Position numbers and translations under genes: made by a program. From contig NC_135658.1 of assembly GCF_964188315.1 (NCBI RefSeq), positions 124,001 to 188,000 on the forward strand: a DNA stretch of 64,000 nucleotides, read 5' to 3'. The notes under the pieces are model-generated. The model was not told the origin of the DNA and made no database searches. It saw nothing but the letters and a program-made list of their open reading frames with translations. The number at the start of each line of letters is the position of its first letter. The stretch's first letter is position 1. Of this stretch, positions 1 to 64,000 are shown one piece after another. Origin of the DNA: Podarcis muralis. Lineage: Eukaryota.

Positions 1-210
1 CCAGCCCCTGCAATGCAGGAATCTTTTTGCCCAAGGAGACCCATGACTCATGCTCTACTGACTGAGCTGTCCCATTGGGCAACTTCTCTGACACATTGTG
101 AATCTTTGCAACTGGAAAACGGCACACCTCCTGGAACCTCATATTTTATGATATGGCAATATAGAAATACTTTTATAAATGAGCTATTGGAATAACAGCA
201 ACAATTTCAT

Positions 211-330
211 AGAAGTTTTTAAACAGAGGTCAGATGGCCATCTGTCAGGGGTTTCTTGGCTGTGCATTGCAGGGGGTTGGACTAGATGACCCCTGGGGTT
301 ACTTCCAACACTACAATTCTATGATTCTAT
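211..330 (+). mobile_element. CR1 LINE 3' end fragment
   Basis: GGGGTTGGACTAGATGACC...TTCCAAC followed by the CR1 terminal repeat ATTCTATGATTCTAT; same motif as the reverse complement of the CR1 tail at 11647. Confidence 0.75.
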
Positions 331-2394
331 ATCAAGGCAGTGTACATTATGAAAAATAAAACATTGTTTCTGCCATACACATGAAGTGTCCAGAGTGTAT
401 CCCCAGCACACTGAAGCGTCAGCTGCAGATGTGTCTCAGACTCCTGGCGTTTGGCTTCCTCTGATGGGTCTCGTGGAAAAGGGGGGGTATCTTTGCTCTT
501 GCTCCACTTTACAACTGAAATGGGGCGGGGTGACCTTTCAGTTTGGTTTCTCTGGATTGAGGAAGGAGTGATGCTAGAACTGAGTGAAGGTGTATCACAG
601 GGTCTCCTCAAACTATTTTTACATTTAGAGTCTGTGTTGTATCGTGTTTGGTAATGAAGATACTGGTTTGGCCCGACATCTGTTTTGTGTATAGTCATCT
701 ATTTTAGGTTTTGAGCATCTGCTTTCATTTGGACTCCATGACGCAGAGCTCAAAGCCCTTTCCAGGGTTGCTACAAATGTCAGGAACTTCACTGAAAATT
801 CTCTGCTCCTTTTCTGCACTCCAAAAACTCCAGGCTGGTGGGGAAGGAGAGGGGAGCACAGCAGATGTGTTTCCAAGTCTTATTTTGTTCACATAACATG
901 GAGATGAGGAAGCAGGAAGCCCATGCTTACAGGTGGGGGGGGGGAGGCTAAACCCTAATCTCCACCCACCAATTCTCTGCAAATGAAACTTCACCAGTCC
1001 CTCCACTGGGTCTACTTTCAGTTTGGCAGGCTGACTGGGGGCAGGGATGGACTTTCTGACTTAGGTTTGCATTTGTTGTTTTGTTTCTATGTATTTTGTG
1101 GTTTTCAGAAGAAAACATCAATAGAGAATTTTCCTCACAAAAAAGAGGCAGGGGTGGGGCATTTGCCATGGAGAACTGGAAGGCGAAGGAGGGATACGTG
1201 CCCCCCTAAGGAGGCATTAGTTCCTGCCCACCAAGTGGTCCCTGCTCATTCTGCCCTCCTGCATGGACCTTTGAAAGGGCAGCTCTGGCGGCTCTGCCAC
1301 CTTCGCCAAGAGAGCCGGGAAGCCGACTGCTCTGAGCTGTGCCTGCAGCACAGTTTGCAGGACAGCTGGTGGGAGTCTTCTGCTGTTGGTTCTTGTCTCT
1401 TGTGGAATAGATGGTTTCAGTCCAGAAATCTGCACTCAAGGAAACATAGGCAATGTGGGAAGTGGTAGAAGGGATGATGATCTCAGGCTGAACTCCATTT
1501 TGGAAACAGGCAGCAGAGAGCTCTGCTTTCAAGGCAGCTGCATTTGGTTTAAAAACAAAGTCCCCTTTCAACAAACATTACATTTTATTTCACATTCAAA
1601 ACCCCAGAGTGTTAATAAAGAAAAATACTCTGAGGATTTATGGACAGAGCTGCTTGCAATTAATTCTCTAAAGGCCAGCTCAGCTGAAACCTAAGCCCAG
1701 AATCCAGCCAGAGGATGGGTTTTTCAAGAATAGCAGCACCTCACATTTTTTTGGAGGGGGGCAATCTCACAAGTGGCCCCCCCACCAGTTTTTAGATTTA
1801 ACTTTGTAGCCATGGAGACTGACAATCACAGCTCACCCACCAGCCCTCTACTCTGAACAAAGCTGCCTGGTTTCATTAAAAATGTTCACACACATTGTTT
1901 ATCTCCCTGACATTCAGCACAAAAGAGGACCCTCTTGGGACCTTCACAAACTCCCTATTCATTGGGAAGTGTCGGCTGGTTTGCCCTGACTATTGGGTGA
2001 CTGCCCAATAATGTGCTACACCAAGATAGCCCAGCACTAATATTTTAATCAAAACATCATGCAAAGAGGCAAAGAGACCATATATTATGTCAACACAGCG
2101 AATGAGTCGCCCCCAGCAGAAATGGTCTGGAGCCAGCGGAGGCCTGTGGGGCATACCAAGTGCTTCTGATCTTGTGGACTCCTCCAAATCTCTCTACAGA
2201 ATCCTCTCAACCTTGTTTGTGGTGTTTTCTCAGCTCCCGGTAGCTGCTGCAGTGGCCTGGGCTCAGGCAGCTCACTCTCCCCTTGCACACACCCTCTCCA
2301 TCTGCCAACAACATACTCTCCCTGTTGCCAGTTGTGTAAAGTGGGCAGCAGCAGCCACCTGCAGGACTCAGCTCAGTGGGGAACTTGCCAGAAT

Positions 2395-2530
2395 CATCAT
2401 AATCATCATTTATTTATTTAATTTATATGCTGCCCTATACCTGGAGGCTTCGGGGTGGTTCACAGAATAAAATCAAAATATAAAACCACAAAATACATAT
2501 TCAAAATAAAACTGAAAACCCAATAACCCT
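2395..2530 (-). mobile_element. L2-type 3' tail remnant
   Basis: ATTATTTATTTAATTTATATGCTGCCC...GGGGTGGTTCACA resembles the reverse complement of squamate L2/SINE tails; boundaries approximate. Confidence 0.5.
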
Positions 2531-2899
2531 CTTGGGTCTCCCCAAGACTGTGTGCAGTGCACAGCTGAGGTCAGACTTGACAGGTGGGATGAGAGGCAGT
2601 AGCAAGGCTGTCTGAGGGTCTGGCAGCCACGGATAAGCCTATTCTAAATCCCAACTGGAGTCTGAGTCGGAAGGAATAAGAGGAAGGAGGCATTATTTTT
2701 CTCCAGTCTGGGGCAGGATTAATAGTCAGAGGGTAAGAGCATAAGGAAAGCCCTACTGGGCCCCTAGTCCAGCATTCTATTCTCACAGCAGCCAACCAGA
2801 TGCCCGCCTGGGAAGAAGCCCTTCTCTCTTCCTGCGATTGCCAGCAGCTCCTCTTACAAAGCATGCTGCCTCCAACCAACCATTCAGGCAAAGCAGAGC

Positions 2900-3530
2900 C
2901 ATTGATGGCCTTATCCTCCGTGAATTGGTCTAAGCCTCTACTAAAGTCGCCCAAGTTGGGGGCCATCAGTGCCTCCTGTGGGAGAGAGTTCCGTAGGTGC
3001 TGTGTGAAGAAGTACTTTATCTGTCCTGAATCTTCCAACGTGCTGTTTCATTGGATGCCCAGGAGTTCTAGCATTAGGAGAAAGGGAGAAAAATGGGGCC
3101 CACTTTCTCCAGGACATGCATAATTTTATAAAATTATCATGTAACCTCTTACATGCCTTTTCTCTAAACCAAAAAGTCCCCAAAGCCCATTTCCTCATAG
3201 GTAAATCACTCCATCCCCTGGATCATTCTGATAGCCCTTTTCTGAACCATTTTCAATTCTACAATATCCTTTTTGAGGTGTATTCCAAATGTGTACACAC
3301 TATAGATTTGCCCCAGCTGCAACAAAACATGTCTCTCCTGCATCACAGCAGGCACTGTAATCATTTTGACTTCCCTCCCAATGGCACACTCCTCTATTGT
3401 CTCCCAATTCCTGATCCTCAAGAGGTCCTCTCCTCTTCTTCCTTGACTGCTAAGCTGACTCAGGAGTCTTTGGTGAGGGACTTCGTCAAAAGTCCAAGTA
3501 CAGTATGCCAACTGAATTATCTATCTATAT
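2900..3530 (-). mobile_element. Degenerate CR1 ORF2 C-terminal fragment
   Basis: Broken ORFs 3206..3511 (FDEVPHQRLL; KKDIVELKMVQKRAIRMIQGME) and 2571..3038 (NSLPQEALMAPNLGDFSRGLDQF) match the CR1 RT C-terminus seen intact at 11726..13030. Confidence 0.8.
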
Positions 3531-4299
3531 TCTTGTTGCCGGAGGATCCACCTCTCTGAGCCAAAAATAGTTCCAAAAGAGCTTCACCAGTTCCCCTGAC
3601 TCTGTCCCCAGTGGACATGGGGGTCAAACCCAAGGAAAGCTCCCTATGCAGCCAGAACAGAAGGGGGGACTTGGTTAGACACTTTCGGTGCCTCATGGAT
3701 GGACTCTTCCACCCCTATTTTTTCTAAAGTGAAGCCTCCATGTTGCTAGCCAGGCCTTTGCCCAGAAGCATCCTGACCCAGGCAGACTGTCTTCCAGCAG
3801 GAAGGGTGTGTTATCAGGAAATGTGTCCACATTGCTGCTCACCCCAACAGGGCAGATTTTAGTCTTTCCAATTTCAGTGGTGGCCTGTGGGGAGCATCCC
3901 CGCCCCTCGCCTTCTGTCCTGCTCATTTCACTATGCCATAGCTGAGATGCCCCGTGGCACCCCAGGCTCAGCACCCCGTGCAGCGGAACCAGTGGTGCTG
4001 CCCTTCATCTGCCTCTTGAGCAAGAACCCCAAAGCAGGTTGCAGGAGCAGAGGCTGCAGAAGAGCAGGCCCAGTCTCTCTGCTGGGGGTGAATGCCAGCA
4101 TGGATGGCCATGCTGAAGAAGAGGCTCAAGTGCCTCTCAGCAGGCTCCCTTGCAAGTGAGGGCTGGTGCTTCCAGGTGTGGTCCCTGCCCAGGCCGGCAA
4201 GGCTGAACGGGGGTGGGGGGTGGGGGGGTTGCAAGCCGCTGGGCTGCTTCCTCAGCCTCCTTGCAAAGACCTGCAAGCGGACGGGGAGCCCACAGCCCG

Positions 4300-6720
4300 G
4301 CAGCCTCGCAGGGGAGAGAAGGAAGAGCCCTAGGACCGAAGGGGAAGGAAGAATGGGGCGTGTGACCCACGCGCTCTCTCCAGCGAGGCATCTCTGTGGC
4401 GCCTGGCTGCTGTTACAGGGGATCGCCTTTTGTAAGCCGCCTTGCAGCCGGAAGCTCCTCCTGGGGCGGAAGACGGGACAGAATAGAAAGGACGGGAAAC
4501 AAAGTCCGTGAACAAAATTAATCTCGTCCAGCAAAAATCGTGGCGACGGCGAGAAGAAGGTGACCTACAACAGAACAAGAGAGATCTAGAGGGGGAGGGG
4601 AGCGGATTCCCCCTCTGAATCCTTGCTTGCATCACGAGCCGTTTCAGGCATTGTCGATCGCATTCATTCATCAGTGAAAAGGTCACGATTGTTGCACTAC
4701 GGTTTGTAACTGAGCGGAGGCTGGGGCGCTCAGCCCCCGCCAGCCGCCGCACCAACCGAGGCTGCCACGACCCGGCGCAGAAAGAAGCCTCTGAGCCTGT
4801 GCCGAGTGCCGCCTTCCTTCTCCCCGCGCGGAGGGTCTTCCTTTCGGCCGAGCGCATCGCGGCTCCGGAGCAGGCGCAGCCCCCGCCCAGGCTCGCTCCT
4901 TTGGGGGGGGGGGGGCTGCCGGGGCGCGCGCGGAGAGGGGGGCGCGCAGGGCCGCGGCGCAAGCGGGGCCGGGCAGGAGCGGGCGGGCCAGACGGCGCGG
5001 CTCGGGTTTCAGCGAAGCCTCGGCTCGCTCCATCCTCCAGCCCAGCCGAGCGCGGAGCCCTCGTCGCCCTCGCCTCCCACTTCTCCTCCTTCGGCGCCTG
5101 GCGCGGGGGTCTCTGCCGCCCGAGGCAGGCCAGCCCCCCACCCGCGGCCGGAGCGCCAGGCGGACAGGCGGATGGCCAGGAGAGAGGATGCACGTAGGTG
5201 GCCGGAGCGCTGCGCCCCCTCCCCGCTTTGTCCCGCGAGCAGAGTAGGAGCGCGGGCGGGGGAGGAGATGGGCGGGACCTCGCCGCGAAACGGCGAAACC
5301 TGCCCCCCCACCTGGCCCGCCCCGCGTGCCCAGCACCCCAAAGAGCGGCGAAAGGGCCGGAGCAGCCCCTCCCGGGTTTGCCCGGCGAGGGAGGGGGCGG
5401 CAGCCGAGTCGGGGGCTCCGCGAGGGGAGGGGGGGCGTCGGGCTCACGTTTCACAGGCCGGGACTGGACCCGCCTCGCCCGCCCGGCTCCCCCCGCGCTC
5501 GGCGCTGGGCAAATTGGAAGCAGCTGCGGCGCTGGGGCGACTCCGCGCCTCCTGGTGCTGAGCCCCCAAAGCCATGGACACGACGGGACCCCCGAGGGCT
5601 ATGGGGCGGCCCCTCAAGGTGTGCGCGCGCGGGGCGAGATTCACATGTGTCCTGGGGAAAGGAGAGCAGAGGTCCAGGGACCCCCCCCCCCCAAGCCGGC
5701 TGGCCCTGCTTGCCTTCCCGCTACTCCTCGCCTCGGGCACGTAGCCCGGGCACCCCCCCCCCCCGCTGGGTCTGGGACGCGCGCTGCCCAAGGGCTTCTG
5801 GGCGTGGGAGCAGAGTCGCAGCCTTTCCCTGCAGCCGCAGCCCCCCCCTTGCCCCGCTGGGGAGACCTTTCCGAGGGGGCGGGGTCGCTCCTCCACCGCG
5901 GGCCGGCCGGGGTCCGACGCCGCCGACGAAGCTCGGGAGTGGACGGGGCGTCAGCCCAGGAAGAAGACGGCTTTGCTGACCGGCTTCCCCCTGCAGCAGG
6001 GCGCGGGCGGCGCGGGGCCCCACCGTCCATCCCGGGGAGCCCCGAGTGCCATCGCGGGGCCCCGACGAGCGGCAGCGGCGGCGACGCTTTCAAGCGCGGC
6101 CAAGTATGAGCTCAGGCTGTCGCTGCTTCCTGGCGGAGCCCGAATCCTGGCCGTGCCTGCGGGGCTCCCCCCCGCCGCCGCGGGACTCCCCCCCTGCCCC
6201 CCCCCCCCCGCCCGAGGAAGGGCTGACCCGCTCCCGCTCGGAGCACCCGCGCCGCCCGCGGGACTGGAGCCAGCCCGGCCCCCCAACCCCCACCCCACCC
6301 TGCAGTGAGGAGCCGCTACAGCGAGGCGGAGCGAGCGGTGGGGCTGCAGCCAAGGAGCCGGAGGAGCCGGAGCCAAGGAGCCGGAGAGACAAAGGCAGGC
6401 GGGGGGAGCCAGCCAGGCAGCGAGCGAGCGAGCGGGGCGGGGAGCAGCCGCGACGGCAGCGGCGGAGACAAAGGCGGGCCGTGGCCAGCTCGCGCTTTCT
6501 TCTTCTTTCTTCCCTTCCTCCCTTTCTTCCCCGCTTCTCCTCCTCCTCCCGCCCGCCCGCCTGCCCGCCGCCTTTGTCTGTCCCGGTCTCCGATGGCAGG
6601 CAGGTGGGGTGGCCCCAGGGGCCCTCCTGACCGGGGCGTCCTTCTTGCGACGGCTGTGCCCGGGGCAGGAAGAGCTGGGGGCACGGGTAGCGCCACCGTC
6701 TTTTGCTACGGAAAGAGCGG
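4300..6720 (+). promoter_or_regulatory. DCHS1: CpG island: probable DCHS1 promoter and non-coding first exon
   Basis: Dense CpG and GC boxes 0.5-3 kb upstream of the acceptor at 7149-7150. Human DCHS1 has a non-coding exon 1. Exact exon not resolvable; candidate donors near 5193, 6604 and 6687. Confidence 0.7.
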
Positions 6721-7246
6721 CTGAGGAGCTCCTGCTCCCCTGAAGCCCTCTTGGGAAGAGCAGGGAGGGAAGGGGGGCTCCTCAGCCCTGCCTCTGCTGC
6801 GACCGACCTGGAGCCACACCTGTCCCCCAACCCCTGTCCTCTGGTCTGCCCCCTCCTCAGCCCCTGTTCTAGCCAGCAAGACCCACCCCTACCAGCCTGT
6901 CTTGCCAGAGGGGAAGGGGTCCTGGGCATTTGAGGGTGCTGGAAACGATTTTGGGGGGTCTGTCAGGGGTGTCAGGAACAGCCCCTTTCACCTTTCCTGC
7001 AGCACCCACCACTGTCCCCCTGCTCTGGGGTCTGATTTCCCCCCTTGGCCACAAAGACAGGTGGGGGTCCCGTAACTGGCATGCTTCCCTCACTGTCTCC
7101 TCGCCTGTTCTTCCCCTTCAGACTTGCTTTCTCTTGTGCATTCCTTGCAGGATTAAGGCGCTTGCTCAGCAGACAGAGGCCGGCCTTTCGAGGGCCTCCC
7201 AACCCTCACCAGCTTCCTTCGGAAAGGCTTCAGGGAGCAGCTAGAC

Positions 7247-10200
7247 ATGGCCTGGGTCATTCTGCTGCTGCTGCTGGGGGTGCTGGCTGCCCTTGGGCAG
7301 GGCTCAGCAGTCCTGGGCACCCTAGACCTGCAGATTGATGAGGAGCAGCCGGCTGGCACCATCATTGGGGACATCAGTGCAGGCCTGCCCCCTGGCACCA
7401 CGACTTACATGTACTTCATCTCTGCCCAGGAGGGCAGCGGGGTGGCTACAGACCTAGAAATTGATGAGAATACTGGCATCATCAAGGCTGCCAGGGTGCT
7501 GGACCACGAGAGCCGAGACCACTACAGCTTCATTGCGGTCACCCCTGAAGGTACCACGGTGGAGGTCAATGTCCAGGTCAACGACATCAATGACCACGCG
7601 CCCACCTTCCCCAAGCAGCGCAGCTCCCTCCAGATCCCAGAGCACACCCCCCTGGGCAGCCGCTTCCCCCTAGAGCCAGCCTTTGACGCCGACAGTGGCT
7701 TGCTCAACACCCAGGGGTACGCCATCAAAGGGGGAAATGTGGGGCAGGCTTTCCGCCTGGAAATGCGCCGTGGGCCCAATGGGGTCCTCCAGCCGGAGCT
7801 GGTGGTGAGCAGCATGTTGGACCGGGAGACGCGGCCCAGCTACACCCTCTTTCTGGAGGCCTATGATGGCGGATCTCCCCCCCGGAGCTCCCAGATGACC
7901 TTGGATGTGTCTGTCCAGGATGTCAACGACAACGCGCCAGCCTTCAACCAGAGTCGCTACCACACCCTCATCCCAGAGAACCTCCAGCCCGGCAGCAGCA
8001 TCATGCGGGTCTTTGCCCTGGACGCTGACGAAGGGGACAATGGTGCCGTGGTGTACGAGATCAACCGCCGGCAGAGCGACCCGGAGCAGTACTTCACAAT
8101 CGATGCCACCACTGGAGTCATCAAGCTCAACAAGGGCTTGGACTATGAGTTGCGGAAGGTGCACGAGCTGGTGGTGCAGGCGCGAGACCGGGCGGTGCAC
8201 CCCGAAGTCTCCACAGCCTTCGTCACCATCCAGGTGCGAGACTACAACGACAACCAGCCCACGATGACCATCATCTTCCTCAGTGAGGATGGCTCTCCTC
8301 GCATCTCAGAAGGCGCCCAGCCCGGGCAGTTTGTGGCCCGCATCTCCGTCTCAGACCCTGACTACGGAGAGTACGCCAATGTCAACGTCTCCCTGGAGGG
8401 TGGCGAGGGCAAGTTCGCCCTCACCACCAAAGACAACATCATCTACTTGATCTGCGTGGACCAAATGCTGGACAGGGAGGAACGGGACTCCTACGAGTTG
8501 CGGGTGACAGCCACGGATGCAGGAACGCCCCCCCTGCGGGCTGAGTCAGCATTTGTGCTCCAGGTGACAGACGTCAATGACAACCCGCCCCTCTTTGACA
8601 CCCAGGAGTATGAGCAGAGCGTCCCCGAGGTGGTTTACCCCGGCAGCTTCGTGCTGCAGGTGACGGCTCGCGACAAAGACCAGGGCCCCAATGGGGAGGT
8701 TCGCTACAGCATCCTGCACACCCACCACACCCATTCCCACTGGTTTGCCATCGATCCTGCCACAGGCATCGTCACGACGGCCTCTTCTCTGGATTATGAG
8801 GTTGATGCTCAGCCCCAGCTGACTGTGGTGGCCACGGATAGGGGCAAGCCTCCCCTCTCTTCGACCGCTGTGGTTCACGTGACCTTGCAGGATGTCAACG
8901 ACAATGAGCCCCTCTTCGAAAGCAACTTCTACAATGTCTCCCTGAGGGAGAACGTCCCTCCTGGCACCTGCTTCCTCCAGGTGAGCGAGGGGTTGGGGAG
9001 GAACCTGGCCAGGAGGGGGTGATGCTGCAGGAGCAGCCAAAGTGGCAGCAGTACAAGCAGCCTCTCCCTCTGGTACCTGGCCCAGGTTGATGTGCCCTGT
9101 GCTTGTCCGTGGCTCCCGAGAAAGACAGATCTGGAGGGGGCGGGGTGCATATGGGGGTGGGCTGGAGTCCTTGACTAGGGTGGGGAATGAGCACCTCAAG
9201 TCCAACTGGCCAAGAGTCTCAGCAGCTCTGCAGATTGTTGGAAGGGGACAACCTCGGCTGGTAATGGCAGCTCATTTGTGAAGGGCCCAGGTTTAATCCC
9301 ATTTGTGAAGGGTCCCAGGTTTAATCCCAGTGGCAGCTCTAGGTAGGGCTGGAAGAGAGAGTCCTGTCTGAAATCCCACTGTAGACGGAACTACGCCAGG
9401 TGGACCTCTGGTCTGACTTGGAAGGTGGGAGGCTAGGCTGTTCCTAGAATAGCAGGTCCCTTCTAGCCCCACATGCCTCCCTATCTTGAAGGGCTGCCAC
9501 ACCAAGGAAGGGTCAGTCCTACCTTCCCACTTCCTGTCTTAGGGCCATTCCCCTCTCTCTGCCCGTCCTGTGTGCTCAAGAAGAAGGGACTGGATCAAGA
9601 GGAAAAGAATCCTTTCCTTGGCATGTTGGGGGACACAGACTGGGGCAGAGGCCAAAGTCCCAGGGCGGGACAAGGAAGCCTCACGCTTGCATAAGCCCCA
9701 GCAGTCTGCTGAGTGAAGCCCTTCTCCTCCTTGAAGGAGAAGCAGCCTGCAGCTGATGAGCTCCTGCTTCCTGCTCTTCTCCATTCCACAGTCCATTGCA
9801 GAAACCTTGGACAGGAATAGCCTCACTAGATGGATACAGAAAGCTCCAGGCTGAGTCCACAGAATCCGCCATGGAGGAGAGAGTGAGCTCCACTGCAAGG
9901 CCCCTAGCAGCCTCTTTCCCTCGCGGGAGGCAGTGCAGCAGTAGATGGGCCAAAGACCCAACCCCATTTTATGGGCCAGGCCAGGAGATTGCCAGAGCAG
10001 ATCTGCCAGGGTCCATCAGTCATACCCTCTGGCTGTCGCCAGGTTGGGTCTCTTTAGCCTTGGAAGAACCCCATTGCAATTTGGGTCCTCCTGGGATCCT
10101 TTCGGGGGCTCAGCTGCCTTGAGGTGCCTCAGGCGATGCCAGCTTAGCTTCGTGGAACAGAATCCTGCTCCTCTGTAACAAGGCATCCCTCCACCCACCC

Positions 10201-13200
10201 ACCACTCCTCATGACAGCAGCTGAGTATCTGGAGTGCGGGGGGGGGGGCAGCAGGCAGCTGGCCAAGAGGAGGCAAAGGCCCTCTCCCTTGCAGCCCAAG
10301 GAGGGCAGGATGGGGTGGGGAGCATCAGAGCCAAGCTCTGCCCGTGCCTCTGACTTTGGGGGCACCAGCAGTGTTGCCATGCGCTTGGTTTGAAGAAGGG
10401 GTGTGGACCTGTCGGGCCCTCCAGATATTGTGGGGCTGTACCTCCCAAGAGCCAGGATGGCCGTGGGTAAGGATGAGGAGAGCTGGAGACTGGAGCCCCA
10501 GTCAGTGGATTTGTTGATGCACTAAGGAAAACCCAGGATGGACTGACTTTTTCCGGGTTTTATATTTCATCCAGATTTATTTTATATATTGTGATTTATT
10601 TTATTCAGTTCATATCCCCAACTTCCTCCCGAAGGAGCCCAGTGCAAAACCTGTCAGGGGGGTTTCCTTCCTCTAGCTTCCTACACATTTTCCCTTCAGC
10701 TCTCTGGGCTCTGGAATGTACCTTGCATCTTGATCTGTCTCTTGCCTTGCCCCGGTTTCCTTTCCTTGCCTGAGAAGCTCATAGCTCTGGCCTCTGAGCT
10801 CGTCCTTTTCGGAGCTGCAGACCTCTGAAATGGCTGTTCCCATTGGCTGGCTGCTGCTTTCTCCTTGAGAGTTTCCTTATGCTGCTGACATCTGTGTTAT
10901 TCGAGGGACTTTCTGGCTGAGCAAACCCCAGTTTCCCCCACGGTTGTGCAACTGCGGCAGCCCCAGACTCCATCGCCACTTATGGGGAGGTTTGCTGAGC
11001 AAGAGGAGCTGGATCTGCAGACATTGTTCCTTCCCTTTCATATTCTTTGAACTGGGAAGCTGCACAATAGCTCAGGAAAGGGGGCAAATGCTTCCTTCAG
11101 ATATATATTTTTAATTTATATAAGCATATTTAAAATGTTTTTAATACATGTGTATTTAAAACACAACAGTGTTAATGGAGAAATCTGAGGCTCCCTTGGA
11201 CAAAAAACAAGGACACCAGCCAGGAATAGTAGAGCAAAACAGCAACCAGTCGGCTTGGTCTTTATTGAAGACTGTCGCAACAGGACTCCCACCTACCACA
11301 AGATGGAAGCCCCAAACTTTTATTACCGGTAGCTGCTAATCCCCATGTTACAGCCCCCCAAACTCCATCACTAATACATCATGGTTACATCATGAAAGTG
11401 GAGGTCTGGTGGCAGTAATCTGAGCATCCTGGACCCTGCCCCATGGTTCTCCTTGCCCTCCACCAAACACCCATCAAGTGTAATAAAAAAGATATTTACA
11501 TTTCCCTGTTTCCCAGCCAAGTTAATCACATCCTTTTGTCTTCCTCTGGGTTTGTTATTTCTGGAACGGCTACCTGTCTGGCACTCAGGTATCAGGATGC
11601 CAGGGATTATCACTCAGGCAGAGGGGCTGCTGAGTAGCTGAGCTTACATAGAATCATAGAATCATAGAGTTGGAAGAGACCACAAGGGCCATCAAGTCCA
11701 ACCCCCTGCCAAGCAGGAAACACCATCAGAGCACTCCTGACATATGGTTGTCAAGCCTCTGCTTAAAGACCTCCAAAGACGGAGACTCCACCACACTCCT
11801 TGGCAGCAAATTCCACTGTCGAACAGCTCTTACTGTCAGGAAGTTCTTCCTAATGTTTAGGCGGAATCTTCTTTCTTGTAGTTTGGATCCATTGCTCCGT
11901 GTCCGCTTCTCTGGAGCAGCAGAAAACAACCTTTCTCCCTCCTCTATATGACATCCTTTTATATATTTGAACATGGCTATCATATCACCCCTTAACCTCC
12001 TCTTCTCCAGGCTAAACATGCCCAGCTCCCTTAGCCGTTCCTCATAAGGCATCGTTTCCAGGCCTTTGACCATTTTGGTTGCCCTCCTCTGGACACGTTC
12101 CAGTTTGTCAGTGTCCTTCTTAAACTGTGGTGCCCAGAACTGGACACAGTACTCCAGGTGAGGTCTGACCAGAGCAGAATACAGTGGCACTATTACTTCC
12201 CTTGATCTAGATGCTATACTCCTATTGATGCAGCCCAGAATTGCATTGGCTTTTTTAGCTGCCACGTCACACTGTTGGCTCATGTCAAGTTTGTGGTCAA
12301 CCAAGACTCCTAGATTCTTTTCACATGTGCTGCTCTCAAGCCAGGTGTCACCCATCTTGTATTTGTGCCTCTCATTTTTTTTGCCCAAGTGCAATACTTT
12401 ACATTTCTCCCTGTTAAAGTTCATCTTGTTTGTTTTGGCCCAGTTCTCTAATCTGTCAAGGTCGTTTTGAAGTGTGATCCTGTCCTCTGGGGTGTTAGCC
12501 ACCCCTCCCACTTTGGTGTCATCTGCAAATTTGATCAGGATGTCCTTGAGTCCATCATTCAAGTCGTTGATAAAGATGTTGAATAAGACCGGGCCCAAGA
12601 CAGAACCCTGTGGCACCCCACTAGTCACTCTTCTCCAGGATGAAGAGGAACCATTGATGAGCACCCTTTGGGTTCGGTCAGTCAGCCAGTTACAAATCCA
12701 CTGAGTGGTAGCATAGTCAAGACCGCATTTTACCAGCTTCTTTACAAGAATATCATGGGGCACCTTGTTGAATGCCTTGCTGAAATCAAGGTAGACTACA
12801 TCCACTGCGTTCCCTTCATCTACCGGGCTTGTAATTCTGTCAAAAAATGAGATCAGGTTAGTCTGACATGACTTATTTTTCAGAAATCCATGCTGACTAT
12901 TGGTGATCACAGCATTCCTTTCCAGGTGCTCACAGACTGTTTGCTTAATGATCTGCTCCAGAATCTTCCCTGGTATTGATGTCAGACTGACTGGGCGATA
13001 ATTATTTGGGTCCTCTCTTTTCCCCTTCACATGCCTATATGAATTTCTGAAGTTTTCCCAGTGAGCCAGTACATAGATACATTGATCAGTGAATTCTTAC
13101 ATTTGGTATTGTACAGCAAAGGCCCTTTGAACAGATAGGAAGAAACTGTGAAGAAGTGTTTTGTGGGGACAAATCACAAAAGTGATTGTGCTGATTTTGG

Positions 13201-16200
13201 TAGTGGGCTGCATGTGCATGATATCTGCTGGAGGGGCAACCCCCCCAACCTATGCATAAATTCCTGCAACAACAGGAATATTTATTAGAAAAGAATTTAA
13301 ACAGCAAAACATTTGATGGTGGGCATCACTGTAAGATGAAAGACAAGCCCTGTTAGGACATCCCCTCTCCCTCCAATGACATGAGCATGCCCGCTCCCCA
13401 GCAGCAGATGGGGCAGTGGGCCTCCTGGGGAAGCAAAGTTAAGGTTCAGGTTTAGCACAGCTCTGCCCCCCCCCCCCATGGTGGCCTTGGCGGTGCCTGG
13501 AGGGTGTTTGCTTCTGGCTTGGGGAGGGGGCACAGGCACAGATTTCACACAACACAGAAAAGATGCTCAGCGGGCATGTCAAACACTGTGCTTCAGGGGG
13601 GCCACAGGTTTGTGGGGGAGGGTCTCTGGGTGCGTAGTATGTGGGGTTGGGGGCTCAATAGAGCACTGGGGTGGGGTGGGGGCCTCTGTCCTAGCCTGTT
13701 GGCAACAACTGCTCTTTATGGGCATATCTTTTTTTTAAAATCTGCAACTAGCACCCCTCCCCCTTCCTCTCTCTCTGCCCCCCACATGCTTCTTCCACCC
13801 CCCCCCCCATTTATCATTTGCACATCCTCTTGTCACCCACCAAGGCTAGTTTGAAAAAGGGAAGAAGTGCAGAAGAACCAGTTTCTGCTGCTTGTTCATA
13901 GAAACAGGAAATATGCAGCTGCAAAGAGAAAACAAGGGCTTTAATAGAATCATAGAATTGTATGATGATAATAATAATAATAATAATGATTATTTATTAT
14001 TTATACCCCGCCCATCTGGCTGGGTTTCCCCAGCCACTCTCCAAATATTGAAAGGGTTGGAAGGGACCCCCTAGGGTCATCCATACCAACCCCCTGAAAT
14101 GCATCAGCTAAAGCACCCATGGCAGAGGGCCACCCAGGCTCTGCTTAAAACCCCCCAATGCAAGAGAGTCCACAACCTCCCAAGGGTTGAACTGCTCTTA
14201 CTGTCAGAAAGTCTGTGGCCCTGTGAACCCCCCCCCCCCGGCCCCCCACCTCCCCTCCCTGGCCCTCCTTTGCACCCTGGGTGTTTTTTGCCTGGCTGGG
14301 ATATGTCCTTGATCTCTGACAACATCTCTTGGTGATAGCTCAGATAGTTGGTGGACCATGAGACTTTTAATCTCAGGGTCGTGGGTTGTGCCCCACATTG
14401 TGCAAATGATCTCTGCATTACAGGGGGCTGGACTAAATGACCCTCAGGGTCCCTTCCAACTCTACACTTCTGTGATTCTTGGATTCCCTGGATGGAGGAT
14501 GGAGAAGGGTGTGTAATGTGCGTAGAAACTGGTCAGTTATGCAAAGGTGACTACAGCCATTCCTCCGCCCTGTGGCCACGTGTCCTCGTGAATTCTGCTT
14601 CTCAAGGGATCCTGCTTGTGCCGTGGGAGGGAGATGTGCAGCCCCCACCTTAATGTAATTCAAACTCGCATCCTCCTTTGTCCCCTCTTGAGCTGCTTGG
14701 GCAGAGAAAATGTGGCTGTGCGTTGGCTCTGCACAGGCGGGCCACACCTGAATTCCTGCATGTGGCACCATCTGAGTGGCAGCGACTCCATGTCATTCTG
14801 GGCATTTGCACCTGGGGCCTGTCCTGCCCTTTCTCACCCAGTGGATCCTCCAGACCAGTTTCTACTCTTTCTGACTCGTGCCCAGGATCTGGCGTCCTCA
14901 CTGTGGGCATCAAGCCATGGAACTTCCTGCGAGAGCCAGGCTGCTTGCCTGGCTCCATCCAGCTGGTGTCTAGTGGTGCTGTGCCCCCAGTGGCTGGGCT
15001 CCCTGCTGCGCTTAAGTGATGGCGCCTCCCATTGTGTATCATGGAGGGCAAGGCTAATCCTGGCTACTAGCCATGCTGCCAGGAATCGCGGTGGCAACGG
15101 GGGGGGGGGGTGTCCTGCTTGTTTCTGGCCTTTGTCCTTTCAGGACACTGGTTGGCCACTGTGGGAACCAGGCTGGACTGAGGTGGGTCTGATCTCGTGG
15201 CCAGGGCATGCTTTTGAATGTAGGCTATGCCAGGGAGGGGGCTGTCCTTGGAAGAGGGTTGGGTGTGTGATGCAACAGGCCCCTGTGCCATGGGTGCCTT
15301 CTGAGCTCTCTCTGTGTACCCAGAGCCATGGGAGGAGTCAGGATTCACCCCCCCCCCCCGGCATGGCACTTGGGCTGCTGGTGAGCCCCCTCACTCTCCT
15401 CCCTGCCGATGCCAAGCTGGGCCTGCCTGAAGGTGGCCTCGGATGCCCTGTTGGTCTACAGCACAGCTGTGACTGCCCAGGCAGATTTGGGGCTCAGCGG
15501 AACTGACCGTGGGGCCTCTGGGCCCTGGCCTCCAGTCTCCCCCTGCTTAGCCCTGGCTGCGAGCGCAAGAGCTGAAGGACTCTGGCTTGATGCAGCTGCA
15601 GGGAGCCTCTGGGAAGTGTTGCTGCTGGCCACGCATGGCTGGCGGCCGCTGCTGCTGTCAACAGCTACCCACAGGGCCCGCTCTTCTGACCCAGCCCGTG
15701 CAGGCCAGCCGCTCCCCAGCTGACCCTGGAGGCCGGCCGGGAGCCGGGAGCCCTCATTTCCTGAAATAGCCCAGCTGGCTGCTCCTTCACCACTTTTAGC
15801 CGCTCAGCAACTGTGCCAGGGTGGGGAGGGCAGCTGCGCAGTGCGCCTAGCCGGGAGTGTGCGTGGGATCGCTGACCACACTGGCGCCACGGCTCCCCTC
15901 GTTCCTGGGCCTGAACCAAAGCCAGATGTGGAACTGCGGCTTTGCAAACATCTGCAGAGCGAGGCCTCCTGGGCAGCCTGCCATCCGGGGCCTGGGAGCT
16001 GGGCTGGGCTTGGATGGGCAGTGAGGGGAGCAGCCTGCAAAAAGGCCGGGTCCCTGCCTGAGAGGGGTGCGGAGAACAGGCACCCCTCTTTCCTGCCTGG
16101 AACCAAACCTCAGAGACGGCTGCCCTCCACCATTGCAAGTGCCCTGAAGGCATGAACTGAGGAGGAGGGGATCTCCCCCTCCTGATCACCCAGAGGGGCT

Positions 16201-19200
16201 CTGAGGAGGGTGCTGCTCCCTGCAGTCCTGCCATGCCCATTGAAGAGTCATCAAAGTTTTGTGGCAGGGAGGTGCTGGGTTCAAATCCCTGCCTTGTCAG
16301 CATCATAGCCTCCCTCACGGTGCCTTGCCCATCACTCTCTGGGCCTAAATGAATGACTGTGTGGATGAGCAAAAGGCGGGAGGAGCTGAGGAGACCATCC
16401 TCAGGATGGAGGGAGGCAGTGTGTGTGTGTGACATAGCCGCCTCTGGTCTCTGCCAGGGTTGTGGGTGGCCCTGACAGTCCCAGGATGCTGAGTGCTGCT
16501 GTGGCCGCCTTGGGAAGGCGGGATGTGGCGTCAGCACTTTGCTCTGAAACATGAGCCCCTTGCGGATGGGCGGCTGCTCCATTATGCAGTGACAGGCTGT
16601 GCCAGGAAGTGCAGTCCCCTCCCCAGCCGGCCATGCTCCAGCGCAGCCCCTCACAGCTGTCCCCCAGCAGTGGGGCTTCCAGTGCAAAGAGCAGGATCCT
16701 CAATGTCCCCGCCTGGTGCTCTGGGTGTGTGATTGTACGGCTGTGGCTGAGGAAGGGGGCCTGGCAGGCAGGAAATGCTCCATGTGGGGGCTGCTGCACA
16801 CCCCCTGCCACCCCCCCCCATCCTGTAGCACCTGGGGCTGAGGATTCGCAGGAGGCAGGATGGAAGAGGAGCTCCTGAGAATCTCAGAGCCAAAGGAGAG
16901 CTTTTCTCTGCTTTCGGATGACATGCAGCTGAGCGGTGGAGGTGGCGGCCAGCTTGGGTTTCCTGCATTTTGGGAGGGGGCAGGTTAACTCTTTGCACTG
17001 TTTTCCAGTCTAAATCCCACCCCACCCCTGAAAATACCACAGGAAGCTGTTTGTTTCCAGCTGCATTTTATTAAAAAGCGAAGTGTCAGGAGATCCCGTC
17101 GCAGGTCAGCTGAGCGATGTGTGGGGAAGCCTCCTCTGCCGCTGTGAGCAAGGATGCTTCGCGCACACTCAGCGTCTCCCCGTGAAGTGTGCTCAATGGT
17201 GGGCATCACCTTATGGGTCACAGGACCCGAGGGGTGGGGGTGGGGGCTTCACACGCCTGACCAGCTCCATGCGCTGCTTGCACCTCCCTGGCCAAGCTGT
17301 CATGAGAGTATTGGGGCCTCCTCTCTATTGGGGTTTTTTTGGGGGGGGAGTGGGAAGGGGTAGTTATAGAATCATAGAATAGTAGAGTTGGAAGGGACCC
17401 AGCCAAGGGCCATCTAGTCCAGCCCCCTGCATGCAGGAATCCCCGCTAAGGCATCTCTGACAGATGGGATTATTATTAATAAATGCACCCTGCCTGTCTG
17501 ATAAAAATTCCCCACTGCAGCTGCATCATTAAAATGATCTACAGCATATAAACCCCCAGAGTGTAGCTGGCTGGTTGGGGGGCTGGGCTGTTTGCTGGTC
17601 TGTGGGGCCACATGGCAAACCTCCCTCCCGCCTCCACCACCCACAGAGCTCTTTCCCTCAGGAACACTGGGAAGGAGCCGAAAGAGCTGCTGTCCTGGCT
17701 GGGGAGGGGAGGGGAGGGAGCCGCAGAATGCCGGCATCTCAGGCTTGCTGGTCTGGGTGGGTCTCCCCCCTCCCCAGGCACATCTTTGTCATTCCCCACA
17801 GCCTCACCCCCCTCAGGGCTTGCGGAAGAGTCTGTCCTCTGGGAAAGGAGCCCCCCCCCCCCCGCCTTGCAAGCAGGTCTAGGGTGTGTTTTCAAGAGGG
17901 GGGAGGAAATGGGGGCTGGTTTTAGCAATAGAGGGAGAACCCCAACCAAGAAGCACATGCTGCCTCTGGGATTCCCTTCTAATTAGAGCAAGCCAACATT
18001 AATCAACAATATTATCATTATTATTATGTTCCCTATGGGTTAGAGTAGGGCTCTGATCCTATGATCTGGCATTGTAAATAATGTTTGTGGTTCCTCATGG
18101 TGTCTTTCCCAAGAAGTCCATGTGCTGACAGCCATTGTCCTAGGAGGGGCATCTAGGCCAACCCTTCGCAATGCAGGAATCTCAACTAAAGTATTCAGGA
18201 CAGATGGCTACCCCAACCTCTGCTTAAAACCATTTAATGAAGGAGAGTCCACAACCTCCCGAGGGAGACCATCCCACTGTTGAACAGCTTTTCCTGTCAG
18301 AAAGTTCTTCCTGATGTTTAGTCAGAATCTCCTTTCTTGTAACTTGAAGCCACGGGTTCAGGTTATTCCCTCTGGAGCAGGAGAAACATGCTTACTCCAT
18401 CTTCCATGTGACAGCCCTTTAGATTCCCTCTCAGACTCCTCTTTTCCAGGCAAAACATCCCCAACTCCCTCAACCATTCCTCACAAGGCTTAGTTTACAG
18501 GCCCTTTATCAGCTTTGGTCACCAACCTCAGCATAATAATAATAATATATAATAATAATAATTTATTATTTATACCCCGCCCATCTGGCTGAGTTTCCCC
18601 AGCCACTCTGGGCGGCTCCCAATCACGTGTTAAAAACAGTACAGCGTTACATATTAAAAACTTCCCTGAACAGGGCTGCCTTAAGAAGTCTTCTGAATAT
18701 CAGGTAGTTGTTTATCTCTTTGACATCTGAGGGGGGGGGGGGCGTTCCACAGGGCGGGCGCCACTACCGAGAAGGCCCTCTGTCTGGTTCCTTGTAACCT
18801 CACTTCTCGCAATGAGGGAACCGCCAGAAGGCCCTCAGCACTGGACCTCAGTGTCCGGGCTGAACGATGGGGGTGGAGACGCTCCTTCAGGTATACAGGA
18901 CCGAGGCCGTTTAGGGTTTTAAGGTCAGCACCAATACTTTGAATTGTGCTCGGAAACGTCCTGGGAGCCAATGCAGTGTTATGTGGTCCCGGCGGCCACT
19001 CCCAGTCACCAGTCTAGCTGCCGCATTCTGGATTAATTGCAGTTTCCGGATCACCTTCAAAGGTAGCCCCATGTAGAGCGCATGGCAGTAGTCCAAGCAG
19101 GAGATAACTAGAGCATGCACCACTCTGGCGAGACAGTCCGCGGGCAGGTAGGGTCTTAGCCTGCGTACCAGATGGAGCTGGTAGACAGCTGCCCTGGACA

Positions 19201-22200
19201 CAGAATTTACCTGCGCCTTCATGGACAGCTGTGAGTCCAAAATGACTCCCAGGCTGCGCACCTGGTCCTTCAGGGGCACAGTTACCCCATTCAGGACCAG
19301 GGAATCCCCCACACCCGCCCACCCCCTGTCCCCCCAAAACAGTACTTCTGTCTTGTCAGGATTCAACCTCAATCTGTTAGCCGCCATCCATCCTCCAACC
19401 GCCTCCAGGCACTCACACAGGACCTTCACCGCCTTCACTGGTTCTGATTTAAAGGAGAGGTAGAGCTGGGTGTCATCTGCATACTGATGAACACCCAGCC
19501 CAAACCCCCTGATGATCTCTCCCAGCGGCAGCATGTAGATATTGAAAAGCATGGGGGAGAGGACGGAACCCTGAGGCACCCCACAAGTGAGAGCCCAGGG
19601 GTCTGAACACTCATCCCCCCCACCACTTTCTGGACACGGCCCAGGAGGAAGGAGCGGAACCACTGTATGACAGTGCCCCCAGCTCCCAGTCCCTCTAGAC
19701 GGTCCAGAAGGATGTCGTGGTCGATGGTGTCAAAGGCCGCTGAGACATCCAGCAGAACTAGGAAGCAGCTCTCACCTTTGTCCCTAGCCCGCCGAAGATC
19801 ATCGACCAGCGCGACCAAGGCATTTCCCATGGTGAGGCCTGAATCCCGATTGGAAGGGATCCAAATGGTCCGCATCCTCCAGGCGTGCTTGGAGTTGTCT
19901 GGCAACCACCCGCTCAATCACCTTGCCCAAGAATGGTAAATTTGAGACTGGGCGATAGTTAGCCAAATTGGCTGGGTCTAAAGATGTTTTTTTAAGAAGC
20001 GGTCTAATGACCGCCTCTTTCAGGGGGTCTGGGAAGGCTCCCTCATAGAGGGAAGCATTCACCACCCTGCAGAGCCCATCGCCCAGCCCTTCCCGGCTCG
20101 CTTTTATCAGCCAGGATGGGCAAGGATCAAGGAGACAGGTGGTCGGTTTCACTTGTCCAAGCAGCCTGTCCACATCCTCGGAGGTAACAGATTGGAATTG
20201 ATCCCATGTAACAGGACTAGACAGAACTCTAGCACTCTCCCGCCCTGGCCCTGCTCCCACGGTGGAGTCTACCTCCTTCTGAATCTGAGCGACTTTATCT
20301 GCAAAAAACTTTGCAAAAGCATTGCAGGAGATCTTGGGGTCCCTACCAGGCCCCGGTGGTGCAGGTGGTTTTGATAGATTGTGAACCACCTGAAAAAGTC
20401 TCCTGCTGCTGTTTCTGCAGATGCAATGGAGGCGGCGAAGAAAGCCCTCTTCGCCGTCACCATTGCCACTTGGTAGGCTCGAGGTTGAGCTCTAGCCTGT
20501 GTCCGGTCTGATTCAGGGTGAGTTTTCCGCCACCGGCGCTCTAGCCGTCTCAACGATTGTTTCATCACCCTCAGCTCCGGGGAAAACCACGGGGCTGTCC
20601 GAGCTCCATGCAATCGGAGAGGGCGCTTCGGAGCCAGACAGTCAATAGCCCTGGTTAACTCCGCATTCCAGCGGGCCACCAGGGAATCGGCTGAAAGGCC
20701 ATCAACATGGGATAAAGCATCCCCTACCACTCTCTGGAAACCAGTTGGATCCATTAAGTAGCGGGGGCGAACCATCCGAATCGGTCCCATCCAATCGGTC
20801 CCATACTTCCAGCTTGTCAACATCCTTCTTAAACTGGGGTACCCAGAACTGGACGCAGGACTCCAGGGTTACTATGACGTCCCTCAGGGCCAACCCAATA
20901 CTGTACATTTAGGCACCTGAGGAAAACTACAACATGCCCCCTCTGCCAGAGAAGAAAGGTGAAAAGCTACATCAAGAATAAGCAGGGAATAAAGATCTGC
21001 AATGGGATCTGTTGCTCCTGTGGATCCTGAGGCAGTCACCTCATTTTGCCTCCTGAGAGGACTGGCCCTGACATTCCTTGATGGCGACACTTGATGTTTG
21101 ATGAGGAAGCCTACAATTGCATGAGCTTTTTTCGCTGCTGCTGCTGCTTCCACCTTCTTCTTCTTTGGCTATTACTTGTAGCTGAGTAAGATTGTCTTCC
21201 ATGAACACAGTTTTAACAGTGAGTCCGTAAGTGACTGTGGAGGCCAATTCTGGATCCACACGTCCTTCCATAGTTCTGGGCGGGAGTTGATCACAGTGAG
21301 GGTTTGCCAAGCGTGCCTTCCTCTTAGCACGTTTTTCCTTTTCGTCCTGAGTTCAAAGCCCATGACATCTTTGGTCAAGGCTGTTCTCCAACTGGAGCGC
21401 TCGCAGGCCAGTGTTTCCCAGTTGTCAGTGTTTATACTACATTTTTTTAGATTTGCCTTGAGACAGTCTTTAAACCTCTTTTGTTGACCACCAGCATTAC
21501 GCTTTCCATGTTCAAGTTCAGAATAGAGTAGTTGCTTTGGAAGACAATAATCAGGCATCCACACGACATGACCAGTCCAACAAAGCTGATGATGAAGAAT
21601 CATTGCTTCAACACGGGTGATCTTTGCTTCTTCCAGTACACTGGCATTAGTTCACCTGTCTTCCCAAGTAATGTGTCAGATTTTTCGGAAACACCATTGA
21701 TGGAATCTTTTTGCTGCTGCATCACACTGCTGACTCACATTCAGCTTGTGGTTCACTAAGACCCCCCCCCCGACTGCAGTTAAGCCAGGGATCCCCCATC
21801 CTAGATCAGCCTTCCCCACCTTCCAGATGTGTGCAGGTGTGCATGCAAATGTGTCATTGTGGGGGGGAATGTTGCACTTTGGTCCTGCTCCTGCCGCCTG
21901 ACACGTGCAAATGCCATGCTTCTTTCTTGCTTCCTGCAGGTCACAGCCACGGATGCCGACAGCGGCTCTCTGGGCTCCCTCTCCTACTCCCTGGGCACCG
22001 GCCTCACGAGCTCAGCCCCCTCTGCCTTTCGCCTTGGGGAAGAGACCGGCCAGCTCTGCACCACGCAAGACCTGGACCGCGACGAGGGCACCTCCGCCTA
22101 TGACTTCACCGTCACGGCGGTGGATGGGGTGAGGAGGCCGCAGGGGCTCGCCCTCTTGTGGCAGAACAGCTTCAGCCAATGGTGGCAAAGGGTGGCCACA

Positions 22201-25200
22201 AGTGGGGTGGGGGGGCGGTTGGAGACCCTTCTGGCTGGACCGTGACAGCCTCTGTGGGTGTTGGGGTGGGCAGGAGGGTTTGCAGCAGCCACTTTGGCCT
22301 CACCCCAAAGAAGGCCGTGGTCACCGGGGCCAGCCACACCTGCCCTTCCAAAACACCAGGAGCCAGTTGGGCTGTGGAGGCACCAGTGCGGAACTGGAGC
22401 CCTGGCTGCTACCCCCGTCTGTGCCGCCCTCATTGGGGGCTTGTGGCTTCTGCCCCACCCACAGGCAGGGGCCATTTGAGGTGCGGCAGAGTGAAGCCAT
22501 AGAATTATAGAAGGGTCGAGTTGGAAGGGACCCCAAGGACCATCTCGACAACCTCTTGCCGTACAGGAATCACAACTGAAGCATCCCTGAATTAAACAAA
22601 GGGATGTGGATTCCCAGCAGCCTCTCTCTCTATCTCTCCTTCCTCCCTTCCCAGGGTGGGCTGAGCTCCATGGCCTACGTCAAGGTTTTCCTGGAGGACG
22701 TCAACGACAACGCCCCCACCTTCTACCCTCTGGAGTATGCCACCAGCATCAGCACCCAAAGCCATCCCGGCTCAGCAGTGCTGCGTGTCACGGCCCACGA
22801 CAAGGACGAGGGGCCCCATGGGCGGGTGACCTACCACATTGCCGCAGGCAACACGCCCTCCCTCTTTGCCATCAACCCAGACACGGGTGAGGAGGCGAGG
22901 TGGGGCAGGCAGGGCGGCGCCAGCCTCCAGGAGCTTCACCCCAGGGGGGCTGCTTCCTTCCTCCCCACCCCTGGCCCAGGCCTCCCCCACAACCAGCTCT
23001 CCCTCTTCCTTCGCAGGTGCCATCTCCTTGCTGAGGAGTCTGGTGGGCAAAGCCAACACACTGGTGCAGCTGGAGGTGGCGGCCCGGGACGGAGGGGGTC
23101 TGGCAGCCCAGCCCAGAGCTCAGGTCAACATCAGCATTGTGGCCGGCACCATCTCCCCGCCCAGCTTTGAGCGCACCCAGTACTACTTCACGGTCCCAGA
23201 AGACACCCGGCCGGGCAGCAGCGTTGGGGTCGTCTATGCCCACAACCCCGCAGGTAGGCACAGGGAGCCTGTAAAACAGGGGCAGGGAAGCTCTGGCCTC
23301 TGAGCCAGTCTTTGCCCATCAGGGGTCCCATTTTGGCCCCATAACCATGCCCAGCTGGCAGCACAGGCGACATCAGCGGATGGGTGAGACTTCTCGCTGC
23401 TTGCCCTCCCCCACCTGCTCTCTTAAAAGAGAAGTGCAGAGCTGTTTCAAAGAAGCCTTTTGGAAAGCCCCTGAAGATGGTCCCGGCGCTCTGTTTTAGC
23501 CACTCAGATGGGAGCACAGGGTCTGTCTTAAAGCACCTGGCAAAAAACGCTCTTTGAAGCACCTCCCACAAAGCACTTCCTGAAAGGACACTTTTGTGAG
23601 GTGCTTTAGGAGAGTCCGGTGCTTGAGTGATATTTAAATTATGGGGGAGGCTGCTTCAAAGAGTGCTTTTGCAAAGGGCTTTAAATGTCTCTTAAACCAT
23701 ATTAAGAGGAGGGTGCTGCTGCTTCAATGAGTGCTTTTGCAAAGGGCTTTCAGATGCATCTCTCCCCCACCCCCCATTCAAGTATGAAGCTCATGGGGGA
23801 GAGCAGGGCTATCCTAAGCCATTTGGGCCAAAGCTGTTGCAGGTCCCCAAGTTCTTAACAGTCAGGCAGCTGGCTGTCAGGCGCTTAGCAACCCTGTGCA
23901 ATAGGCTTTCAGAGGTGGGAGGGGCAGCCCAACTGTCAGTCAAGTGACACCACATGCTGTCTACCTGTCAGATTTGGCTTGCAAGGCTGATCAGGATCTG
24001 CACCATCGATCCAAACAGGTCCCACACCCCTACAATAAATGCAGCGAGTGGCAGGAGCTCAATAGAAGAGTTTCTGTGTCCCAAGTAGGTCTCTATTTGG
24101 GGGGCCAGGGGGGGCTGTTTCCCACTCCAGCCGGTCTCCACTCCCCCCCTCTGTTCTTGCCTCCAGGCCACTTGGACAGTGTGTTCTACTCCATCTCCTC
24201 GGGGGACCCCCACGGGTACTTCTCGGTGGACCCCGAATCGGGGGAGCTGCACACCAGCCTGCCCCTGGACCACGAGGCCCAGCCCCTCCTCCTCCTCGAG
24301 GTCCAAGCCCGCAGCGGCTCCCCTCCCGCCTACAGCAGCGCTCGGGTGCAGATCAGCATCACGGACGTCAACGACAATGCGCCCGCCTTCCCGGCCCCCT
24401 CTGACTCAGTGCTGCTACCTGAGGGGGCTGCCCTGGGCACCGTGGTCTACACAGTGCAGGCGGAGGACCGTGACAGCGGGGCGAACGGACAGGTGCGCTT
24501 CGAACTGGCCTCAGGAGGGGCCAGCGCCTTCACCGTGGAGCACTTCTCCGGGAAGGTGCGCCTGGCGGGGGCCCTGCAGCGGGAGACCAGCGCCCCCTAC
24601 AGACTGGTCATCCTGGCGCAGGACGGCGGGGTCCCCCGGCTCAGTGCCACCTTCACCCTCTTGGTTCACCTGCAGGCGGCCGATGAGCACGGCCCCATCT
24701 TTGACACGCTCACCTACCGCGTGGAGGTGCGCGAGGGCGTGCCCGTGAGCACCCGCTTCCTGCAGGTGCGAGCCCTGGCCCGGGAGCCCAGCGCCCCCTT
24801 GGCCTACCACCTGCGGGCCGAGGGGGATGCGGCCAGCTTTGGCATCGCTCCCGACACCGGCTGGCTGTACGTGCGCAGCTCCCTCGACCGGGAGGTGCAG
24901 GAGCTGTACGTGCTGACGGTGCTGGCGGTGGCCGGGGAGGCGGAGGGTCGCCAAACGGGCACCAGCACCGTGCGCATCACTGTCACGGATGAGAACGACA
25001 ACAGCCCCCGCCTGAGCGAGGAGCGCTACTTCTTCACTGTGGCCGAGAACAGGCCGGCCGGCAGCAGCGTGGGCCGGGTGACGGCCAGCGACCGGGACGC
25101 GGGACAGAACAGCCGCCTGGCCTACCGCCTGGTGCCGCCCGAGGGAAACTTCCTGGTCCACACCCAGACTGGTGAGGGAGCAGAGCGGGAGGCCCTTCTC

Positions 25201-28200
25201 AGCAGGGGCCCCTGCGGGGGAGCCGGGAGGGAGCAGCTGGGGGTCTCACCTGCGCTGAGCGCCTCTTCTCCTCCTCCTCCAGGGGAGCTGAGCCTTCGGA
25301 GGAGCTTGGACCGGGAGCAGCAGGCCAGCTACCAGCTCCAGGTGGTGGTTCAGGACGGGGGGACGCCACCCCGCAGCACCACGGGCACCGTCTACGTCAC
25401 TGTCCTGGATGAGAACGACAATGCGCCCACCTTCCTGCACGTGGCCGAGGGCCGCGAACTCCTCCTCCAGGTGGGCGAGGGATCCAGGGGGCAAGGAAGG
25501 AGCTCTTGGGGGCACTGGCAGTTCCTCAGAAAGGGCAGCGGGAAGGCCAGGGCCGAGGGGTAGGATCATGGAGCAGGGAGGTGGCATCACCCTCTGCGTG
25601 TCCAGGCAATGGCTGCCAACTCCAGCTCCCCCCCCCCTCTGCTGTACCCTCTCAGGTTCTGGAGGAGAAGCCGGCTGGGCTGCTGGTGGCTTCGCTGAGG
25701 GCCAAAGACCCGGACGAGGCAGAGAATGGCACTGTCTTCTACTCGCTGTCAGGTAAACAGGCCCCCCTGGGCTGGGCTCCTGGGAGGCCCCACACTGCCC
25801 AGAGGTTTCAGGCCCCCACTCCTTCTCCCGGAGGGTTTCCTGGGCCTCCCCTTGGCTGCCCCCCTCCCTCAGCGCTTCTCTCTCTGTCTCCCTGCAGGTG
25901 CCTGGGCAGAGCGCTTCTCCCTGCACGTGGCCACCGGGGAACTGCGGACAGCCACGCGGCTGCGCCAAGCAGACCGGGGCGAGTACGCTTTCACGGTGAC
26001 AGCAAGCGACCGAGGTGCTGCCCCCCAGAGCACAACAGCAGCCGTGCGCATCCAAGTAGGAGCCCTCTGTTGCCTCGGGCGTGGGGCTGGGCCTGCCCCA
26101 AATACCCCCAGGCCCCTTCCTAACCTCTCCCCTCCCTCTGCAGGTGGTGTCCACAGCCCGCCTGCTGCCCCGTCCCGACACTACGGTGCTGACCTTTCAC
26201 CCCACGGAGGGCCTGCAGCCGGGCTCTCTCATTGGCTGTGTGGCCCCCCCAGAGCCGCCTGCCCCCGGGCAAGTGACCTACATGCTGGTGGGGGGCAGCA
26301 GCGGGGACGGCCTCTTTGTGGTGGACCCAGGCACGGGGGACATCTACGTGGCCCAGGAGCTGGACTACGAAGCCGGGATGAAGCACAGCCTGCAAGTCAG
26401 CATGGAAGACGTCCTGCAGGGCTACCCCAGCCAGCGCCTGGTCTTGGTGGAGATCCACGTGCAGGACAGCAACGACCACGTCCCCACGTGGCCCCAGGAC
26501 CCCCTCACTGTGGTGGTGTCTGAGGGGGCCACCCCTGGCACCTCCCTCTTCACCTTCCAGGCCCTGGACGGGGACGGCCCGGGGCCCAACAGCCAGCTGC
26601 GCTACAGCCTCTTGCGCCAGGAGGCCCCCCCGGCCCCCTTCCAGCTGGATGCGCGCAGCGGGGAGCTGAGCCTGCAGGGGGCGCTGGACCGCGAGACTCA
26701 GTCGACCTACCTGCTGGTGGTCCAGGCCACGGACCAGGCGCTCAACGCCAGCCAGCGCCACTCGGCGGCCGTCACTGCCCACATCTTCGTCACGGACGAG
26801 AACGACAACGGGCCTGAGTTCTGCTCCCCCTTGAGAATTGACATCCCTGAGGACCAGCCCCCGGGCTTCCTGGTGCTCCAGGTGGTGGCCAGGGATCGGG
26901 ACCTGGGTGAGAACGGGAGGGTCAGCTATGCGCTGCGCGCAGGCAACCTGGACGGGCGATTCCACCTCAACCCCAACACAGGTAAGGCGGAGGGAGGTCC
27001 CAGGCCGCCATGCAGGGATTTGTAGTCTGTGTATGCAGGATCTCACCATGCATTCCCAGGAGTTGGGAAAGAGCACTGCATCGGGATGTAAGGGATGTCC
27101 TTCAGTTATATGAGCAGTCCTCCCCCCACCAGATTTTTCTGCAGGTGAGGCGAGCCTGTGTTCTCCCCCCCCCCCTTTTGCACGCCCTGCTATTTTGGCT
27201 GTGCGCTCTGCTGATTGGCTGGAGGCGGCAGCAGTCCCTCCTCCCTGTCCTGTGGGGCCGCCTTGCAATACGCCACCAATGAATGGTCTGTCTGTCTTTC
27301 CGAGATGCGGCCTGTGCACAGTCCCCCCCCCCCCGCCCCTAGGCATGTGCAAGGGACCTGGTAGGTCACCAGGAGCAAAAGCACAAGTCTGGGAAAGAAA
27401 GATAAAACAAATCACCCCACACCTGAGGTCTAAGACCCTCTAGTGCAGGGGTCGGCAACCTGAGGCCCGGGGGCCGGGAGTCCGCGTGTTTTTACATGGG
27501 TAGAATGTGTGCTTTTATTTAAAATGCATCTCTGGGTTATCTGGGGCATAGGAATTCGTTCATTTCCCCCAAAAAAATATAGTCCGGCCCCCCACATGGT
27601 CTGGGGGACAGTGGACCGGCTCACGGCTGAAAAAGGTTGCTGTCCCCTGCTCTAGTGTGAGATGGGTGGTTGGGGAGAGCCCTTCTGAAGTCCTGTGTTG
27701 TAATACCTCCCCAGGAGCAGAAGTCTGAGACTCTGCACCTTGTGCTTGGCCGGGGGGGGGGGGGCTAGCCCTTTGGGGCAACAGCTCCTTCTGAGGGTTC
27801 TGGCAGAAAACAGAGGGGGAAATTCCATCTTTTGGTTGTTCTAAAATGCTACTGACATCCTTCTGAGGTTTACCTTTTCAGTGATTGTTGACAAGGATTT
27901 CTGGATAACAACTGCTTTATTCTCTTGCTTCTCTGAACTGGACTTTTGCAGAATAATGCTTTTTTACATAAAAAGATGAAACTCCTCCTTGCGCTGCTTG
28001 CAGTGGAGAAATACATTTCCAGCTGGAGTAACACTGGCCAGAAATCTGAGAGCAGAGTCTTGCTCCAGCCCATGACAATGAGTTCTGAGTTGATTCCCAG
28101 AACTATGAGATCCCTGCAACCCCTTTTGCCTTCATGCCCCATCCCCTTCTCAAATGCTGGCCTCCTGCTCTTCTCCCAGGCGCACTATCCATCGTGAGGA

Positions 28201-31200
28201 CGCTGGACCGGGAGGAAGTGTCCCAGCATAACTTGACAGTGGTAGCCACGGACCACGGGTTGCCACGGCGCTCTGCCACGCAACTCCTGCTTGTGCATGT
28301 GCTGGATGTGAACGACCAGGCGCCTGCCTTTGAGAGAAACAGCTACGAAGCCAGTGTGGCAGAAAACCTGCCCCCTGGTGTCCCCGTGCTGCAGCTGCAC
28401 GCCACCGACCCTGACCTGGGTAAGAGCCTGACCCTCGGCCTGTGGTCATTTGCAGAGTCATCCACCCAGAAGTGGAAGGGACGGGGAGGAGTGTCTGGCC
28501 AGACAATGGGGTCACCCAGAGAGCACAAGCCCCCTTTCCATGGGGGCTCATTGTGTCCTCCTTGGGCCCGGCACTGTGCATATTGTGCCAAAGGCCACCC
28601 GCTGTCTTTGAAACTGGAGACCTCTGAACTCATGGGCATCAGTGGGTGGAGAAGCTCTGCCAGCCTGGGCTGAGGGCACCGGGGTGGGCCAGGGGAGGAG
28701 AGGCTGGACTTGGCTCATGGAGACTCTTGGCCAGCTGGTCAGGACATCTCTGCCTAACCTCCCTCACAAGAGGGTGGCTAGAATGAAATGGTGATAATCC
28801 TTGGAGCCAAAGGAGGGTGCAAATGCAAGCGAGACCTCGGAGGAAGCAGACCTTAGCCAAGATGGCTTCAGCCCAGCAGATCAACCCGACTAAATGGCCA
28901 GAATGCCCAGTGGGTGGCAAGAGCACCATTTGGTGTTGGGTTGGCCACCACTCTGTGCAAGCGCAGGTGCCCCTGGCCCAGCTGGCGCCTGCCTTTGGCT
29001 GCCTGCTGCAGCACCTCCTCTTGCGCCAGCCCTGCCCACTCCCCAGCTTCAGGGCAGCAGCAGCAGCTCCCATGCGGCAGAGACGTCCTCTGCTCCTTGG
29101 TACCAAGGGGGCGTCTGTGGCTGGACCAGGAAGCTCCCCGTTTCCATGTCTGGCTGGTCTTGAAAGGCTTCTGAAGCCCAGTTTGAACATGCCAGCCTCT
29201 GGCAGCTGCCACAGCTGGGCCCCCAGTCCCTGCCCTGCTAACACTCTGGCTTTGCCGGGGGGGGGGGTCAGCCGAGTGTGGTTGGGAGGGTGTGGAAGAG
29301 GGGCCTTTGCGCCTGTGGGGCTGCGCTTGTGAGGAGGTCGATGTGGGGGAAGAGTAGGGCCCATGCTCAGTCTCCCTTGCATATCTTGCCAGGATCCAAT
29401 GGGCAGGTGTCCTACGGCGGCATCTCTGGGGACGAATTTTCCATCGACCCCCACACGGGTCTGATCAGCACCCGGCGCTCCCTGGACCATGAGGAGCGTG
29501 CAGAGCACTTGCTGACAGGTAAGTTGGGGGAGGGGGGAGGAGAGGGGGGTCCTCGGCGGGGGGGGGGGCTCTTCTGAGGCCCACAGGCTGGCGGCTCCTT
29601 CTATTTCCAAGGCAGACTTGGGCACCTTCTGCCTCAGAGAGCACACAAGGACAGGCCAGCCCCGGATGCAGCATTTGGGCAAAGGGGCATTTCTTGGTAC
29701 TCTTGTAGTGGGACCTGCCCAGGTTCCTTTCAAGTGTTTTAAAATCTGAGTCAGTTTTTTAAAGTGTTGATTAAATTTGTATCCCACTACAAACTGACAT
29801 CAATTGGCATTGTATGGAATTTGTCCTTTAGTCTGCTCTGCTTGTTTTTGCTGCCTCTGTGTGTTTCTGCTCTGCTGTCCTAATCTGCACCTGGCAAATA
29901 GAAGGAGCTGAAGGGGCTCCCAGAAGCCCTTTCAATGCGCACAGAGGGCCAGGTTTAGCTGCTGTGCCCCTCCCGGTGCCGGGCAGCCTCCTTGCTTCCC
30001 ATGCCCCCCCCCCAGGAGACTTCCCCCTGCTGTCTCTATGGCTCACAGCCTGCTCCCCCTCCCCACAGTGTATGCACGGGACAAGGGGCTGCCCCCTCGC
30101 CAGGCCAAGGCCACGGTTCGCATCCTGGTGGCAGATGACAACGACCACGCGCCCACCTTCCAGGCGGAGGCCTCCTCCCTGGAGGTCCCAGAGAACCAGA
30201 GCCAGGTGGAGCTGACCACCCTGCGGGCCACGGATCACGATGCAGGGGAGAACGGGCGCCTCACCTACCGCCTGGCAGGTGAGGGAGGGAGGGAGGGAGG
30301 GAGACACCCTGCTTGGGGTGATGCAGTGCCAAGGCAGGGGAGGGCTTCCCACCCCTCCAGGGGGAAGGGGCTCCTTCTCCTGGTCCCCCTTCATTTCAGA
30401 GTGGGTCCATGCAGCCTCCATTTCCCACTTTGGAGCCGTATTAAGCCTTGGAGATTTTATTTATTTATTCATTACATTGAAATTTATACATTGTTCAGTT
30501 GTGGGGAAACAACCTCAAAGTAGTTTACAAAAAGATGAAAGAAGAAAATCAAGAAAAATTTGCAGCAATGCTTTAAAGCCTACAAAAAGTTAAAGCACTA
30601 AGGCGGATAAAATGTCAGCAGGAATTTAGGGAGGCTGCCTGTTTGATACCAGCAGGCAAGGAGTTCCAGACTAAGTCCTTTTAAATGCAGAAAGGGAATT
30701 ATGGGATGCCTGTAGTGGCAATTCCATGAAGTGGGTAAGGCAATCTTCAGGCAGGGGAGGATTGACACATGGGCAGCTGAGAAACCAGCATTAGGGGTAG
30801 TTTGGGCAGTCATGTGCCAGTCCAGGAAAGCTTCACCCTCCTCCTCCTCCTCCTGCTCCTCCCTTCAGCTGGAGACTCTGAGGAAGACTTCGCCTTGAAC
30901 CCCGTCTCCGGCCAGCTGTCCACAGCACGAGGCCTGGACCGGGAGCGTGTGGCCAGCTATGCCCTGACCGTCCAGGCCTGTGACCACGGCTCCCCCCCAC
31001 GCTGCGCCAGCCTGGCGCTCCACGTGCAAGTGCTGGATCTGAACGACAACGCCCCTCACTTTGCCCAGGAAAGCTACGTGGCCGAGGTGCCGGAGGACTT
31101 GCCCGTGGGGGCGCTGGTGCTGCAGCTGGAGGCCCAGGACCCGGACGAGGGGCCCAATGGACGCGTCTCCTACTTCCTGGCCAACGAGTCGCTGGGCACC

Positions 31201-31928
31201 TTCCAGGTGGAGCCTCAGACAGGCCGCCTCACCACCACGCAGCCGCTGGACAGGGAGCACCGGGACTCCTACCGCTTTGTGGCCGTGGCCGTGGACTCGT
31301 CCCCGCTGAGCCCCCGCAGTGCTTCCGTGCAGGTCACGGTCAGCGTCCAGGACGTCAACGACCACATCCCGGCCTTTCCGCTCAGCCCACTTTCTGTCAC
31401 GCTGCCCCGCAACACGCCCGCCAAGCGGGTGGTGGCCACGCTGCGGGCTGAGGACCACGACGCGGGCGCCAACGCCTCCCTCCTCTACCGCCTGGCCGCC
31501 CCCAGCCCCTCCTTTGCCATCAACACCTACACAGGCGCCATCCAGCTGCTGCAGCCCCTGGGCACCCTCACCCAGCGCCAGCGCACCGTCTTCGTCCTGG
31601 CCAGCGACCTGGGGGAGCCCCCGCTCTCCTCCATCGGAGTGGTGGTCATCCACCTGCAAGACGAGGGCTTCCGGGGGGTCCGCTTCCCCCGCAGCACCAG
31701 CGACGTGACGCTGCCAGAGAACGCCGCGACAGGTATGGGCAGGGGGTGGCTCTGGCTGGCTAGTCTGGAGCGGAAGGGGAGGGGGCTGCCTTGTCTGTCC
31801 CCAGCCCATAAGTGGGAGCACCAGGGCCACTGCGTGTTGTGTGCCAGAGGATTTTAAGACGGGAGCATAAGAAACCTCAGAGTCTGGCATCCTGTTGCAC
31901 ACCACCCTCGGATCTTTTGATAAAGGGT

Positions 31929-31979
<51 letters not shown>

Positions 31980-34900
31980 GAAACCCTCGAGCAGGTCCAG
32001 AGCACAAGAGGTGGGCACAGGCATCCTGGCTAGGGGCTCTCGGGAGCCCCCCTCCCCCTCCATGGATTTGCCTAAACCTCTTTCACGGCCATCCGAGTTG
32101 GTGGCCATCCCTGCCTCTTGTGGGAGGGAGTTCCGTGGTTTGACTCTGTGCTGCATGAAGAAGTGCTTGCTGGTATCTGTCCTGAATCTTCCACTGACAA
32201 CAAAGCAGGTTTCCTTCTGGAAGTGGATGTTCTTTTTCTAAAGGCCTGCCCCCCCCCCCCGGCTGCCTCCCCCTCCAGGCACCACCGTGCTGAGCACCCC
32301 AGCCGCCCACACAGCCGGCTCCTCAGGCCGCATCACCTACAGCATCGTCAGCGGCAATGAGAAGGGCGCTTTCCGCATCCAGCCCAGCTCAGGTACGAAG
32401 GGGCCCTCGGGGGCAAGGCCAGGCCGGCCCCCTGGGGCGCGAGGAGAGGCCTTCCTTGGGCCACGTTGTTCTCAGGCGGCTTCATCTCTGGGTCAAAAGG
32501 CCCCCTTGGAAGCCTGCTCTGTCCTGGAGGAGGTGAGAACCGAAGGCTTTGTGGGGGCCGCCTCCCTCCCTCCTGGCTCCCCTTCTCCTCCACCCTGTGC
32601 TTGGATGTGGTCCTGCTCCAGGGTGACACTTCCATGGAGCGAGGGCCTCTCCCCCCTGGATCTAGCCCTCTGGGTCCAGCTGTTCTCGCTGCCCTTGCCA
32701 GACGCAGAGCGCAGGCCTCCATGGCAAAGGAGGGCCCCCCATGCCAACCAAAGCAGCCCCCAAGTTGCCTTCAAGGGAGAGGGTGGCCCCCACCGCACGG
32801 CTTCCCCGGGGACCCTCCCTGCATGGATGGAGTGTGGCGCAGGCGGCCGATCTCCCCCCTTCTGCCCCTGCAGGCCTGGTGTCGGTGCAGAATCCCCGCA
32901 GCCTGGACTTTGAGCTGAGCCCGCGCTTGCGCCTTGTGCTGCAGGCAGAGTCAGCCTCCTCCTTCGGCTTCATGGCTGTCAACGTCAACCTGCAGGACGT
33001 CAACGACAACCGGCCGCGCTTCCGGCTGCCCAACTACGTGGCCTTCATCTGGGAGGCCCAGGGCTACGACTCCCCCGTCATCCAGGTGGGAGGGGTCCTC
33101 TGGCTGGCGGGCTCCTCGGCGGGGCTCCAGGCGAGCCTCAGGAGCAGCACCGGGGGGGGGGGGAGTCCTGGGGGGCTGGGGGCACGTAGGCCAGATCCCC
33201 AGGACTCTCCCCGTCTTCTCACGGCAGGTTGTGGCAGATGACTTGGACCAGGGTCCCAACGGGCAGGTGACGTACACCATCAACCAGACGCTGCCCATGA
33301 ACGGGCTCTATCGCATCAACAGCCAGACGGGCGCCATCACGACCGCGGCCATTCTGGACAGGGAGATTTGGGCCCAGACCCGGTGAGTCCGCCCTTCGGC
33401 CTCCCTGCTCCCAGCCGTGGAGCGACTCTGGCCACAAGCCTCGCCAGGAGCCTGTGGGGAGACATTTATCCTCTCTGAGGCTCTGTGCTGATGTTGGGAA
33501 GAGGGAGAGAGGCGGTGTTTAAATTGTGTAATTGTTTTTGATTGTTTCTACTGTGCAGTGAATCTCTCTTGGATTCCTGGCAGGAAGCAACTCAGAACTG
33601 AACTGAATCGTGGAGAGGCAGCCAGTCCAGAAAGGGCAGGGACAGATCTACTGTGCAACTAAGGAAGCTTCGGCTTCAGGCCCTGAATCCCAGAGGGATC
33701 CCAGAAGCAACTTTGGTCCACGTTGCTTAAAAATTGTGGGTCTAGTAGACCCAATCTGAGCTGCATGGATTTGAGTCTAAGTTGTAGATATTTCAACAAC
33801 ACCAAAGTCCGAGAGTCAGGAGCACAGATCTTGTAAAGGTGTCCGTTCTGTCACCGAAGAAGAGAACGGGGCTCGCCCAGACCTCGTTGCTGGTGGCCAA
33901 GGGGCCCCCTGACACTTCAGGCTCCAGGTCTGTGACTGGGCCAGGCCAGTTCCCTCTTCTGCCCCTGCCATGCGCTCCCTGGAATAGCAGGGGTGCCTGT
34001 GGGGGCCTCCTGAAGGCTGCCAGTCCACAGGATGCCAAAGGGGAAGGGGCACCCTGTGGCACCCAGCGGGCCTCTCCTTGGCCCTGGCCCCCAGGCCCCA
34101 GGCAGATGCCAGCTGTGCCCCCTTGTCCCTGAGACGCTCCTGCTTCCCTCCGCCCACAGCCTGGTGCTGACCGCTACAGACCGAGGGAACCCTCCTCTGG
34201 TGGGCTCTGCCACCCTCACAGTGCTGGTGATGGATGTGAACGACAACAGCCCCACCATCCCTGCCCCCTGGGAGGTGCGGGTGCCTGAGAGTGAGTAGAT
34301 GGAACAGGGCTCACGAAGCCCCCCTTGGTTGGCTGGGGGGGAGGGGCGCTGTGGGAAAGCGGGGCTCTCTCTTGCCAAACCTGAAGCACCTCTGAGCAAG
34401 TGCAGAGCTTCTTTCTCTTAGTGCTGGCACCGAGCCCTCCGTTGAGATGGGGAGGAGAAGCCATGCCCCCTGGGCAACCCTAAACAGCTTTGCATGGCCT
34501 TTGCCCCCGGCAGGCCCAGCTCTGACCCCCTCCCCCCCCACTCCACAGACGCCCTGCTGGGCACCGAGATCACCATGGTGACGGGCAACGACGTGGACTG
34601 CGGGCCGCAGCTCTCCTACATGCTGGTGTTGGACAGTGGCACCGCTGGCACCTTCAGCATCCTGCGCTACGGCGGCCGCATCACTCTGCTGGGGCCGCTG
34701 GACTATGAGCAGCGCAGCCGCTATGCACTGACGGTGCGCGCCTCAGACTCTCAGCACGAGACGGAGGCCAACGTTACGGTGCTGGTGGAAGACGTCAACG
34801 ACAACCCGCCCGTCTTCTCCCAGGCCCTGTATCAGGTGCGCAGCCTTTGCCCTCGGGCGTCTCCCCTCAGGGCCGCACGTCCTTCGCCAGGCAGGGCCGA

Positions 34901-37900
34901 ACCCGTCAGAAGGCCATGCACAAAGCGATCTGCGTAGGGGAGCTCTGCAGCAGTTCCACACAAATGCTGTGTGGGAAAGTGCAGGAAAGTGGCCCAGAGC
35001 CAGGATTCAGAGGGCAGGGCAGCGAGAGCACCTTCGATTGCAAACCTCGATGCAAATTGCTGTGTTGCTGCTTTAGTTTAAGCATCACTTGTGCCAAATA
35101 TGAAAAAGTGTCCGGGTGTGAGTTGCCCCCTTCAGCTCAACATGGCTCAGTCACGTGCCGGAGAGACCACGCCTCCCCCCCCCGGACCCCCTCCTCATTG
35201 CCCTCATTCTGCTCTGCTCCCCCTTTGGCTCCTCACAGGGGCACCCATGGGTAGGGGGCAGCTCATGCCAACAGGTTTCCCCCACAACCTTGGAGGGCAA
35301 ATAAATGCCCAGGAATGACAGGTAACCCTCTGTGTCCTCCCAGGTTGTACTGCCAGAACACACCCGAGCCGGCAGCCCCATCCTGACCCTCAGCGCCACA
35401 GACCTGGACTCTGGCGCCAACGGGGAGATCACCTACCAGCTGGCCAGGCCAAGCCACTTGGTCTCCATCCACCAGACCAAGGGTATGAAGGCAGCCGTGG
35501 GAGGAGGCTGTATCCACGGAAAGGCCCCTGTGAGATGCGTTGGAGGGGCAGGGGCAGTTCTGGGAGGGACGGGACTTTGGCTGAGCTCCTCCTCCTCCTC
35601 TTCTTTGTTCTCTGTGATGTTCTCCCTCCGCTTTCTCTCCTTCCTCCTCTTTCTCTTCCTTCTCCTCCTCTTCCTCCTCCTATTCCTGCTCACTGCCCTT
35701 TCTCTGCCTTCCCAGGGACCATGTTCACCACGCAGCTCCTGGTGCTGGATCCGGGGCGCTCCACACTGGACATCCTAGTGGAGGCCCGCGACCGGGGCAC
35801 GCCCAGCCTTTCGGCCTGGACCACGGTGCAGATCCAAGTGCTGGACGTGAACGACCACGGGCCTCAGTTCCTGAAGCCGCACTACAACGCCTGCGTGTCG
35901 GAGGACCTGCACCCGGGGACCACCCTGCTGACCCTGGAAGCCACAGATGCCGACGTGACGCGGGAGAACGCGGCCCTCGACTACACCATTGTCAGCGGGA
36001 ACAGCGGCCACGCCTTCCAGCTAGAGGGCCGTTCCGGGGGCGCCAGTGCCCTGGTGCTGGTGGAGCCCCTCGACTTTGAGGCCGTGGCCATCTACAACCT
36101 GACGGTGGCCGTGTCAGACCGGGGAGTGCCTCAGCACAGCGCCGTGGTGCCCGTGCTGCTCACTGTGCTGGACGTCAACGACAACCCCCCGGTGTTTGGA
36201 CGCTCTGCCTACCATGTGGCCGTGAGCGAGGGCACCGTGCCCGGGGCAGAGCTGCTGCGCGTGGCAGCCCAGGACCCTGACTCGGGGGCCCACGGCCAGG
36301 TCCACTACAGCATCAGCTCCGGGGACCCCGGCGGGCTCTTCCAGCTGCACCCATCCACAGGGGCACTGCGCCTGGCAAAGGCGCTGGACTGCGAGGCCCA
36401 GGCCCTGCACACCCTGGTGGTGCGGGCCTCGGACGGAGCAGGCGGCCACTTTGCCCTGGCGTCCGTCACCGTGGAGGTGAAGGACGTCAATGACAACCTC
36501 CCCTACTTCCCCCTGGAGGTGCTGAGCTGCAGCCTGCGGGAGAACCTGCCGCCAGGGAGCCTGGTCACCACGGTGCGGGCCGTGGACCTGGACGTGGGAG
36601 CCTTTGGGGAGCTGCGCTACGCCCTCCTGCCAACCGAGGGCGGGGAGGCCTTCGCCATCAACAGCAGCTCTGGGGAGCTGCATGCGCTGCAGCCCTTTGA
36701 CTTTGAGCGCACAAAGGCCGTCCAGCTGCGGGTGCAGGCCACGGATGTTGGCAACACATCGGCCACGGCCACCGTACGTGTTCTGGTGACCGGGGAGGAC
36801 GAGTATGACCCTGTGTTCCTCAGCCCAGCCTTCAGCTTCGAGGTCCCCGAGGGTGCCCAGCGGGGGCAGAGCATTGGGTCCGTGGTGGCCACGGACGAGG
36901 ACGAAGGCCCTGACGGAGTGGTGCTCTACACGCTGCTCAAGCCGTCTCCCTTCTTCGGGATCAACCAAACCAGTGGCGCCATCTACCTGCGCGTGGACAG
37001 CCAGGCGCCCTCGGGGGGGCCTCCCAAGCAAGAGCCCCGGGAAATGGTGCTGGAGGTGCAGGCCCACAGCCCCTTGCCCGCCTCGCGCTCGGCCTCCGCC
37101 CAGGTCACCGTGGACGTGACGCACACCTCCTTCGGCCTGGTGCCCGACCTCAACCTGCTCCTGGTGGTCGCCGTGGCCGCCTCCCTGGGCGTGGTGGTGG
37201 TGCTGGCCACCGTGGCCATTGTGCTGGCCCTGGTCCGCTCGCGGCAGAGCCGGGGCCCCAAGGAGGTGGATCTGGCCCATGTGCAGAGTGGCTCCTTGCA
37301 GAAGCTGGGCCACGGCGAGCCGACTCTGCCCAGCGGAGACTGCCTCTACCACGAGGCACTGCCCGGCTATGGCACGGAACCGGCCGGCCCCTACACCCGG
37401 GGTGGGTCTCTGGACCCTTCCCACTCCAGTGGGCGAGGGTCCGCCGAGGCGGCCGAGGACGACGAAATCCGCATGATCAACGAGTGTCCCCGCATGTCCA
37501 GCGTCACCTCCTCCCTGCAGGAGCACCTGGTGGCTCGTGGGCCCGACTCGGGCATCCAGACGGACGCAGACCGCCTCTCGGACGTCTCCTGCGAGCCCGC
37601 CACCCTGGATGCGGCTCACTGGTTCAAGAACCGGAAGGGGCCTGGGGGCCTGCTGCTTCCCGGCCAGCCCCCCCAGCTCTACCGGGATGACGGGGGCAGC
37701 AGCGGCCCCTACCTGGGGGCCGGCTGTGGGCTCAGCGTCTCCTCCGCCCCCAAAGACTACTCTTTTCCGGAGGACGGGAAGCCGTGCGTGGACGGCTCCC
37801 TGACGGCCATTGTGGCCAGCGATGAGGAGCTTCGCGGCAGCTACAACTGGGACTACCTCCTCAACTGGTGCCCCCAGTTCCAGCCCCTGGCCAGCGTCTT

Positions 37901-38282
37901 CACAGAAATCGCCCGCCTGAAGGACGAGAGCTCCCTGCGCAAGCCCTTCCCCACCAAGCCCAAGCCCCGCATCGACCCGCCTCCACTCATCACCTCCGTG
38001 GCGCACCCGGGCGCCAAGTCCGTGCCCCCCAAGCCGGCCGTGGGGCGGGCCTTCCCCCACCTGGCCACCGCCTCCTCCTCCTCTCTGCGACGCTCCCCCA
38101 TCAGCCACGAGGGCTCCCTCTCCTCGGCCGCCATGTCCCCCAGCTTCTCCCCCTCGCTCTCCCCACTGGCTGCGCGCTCCCCCATGGTCTCTCCCTTCGG
38201 GGTCTCCCAGGGGCCCTCGGCGTCCGCCATCAGCACCGAGCATTCCCTGGAGGCCTCTGAGGAGGCTGAGCTCCGCATCTAG
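7247..38282 (+). CDS. DCHS1: Protocadherin-16 / dachsous cadherin-related 1 (3240 aa)
   Basis: join(7247..8980,21940..22128,22655..22886,23017..23253,24167..25171,25283..25470,25656..25752,25898..26055,26144..26981,28180..28419,29393..29518,30069..30278,30869..31732,32279..32392,32874..33085,33228..33382,34160..34290,34549..34835,35344..35482,35716..38282) = 9723 nt; all GT-AG, phases consistent. Signal peptide, [14 protein letters not shown]-terminus, 27 cadherin repeats, TM helix ([26 protein letters not shown]), Dachsous tail motifs [22 protein letters not shown] and [30 protein letters not shown]-terminal ELRI. First coding exon starts at 7151 (5'UTR). Confidence 0.97.
9266..9450 (+). mobile_element. 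tRNA(Ala-like)-headed squamate SINE with a tandem duplication of the B-box segment
   Basis: AAGGTCCCAGGTTTAATCCC...CTCTAGGTAGGGCTGG...GGTCTGACT. The segment ATTTGTGAAGGG(T)CCCAGGTTTAATCCC is repeated at 9274-9300 and 9301-9328. A related antisense remnant lies at about 39395-39520. Confidence 0.55.
11647..13027 (-). mobile_element. 5'-truncated young CR1 LINE with an uninterrupted RT frame
   Basis: ORF 11726..13030 (434 aa): [37 protein letters not shown]. Ends in the (CATAGAAT)n tail at 11647. Confidence 0.97.
13945..14211 (-). mobile_element. CR1 3' fragment interrupted by an L2 3' tail (13963-14040)
   Basis: TAGAATCATAGAATTGTA | (AAT)n + TTTATACCCCGCCCATCTGGCTGGG...CCAGCCACTCT | GGGTTGGAAGGGACCCC; compare the uninterrupted tail at 17367. 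Confidence 0.75.
14331..14480 (+). mobile_element. tRNA-Lys-derived SINE with a CR1-like tail
   Basis: TAGCTCAG...CATGAGACTTTTAATCTCAGGGTCGTGGGTT...CCCCACATTG matches the vertebrate tRNA-Lys body, followed directly by GGGGCTGGACTAAATGACC...CCCTTCCAACTCTAC...TGATTC (CR1 3' end). Confidence 0.8.
17367..17465 (-). mobile_element. CR1 3' tail fragment
   Basis: TAGAATCATAGAATAGTAGAGTTGGAAGGGACCC...CATCTAGTCCAGCCCCCTGC. Confidence 0.75.
18140..18535 (-). mobile_element. Older CR1 fragment, 3' part (continues at 20802-20905)
   Basis: Collinear with 11690-12090 (CAACCTCTGCTTAAA; AAGTTCTTCCTGATGTTTAG; CTCTGGAGCAG); ends where the L2 tail begins. Confidence 0.8.
18536..20801 (-). mobile_element. 5'-truncated L2 LINE (about 2.27 kb) with frameshifts
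   Basis: ORFs 19799..20389 ([18 protein letters not shown]), 19435..19917 ([13 protein letters not shown]) and 18911..19663 ([29 protein letters not shown]); (AAT)n tail at 18536. Confidence 0.95.
20802..20905 (-). mobile_element. Older CR1 fragment, 5' part
   Basis: Encodes [20 protein letters not shown], matching [20 protein letters not shown] in the intact CR1. Confidence 0.8.
21148..21660 (-). mobile_element. RTE-clade LINE 3' fragment (not BovB)
   Basis: ORF 21172..21603 contains [42 protein letters not shown], a typical RTE C-terminus; (GAA)n-type tail. Confidence 0.8.
22498..22590 (-). mobile_element. CR1 3' tail fragment
   Basis: CATAGAATTATAGAA...GAGTTGGAAGGGACCCCAAGGACCATC. Confidence 0.65.
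27446..27649. mobile_element. Non-autonomous hAT (Charlie-type) MITE, OposCharlie1-like
   Basis: TIRs CAGGGGTCGGCAACC / GGTTGCTGTCCCCTG (13/15 match); perfect 8-bp TSD CTCTAGTG at 27438-27445 and 27650-27657. Confidence 0.92.
30455..30790 (-). mobile_element. Old L2-like remnant
   Basis: TTTATTTATTTATT tail followed by GGCAAGGAGTTCCA / ATTCCATGAAGTGGG motifs resembling the reverse complement of an L2 3' region; heavily decayed. Confidence 0.4.
31931..31978 (+). repeat. (AAT)16 microsatellite, probably an expanded retroelement tail
   Basis: Perfect AAT run preceded by an L2-tail-like segment (CACCACCCTCGGATCTTTTGATAAAGGG). Confidence 0.9.
32060..32200 (-). mobile_element. Old CR1 3' fragment
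   Basis: Similar to 2915-3050 (GCCTCTTGTGGGAGGGAGTTCCG...ATCTGTCCTGAATCTTCC). Confidence 0.6.
35585..35715 (+). repeat. Long CCT/CTT polypyrimidine low-complexity tract before the last DCHS1 exon
   Basis: About 130 nt of almost pure C/T ending at the AG at 35714-35715. Confidence 0.85.
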
Positions 38283-40223
38283 CTTGGGACTCCGCAAAGG
38301 GTCTTGACTGAGCACAACCCCCCCCCCCCGCTCCTGGAGCCGAGACTGTGGGACTTTGCCAGGCTGGCTCCTGCATCTGGGGCGCTCTGCCAGCAGGAGA
38401 GTCGTGGGTTGCAGAAGCTGCCCCGGCATCACCGTCCTCACCTCTTCCTGGGTGCAAAGGGATGCTGTGAGGGGCAGAATGCGTCCCTCTCCAGGCAACT
38501 GGCTGGCCAAAGCGGTGGCAGGAGATGGGCTGCGCTCCCAGGGGGCATTCCATGCGTGGCACAAGGACCACTGCCCTGTGGCAGATCTCACTGCTGTCCT
38601 TCCACTGCCCCCACCCCATGTACAGACGCTACTCACAGGAAGACACACACCACCTTCTCAGTATTGTTCCACCCCACCCCACCCCACGGGGCACTGCTCC
38701 CCCCTGCACACAGAGCTGGCTGGGCTGGGTCTGCTGAAGGGGCGCCTGGCTGAAGCCCCCATGGCCTCAGGGCTGTCACTGCCCCCTCCAGACCCGTGAG
38801 GGGACTCAAAGGCACCCCACAGCAGCAAAGGGGGCAGCCAGCACGGAGGGGCCTCTTTGCCTGACCAAAGCGTCTCTCTCTCTCTCTCTCTCTGGGCCAA
38901 GGTAGGTGCTACTTGTGCCCTTCACAGTCCCACATGATGCCACCAGCTCCCCTTCCGTGCCAGGGGGCCCCCGTGCCCTCCTCCCACTGCTTGCTTTGCA
39001 CTGGCATATGCATGCCTTGGGGGGCTGGTTTCCCCCCCCCCAAACACACACACACAAGCAAATCTTAACCTAGGAAGAGGGCATCTTCACTTTGCTCGCT
39101 CACTCTGACAGCTTGGCACTGGGTGTGGGGCCATGGGGTCGTGGGGCGATACAGCACCAATGCCCTTCTTGTCCGCGTTGCTCTTTGTCTGAGACTGAAG
39201 CAGGGGATCCCAGACTCCCCACAACTTCAAAGCAATACCTCCCCCACCCTCAGCACAGACTTGCAATAACCAAGTGGCTTCCATTTTTCAGTGAGGGGAG
39301 TGAATGGTACTACAGTAGCAATAATTAAACACCCCTGTCTGTCCACCCCCATCCCGCCCTACAGGCACATACATGAGAATAAGGGCAAGCAGAGGGAGCG
39401 GCCATCTCCTGAAGCCATCCAGCTCTGGCTGGTAGCAGCTGCCTAGACAGGGGAACGTCCCAGGCCTCCCTGGAGAGGCGGCCAAGTTTTGTACCCAGGA
39501 TCTTCTGCATGCCAAGCAGCTGCTCCCCCCTTCCCTGCCAGTGCTGGCAAGAGGGATCGCGTCTGGCCAAATGCCCTGCAGATAGAAAGCTAGCATGTCA
39601 GGAGGGGAAGAGTTCAGCTGCCAGGCTGGTCAACTGGCTCCAGCATGACAAGGAGCTTGAGGGGCCACAGGGGCTTGAAAGCTGCAGATGGGAAGAGTTG
39701 ACGGGTGCAAGAGACCCCATGAGGGCAGGGGCAGGAAGGGGACGGAAGCTGCAACAAGTTTGCTCCTTGCCCACAGGCTTCCCAGAAGGCTCCTGCGCAG
39801 GGGGGGGGGGGGCTGGGGTGGCCGAGGGCACTTCCTCTCCAGGCCGGGAAAAGCTCTACCAGCAGAATTGCTGCCTGCATGCACAAGACCAATGGGCCCA
39901 GGCCTTTCTGAGGGACAAGCACAGGAGACCCCTGCTGAGCGGGCGAGGAGGGTGCCCCGCCTTCCCCCTCCCATGCCCATTTAACCCCACTGGGCCCGTC
40001 CTGGAGCCCCCCTCTCCGGCATCCTCTCTGCCCTGACTGCGGCCCAGCCTGGCAGACTCTCTTTATTTATTGTAATCTGTTTCCTATTTCCAGCATTTTG
40101 TATCTTTTTGTATTGCTGAGCACCCGCAGCATGATAAGTCCCGGGTGCCCCGCCCGCCCCCTCCCTGGCCCTCCTTTTGAGCAGGGACCAGATCCAAGTG
40201 CCAACTTTTTGAAGTAATGCCTT

Positions 40224-40229
40224 AATAAA
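40224..40229 (+). terminator. DCHS1: Probable DCHS1 polyadenylation signal
   Basis: AATAAA about 1.94 kb after the stop codon, preceded by an AU-rich segment and followed by a GT-rich element (CGTGTTTGT). Confidence 0.7.
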
Positions 40230-40289
40230 CCACACCGTGTTTGTAAGGACTCGTCTTCTTGGCGGGGCGGGGGGGGGGCTGAGGGGATG

Positions 40290-41230
40290 AGACGGGGCCC
40301 CGCACCCCAAAGGCAACCGCTTAGGGGTGGCGGGAGGCAGCTTAATGGGCCAGAAAACCCTCGGAAGAGCTTTCGGGTCCAGGATCAGGCCAAGGGCTCA
40401 TCTCGTCCGCCCCCAAGAGGAGCCGGCAAGCAGCATCCGAGCCAAGAGCCTTCGCCCCTCCTGTGCTTCCAGCCACGGGCCGGCAGAAGCGGGGCTGCCT
40501 CCAGCTGCAGAGTCAAGCACAGTCGTGGCGGCTCGGAGCCCCCGATCGCCCCCGACGGGGCTCCCGTGGCGAGAGCAGCCGCTCTTCCTCCTGGACGGCT
40601 GTTCCCTCCAGCACCCCTCTCTCCCCCAAGTGCAGTTTGCTGCCCCACTCGACGCCCAGACCTGCGGCGGCGGCGGCGAGGAAAGCCCCGGCCGGCGCCG
40701 CGGGCGAAGGGGGTCGGCGTCGGCGCTGCTTCCGGAGGCCCTGACAGGAGGGGGCTTTCCCGACCCGCGCCACCCCCGGTCGCCGCGCCTGGTCCCGGCT
40801 CCCGCCCCGCGCTCAGCTTTGGGGGCTTCATCCGCTTAGCCTAAGCCCCGAAGCAGATGCGCCTAATCAGGCGGCTCAGCTCCCCGCGGCGGCCAATTGG
40901 CAGGATTAGCCAGAGCGGCCCGCAGACGTGAACTCCGGGTGAACCTGGACGCTTGAGCGGCGAGTCTTGCCTGACGGGGTGGACTAGATGACCTGGGGAA
41001 TCCCTTCCCACTCGGCAGCTCCGCGCCCCTCTGGAGCCCCCCAACCCAGCCGAGCGCGCCGCCTCTGGCAGCCCTCCAGGAGGTGAGGGGGAGGGAGCCC
41101 CGCGGGGCAGGGGCTTGGGGCGGAGGCTCTCCTCAGCGCTTGCCCCGGGCACGAGCCTTGGTCGGCAGTTCGGGGGCGAGCGGCTGGAGGACACCGGAGA
41201 GAGCGGAGGAACCGGGTTGCTCCCACTAAA
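40290..41230. promoter_or_regulatory. Orphan CpG island between DCHS1 and TPP1
   Basis: High CpG density, ETS motif CTTCCGG (about 40728), GC box CCCGCCCC (about 40801), GGCCAATTGGC (about 40891); no recognisable coding exon. Confidence 0.6.
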
Positions 41231-42667
41231 CACTCAGAAAAACTTTCCGACAGTCAGAGCTGTTCAGCAGTGGAAGAGATTCCCGCGAGGGGAAGGTTGA
41301 AGTTCTTAAAGAGAGGCTGGATGGCCATCTGAGGTCCAGCCCCACTGTTAATGCTAGTGCTCCATGGGGCCCAGACCTGTGGGCTGGAGCCTGGAGGTGT
41401 GTGAGCATGTTTATCCAGAGCACGTGGAAGCTGCTGTTGATCTCTCTTGCCAAAAAAGAGTTAACTAGCAGGTGTGTGTCATCTTTATCTGCATCTCTCT
41501 AATGCCTTACATTTGCTAAAACCCAAGTCTGCCCACGGGCTGAAGACATTTGGGCAAACGCCCTTCTGATCCCTGCGCTGTCGGGAGGCCTCCTCGCCCT
41601 TCCTCTTGTCCCTGCTCTCACTTGTGTAGGCAAAAGACCAGTCGAACAAGAACAGGAGGAGGAGAGCCTCCTGGGTCAGGCGAGGGGCTGATTTCAAGTC
41701 AAGTGGCCTAGTTTGCTACGGTTCTTCTTTGTTGTGTAAGTTGAGACAATGGGTTGCCTCGGAAGCAAACAGCTAGGGGTAGGGAAAAGGGACCACATCT
41801 TTTGTCTTTCCTTCCTCAGTATCCGCTGGGAAATGATGTCATCAAGCTGCTTGCAAAGAAGCCGTAGCATTTAGACTGAGTTGAGAAGGGGACACATGGA
41901 AGGCTGCATTGCTCTCTGCAAGAATCCTCACCCTGGAAGCTCCGCAGGGAAGCAGCATCTCCCGGGCCCTTCCACTTATGCTCAGCCTGTGTGTTGGGCC
42001 CTGGGCCTCTGGGGGGCCACAGCCTCCCCGTCTACAAATGGAGAAGGAAGAGCCTTGCTTCTGTGCTCACGTCCTGCCTCCAGGCTTCCCCTGGTGTGAG
42101 AAGAGGGTGCTTGACGGGACAGGCTGTTCCTCTGATCCTGCAGCCAGGCTCCTTTTGTGTTTCATCAACGTCAAAAGCCTTCAAGGACTTCCTTCGGAAG
42201 GAAGCAGCCGGGATGCATGATGTGTCCTTGCAGGAGTTGTTCTTATTTCACCATCAGGTCACAGCTTGCGACAATTTAATAAGCAACCTTAAAAGCACTT
42301 CAAAACAAATTAGTCACAGGAAGAAGGTGGGTCCTGGTGACTCGCACCTCGGGCGTCAGAGGCCGGGGGAAGGTGTGCCTCTTTGGCGTGTGACGGAAAC
42401 CCCAAACCATGCAGGTGCACCGGAGGGGGGGGGGCAGCCCCTGCTTCTCAGTGCTCAGAGAGCTGCAATGTGTCTAGCAGCAGCCTGTGACCAAGCAGGG
42501 TGTTCTGAGGTGTGGGGTGCAGGCGAGTCCTGCTTTTGGCCGGATCAGCTTGCTGGCCCTTGCAGCCCAGGGCTGTCTGACTGGCAGAAGATCTCTGGCA
42601 TCTTGAGCAGAGATCAGTCCCTTTCCTGGCCCTCCAGCTTGAATGCAAGGAGCCCAGGCATTAGAGG

Positions 42668-43455
42668 GAAAGGGAAAGGAGCCCTGGACGGTGGCGGTTG
42701 TTGTTGTCTAGTCGTTTAGTCCTGTCTGCCTCTTCGTGACCCCCTGGACCAGAGCACGCCAGGCACTTCTGTCTTCCACTGCCTCCCGCAGTTTGGTCAA
42801 ACTCATGCTGGGAGCTTCGAGAACACTGTCCCACCATCTCGTCCTCTGTCGTCCCCTTCTCCTTGCGCCCTCCATCTTTCCCCACATCAGGGGCTTTTCC
42901 AGGGAGTCTTCTCTTCTCAGGAGGTGGAGTACTGGAGCCTCAGCTTTAGGATCTGTCCTTCCAGTGAGCGCTCAGGGCTGATTTCCTTCCGAATGGAGAG
43001 GTTTGATCATCTTGCAGTCCATGGGACTCTCAAGAGTCTCCTCCAGCACCAGAATTCAAAAGCATCAATTCTTCGGCAATCAGCCTTCTTTATGGTCCAG
43101 CTCTCACTTCCATACATCACTACTGGGAAAACCATAGCTTTTACTATACGGGCCTTTGTTTAAGTCCAGTCAAATTCAGCTAAGGGTTATGGCGCTTTCC
43201 GGGTCATGTGGCCAGCATGACTAAACCACTACTGGAGCATGGAGGACCATGACGAGTGCCAGAGCACCATTTACCTTCCCGCTGCAGCAGTTCCTATTTA
43301 TCTCCTCTCACTGGTATGCTTTTGAACTGCTAGGTTGGCAGAAGCTGGGACAGAGCAACAGGAACACACTCTGTTGCGCGGATTTGAACCGCCAACCTTC
43401 TGATCAGCAAGCCCAAGAGGCTCAGTAGTTTAGAGCACAGGGCCACCCGTGTCCC
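42668..43455 (-). mobile_element. Sauria SINE split by a BovB insertion
   Basis: AAAGGGAAAGGAGCCCTGGACGG (42668-42692) continues as TTAAGTCCAGTCAAA...CCGGGTCATGTGGCCAGCATGACTAAACC...TTTACCTTCCCG...GAACTGCTAGGTTGGCAG...GCCACCCGTGTCCC (43160-43455), matching the recalled Sauria SINE reverse complement. Confidence 0.85.
42697..43159 (-). mobile_element. BovB (RTE) LINE 3' fragment
   Basis: (CAA)n tail; reverse strand gives the BovB 3' region (GGGGACGACAGAGGACGAGATGG...GGAAGACAGAAGTGCCTGGCGTGCTCTGGTCC), with frameshifts. Confidence 0.9.
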
Positions 43456-44130
43456 ACAATGCTACGTTCTAACACGACTTCTAAGTCCAGTGTTGGGCTG
43501 CCCCTGAACACCACTTGCTGGGAAGAGCACAGGTCCCCCTTGCAGGCTCCCCAGAGACGTCTGGCCGGCCACGGAGAGAAGAGGGAGCTGCACCAGACGG
43601 GCCTTTGGTCTTGCTCAGCTGCCGGGCTCCTCCTGTGCAGGTCCCTCCCACCAACCCAACTTGAGAGATTGGTGTGAAGCAGGAGGGCTCCTTTGAGGCT
43701 GTGGTTCTAACCTGGATCTGGGCTCCAGCCTTGAAAGGGATGCCAGTGCCAACCACTACCAGTCCCCCTTCCACAAAACACTCGATTTCCCCCATGGACC
43801 TGTGTTTACTCCGCAGGAGGCGATGCTTCTTACTAGATAGCTTTGGAAGGGAGAGCAGCAGACCACTCTCTGCCAGCCTGCAGACGAGGCGAGGGCTCCT
43901 CTGTCTTTCCCAAGAGATGGGGTGGGGATGCGAACGATGGGCAGGTGCCGCTGGCAGCCCTGTGACAGCTCCTGCAGGGGACCATTTCATCTCACCCCCT
44001 TCTGATCCCCACCCACTTCTAATGCGTGCTAAAATGCTTGTCCTTCCTTAAAAGCAAAGTTAGTCACGCAACAGCCCTCGAACCGCAGCTGGGCATCTCG
44101 CGGGCCTTCGGTGTGGCCCTGGCGGGTGCC

Positions 44131-44559
44131 CACATGAGCCCCTGCCCACGTGTGGTGCAGTTGTGGCGGGGAAGGTGGTGACATCAGGATCCCGAGGGCG
44201 AGCGTCGCCGCTTCCAGCGCAGCCCCCGGACAGAAAAGGCGCCCCAGCTCTCACCCGGATTTATTCCTTTCCCGACGGGCAGATTTCCTGGAAAGCCCCT
44301 CCGAACATTTCGCGCTTCCCTTTCTTTTTCACGAGCCCTGTCCTCGCGTCCCACCGGGCGAGGCTTGGGGGAGCATCCATCGGGGGTCCACAGGCGCCCC
44401 TCTCGCCCGCCCCGGCGTCGGTTCCGGCGGCCAGAGTGCAGCCTCTGAGCACGCACAGAGTGCAGCCAGCTCAAAGCAGCCCAGCGGGCGAGCCACGTGA
44501 TCTGGATGTCTCTCCCCCCCCCCCGCAATCATGTGACGGGCAGCTTCTCACGTGACTCA
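44131..44559 (+). promoter_or_regulatory. TPP1: TPP1 promoter with clustered E-box/CLEAR motifs
   Basis: CACATG 44131, CACGTG 44147, CACGTGA 44494, TCATGTGAC 44529, TCACGTGAC 44548 overlapping AP-1 TGACTCA 44553; lies in a CpG island. Confidence 0.75.
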
Positions 44560-44597
44560 GTTCTGGGCTCCTGCCTCGAGAGACGGGCTGCGCTGCG

Positions 44598-47500
44598 ATG
44601 GGGCTGCTGGACTGCCGGTACCGGGGCGCGGGGGGCGCGGGGAAGGGGGGAAGGGGGAAGCCCCCCCCGGCAGACGCTTCCCGCTCCGCGGCCTGACACC
44701 CCCCCCGTTTCTCCCGCGCAGGTGCCTCCTGCTGGCGCTGCTCCAGCTGCCCGCCTTGCTCCGCTTGGACGCCGCCGACGCCGCCGCCGCCTTCGGGTGG
44801 GCTCCGGAGCCGGACCAGCTTTTCCAGTAAGCGGCCGCAGCGGGGCCCCGGCCGGGCCTGGGGCGGAGGGCGCCGTCGGGGCAGCAGGACGAGCGCGGCG
44901 AGCGACGGGCGCTTGGGCCCCTCGGGGCTTGCTCGCCGCCCGGCTCCCGCGAAGGAGGCGGAGGTGGGCAGCCGCGGACCCCAAGCGCCCGTCGGCCCGG
45001 AGGAGGTTGGGGGCAGCTGGCAGGAAGGACCCGCCCCCAGATGGGGGGGCTATCAATACTAATGCTATGATTATTGGGAGGTGGGTCTGGTTGGTGTAGT
45101 GGTTCAGAGTGGTGGACTCGTAATCTGGGGAACCGGGTTCGATTCCCTGCTCCTCCACCTGCAGCTGCTGGGTGACCTTGGGCCAGTCACACTTCTCTGA
45201 AGTCTCTCAGCCCCACTCACCTCACAGAGTGTTTGTTGTGGGGAGGAAGGGAGAGGAGAATGTGAGCCGCTTGGAGACTCCTTCGGGTAGTGATAAAGAG
45301 GGATATCAAATCCAATCTCTTCTTCTTCCTTTGGCCTTGCCAGCGGAGCTTGCTGGATCCCCATCCATCTGTTTAAGGAGCCTCCTTTTCTGTGAAATGG
45401 GTGCAGGGTGTTAATTCCCGGTTCCTCTGGGGGAAAAGCTGGATTTGGCTGGCGCTGCCAGACTTGGGCACTGCTCTTGCCTCAGCTGCCCACACTCTCT
45501 GCCAGCTTGGTGCCACCTGTGACAGCCGTGTCTCTTTCCCAGGATCCCGGAGGGATGGAGCTGTCTGGGTCGAGTGGCTGCCTCGGAGGCGCTGAGCCTG
45601 ACCTTCGCCCTCCGGCAGCAGAATGTGGGGCGCCTGGAGGAGCTGGTGCAGCGAGTCTCCTCTCCAGACTCTCCAGAGTATGGTAATGCCCCCCTTCTCT
45701 CTCTGCCCCCCACTTCTGCCCCTCCTGCTGGGGCTTCCCTGATCTCTCAGCACAGCCAGGAGAGCGGCCCCCTTGTGGCTCAGGGGCACGTTTCACGTGT
45801 CCTTGGCGGACTGCACAGGCTTCTCCTCACAACACTGTTCTTTTTTTTAATTTTTTTAAAAAAAATAATTTTTATTAATTTTCCAACACATAATAAAGAC
45901 AATACATTACACAATACACAAACAAACAAACACATAAACACGTATAATTTCAAAACCTTCTTTTCATAACTCTTGCTTCTCCGACTTCCCCATACCTCCC
46001 CTTTCTGCATCTCTGTTTCAACATTTCTTCAGCAAGTCCTCACTTAATTTAACTGATTACTCATTTTTTATCTCCTTCTCTCTTACATAAAAGTCGTTTA
46101 CAGCTGTAATCCTCTTTTTCCTGTACCCTTGACATTTTAGCACTCGTTAATTTTACAACAATTCTTAAGATACATTTTAAAGTTCTTCCAATCATTCTCC
46201 ACAGTCTCTTTTCCTTGGTCACGGATTCTGCCTGTCATCTCGGCCAGTCCCATGTAGTCAATCACCTTCATCTGCCATTCTTCCAATGTGGGTAGTTCTT
46301 GTGTCTTCCAATACTTTGCTATAAGAACCCTTGCTGCTGTAGTAGCATACATAAAAAACGTCCTATCTCTTTTTGACATCAATTGGCCAACCATGCCCAG
46401 GAGAAAGGCCTCTGGTTTCTCCTTACAACACTGTTCTAAGGTAGGCACATACTGTTCCTGGGCTCCCTTGCAGCCGAGGCTGGCAGCCCTCGGAATGTCT
46501 CCCAGGCAGTGAGTCCTACCGAGCGCAGCGGGACATGGTCCTGTGTGCAAGGATTGCAGCCGCAAGGACTTCCTGCTCAGCTTCTCTTGCACAATCTTTG
46601 GCGCTCTGGTGGCTCCCTGGGAGGAGCAGCTCGTAGGGTTTGTGGGAGGCAGGCAGGCAGATTTCCTCTCCCAACTCCAAGGACGTCTTTACACCACAGG
46701 ACCATCTTGGTGGTTTTCCTGTGTCCTGAGGGAACTCTTTCTCCTGAGAGGGGGCAGTTGGCTAGCCTAGGAGTCCCTAGCAGAGCTCTCAGCCCCATTC
46801 CTAGGCTGCTGCTGCTGCTGCTGCTCCCATGGCTCTCAGGGGAAGCCTGTCAGTCAAGGGGGACCAGAAGTGGCATCTTCAACAGGAAGTGGGCAGACCG
46901 ATCAGCCGCCGGCAACCAGCGATGGAAGACTGTGCCCCTGCTTGGCTGCCCAGCTCCCCTGGCAGTCGGGGGGTGGAGGGAGACCCCTGGGACCCTCTGA
47001 GGTAGGTGGGCCACCAGAAGTCTCCTTCCCTCCCTCCACGCTCCCCTTTGTCTCGCAGGCCGGTTCCTGTCTCTGGCGGAGGTGCAGGCCCTGGTCGCCC
47101 CCTCCCCGCAGACGCTGAATGCCGTTCGCAAGTGGCTGGAGGCTCACGGGATCTGGGACTGCACAGACGTGGGCACCAAGGACTTCTTGCAGTGCCAGGT
47201 GCCAGCCGGGTGAGTTGGGACGCGGGGGCTCTTGGGGCAAGGGGACGGCACAGAAGGCACCCTGAGCTCCCCCCACAGCTGACCCTGACCCGAGGCTTCT
47301 CCATGCAGCATGGCAGAGCAGCTCCTCCCGGGGGCCCAGTTCCAGCGCTACGTCAATGGGGAGCGAAGCGTCGTGAGGTCTCCCTTTGCCTACACCTTAG
47401 CAGAGGAGCTGGCGGAGCACCTGGATTTTGGTACGGAAGCCTTGGGGAAACGGGGAGCGGCAGCAGGGGACGCTCTGTCCCTCGTGTGCATGAGCCCAGA

Positions 47501-50500
47501 CTGCCAGGGGAGAGTGTCTAGCCCTGGAAATAGGCAAATATCTTCCCACCATAGGAGTGGGAGAGCTGACCTTCTCTTTACCCTGCCAAGAAGTGGGTGG
47601 TGATGAAGGGAGGGTGGGCATGACTGAGCAGATCTCTCCCCCGCCCCTGGTTAGCCTTGGGCTGAGCAAAGTCTGCTTTAGGTGCCCCCTTCCTTCTGCC
47701 CCAGGATAACTGCACCCTCTGCTTATTCTCCTCCTCCTTCCAATTCTCAGTGGGGGGTCTTCACCGCTTCCCTGCCGAGAGGAAGGCAGTGAGTAGGGCC
47801 TGGACTGCCGGGAAAGCGCTGCTCTCCACCTTTCACCTGGGGGTGACGCCGGCTGTGATCCGCCAGAGGTACAACCTGACTGACAAGGACGTGGGCAGCT
47901 CCCGCAACAACAGCCAGGCCTGTGCCCAGGTAACTGGGGGGGCGTCCCCCCCCGACAGCCTCTCCGTTCCCTCAGTGTCCTGGGGCCAGCTGCTCTCAGC
48001 CCAGCCGCCCTCAGGGGTGCCCCTGGCAAGGAGGTGTGCTGGGTCTGGGTGCCCCACGCCTGCCTCTTCTCCTTCCCCTCCAGTTCCTGGAGCAGTACTT
48101 CCACCAAGCGGACCTGGCAGAGTTCATGGGTCTCTTTGGGAAGAGCTTCCCGCACCATCTGCGCGTGGACCAGGTGGTTGGGCACCAGGGCTGGGGCAAG
48201 GCCGGCCTGGAAGCCAGCCTGGACGTGGAGTACATCATGAGCTCCGGGGCCAACATCTCCACCTGGGTCTTCAGCAACGGTGGTACTGACCAGCACACTT
48301 GGCTCCCTGTCTTCCTATCCCCCCCCCCCCCCGGGAAGGGCTCCAACCTCTCTCTTGCCTCTCCCAGGGGACCTGGGAAGCGGGGTGGGGCAGGGACCCC
48401 CTGTGATGTGGCTGCTTTCTCTGCGCCACCCTCATCCTGGGACCAGTTGGGGCTGAGTGCTATACTGGAAGATGCTGGGAGGCTGGCGGGCTCTGCGCCC
48501 TCTCCCTGCCACCCGTTCCAGGATGAGGCAGACGTTTTGGAGGCAGGAGGGGGTCTCGGGGGCTGGCTTGCCCCCCACCTCTCCCTGTCGGCTCCCCGTG
48601 GGCTCTGCTGATATTCCTTCTCCCCTCGCCTCCCCAGGGAGGCATGAGAGCCAGGAGCCCTTCCTGCAGTGGCTGCTTGTGCTCAGCAACATGTCTGCCC
48701 TGCCCTGGGTGCACACGGTCAGCTACGGCGACGACGAGGACAGCCTGTCCCGGGCGTACATGGAGCGGGTCAACGTGGAGTTCATGAAGGCAGCCGCGCG
48801 AGGCATGAGCATCCTCTTTGCCTCAGGTTGGTGGAGGCAGGCAGCCTGAACCCTTTGGCTCCCCTCCCTCGAAACACAAAACTGTCTCTGAGGGCACTTT
48901 GGCCTCCATGTTCCTCCTGCTCTGCCACTGTGCCGTCAAGGGAAGCCTGTGAGGGGCAGGGCCTTCTTGGTTGTGGCACCTGCCTTTGAAATCCACTCCA
49001 AGGAGGGAGATGCATCTGGCTATCACTTTGTTGGCTGGGTGAACATCTCCTCCTGTCAGAAGATCTTCTCAGTGGTGGGTCTGCCTGCCTTGTATTGTGG
49101 GAGGAAGGCAGGGGCAAGATTTATGTTGACTTGGGACATTTTATTGTCCTCCTTGGCAAGCTGGTGGTGTTAGGCTGTGATTTATATTGTGTGTTAAAGC
49201 GCTTTCAGGGTTTCTTATTTTAATACATAGTATTGCTTAAACATCCCTTAATGTTGTGTTGTAGGCTGCTTTGGTACATTTACTATAAAATGTATTAATC
49301 TGCAGTATTTTTACTTCACTGGTTAATTTCAAAAACAATTGCAAGGCAGTTTTCCAAACGTATAATTAAAAACATCAAACATAGAATCAATGGTACAGAA
49401 TAAAACAGTAATGGCAATAAAATAGTGTAGCAGCAACATTTCAAAAAGGCAATAAAATTCAGGTTGCTGCCGATAAAGCAGGTTGCCCAGGCGGCTAAAG
49501 CAGTTTCCATGGTGTGCCTGAAAGGATAGAGCCGGGGGGGGGGGGGGGGGGAGGTCAGCATGTTTGGGGAGGGAGGGAAAGTGGCTTGCAAGTGCCGCCC
49601 CCAACTGGCCAGGTCTTTGGCTGCCCTTTCCCTGCAGGTGACTCTGGAGCAGGTTGTCGGTCAGTCCACGGAGGGAAGCACACCTTCCGGCCCAGCTTCC
49701 CAGCCTCCAGGTGAGAGGAGAGGAAGGCGCCGCGAGGGGCAGGTGGGGCTGGCGAAGGTGGGGCTTGACCCAGATCCACTCACAGAGGCCTGGCCCTTCC
49801 GCATCCCCCCCCCCCTGAGCATTATGCAGACATGCGCTTGTCTTTCCAAGCCCTTCTCTGAAACCAGGGCAGTGAGCCACTTGCGTCTTTTCCAAAATGC
49901 AGGGATTCTGTAGCAGATACTAGGTCTCAAATCTGCAGCCTTACTGGGTTAGGCCTGTGGCTTGGCAGGGGAGCCCTCCTTCTGCCAGCTGCCCTTTGAC
50001 GGAAGCAGAATCTTCTTGGGGAGGGGGGCTGCGTTCTGCCACCCTCAACCTCGCTGGGAGCTGCTGGAGGGCTGCCTGTCTTGGCAGACATCCTGGGAGG
50101 CTGGAACCCGTTGGTCTGCCGGTGCCTTTGTGACGCCTTGCCTTGCTGTGCCCACAGCCCATACGTGACCACAGTGGGGGGGACGTCGTTCCAGCACCCC
50201 TTCCTGGTCAGTGCCGAGGTCACGGACTCCATCAGCGGGGGAGGCTTCAGCAATGTCTTCCCGATGCCAAAGTACCAGGTGAGTCCCATGCCACTCGCAA
50301 GCTGCCATCGGGGCTCCCTGCTGGCTCCGGCAGAGTCATGTATCTGTTGACCCATCATGGCAGATTTCAGTCTGCAGCTCCTGGGCCCTTTGGGGTTCCC
50401 CATGATCCACTATGGAACTCCTTGCCACAAGCCTTCTTTAAAGTTGTGAACATTTGCATAAATGGCTTTTACTGTGGTGAAGAGGTGAATTTTGAAGCGC

Positions 50501-51336
50501 AGGAGCTCACCCTGAAGGGCTGCCAAGCCCCCCCCCCCCGAGAGTCCAGAAATGAAAGATCCTCCCAGGCGGGTGGGACTTGGGATCCCTCGCCCAGGAC
50601 CCGTCTCAGTGCTGCCTCCTTCCTCTTCTCGTCTCTCCCTCAACAGACAACAGCTGTGAAGCGGTTCCTGAGCACGACCTCCAAGCTGCCACCGTCCAGC
50701 TACTACAACAAGACGGGCAGAGCCTACCCAGACCTGGCCGCTCTCTCCGACAACTACTGGGTGGTCTCCAACCGCATCCCCATGCCCTGGGTCTCCGGCA
50801 CCTCGGTGAGGCTGCCCGCCTGGTGCCCGCTCCTGGGCAGGGCCGTCTGGGGTGCTGGGCCTCACTCTGCCTCTTCTCCCCCGACAGGCCTCGACTCCTG
50901 TGGTGGGGGGCATCATAGCTCTGATCAACGACCGGCGCCTCCAGCGAGGGCAGTCCCCCCTGGGCTTCCTCAACCCCGCCCTCTACCGGCTCCAGGAGAA
51001 GGGGAACAGCACTGCCCTCTATGACGTGAGTGTGGGAAGGGGCTGGGGCCGCATCCTGCTGAAGCAGTTTGGTCCTTGGCTTTGCCCAGCGGTGTGTGTG
51101 CACACAACACAGCAGCATTGCCACATGGGGCAAAGGGGGGGGTCTTTTTCTGGGGCTGCTCTGCCTGACGACACACTCTTCCCCTCTCCTCCTCTCAGGT
51201 GACCACGGGCTGCCACTACTCGTGTCTAGATGAAACTGTGCAGGGCCAAGGATTCTGCGCAGCTCCTTCCTGGGATCCCGTCACCGGCTGGGGGACGCCA
51301 AACTACCCAGAGCTCCTGTCTGCCCTGCTGGGCTAG
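44598..51336 (+). CDS. TPP1: Tripeptidyl-peptidase 1 (sedolisin S53, CLN2), 577 aa
   Basis: join(44598..44617,44722..44826,45543..45682,47059..47209,47309..47430,47751..47929,48084..48282,48638..48826,49638..49710,50158..50278,50647..50805,50888..51025,51199..51336) = 1734 nt. Catalytic EASLD, oxyanion SGDSG, nucleophile GTSAST, Ca-site [10 protein letters not shown]. Confidence 0.97.
45076..45328 (+). mobile_element. Squam3-like CORE SINE in TPP1 intron 2
   Basis: A box TGGTGTAGTGG, B box GGGTTCGATTCCC, CORE-like GTGACCTTGGGCCAGTCAC, L2-like tail GTGAGCCGCTTGG. Confidence 0.85.
45842..46424 (-). mobile_element. 5'-truncated L1 LINE in TPP1 intron 3
   Basis: L1 ORF2 C-terminus (EAFLLG...[11 protein letters not shown]...PTLEEW...W), A-rich tail, perfect 13-bp TSD ACAACACTGTTCT at 45829-45841 and 46425-46437. 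Confidence 0.93.
49150..49530. mobile_element. Decayed L2-like remnant in TPP1 intron 8
   Basis: AT-rich block; reverse strand reads [12 protein letters not shown], resembling the L2 FRxxHxTETAL motif; boundaries approximate. Confidence 0.4.
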
Positions 51337-52398
51337 GCGGCCACATCACACTTGCAGACATCCATGGCGCTTGGCCACTCAACAGCCGGGGGGAGCTGTG
51401 TGGGTTGGGAATCGCAGGCTGCAAGATGGAGGCAGGGGGCATTTCAGAGGGCCTCCCCCCGCCTCCACTGCAGGACCAAAAAGTGTGCATTGGCCTAACA
51501 GTGAAAGCAGAAATATGCAAACATTCATCTCTGTAAATCTATAGTGGTACGTCGGGAGGAGAAGGTGCAACTAAAAGCTAACAGTCTAAATTGTGTTTTG
51601 CGTGTGAAATACCTTGACGTGCAAAGGGTTGTGGTGTTTCTCTTAGCAAATGTGAGAACTGTGCATCTACAGCAACACAAGAGAAGTCCCATTGCTGGCA
51701 AATCAGGTAGGGGGAGGGGTCACAGAGTGTGCCTTTCTGCACTTAAAGGTGTGATGTACCCCCCCCTCCCCATACTCTCAGGATGAAGTCCTGCCTCTAG
51801 GAAACTGAACTCCATAGCCAAATGCTCTTGATCAGTTCTTCACAAGCTCCAACTGGAAACTACCTCATTGGAGTGAGGATGGGGGTTGCCCTCCCTCTGT
51901 TGGCGCTGTGTCTCCCGGACCCACTCATGGGGGGCCCACAAAATGCAACGCCAGCTCAGTCCCTCTCCTCTAGGCCACAGCTGCTCCCTAAGCAGAAGGC
52001 CTTGCTTGGGTCCTGGTCCCGATCCTGTCCCACCTGCAGGAACTGCTTTGCCAGCACTACTTGGGCACCGTTTGCAGGTTGGGGGATTTTTGGGTGGAGG
52101 GAGCCCAGTTCAGTGCCTCCATTGCCTGGAAATCTTTGCCAGGCAGCCCCCCCCCCCCTTCTTTCCCTCCTGCTCCAAGGTCAATGGAGGCAGCACTTCT
52201 TTCCCCACTCCCACCCCCTAATTTGCACTAGAGCATTTAATGTGGAAACACGGATATTCTTCCTCCAATAATGGATTTATATATTCAGCTTTGATAATTC
52301 TAAATACAATTACCGGTACTTATGGTTGTGATTTCTTTTTTTTAAAACAACAGATTTGTGGTGTCTCGGGTTCATGGGTGTGAATGCAAAAGCAGAGC

Positions 52399-52404
52399 AA
52401 TAAA
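52399..52404 (+). terminator. TPP1: Probable TPP1 polyadenylation signal
   Basis: AATAAA about 1.06 kb after the stop codon, just before the TAF10 CpG island. Confidence 0.65.
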
Positions 52405-52439
52405 TCAAGACTCTGGAGACTTGTCCCCGTCAGGGCTGT

Positions 52440-52996
52440 CCTGTGGTGTATGATTTCTGGCTTGGGCTGGGCGCGTCTCTCAAACTCAGCCTCGGCTCGC
52501 CCAGGCCCACCTGCAGTTGCTGCCGGAGGGGACTGAACCCGGAAGGGGGGGGGTCGGGACCCCTTCCGTTCTTCCCCACGCTGCTCGAGTCCCGCCCCGT
52601 GAGCAGCAGCGCAGGCGCGCCCCCGGCTCAGCCCAAAGGGCCCCGTCCCCCCCATCCCGGCCAGCGGAGCCCGACCGAGAGCCCGCTCCTCCTCCTCCTC
52701 CTCCTCCTCCTCCTCCGGGGATTGGCCCACTCCGCCTTGGGCGCCGCCGCTGCTGCTGCCTCTCTGGTGGCCGGGAGTTCCGCAGCCCAACTCGGCCGCC
52801 CCCCGCCCCGCCCCGGACAGGAGGGCGGAAGTGGCGTCTGCGTGGAGGCCGTAGAAGATCGGCCCGGAAAAGGAAGCGGCGGCCGCCGCTCAGGCCCCGC
52901 CCCTCCACTTCCGGGACCCTCTTCCCCTCCCTCTCGGCTGGGCTCGCGGCGCCTGCGCAGACGCCGCTCGGAGCGACGCTGCTGGCCGGGGACTCC
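52440..52996 (+). promoter_or_regulatory. TAF10: TAF10 CpG-island promoter
   Basis: GC boxes CCCCGCCCCGCCCC (about 52797-52814) and about 52893; ETS/GABP motifs CGGAAGTG 52826 and CACTTCCGG 52906; (CTC)10 at 52686. Confidence 0.75.
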
Positions 52997-54251
52997 ATGA
53001 GCGCCATCGGGGGAAGCGGAGGCGGAGGCGGCGGAGGAGGAGGAGGCGGCTTGGAGCCCGACCTCAGCCCGGCCGTCCCCGTCCCCCTCCCCGCCGCCGG
53101 GGGAGACAGCGCCAAGGGCAGCCCGGGGCTCGTGGCGGCCGTGGCCGGAGCCGGAGGGGCCGGTGAGAGAGATGGGGGGGGGGGAAGGGGCGGGAGGTGG
53201 GGGGGCAGTGGGGGGAGGGGAGGGGCAGTGGGGGGAGGGGAGGGGCAGTGGGGGGAGGGGAGGGCAGGGGGGAGAGGGGAGGGGCAGTGGGGGGAGATGG
53301 AGGGGAGGGCAGTGGGGGGAGGGGACCTTCGCCCAGGGTCCCTCTCTAAATCCCTCTCTCTCCCCGCAGGTGCCTCCTCCTCCTCTTCTTCCTCCTCTTC
53401 TTCTTCCTCCTCCTCTTCCTCCTCCTCCTCACTGCTGGCGCATCCCGCGGAGGCGGCGCCCTCGGTGCCCAACGGGATCTTCGCGCCGCCTGGAGCAGCC
53501 GCCAACGGGGACTCAAAGCCTGCCGCCCTCGCCGCCGCCTCCTCCTCCTCGGCGGCCTCCGCCGCCCCGGCCTCCTCTCCCGCCTCCAGCGCCCCGCTGG
53601 TTGACTTCCTGCTGCAGCTGGAGGATTACACGCCCACGGTGAGGCCCCCTTCCCCGCCCGGCCCCCGGCAGCCTCGCCGGCCCCTGGTGGCATCTCCCTC
53701 TTGAACCGCCCTCCTCGTGCTTCCCTTCCAGATCCCAGATGCCGTCACAGGCTACTACCTGAACCGCGCTGGCTTCGAAGCTTCCGATCCGCGCATGTAA
53801 GTGGAGCTGTGGGGGGAGAGACCACGTCCCCAGGACAGATAGACTGCCCCTTCCTCTAGGGGCCCCGTGTGGCTCTTCGGGACCCATCCTAGGGCTCACC
53901 CGCCCCTCCCCTCATCCCTCCTCTGATTTCCCCTTCCAGCATCCGCCTGATCTCCTTGGCCGCCCAGAAGTTCATCTCCGACATTGCCAACGACGCTCTG
54001 CAGCACTGCAAGATGAAGGGGACGGCCTCTGGCAGCTCCCGAAACAAGAGCAAGGTGAGGTCCCCCAATGCCCCCCCCTCACAGGGGGCCCTTCCAGAAC
54101 TCTCCCTTGAGGTGCCCAGGAGGGAGGCCCTGCTGACGCCCCTCCCTCTCCCCCACTGCAGGACAAGAAGTACACCCTCACCATGGAGGACCTTGCGCCC
54201 GCGCTCTCCGAGTACGGCATCAACGTCAAGAAGCCCCACTACTTCACTTAG
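52997..54251 (+). CDS. TAF10: Transcription initiation factor TFIID subunit 10, 234 aa
   Basis: join(52997..53162,53370..53638,53732..53796,53940..54054,54162..54251) = 705 nt. Histone fold [61 protein letters not shown]...[13 protein letters not shown]. Confidence 0.96.
53174..53325 (+). repeat. G-rich minisatellite (unit about GGGGCAGTGGGGGGAGGGGA) in TAF10 intron 1
   Basis: About 5-6 degenerate copies with more than 20 G-runs; G-quadruplex potential on the sense strand. Confidence 0.85.
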
Positions 54252-54309
54252 CTGCCCGACCACTGGATTCGCTCTTGGACTGCTTCTCTTTCCTCTTGGC
54301 TGCTGTACC

Positions 54310-54315
54310 ATTAAA
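54310..54315 (+). terminator. TAF10: Probable TAF10 polyadenylation signal
   Basis: ATTAAA about 60 nt after the stop codon. Confidence 0.65.
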
Positions 54316-54564
54316 GTTCTCCCTTTCTTGAGCTCCCTGCCCTGCCTGTCGCTCCTTCTGCATCGGAGGAGGAGGGGAGCAGCTCTGGTAAAAGATGGGG
54401 GGGGTGTATTTGAAGCAAAGGTGTGCCAGAACACCTGGGGGGATAATGAAGATGTCTCTGGCTGGCCTGGGCATGACATTCCTGGGACACCCAAGGAAGT
54501 TCATCCAGCATTTCCTGTGGTGCAGGTGGAAGGTAAAGGCAAAGGCAGTGGTATTTAATAGACT

Positions 54565-54868
54565 CTTAGAGTTGGAAGACACCCCGAGGGTCATCTAGTC
54601 CAACCCAGCTGCAGTGCAGGAGTCTCAAGAAAGGAGGTTCCGACTAAACATTCAAAAAAACTTTCTGACATTATTATTTATACTCTGCCCATCTGGCTGG
54701 GCTTCCCCAGCCACTCTGGGTGGCTTCCAATAAAATACGAAAATACATCAAACATTAAAAGCTTCCCTACACAGGGCTGTTTTCAGATGTCTTCTAAAAG
54801 TCTGGTAGTTGTTGTTCTCTTTGAGATGGCCCTTGGGATCCCTTCCAGCTCGTAAGAGTCTATGATTC
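54565..54868. mobile_element. CR1 tail (-), CR1 3' piece (+, 54627-54669 and 54825-54868) and an inserted L2 tail (-, 54670-54824)
   Basis: CAAGAAAGGAGGTTCCGACTAAACATTC...CTTTCTGACA | TTATTATTTATACTCTGCCCATCTGGCTGGG...| GATGGCCCTTGGGATCCCTTCCAGCTC...TATGATTC. Confidence 0.7.
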
Positions 54869-56307
54869 CTGTGAGTCTTCACTTCTCCAGGCTCAGCATA
54901 CCTAACAGGTCATCTTAGTTGCCCTCTGCGCGTGCTCCAGAGAATGGGAATGGCCTGGGCAGGGCCTCCCTCCTCCGTCTTGTTGGCACTAGGGCAGTGA
55001 TGTTCCTGGACAGCGAAGCTCGTCCAGCATTGCCTGTGATGTGTGGGGAAGCCAAGGTCAGCGAGGCTTCTGAAGGCCACTTGCAGGAAGCCACACCAGG
55101 GGAGATGGGCTCTGGTGCCTGGGTGCTGCTTGCTTGTTCCCTGTGGGGAAATCTGGCTGGCCCCCAAGAGAACAATTTGCTGGACTTGGTGGGCCCGCTT
55201 GGCCCTGATCCAGGAGCAAAAGAGCTAGGAATTGCAGGGAGGAGGTGGGTGGAAAGCTTGACTGCTCCAGGGTCAGGGGTTCAGTTGCTCCAGCTGCAGC
55301 AGCTTTTCTCTTTGGTTACTTATGCTGGGCTGGGGAAACCAGAGGGAACTGGCCTCTGGAAGGTCAAACTCCCCCCATCATCTGGATTTGCTGTAGTGAT
55401 CTTCCAGTGCCCCACAGGTTTTGAACCATTCTATTGGAGAAGGGGGACTTTGGGGCAATGGGATGGCAGTGGTCCGTTGGGCAGCAGGTGCGCCTCCTAC
55501 CCTTCTATGGTAGGCGACAGTCCAGGCCCTCCAAAACTCACACACAAAGTCCCTCTCTGTCCAGTCAGGCACGGTCACAGTTGGCAGTTTTTTCCACTAG
55601 GCAAAAACGCTTCAGGAGGGCATGGAGCTGTGCGAAACAGCCCCCCCCCCCCCCCGCATGCAGCCAAGTGGCTCTGCGTGACTCAGCAGCTGCCTCAGAG
55701 CCTCCCCTGTCCTGTGACCACGGCCACCAACCACGCAGTAACTCAAGCGCTGCAACATGGCGATGGGCATTGCAGCTCGCAGAGGGTGGCCTCAGTTGAT
55801 GCCCATGAGAACACCCCCCGGCCGCACCCATTGCATCTCTTCTGCTTTCTCCCATTCCAATGGGTCATTTGGTTTTCTCCTTCTGTCTCTCCACCGAGAA
55901 GGTGTGTGGAGGAGATTACTTGTGGAGAAGGGAAACTTACTCTAGAAGGAAAACCACAAGCGTGCTGCTGGCTCCGGCGAGAGGCCTATCTCACCCACCA
56001 CAGCCGGGGAGCCCAGAGGCACGTTGCCTCTGGTGCTGGAGCAGCTGCAGAGCTGCTAGGAGCAGCGGCCTGATCCTGCTCAAAGCACCCACATGTGCTG
56101 GGCATGAGAACCCCAATACAGCCACCTCCCCACAGTAGACTGTCGTATGTTGGAGATGGACCAGGCTCCCGGGGGAGAGGGTGGCAATGGCAGGAGGGAC
56201 TGGGGCAACTGTCCTCTTCAGCCGAGGCCCACCAGGGAAGCTGGGGCAGCGGGCTCTGTCCCCCTCACCCCACAAAGGCTGCAGTGACCACTGTCTCCTT
56301 TAATAAC

Positions 56308-56313
56308 TTTATT
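56308..56313 (-). terminator. ILK: Probable ILK polyadenylation signal
   Basis: TTTATT on + (AATAAA on -), about 340 nt after the ILK stop codon. Confidence 0.7.
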
Positions 56314-56652
56314 TTGAGCCCTCTGGCTTGGGCCGGGGCCTGCATAGAAAAGATAAAAACCGTGCAGCGCAGAGGCAGGCGGTGGGCTCCGAGTGCGAGG
56401 CGACGTTGCTGATGCGCGCTGAGGGGACGGGGCACTGAGGAAGGCAGCGCAGCATTGCTGGGGGAGCTTAAAGGCCAGGGCAGCTTACAGCAGGGACCCC
56501 CCCCAAATAGAGCTGCCCCGAAAGGGGAGGGGGGCAAGGCGGTGGCTCCTTCTGTACCGTTTTGTTTCAAGAGGAAGTGGCGCTTCCTGTCAACAGCGCC
56601 TCCCCAAGGCACTTGTGGGCAGGTTGGGGGGGCTGCAGAGCACACACCCCCC

Positions 56653-59600
56653 TCACTTCTCCTGCATCTTCTCCAGGATGGGGACGATCATGTCAAATTT
56701 GGGGCGCTTGGCTGGGTCCTCGTTCATGCAGATCTTCATCAGCTTGCAGATGTGGGGGGAGATGCCTGGGGGGATGGTGGGCCGCAGCCCCTCCAGGGCG
56801 ACCTGGGAGGAGGAGGAGGAAGAACAACCTCAGATGGGGCCCCAAGGGTCGCCTAGTCCAACCCGGCCAGGGTGGGGGGTGGGGGTCCTGCCCTGCTGCC
56901 CCTTCCTCACCTTCATGCCAATCTCCATGTTGGAGAGGTCAGCAAAGGGCACTTCCCGCGTCACCAGCTCCCACAGCAGAACGGCGAAGCTCCACATGTC
57001 AGCCGAGCGGCGGTTGATCTCCTCTGCCTTCTTCTGCAGAGCTGCGGGAGCAAAGAGGGGCTGCAGACACGCAGGGGCTGGAAGGGGGACCCCTCCCCAG
57101 CAGGGCAGCTGCTCTGCCTGCACTCGGCTCCCCGGGCAAGCCCAGGGGGGCTTAGGGGTCAGCCCCGACTGCTGCTGGCCAGAGGAGGGCAGTGTGGCAA
57201 AGTGGTCGGAGGCACTCGCAGGAACGCCCCCCCCCCCGGGAGTGCTTTTCAGTTTGAGGTATTCTTCTGCATTGAGCAATAAAATATAATGAAACTAAGG
57301 ATAAGAGCCAGAAAAGATGACAAGTTCGGGGGGGGGGAGGGAGATCTGTGGAACAGCTCTTAGTGCAGTGACTGCTCTGCCCCCGCAGTCGCAGGAGGGG
57401 AGACTGGCTCTGGCGCTTGAATCCTGCTGGTGGGCTCCCCTGAGGGGCATCTGGTCGGCCAGGGGGCGCACCCCCCTTGGCCCGATCCAGCAGGCTCGTC
57501 TTCGGATCTCAGCGGAGGCCAGGGCGCCACTCACCTTCCGGCGCCACCCAGGCTGGCGCATACATCCTGCCAGGGCACTGGAAGGAGAACTTGACGTCTG
57601 CCATGCTGATCCGGGCCGTCATGTCTTCATCGATCTGTGGGGGGAGGGAGGACACAACGGGGAGCTCAGCCTCCTAGAGCAGTGTTTCCCAACCTTTTTT
57701 GGGCAAAGGCACACTTGTTTGATGAAAAAAATCTTGAGGCACACCACCATTACAGCCCCGTGACGTCAACGCTGCCGCCGCCGCTCCCGGCAGGCATGGG
57801 CCCAGCTGAAGCGGCGGCGGCTGTTGTGGTGGTGGCGGCGATAGCGGGCGGAGGAGGGGGCGGCGGCGGGGCCGAGGTGGCCGGCGGCGGCAGGGGAGGC
57901 GGCGGCAGGTGGAGCAGGAGGGCGGCCGAGGCCGGTGAGGGAGTAGGGTTGCCCGGGGCTTGAGGAGCCGTCGCCGGGAGTTGCTGCTGCTGCTGTTGCT
58001 GCTGCTGCCCGGACATGCCGGCCTCCTCCTCGTCCGCTGTCTCGCGCTACTCCCTTTTGCGCGCGCTGCCCTGCCGCCGCCCCATTGGCCGGGTCCTGTC
58101 AGCTGATCCTGTGTTATTTCCTGTGTGTGTGTGTGAGGGGAGAATGGAGAGAGAAACCTCGGCACCACCACCGCGGAGCCGCCCCCGGCTCGACGCGGAT
58201 CCTCACCGCCGCCGCCCCGCCTCTCGCCGCCCGACTCGCCCGCCTCCCTCCCACGGCACACCAGGCAACGTCTCGCGGCACACTAGTGTGCCGCGGAACA
58301 CCGGTTGGGAAACACTGTCCTCGAGACCCCACCCGCCCACTGAACCCCAGAAAGGGCCCCCACGCACCATGATGCTGCGGCTGTTGAGATAGTGGCGCGG
58401 GATGAGGGGCTCCAGGGTGTGTAGGAAGGCCATTCCCCGGGCCACGTCCAGAGCAAACTTCACGGCCTGCGTCTGGTCCACCACAAAGTCTGCAGGGGGA
58501 GAGAGAGCAGGGGGTGGGCAAATATGGGGGGGGAGCCTGCCTCTGCTGGGGTCAGCGCTTGCTCCTGAGCGCTGTCTGGAAGGGTGGGGAGGGCTTCCAA
58601 GGGCTGCCTGTGATTCAGGCTGCCCAAGCCAGGGGCCACAGTGCAAGAATGGCATGAGGCTCTTGGGCAGGGGCCACTCTGGCCCCCCAACCCTTTCTGG
58701 CTCTGGCCATCTACGCACTTTAGGCCTGGAAAGAGGTAAAGGCAGCCAGAAAGCGCTCTGTTCCCTCCCGAGAGCTAGAGAGAGAGCAAAGGATTCCGGC
58801 GTTGCCCGGGGGGGGGGGCTAGATCCCTGGGATCCCTTTCCACACCCCCTGGGGTGCCCCTTGGAAGCAGGGCGAGGTATGGGAAGCAAGACTCACTGGT
58901 GCCTTCGTGGAGCACGTTGTAGAGGGAGCCGTAGGGCATCCAGTGGGTGAGGGTGATGGGGTGCGGAGCAGGAGGGGACTGGCAGGCGCCCAGGACCGGC
59001 AGCACGTTGGGGTGGGAGAAGATCCTGCGAAGGGAAAGGAGGCGAGTGGAGGAAGCAGCCCACCCACCCACCGCCTGCGCTCACGTGGGCAGGCAGGCAG
59101 GGGCAGCCCCACGGGACCCCCCTCCCACCCACCTGAGCTTGGGGTACTCCTCATTGAAGTCGCGGCTCTTGCGGGTCGTCCAGTCTCGGGGCTTGAGCAC
59201 TTTGATGACGATGCCGTTTCCCTGCCAGCGCCCTTCCCAGAGCTGTGGAGAAGGCGGAAGGTCAGAGGGGAGTGGGCAAAGGAGACGGGGGGGTGAGGGG
59301 AAAGGAGCGGCCCCCACCTCTCCAGACTGGTTCTCGTTGAGCTTGTGTCCCAGGGTCAGCTGCCGGAAGTCGATGCCAGCCAGCTTGTTCAAAGTCCCAT
59401 TGCCTAAAAGAGGAGACCATCATTCAGGCGCAGCCTGCAGAAGGAACCCCCCACTGCCCAACCCACTGGGCAAGGAGAGTCCCCTCTGCCCCCCCCCCCG
59501 GCTCCCAGGTCTCCCCCTTCCTGCAGCTCTCTTACGAGGTCTCGTCCGTGTTGTGCCCTTCCAGAAGGTGTCCTTGAAGGGGATGCGCGTGAGGCTCTGG

Positions 59601-62210
59601 CCCAACTTCTCTGCTCGCTCTGGAGGGGGTGGGGAGAGAAAACAGGGATGTTGCGCAGGTGGAAAGGGGGTGGAAAGAGCCCCCCCCCCAGCGCCTGGAG
59701 ACTCACTGAACAGGCAGGGCCAGGAAGCAGGAGGGGGTGCAGAGGAAGGGTGGCAGGAAGCAGCCGGGGAACCCAAGGGAAGAAGGACCAGAGCCCTCAG
59801 GGGTGAGACGTGAGGAGTGGTCAGAGGCAGGAGACTGGGAAGAGGAGGTGAGGGAAGAGGTAGCAGGGTCTAGTCAGCCGGGATCCAGAATCAGAGGCAG
59901 AAGGAGGGGGGCCAAGAGGCAGAGATCAGGCCGGCTGGAGAAGCCGCCAGGTCATATAATGCACTCGGGGAGATATCTTGGCTGAACAAGTGTGTACAAA
60001 CGCTCTAAACAAATTAACAAATGTGGTCTGACCCAAAGGCTGAGTCTGACCAAACTGCGATAGGCAGTGGAAGACAGGAGTGCCTGGCGTGTTCTGGTCC
60101 ATGGGGTCTCGAAGAGTCGGACACGACTAAACAACAACAACTAGTCTGACCCGAAACAAAGGGGGGAAGTAGCTGAAGGCAGCCGCTGAGCAGGGGGGGG
60201 GGGGCTTAAGGAGGCAGGGTGGGCAGGAGCCGCGCTCACCTTTCAGGGAGTCCCGCAGGGGCGCCTTGGCCTTGTCCAGGGGTGTCTCCCCATATTTGTT
60301 GCAGATGCTGACGAGAGCCCCGCTGGCCACCAGGTCCTGAAGGACGGGGAGGGTGAGACCGTCTTCCCACAGCAGCCCTTCTTGCCCAGCCCCCCTCCCC
60401 ACGGGGCACCAGGTCTTCCACCAGCCCCACTCCCCACAGGTCACCACTGCCCTCCTATTAGGGGGCTTTCATTTAGTTTTAAATTGTGTGAATTGGGGGT
60501 ATATGAATTTGCTTGAACAGAGCACGAAGGTTGCCACTGCAGCAGGAAGAGACCCGGCAGCCCCAGGTGCCTCTGCCAAAGCAGCCCTCACCTCAGCCAC
60601 CTGCTCCTGGGCCCAAAAGCAGGCGTAGTGGAGGGGGGCGTTCCCGTGCTCGTTCACCGCGTTGATGTCGGCCTTGAACTGGATCAGCTGAGCAGGGCAA
60701 GAAGACAGAGGGTGGGCTGGGGAAGGAAATCCCACTCCAAAAGACCCCCCACAAAGTGAAATTCACCCACCCCCCGGGGGAGGGAGATGCGCCAGACGCC
60801 CACCCTCTTCCCTCTCCCTGCAGGGGGCGCCCTAGCAGGGGGTGGGGACGACCGGGAGCCTTGGGCAGCCCCCTCCCTGTGGGGTCCCCCCTACCTTCTG
60901 GACAATGTCCCGGTGGCCATGGCTGGCAGCCAGGTGCAGCGGGGTGTCGTCCCCCCGGTTCATGACGTTGATGCGCGCCCCTCGCATGACCAGCATGTCG
61001 ACCACGCTGGAGCGGCCCTCGCGGCAGGCCCAGTGCAGGGGACTGAAGCCGTGGTCATCGCTGCAGGGAGGGAGAGGGGCCTGTTCAGTGCCCAGGGCAG
61101 GAGAGGGGCCAGCCTGGCCAGGGGGCAGAGCTCCAGGGGTCCCGGGGCACCTGGTCAGGGCTGGGGGCGCCAGAGAGTCTGGGAGCGCAGGAATCCCTCC
61201 TCCCTCCCTGAGCTCACTCTTCTTGAGCCAAGCCCAGGAGAAGAGGAAGACCAGGCCTTAAAAGGAGATCTGAGCCAGGAAGACGGGGCAGCCCCCAGGT
61301 CCCAGCCGGGACAGCAGCGAGGGGGCCAAGCAGATGGGAGCATCCCAGGGGAGAAAAGCAACCACTGGCCCGGAAATCAAAGGGTCGCCTAGTCCGGCCC
61401 CTGCAAGGCAGGGATCTCAGCTAAGCATCCTTGACAGATGGCTGCCCAACCTCAACTTAAGAAGCTCCGAGGAAGAAGAGTCTGCCTCCCCTGTAGAACA
61501 GATCAGAAGGGGATCCTGGCCGGCATCACAGACCCCACCCACCCACCCTTCCTGCCACCCCCAAATCCCTTCAAGCCTTGGGGACCAGACTGTGTGGAGG
61601 GGGGGTGGCTGTGGCTGCTTCAGAGGACTAGGAACAAGTTCAGGACCAGAGGAGAATGAAGCCACCCATTTGCCTGACCCTGGACTCCCTAGAGGGATTT
61701 GGGGGTCGTTGCACAGCCCCCGTTTCAAGCCGCCTGCCCCCAGGGAAGGAGGCTGGCTGCTTGGGCAAGGGGCTTCTTCCTTTGACGGGCAGCCCTCACC
61801 TGACCCACCCCCACACTCTGACCCCCACCCCAGGGCTCCTCCACAGCAAGGCTGAAATGAGGGGAGACTGGGCAGCCCCCCTCACTGCCCTCCTCCCCTC
61901 AGGGCTGGGCTGGTGCTTCTGGACTCCTGCCACCTGCTCTGCCATCCAGGCTCCCCCCCGCCCCGCCAGCTCCGGCATCAGAATTCCTGCCGGCGTGTTT
62001 CGGAGCTGCGGTCATTTCCTGTCCTTTCCAGCCAAGGGGACGAAATGCAGGACGAAGGCGGCTCGGGGGGCGGACAGGGGGTCTGGGGCTGCTCCCTCCC
62101 TCCCTCCCGCTCCCCACTCACCCCTGGTTGAGGTCGTTCTCCGTGTTGTCCAGCCAGAGGCGCACGGCCACGGCGTTGCCCTCCCGGCACTGGGTGAAGA
62201 TGTCGTCCAT
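56653..62210 (-). CDS. ILK: Integrin-linked (pseudo)kinase, 452 aa
   Basis: complement(join(56653..56802,56911..57041,57535..57634,58368..58489,58897..59024,59133..59242,59318..59403,59536..59619,60240..60336,60592..60687,60895..61060,62122..62210)) = 1359 nt. [21 protein letters not shown], ankyrin repeats, DVK and APE motifs, ends ILEKMQEK. Start exon acceptor at 62219-62220; upstream non-coding exon donor at 62706. Confidence 0.98.
57680..58317. mobile_element. Non-autonomous hAT element carrying CpG-rich cargo (candidate Pack-hAT) in an ILK intron
   Basis: Perfect 15-bp TIRs CAGTGTTTCCCAACC / GGTTGGGAAACACTG; 8-bp TSD TCCTAGAG (57672-57679) vs TCCTCGAG (58318-58325); repeated subterminal GGCACAC; 22-bp palindrome at 58274-58295. 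Confidence 0.92.
57770..58016 (-). pseudogene. RANBP9: Captured 5' fragment resembling the RANBP9 (RanBPM) N-terminus
   Basis: ORF 57750..58016: [14 protein letters not shown]...[31 protein letters not shown], against recalled human RANBP9 [20 protein letters not shown]...[33 protein letters not shown]. Low complexity, so it needs a search to confirm. Confidence 0.7.
60038..60141 (+). mobile_element. Very short BovB 3' fragment in an ILK intron
   Basis: TGACCAAACTGCG...GGAAGACAGGAGTGCCTGGCGTG...GAAGAGTCGGACACGACTAAACAACAACAAC; flanked by a near-direct repeat T(G/A)GTCTGACCC(A/G)AA at 60024-60037 and 60142-60155. Confidence 0.85.
60817..60830 (+). promoter_or_regulatory. Candidate CTCF site in an ILK intron
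   Basis: CCTGCAGGGGGCGC is one mismatch from the CCASYAGRKGGCRS consensus; motif match only. Confidence 0.4.
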
Positions 62211-62249
62211 GGTCCCTCCTGCCAAAGGAGGGCGGGGAGGGTCAGCCAG

Positions 62250-63176
62250 CGGTCGGAGCCGCGATGAGCCCCCTCGCCCCGCAACCCGGCTGGCCCCCGC
62301 TGCTCGGGCGTCCCGGGCAGCTGCACCCCTCCCGCCCCGAGTAACGGTCCCGAGCGGTCCCGATTCAGGGCGGGAAGAGGGCGATAGGCAGCCGCCCCGA
62401 CGTCCTGCTCTGGAGCCGAGAATCTGGGCTCTAGATCCGGGCAGGAGCCCCCCGACGCCGCCCTTCCGCAGCAGAGCCGCAGCGCCCGGCCGGGAGAGCC
62501 GCTTCCTCGGAGCGGAGCGGGGCGCGATGCCCCCCAGGGTCCCGGGGCAAGAGAGCGGGAGCGGCCGCCCCGAGGGGAAGCCGCCCTCCCGGGCCCCCGC
62601 CGGGCAAGGGCAGCGACGGACGGGCGTGGCCGGGGCTGCTGCGAGGCGAGCGGCCGGGCTGCCCCACCCCGACCCCGGGCGATCCCCGTCTCGCCGTCCC
62701 CTTTACCGTGCCCGATCGCGGCGGCGGCTCCGTGTGTGGCGCGTCCCGTCGGCTCGGCTCCTCCCCGCCGCTCCCTCGGGCGGCTCCCGCCGGAGACCGC
62801 CCCCTCCCGGCCTCGGCTCCCCTCCGACGGCCCCGCCGCTCCCGCCCCGCCCGGCAGCAGAGGCTCCGCAGCAGCGGCCACGGGCGCCACCAGGCGGCGC
62901 TGCAAAGCCCGGCCAGGGCCGGGGGTCCCGGGCGCCCCGCCTCCGTCCCAGACAGGCCCCCGAGGGCGGACTCTGCTCCCCCAGCCCGCCCGGGCGCGCC
63001 CCAGGCACGGGGGTCTCTCTCCGCCGCCTCCCTCCGAGGGCGCCCCTTCCTCCAGCGCCGCTTGCTGGGGCGGCCTCCGGGCGGCAGGGGGAGCCCGCGC
63101 GCGGCTCTGGCGGCGAGGTGGTCTCAGTCTAGAGTGCCGCCCGGAGACCCGGAACTTCCGCCAGCGTGAGCGCCTG

Positions 63177-63210
<34 letters not shown>

Positions 63211-63226
63211 TCTTTCCCCCGGGAGG
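62250..63226. promoter_or_regulatory. ILK/RRP8 bidirectional CpG-island promoter including ILK non-coding exon 1 (low end 62707)
   Basis: Head-to-head start codons (62210 on -, 63227 on +); inverted ETS pair CCGGAACTTCCG at 63149-63160; donor GTAAAG on the minus strand at 62706. Confidence 0.8.
63178..63207 (+). repeat. (GCT)10 trinucleotide repeat in the probable RRP8 5'UTR
   Basis: Perfect repeat ending 20 nt upstream of the RRP8 ATG. Confidence 0.9.
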
Positions 63227-63560
63227 ATGTTCGAGGAAGCCCCGTGGGGCGAGGCGGCGGAGCTGGCGCTGCCGGGCCCGCGGGCCGAGGCGAGTCCCTC
63301 TGGGGGCCGCCCCCCGCCCAGCCCCGCCCAGCGCCGGCGTCTCCTGGCCACCCTGCGCCGCCTGCAGAGCTCGGCGCCGCGCCCGCCCTCCCCGTCCTCC
63401 TCCTCCGGCCGAGGCAGCAGCGCGTCGGACTCGGAGGCCGAGCAGCAGCCGGAGAGGAAGCGCGCCAGGAAGGGGCCGCAGGCGGGGTCGCCCCCCGGAG
63501 CTCCGCAGTCGCAGCAGCAGCGCCTCCCGGCCCGGAAGGAGGAGCCGGCGCCCCGAGCAG
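63227..63560 (+). CDS. RRP8: Ribosomal RNA-processing protein 8 / nucleomethylin, first coding exon (gene continues beyond the window)
   Basis: MFEEAPWGEAA...QRRRLLATLRRL...SDSE matches recalled human MFEEPEWAEAA...KRRQLLATLRAL...SDSE; probable donor CAG|GTGATG at 63560; syntenic position next to ILK. Confidence 0.85.
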
Positions 63561-64000
63561 GTGATGCCTGCGGTGCCCCTGCCCTGCCCGCTTGGCTGTG
63601 GCCGAGAGAATTGCCCGGTGTGCAAAGGCGGGCCAGGGGGGTTAGGCTGGGTTGTATACCTGCAGGAGGGTTCGGGTGGCGGCAAGCGGCAAGCTGCCTT
63701 CTCGCGGGACTCTCGGCGGCTATGCTCCTTTGCTGTGGATTTCCCATCATCTCAGTCCCTGGGGGCCTCTCCAGGTGTGTGTGGGGGGGGCTGGTCCCTC
63801 TGCCTGAAACCCCAGAGGGTTCTTGCCACCAGCAGTCAGTGCACAGAGCCCTGGACTAGAGAGATCATCTGGGCCGGGGGGGGAGGGGCGATGGAGCCCA
63901 GGGCTAAGCACCTCTGTCCTTGCCCTGTCCAGACAAGGCAGCTGGAGGCGGAGACCCTGAGCCCAGCAGCAAGCAGAGGAGCGCTGGGGCAAAGGACCCA

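What the first reader, a model, noticed from the sequence alone, without database searches (positions are those of the whole stretch)
57680..58317. Candidate Pack-hAT: DNA transposon carrying a captured RANBP9-like promoter and first-exon fragment
Seen: perfect 15-bp TIRs, an 8-bp TSD (7/8), and GGCACAC subterminal repeats enclose a CpG-island-like cargo. On the minus strand the cargo reads CCAAT box (58084-58088), GC-rich leader, GCCGGC-ATG (58016), then [14 protein letters not shown]...[31 protein letters not shown], ending at a TAA in transposon sequence (57750). Removing element and TSD leaves an 87-nt intron like its neighbours. Known (recalled): RANBP9/RanBPM begins MSGQ-polyP/Q-L...[26 protein letters not shown]; Pack-MULE/Pack-TIR capture is common in plants and much less described in vertebrates. 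Inference: a hAT captured the 5' end of RANBP9 and moved it. If multicopy, it is a family spreading a housekeeping CpG promoter and polyQ/polyP module. The GC block at 58160-58260 may be a second captured piece.
Basis: partly seen in the sequence, partly recalled or inferred. Interest (0 to 1): 0.9.

Follow-up and report, generated by a model that had tools for sequence, protein, structure and literature searches.

The report
Lizard hAT transposon carrying RANBP9 start
A 638-bp cut-and-paste (hAT) transposon sitting harmlessly in an intron of the lizard ILK gene carries, in place of a transposase gene, the first ~81 codons of the host gene RANBP9, and it is one copy of a family of roughly a thousand such loaded elements, an unusually large number for gene-fragment capture in a vertebrate.

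Summary
Window 57680-58317 is a 638-bp non-autonomous hAT element with perfect 15-bp TIRs, an 8-bp TSD (7/8) and GGCACAC subterminal repeats. It lies in an ILK intron that RNA reads show is spliced normally.

The RANBP9 reading holds for the coding part. Window 58024..57772 (minus strand) aligns at nucleotide level to a genuine RANBP9 exon 1 recovered from another species. The real gene continues into the SPRY-domain lead-in; the element's ORF instead runs into transposon sequence.

The cargo is multicopy:
- Its summed contig depth is about 750-1,500 times the single-copy flank in two DNA runs.
- 15 Podarcis muralis UniProt entries are fragments of the same RANBP9 exon 1. Four fuse it to the translated TIR and then continue with different residues.
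- Four organism labels hold its 31-mers.

Not shown:
- that the 175 bp upstream of the ATG is the RANBP9 promoter;
- where the host's parental locus lies;
- any effect on ILK.

Five of this copy's eight private substitutions are CpG transitions, which argues against it being an unmethylated, active CpG-island promoter.

The scan has already flagged this family at 12 or more other places in the same genome. It is a new, highly amplified member of the known animal Pack-TIR (Pack-hAT) class.

The parts
57672..57679 (.). Left copy of the 8-bp target-site duplication (TCCTAGAG)
   Evidence: It matches the right copy at 7/8. Reads from other copies show the family's flank consensus is CTCTAGAG-like (loose ends at 58317 and 57674).
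57680..57694 (+). Left 15-bp terminal inverted repeat, CAGTGTTTCCCAACC
   Evidence: I9, 100% complementary; no other perfect match in the window.
57680..57752 (+). Left terminal hAT backbone with two GGCACAC subterminal motifs (57708, 57738), shared by the whole very abundant family
   Evidence: summed word depth is 4-7e5 against about 20 in the flank. Reads from other family members diverge into AT-rich sequence after 57752.
57753..57771 (.). Short GC-rich linker of unknown origin containing a perfect TGACGTCA palindrome (57761-57768). It is shared with longer-cargo relatives that diverge after 57772.
   Evidence: loose end at 57772 'behind', seen in 79 RNA reads and in DNA contigs of both runs. 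The diverging sequence there translates to FVRPSR.DAAR, as in the P. muralis model P0130.
57772..58024 (-). RANBP9 exon-1 fragment: 8 nt of leader plus codons 1 to about 81
   Evidence: blastn to L002 1537-1787: 200/263 identical, E 4e-49. Score 125 against shuffles at 19.3 +/- 3.4. L002's ORF P0003 matches human RANBP9 (7nsc_A) at E 1.1e-41. Contigs that continue ...AGCAGCAGC leftwards of 57771 mark where longer RANBP9 sequence goes on in other copies or the parent gene.
57750..58016 (-). 88-codon ORF: RANBP9 residues 1-81 followed by 7 codons and a TAA from transposon sequence. Probably not a functional protein.
   Evidence: Related copies carry frameshifts (P0001; P0012).
58025..58199 (-). 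GC-rich leader or upstream-like cargo present at cargo-level copy number. Its origin is unverified (possibly the RANBP9 5'UTR/promoter). It contains the CCAAT (58088..58084).
   Evidence: Depth is the same as the RANBP9 part. There is no significant similarity to the L002 upstream region. Backbone-only relatives diverge to the left of 58200.
58077..58157 (.). 81-bp segment (CCAAT, (TG)n, GA-rich) that is absent from a sub-population of copies
   Evidence: joint 58076->58158 in an X1 DNA contig (depth 2196), 37 RNA reads of X23 and an X15 contig. Its ends are not a canonical intron on either strand (sequence).
58200..58317 (+). Right terminal hAT backbone with three GGCACAC motifs (58255, 58277, 58286-). 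It includes a 23-mer (58226-58248) identical to sequence ~300 bp upstream of the RANBP9 ATG in L002, on the same strand as in L002 and so inverted relative to the cargo ORF.
   Evidence: Depth 3-7e5. Motifs. The longest exact match in 300 shuffles was 15. The minus-strand translation [14 protein letters not shown] equals the N-terminus of P. muralis model P0045.
58303..58317 (-). Right 15-bp TIR
58318..58325 (.). Right copy of the TSD (TCCTCGAG)
57635..58367 (-). ILK intron hosting the element: 733 nt, GT..AG, 87 nt without the element and one TSD copy. The element's RANBP9 part is in the same orientation as ILK.
   Evidence: joint 57634->58368 in 33 reads of X23 and an X15 mRNA contig. Searches identify the flanking exons as ILK. 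One search gives the intron ends and the 87-nt length.

Best explanation
This is one copy of a young, non-autonomous hAT (Charlie-like) transposon family of a lacertid wall lizard. The internal region is host-derived cargo rather than a transposase gene, which makes it a Pack-TIR / Pack-hAT.

Shown:
- The element has full hAT hallmarks and was inserted by transposition into an ILK intron.
- Window 58024..57772 is derived from RANBP9 exon 1 (8 nt of leader plus codons 1 to about 81).
- The cargo-bearing form exists in roughly 10^3 copies, on a backbone family of roughly 3x10^4 termini.
- Relatives in Podarcis muralis carry the rest of exon 1 up to its splice donor. In some of them the exon is fused directly to the TIR, at four or more different insertion sites.
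- ILK is spliced normally across the insertion.

Inferred:
- An ancestral element acquired the RANBP9 5' region once, by template switching during repair or replication at a hAT copy. A transposase supplied in trans by an autonomous hAT then mobilised it, recognising the TIRs and the GGCACAC subterminal repeats.
- Internal deletions produced sub-variants. This copy is a short one that lost the 3' half of exon 1, with a 2-bp GC microhomology at 57771-57772.
- This particular copy is most likely an inert, methylated intronic passenger.
For: - hAT anatomy.
- Target preference: other copies' flanks read CTCTAGAG-like, the classic hAT nTnnnnAn pattern.
- RANBP9 origin:
  - P0003/L002 is a genuine RANBP9 exon 1. 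It matches human RANBP9 at E 1.1e-41 and continues through [51 protein letters not shown].
  - The cargo aligns to it at nucleotide level with z = 31 over shuffles.
  - The ORF is collinear with it.
  - P. muralis fragments continue the cargo's last RANBP9 residues ([13 protein letters not shown]) into [17 protein letters not shown].
- Copy number: cargo depth over flank depth is about 1,500 (X1) and about 750 (X2). It is about 1,000 in the non-repetitive bins 58052-58145. For the termini it is about 3.4e4.
- Independent loci: 15 distinct P. muralis UniProt entries. Four end ...HYKG-WETL (the TIR translated) followed by different residues. Others begin with an exact translation of window 58231..58190.
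- Spread: cargo 31-mers are held by runs under four organism labels.
- The insertion is real: flank-to-TIR contigs at single-copy depth, with no base substitutions, appear in two DNA runs from different studies.
- ILK splicing: 33 junction reads.
- Silencing: 5 of 8 positions where this copy differs from the family consensus are CpG>TpG/CpA changes.
Against: - The host's own RANBP9 locus could not be searched. The direction of transfer, the exact capture breakpoints and the parent-copy identity therefore rest on an orthologue from an unidentified species and on protein fragments.
- Summed contig depth is not a true copy number, and GC-rich simple repeats can inflate it.
- No autonomous partner was seen.
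- The stretch 58025-58199 has no demonstrated source.
- A single capture followed by deletions is the parsimonious reading. Several independent captures of RANBP9 are not excluded.
Confidence: 0.85

Rival explanations
1. The loaded elements are dispersed, active CpG-island promoters. The cargo brings a working bidirectional RANBP9-type promoter to about 10^3 sites, including this ILK intron, and drives new transcripts.
For: - Stranded RNA (X23) shows an abrupt switch. Over the RANBP9 coding part (57864-58004), sense reads outnumber antisense by more than 10:1 (21-34 against 1.6-2.9). From 58005 to 58192 both strands are equal (13-33 against 14-36). This is the pattern of divergent transcription from a start near 58020-58080.
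- The cargo is CpG-rich (o/e 0.86) and has a CCAAT box. A perfect CRE (TGACGTCA, 57761-57768) lies in the linker beside it.
Against: - Reads cannot be assigned to copies, so the same pattern would arise from the genuine RANBP9 locus alone (mRNA plus upstream antisense RNA).
- This copy has accumulated CpG transitions (5 of 8 private changes), as expected for methylated, silent DNA.
- No joint links the cargo to an ILK exon.
- RANBP9 origin of the putative promoter part is unproven.
Confidence: 0.2
2. The GC-rich inside is ordinary ancestral internal sequence of this hAT family, and the RANBP9 resemblance is only compositional (polyQ, polyP, polyA).
For: - The ORF is dominated by low-complexity runs.
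- phmmer of the ORF against PDB sequences, including full-length human RANBP9, found nothing.
- phmmer against 1.8 billion representatives found only another copy-like contig.
Against: - The nucleotide alignment to genuine RANBP9 exon 1 includes non-repetitive blocks (for example 31/32 over CTTCAGCTGGGCCCATG.CTGCCGGGAGCGGC) and scores 31 sd above dinucleotide shuffles.
- Related copies extend into the unmistakable, non-repetitive RANBP9 sequence [51 protein letters not shown].
- Most family members lack the cargo: the termini are 10-30 times more abundant and diverge at 57752 and 58200.
Confidence: 0.03
3. This is a transposition-independent Pack-TIR. A pre-existing hAT copy at this ILK site was broken and repaired using RANBP9 as template (gap filling in situ), which would make it a local one-off rather than a transposed loaded element.
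For: Tan et al. 2021 (PMC8277862) conclude that most animal Pack-TIRs, nearly all of them single-copy, arise this way.
Against: - The same backbone-cargo junctions occur at about 10^3-fold depth and in several organism labels.
- Relatives sit at different flanks.
- This copy differs from a well-defined family consensus by only about 1.3%. So the loaded element existed before it landed here.
Confidence: 0.04

Closest known systems
Animal Pack-TIRs, especially Pack-hAT-N8_XT of Xenopus tropicalis (Tan et al. 2021, Nat Commun, PMC8277862)
   Same: A non-autonomous hAT whose inside is replaced by a short 5' piece of a host gene (there, 291 bp of the CAPSL 5'UTR). Copies sit at different sites with different 8-bp TSDs. 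The proposed origin is template switching followed by transposition.
   Different: That survey of 100 animal genomes found 370 Pack-TIRs (208 of them hAT). Only 4 were multicopy, and the frog example has 3 copies. Here the cargo-bearing form is at roughly 10^3 copies, with many deletion variants. The word 'lizard' does not occur in that paper's main text.
Pack-MULEs of rice and other plants
   Same: Cut-and-paste elements loaded with gene fragments and amplified to high numbers. From my own knowledge of that literature, they prefer GC-rich 5' ends of genes. The cargo here is a GC-rich first exon.
   Different: A different superfamily: Mutator, with 9-bp TSDs and long TIRs, against hAT with an 8-bp TSD and 15-bp TIRs. 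Pack-MULE families usually have many different cargoes at low copy number each, whereas here a single cargo is highly amplified.
hAT-Charlie type MITEs of vertebrates (MER1 group)
   Same: TIRs beginning CAGTG..TC.CAACC and 8-bp TSDs with a TCTAGA-like core (recalled, not tested against Repbase or Dfam). Non-autonomous, very abundant, often intronic. hAT is the main DNA-transposon group in lacertids, 2.3% of the Darevskia genome (PMC9498476).
   Different: Ordinary MITEs carry only deleted transposon sequence. This subfamily carries host coding sequence.
Ssk-FB4 of Drosophila melanogaster (same paper)
   Same: A multicopy Pack-TIR family amplified by repeated transposition.
   Different: It is a foldback element carrying a whole, possibly functional gene. 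Here only a truncated, frameshift-prone first-exon fragment is carried.

Membership tests
hAT superfamily (non-autonomous element) | 8-bp target-site duplication | tested here: met
   TCCTAGAG / TCCTCGAG, 7/8.
hAT superfamily (non-autonomous element) | Short terminal inverted repeats (about 10-25 bp) | tested here: met
   15/15 perfect, and unique in the window.
hAT superfamily (non-autonomous element) | Target consensus nTnnnnAn | tested here: inconclusive
   This copy has the A at position 7 but C, not T, at position 2. The consensus of other copies' flanks (CTCTAGAG / ATCTAGAG) fits (loose ends at 58317).
hAT superfamily (non-autonomous element) | Short subterminal repeats (transposase-binding type) at both ends | tested here: met
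   5 of the window's 12 GGCACAC sites lie in the two ends.
hAT superfamily (non-autonomous element) | An autonomous relative with the same TIRs encoding a hAT transposase (BED finger / DDE / hAT dimerisation domain) | not testable with these tools
   There is none in the 64-kb window, the host genome cannot be searched, and earlier scan notes list none.
Pack-TIR (Pack-hAT) | Internal sequence homologous to a non-transposon host gene | tested here: met
   57772-58024 aligns to RANBP9 exon 1 of L002 and is collinear with P. muralis RANBP9 fragments.
Pack-TIR (Pack-hAT) | Parental copy identified in the same genome, outside any TE | not testable with these tools
   No tool searches the host assembly. 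The UniRef-only P. muralis proteins have no DNA on record.
Pack-TIR (Pack-hAT) | For a multicopy family: the same cargo between the same TIRs at several sites with distinct flanks or TSDs | tested here: met
   - Depth ratio of about 10^3.
- Four P. muralis models fuse RANBP9 exon 1 to the TIR and then continue with different residues.
- The DNA of the other copies, with their TSDs, was not seen directly.
- Earlier scan notes report 12 or more other copies (unchecked).
RANBP9 gene proper | SPRY, LisH, CTLH and CRA domains downstream of the N-terminal low-complexity region | tested here: not met
   The ORF leaves RANBP9 after residue ~81 and stops in transposon sequence. It is a fragment, not the gene.

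The most novel reading that the evidence does not exclude
Wall lizards may harbour a vertebrate counterpart of plant Pack-MULEs. On this reading, one active hAT lineage repeatedly picks up CpG-island 5' gene ends. The earlier scan notes, which I did not check, list RANBP9 and also PPAT, CRPPA and PKD2. The lineage then amplifies them, RANBP9 to about 10^3 copies, and seeds the genome with portable bidirectional promoters and first-exon modules that can create new transcription starts and chimeric transcripts. The 23-mer from the RANBP9 upstream region lies in inverted orientation inside the roughly 10-fold more abundant backbone. That would then mean a much larger part of the family descends from the RANBP9 capture event.
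Probability: 0.25. Interest if true: 0.8.

Novelty: new member of a known kind. Interest (0 to 1): 0.55.

Why it matters
Gene-fragment capture by cut-and-paste transposons is well known in plants. In animals it has been catalogued as rare and almost always single-copy: 4 multicopy cases among 370 in 100 genomes (PMC8277862).

A hAT family that carried a housekeeping gene's first exon to about a thousand sites would be a clear exception. It would also offer a natural system for three questions:
- how TIR elements acquire host DNA;
- whether GC-rich 5' ends are preferred;
- whether mobile CpG-island pieces alter gene regulation in a vertebrate.

There is a practical consequence too. At least 15 'proteins' in the Podarcis muralis reference proteome, some named RANBP10, appear to be annotation artefacts of this family.

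For this particular copy the consequence appears nil, because ILK is spliced normally.

Tried and rejected
- phmmer of the 88-aa ORF, and of its 38-aa core, against PDB sequences found nothing relevant. The low-complexity filters hide the match, since the same PDB entry (7nsc_A) is found through P0003.
- phmmer of the ORF against 1.8 billion representatives gave only P0001, a Logan contig (L001). It shares 163 nt of cargo and then runs into an unrelated CpG island without any TIR, so it says nothing about the parent.
- An exact-sequence look-up of the ORF, and of P. muralis models P0007 and P0008, found no contig on record.
- A search with the 195-aa alternative-frame ORF that spans the whole element found nothing. 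The candidate list was saturated by low-complexity proteins.
- There is no second copy of the element or its termini in the 64-kb window.
- The leader (58025-58076), the 81-bp segment and the 58158-58199 piece have no significant similarity to the 1.5 kb upstream of RANBP9 in L002, which is from too distant a species.
- No Rfam family matches. Only sub-threshold miRNA noise appeared.
- I considered the 81-bp skip as an intron and rejected it. Its ends are non-canonical on both strands, and the joint is also seen in a DNA run.
- I considered an assembly artefact and rejected it. Junction contigs occur in independent DNA and RNA runs.
Full report
**1. What is in the sequence**

Window 57680-58317 (638 bp) is bounded by CAGTGTTTCCCAACC and its exact reverse complement. 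These are the only perfect matches in the 64-kb window.

It is flanked by TCCTAGAG and TCCTCGAG, an 8-bp duplication matching at 7/8.

GGCACAC occurs 12 times in the window, which is what shuffles predict overall. Five of the twelve sit in the terminal ~100 bp of the element: 57708, 57738, 58255, 58277 and 58286 on the minus strand.

The inside is 73% GC with CpG o/e 0.86. The flanking intron and exon sequence has 0.36-0.46.

On the minus strand there is a CCAAT at 58088..58084 and an ATG at 58016. An 88-codon ORF follows (MSGQ, nine more [25 protein letters not shown], proline runs...[19 protein letters not shown]), ending at a TAA at 57752..57750.

**2. Host context**

The exons on either side, on the minus strand, are ILK:
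- 58368-58487 translates to a peptide matching human ILK chain 3kmu_A residues 106-145 (E 1.4e-18).
- 57536-57634 matches residues 146-178 (E 1.5e-16).

RNA reads join 57634 to 58368 (33 reads in X23, plus an mRNA contig in X15). The intron is therefore 57635-58367, 733 nt with GT..AG ends. Without the element and one TSD copy it is 87 nt.

The RANBP9-like ORF has the same orientation as ILK. No joint links the element to an ILK exon, so ILK splicing looks unaffected.

Flank-to-TIR contigs at single-copy depth, with no base substitutions, occur in two DNA runs from different studies. No empty-site joint was reported. The insertion is real and is present in those animals.

**3. Is the cargo RANBP9?**

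Direct protein searches with the low-complexity ORF failed.

The word-index search found P0003, a 153-aa ORF on a 2.2-kb Logan contig (L002) from an unidentified species. P0003 begins [32 protein letters not shown]. It runs through proline and alanine/threonine runs to [76 protein letters not shown] and then reads into an intron.

P0003 matches human RANBP9 (7nsc_A residues 62-193) at E 1.1e-41, and RANBP10 less well. L002 therefore holds a genuine RANBP9 exon 1 with 1.5 kb of 5' flank.

The element's ORF is collinear with P0003 residues 1-81.

At nucleotide level, window 58024..57780 aligns to L002 1537-1787 with 200/263 identical, E 4e-49. The alignment includes non-repetitive blocks. The local score is 125 against 19.3 +/- 3.4 (maximum 35) for 300 dinucleotide shuffles.

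Homology starts 8 nt before the ATG. It ends where the real gene goes on to ...SSAPAPFPH and the element goes into transposon sequence.

In the laid reads, some contigs match from 57771 rightwards and carry ...GCTGCTGCTGCT to the left (SSSS on the minus strand). This is the continuation seen in longer relatives or in the parent gene.

It is not met, so the RANBP9 origin stands. The caveat is that the comparator is an orthologue, not the host locus.

**4. Is it multicopy?**

Three independent lines say yes.

(a) Depth. Summed contig word depth is about 20 (X1) and about 9 (X2) in the flanks.
- Across the cargo bins it averages about 3.2e4 and about 6.7e3, ratios of about 1,500 and about 750.
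- In the least repetitive bins (58052-58145) the ratio is about 1,000 in both runs.
- The termini reach 3-7e5, a ratio of about 3.4e4.
- The tool warns that this is not a copy number, so I use it only as an order of magnitude.

(b) Annotated proteins. A search with P0003 and a cluster look-up returned 15 distinct UniProt entries, all from Podarcis muralis, that are fragments of this exon.
- Four end ...RVHYKG-WETL followed by D, LYSIYTT, T or L. WETL (with the preceding G) is the translation of the TIR GGTTGGGAAACACTG. So RANBP9 exon 1 abuts the TIR at four or more different sites.
- Three begin (S)GGE(R/K)[10 protein letters not shown]. The R form is an exact translation of window 58231..58190, in the right backbone.
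- Eight begin with the cargo's N-terminal part read in another frame.

(c) Other organisms. The cargo's 31-mers are held at 0.5-0.64 share by runs under four organism labels.

The scan's earlier notes list 12 or more further copies in this genome, and follow-up agents estimated 'hundreds' to 'hundreds to thousands'. Those are unchecked AI notes. My depth and proteome evidence agree with them independently.

**5. Anatomy of the family, and of this copy**

Loose ends show where relatives diverge:
- Most family members leave after 57752 into AT-rich sequence, and enter at 58200-58254 on the right. A minimal MITE form joins 57702 to 58254.
- 57680-57752 and 58200-58317 are therefore backbone.
- A subgroup shares sequence up to 57772 and then continues GCAGCGTCACGCC.... 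Translated on the minus strand this gives FVRPSR.DAAR, the tail of P. muralis model P0130 that follows a complete RANBP9 exon 1.

Long-cargo relatives (whole exon 1 plus more) exist, and this copy looks like an internal-deletion derivative. It retains codons 1-81, with a 2-bp (GC) overlap at the junction 57771-57772.

About a tenth of DNA copies in X1, and a larger share of RNA reads, lack 58077-58157 (81 bp, including the CCAAT). The ends are not those of an intron.

Relative to the family consensus, this copy has at least 8 private substitutions (about 1.3%): 57721, 57735, 57810, 57892, 57907, 58049, 58072 and 58205. Five of these are CpG>TpG/CpA changes.

**6. What is not shown**

The 175 bp upstream of the aligned part (58025-58199) has no significant similarity to the L002 upstream region. 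That species is too distant for UTR or promoter alignment, so 'captured promoter' remains an inference.

One oddity: a 23-mer in the high-copy right backbone (58226-58248) is identical to L002 1219-1241, about 300 bp upstream of that RANBP9 ATG. It lies on the same strand as in L002 and is therefore inverted relative to the cargo ORF. The longest match in 300 shuffles was 15. I cannot explain it. It could be a conserved promoter motif captured earlier in inverted orientation.

Stranded RNA shows sense-only coverage over the RANBP9 coding part and equal coverage of both strands from 58005 to 58192. This is what a divergent CpG-island promoter would give. However, the reads cannot be assigned to copies rather than to the real RANBP9 locus.

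The CpG decay of this copy argues that this copy, at least, is methylated and silent.

**7. Mechanism**

Shown:
- a transposed, TIR/TSD-bounded non-autonomous hAT;
- host RANBP9 exon-1 cargo;
- high amplification;
- several deletion variants;
- normal ILK splicing.

[quoted passage not shown] Mobilisation would then be in trans by an autonomous hAT transposase that recognises the TIRs and the GGCACAC repeats. No autonomous partner was found in the window or in earlier notes.

**8. Comparison and novelty**

Pack-TIRs are a described class in animals: 370 in 100 genomes, 208 of them on hAT elements. Only four were multicopy, for example three copies of a CAPSL 5'UTR fragment in a frog hAT. That paper's main text never uses the word 'lizard'.

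The held literature has only three papers using the term Pack-TIR, and none of the searches I ran on Podarcis and hAT (with transposable elements, gene capture or DNA transposon) turned up this family. hAT is the dominant DNA-transposon group in lacertids.

This is therefore a new member of a known kind, notable for its copy number. This ILK copy is one ordinary member of a family the scan has already met repeatedly.

Noticed in passing
window 57394-57505: The neighbouring ILK intron holds another repeat: summed depth about 1,000-1,200 against about 20 in the flank. In other loci, contigs join its end (57497/57501) directly to CTAGAG plus the hAT left TIR. It may be a separate repeat that often sits next to hAT insertions.
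   Followed up: no
window 58317 joined back to 57674 (RNA run X23): 16 reads join the right TIR end, through 'CT', to CTAGAG plus the left TIR. This is a head-to-tail junction separated by a CTCTAGAG-like 8-mer. It is either two adjacent copies in a transcribed locus or a joined-ends product.
   Followed up: no
L001:1-1751 (Logan ERR14042001): The contig starts 15 nt before the cargo ATG and shares 163 nt (codons 1 to about 50, 91% identity with a 12-nt gap). It then continues into a different CpG-island-like sequence with an ATG and a GT donor, followed by AT-rich unique DNA, with no TIR. It may be another composite or rearranged copy, or a chimeric transcript.
   Followed up: partly
window 58226-58248 and L002:1219-1241: An exact 23-mer (GCCGCCCGACTCGCCCGCCTCCC) is shared between the element's high-copy right backbone and the region ~300 bp upstream of RANBP9 in another species. 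It is on the same strand in both and therefore inverted relative to the cargo ORF. The longest match in 300 shuffles was 15.
   Followed up: partly
window 57761-57768: A perfect palindromic cAMP-response-element core, TGACGTCA, lies in the 19-bp linker between the hAT backbone and the RANBP9 part. It hints that this linker also comes from a promoter.
   Followed up: no
Podarcis muralis UniProt entries (P0007, P0008, P0010, P0012, P0024, P0045, P0123-P0131): Fifteen reference-proteome 'proteins' (two named RANBP10, the rest uncharacterised) are RANBP9 exon-1 fragments. Many are fused to translated hAT sequence (TIR = GWETL; backbone = [14 protein letters not shown]). They are most likely annotation artefacts of this transposon family.
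   Followed up: partly
window 58317/58318, flanks of other copies (loose ends): Across the family, the sequence just outside the right TIR has the consensus (C/A)TCTAGAG. This indicates a strong palindromic target-site preference of the classic hAT-Charlie type.
   Followed up: no
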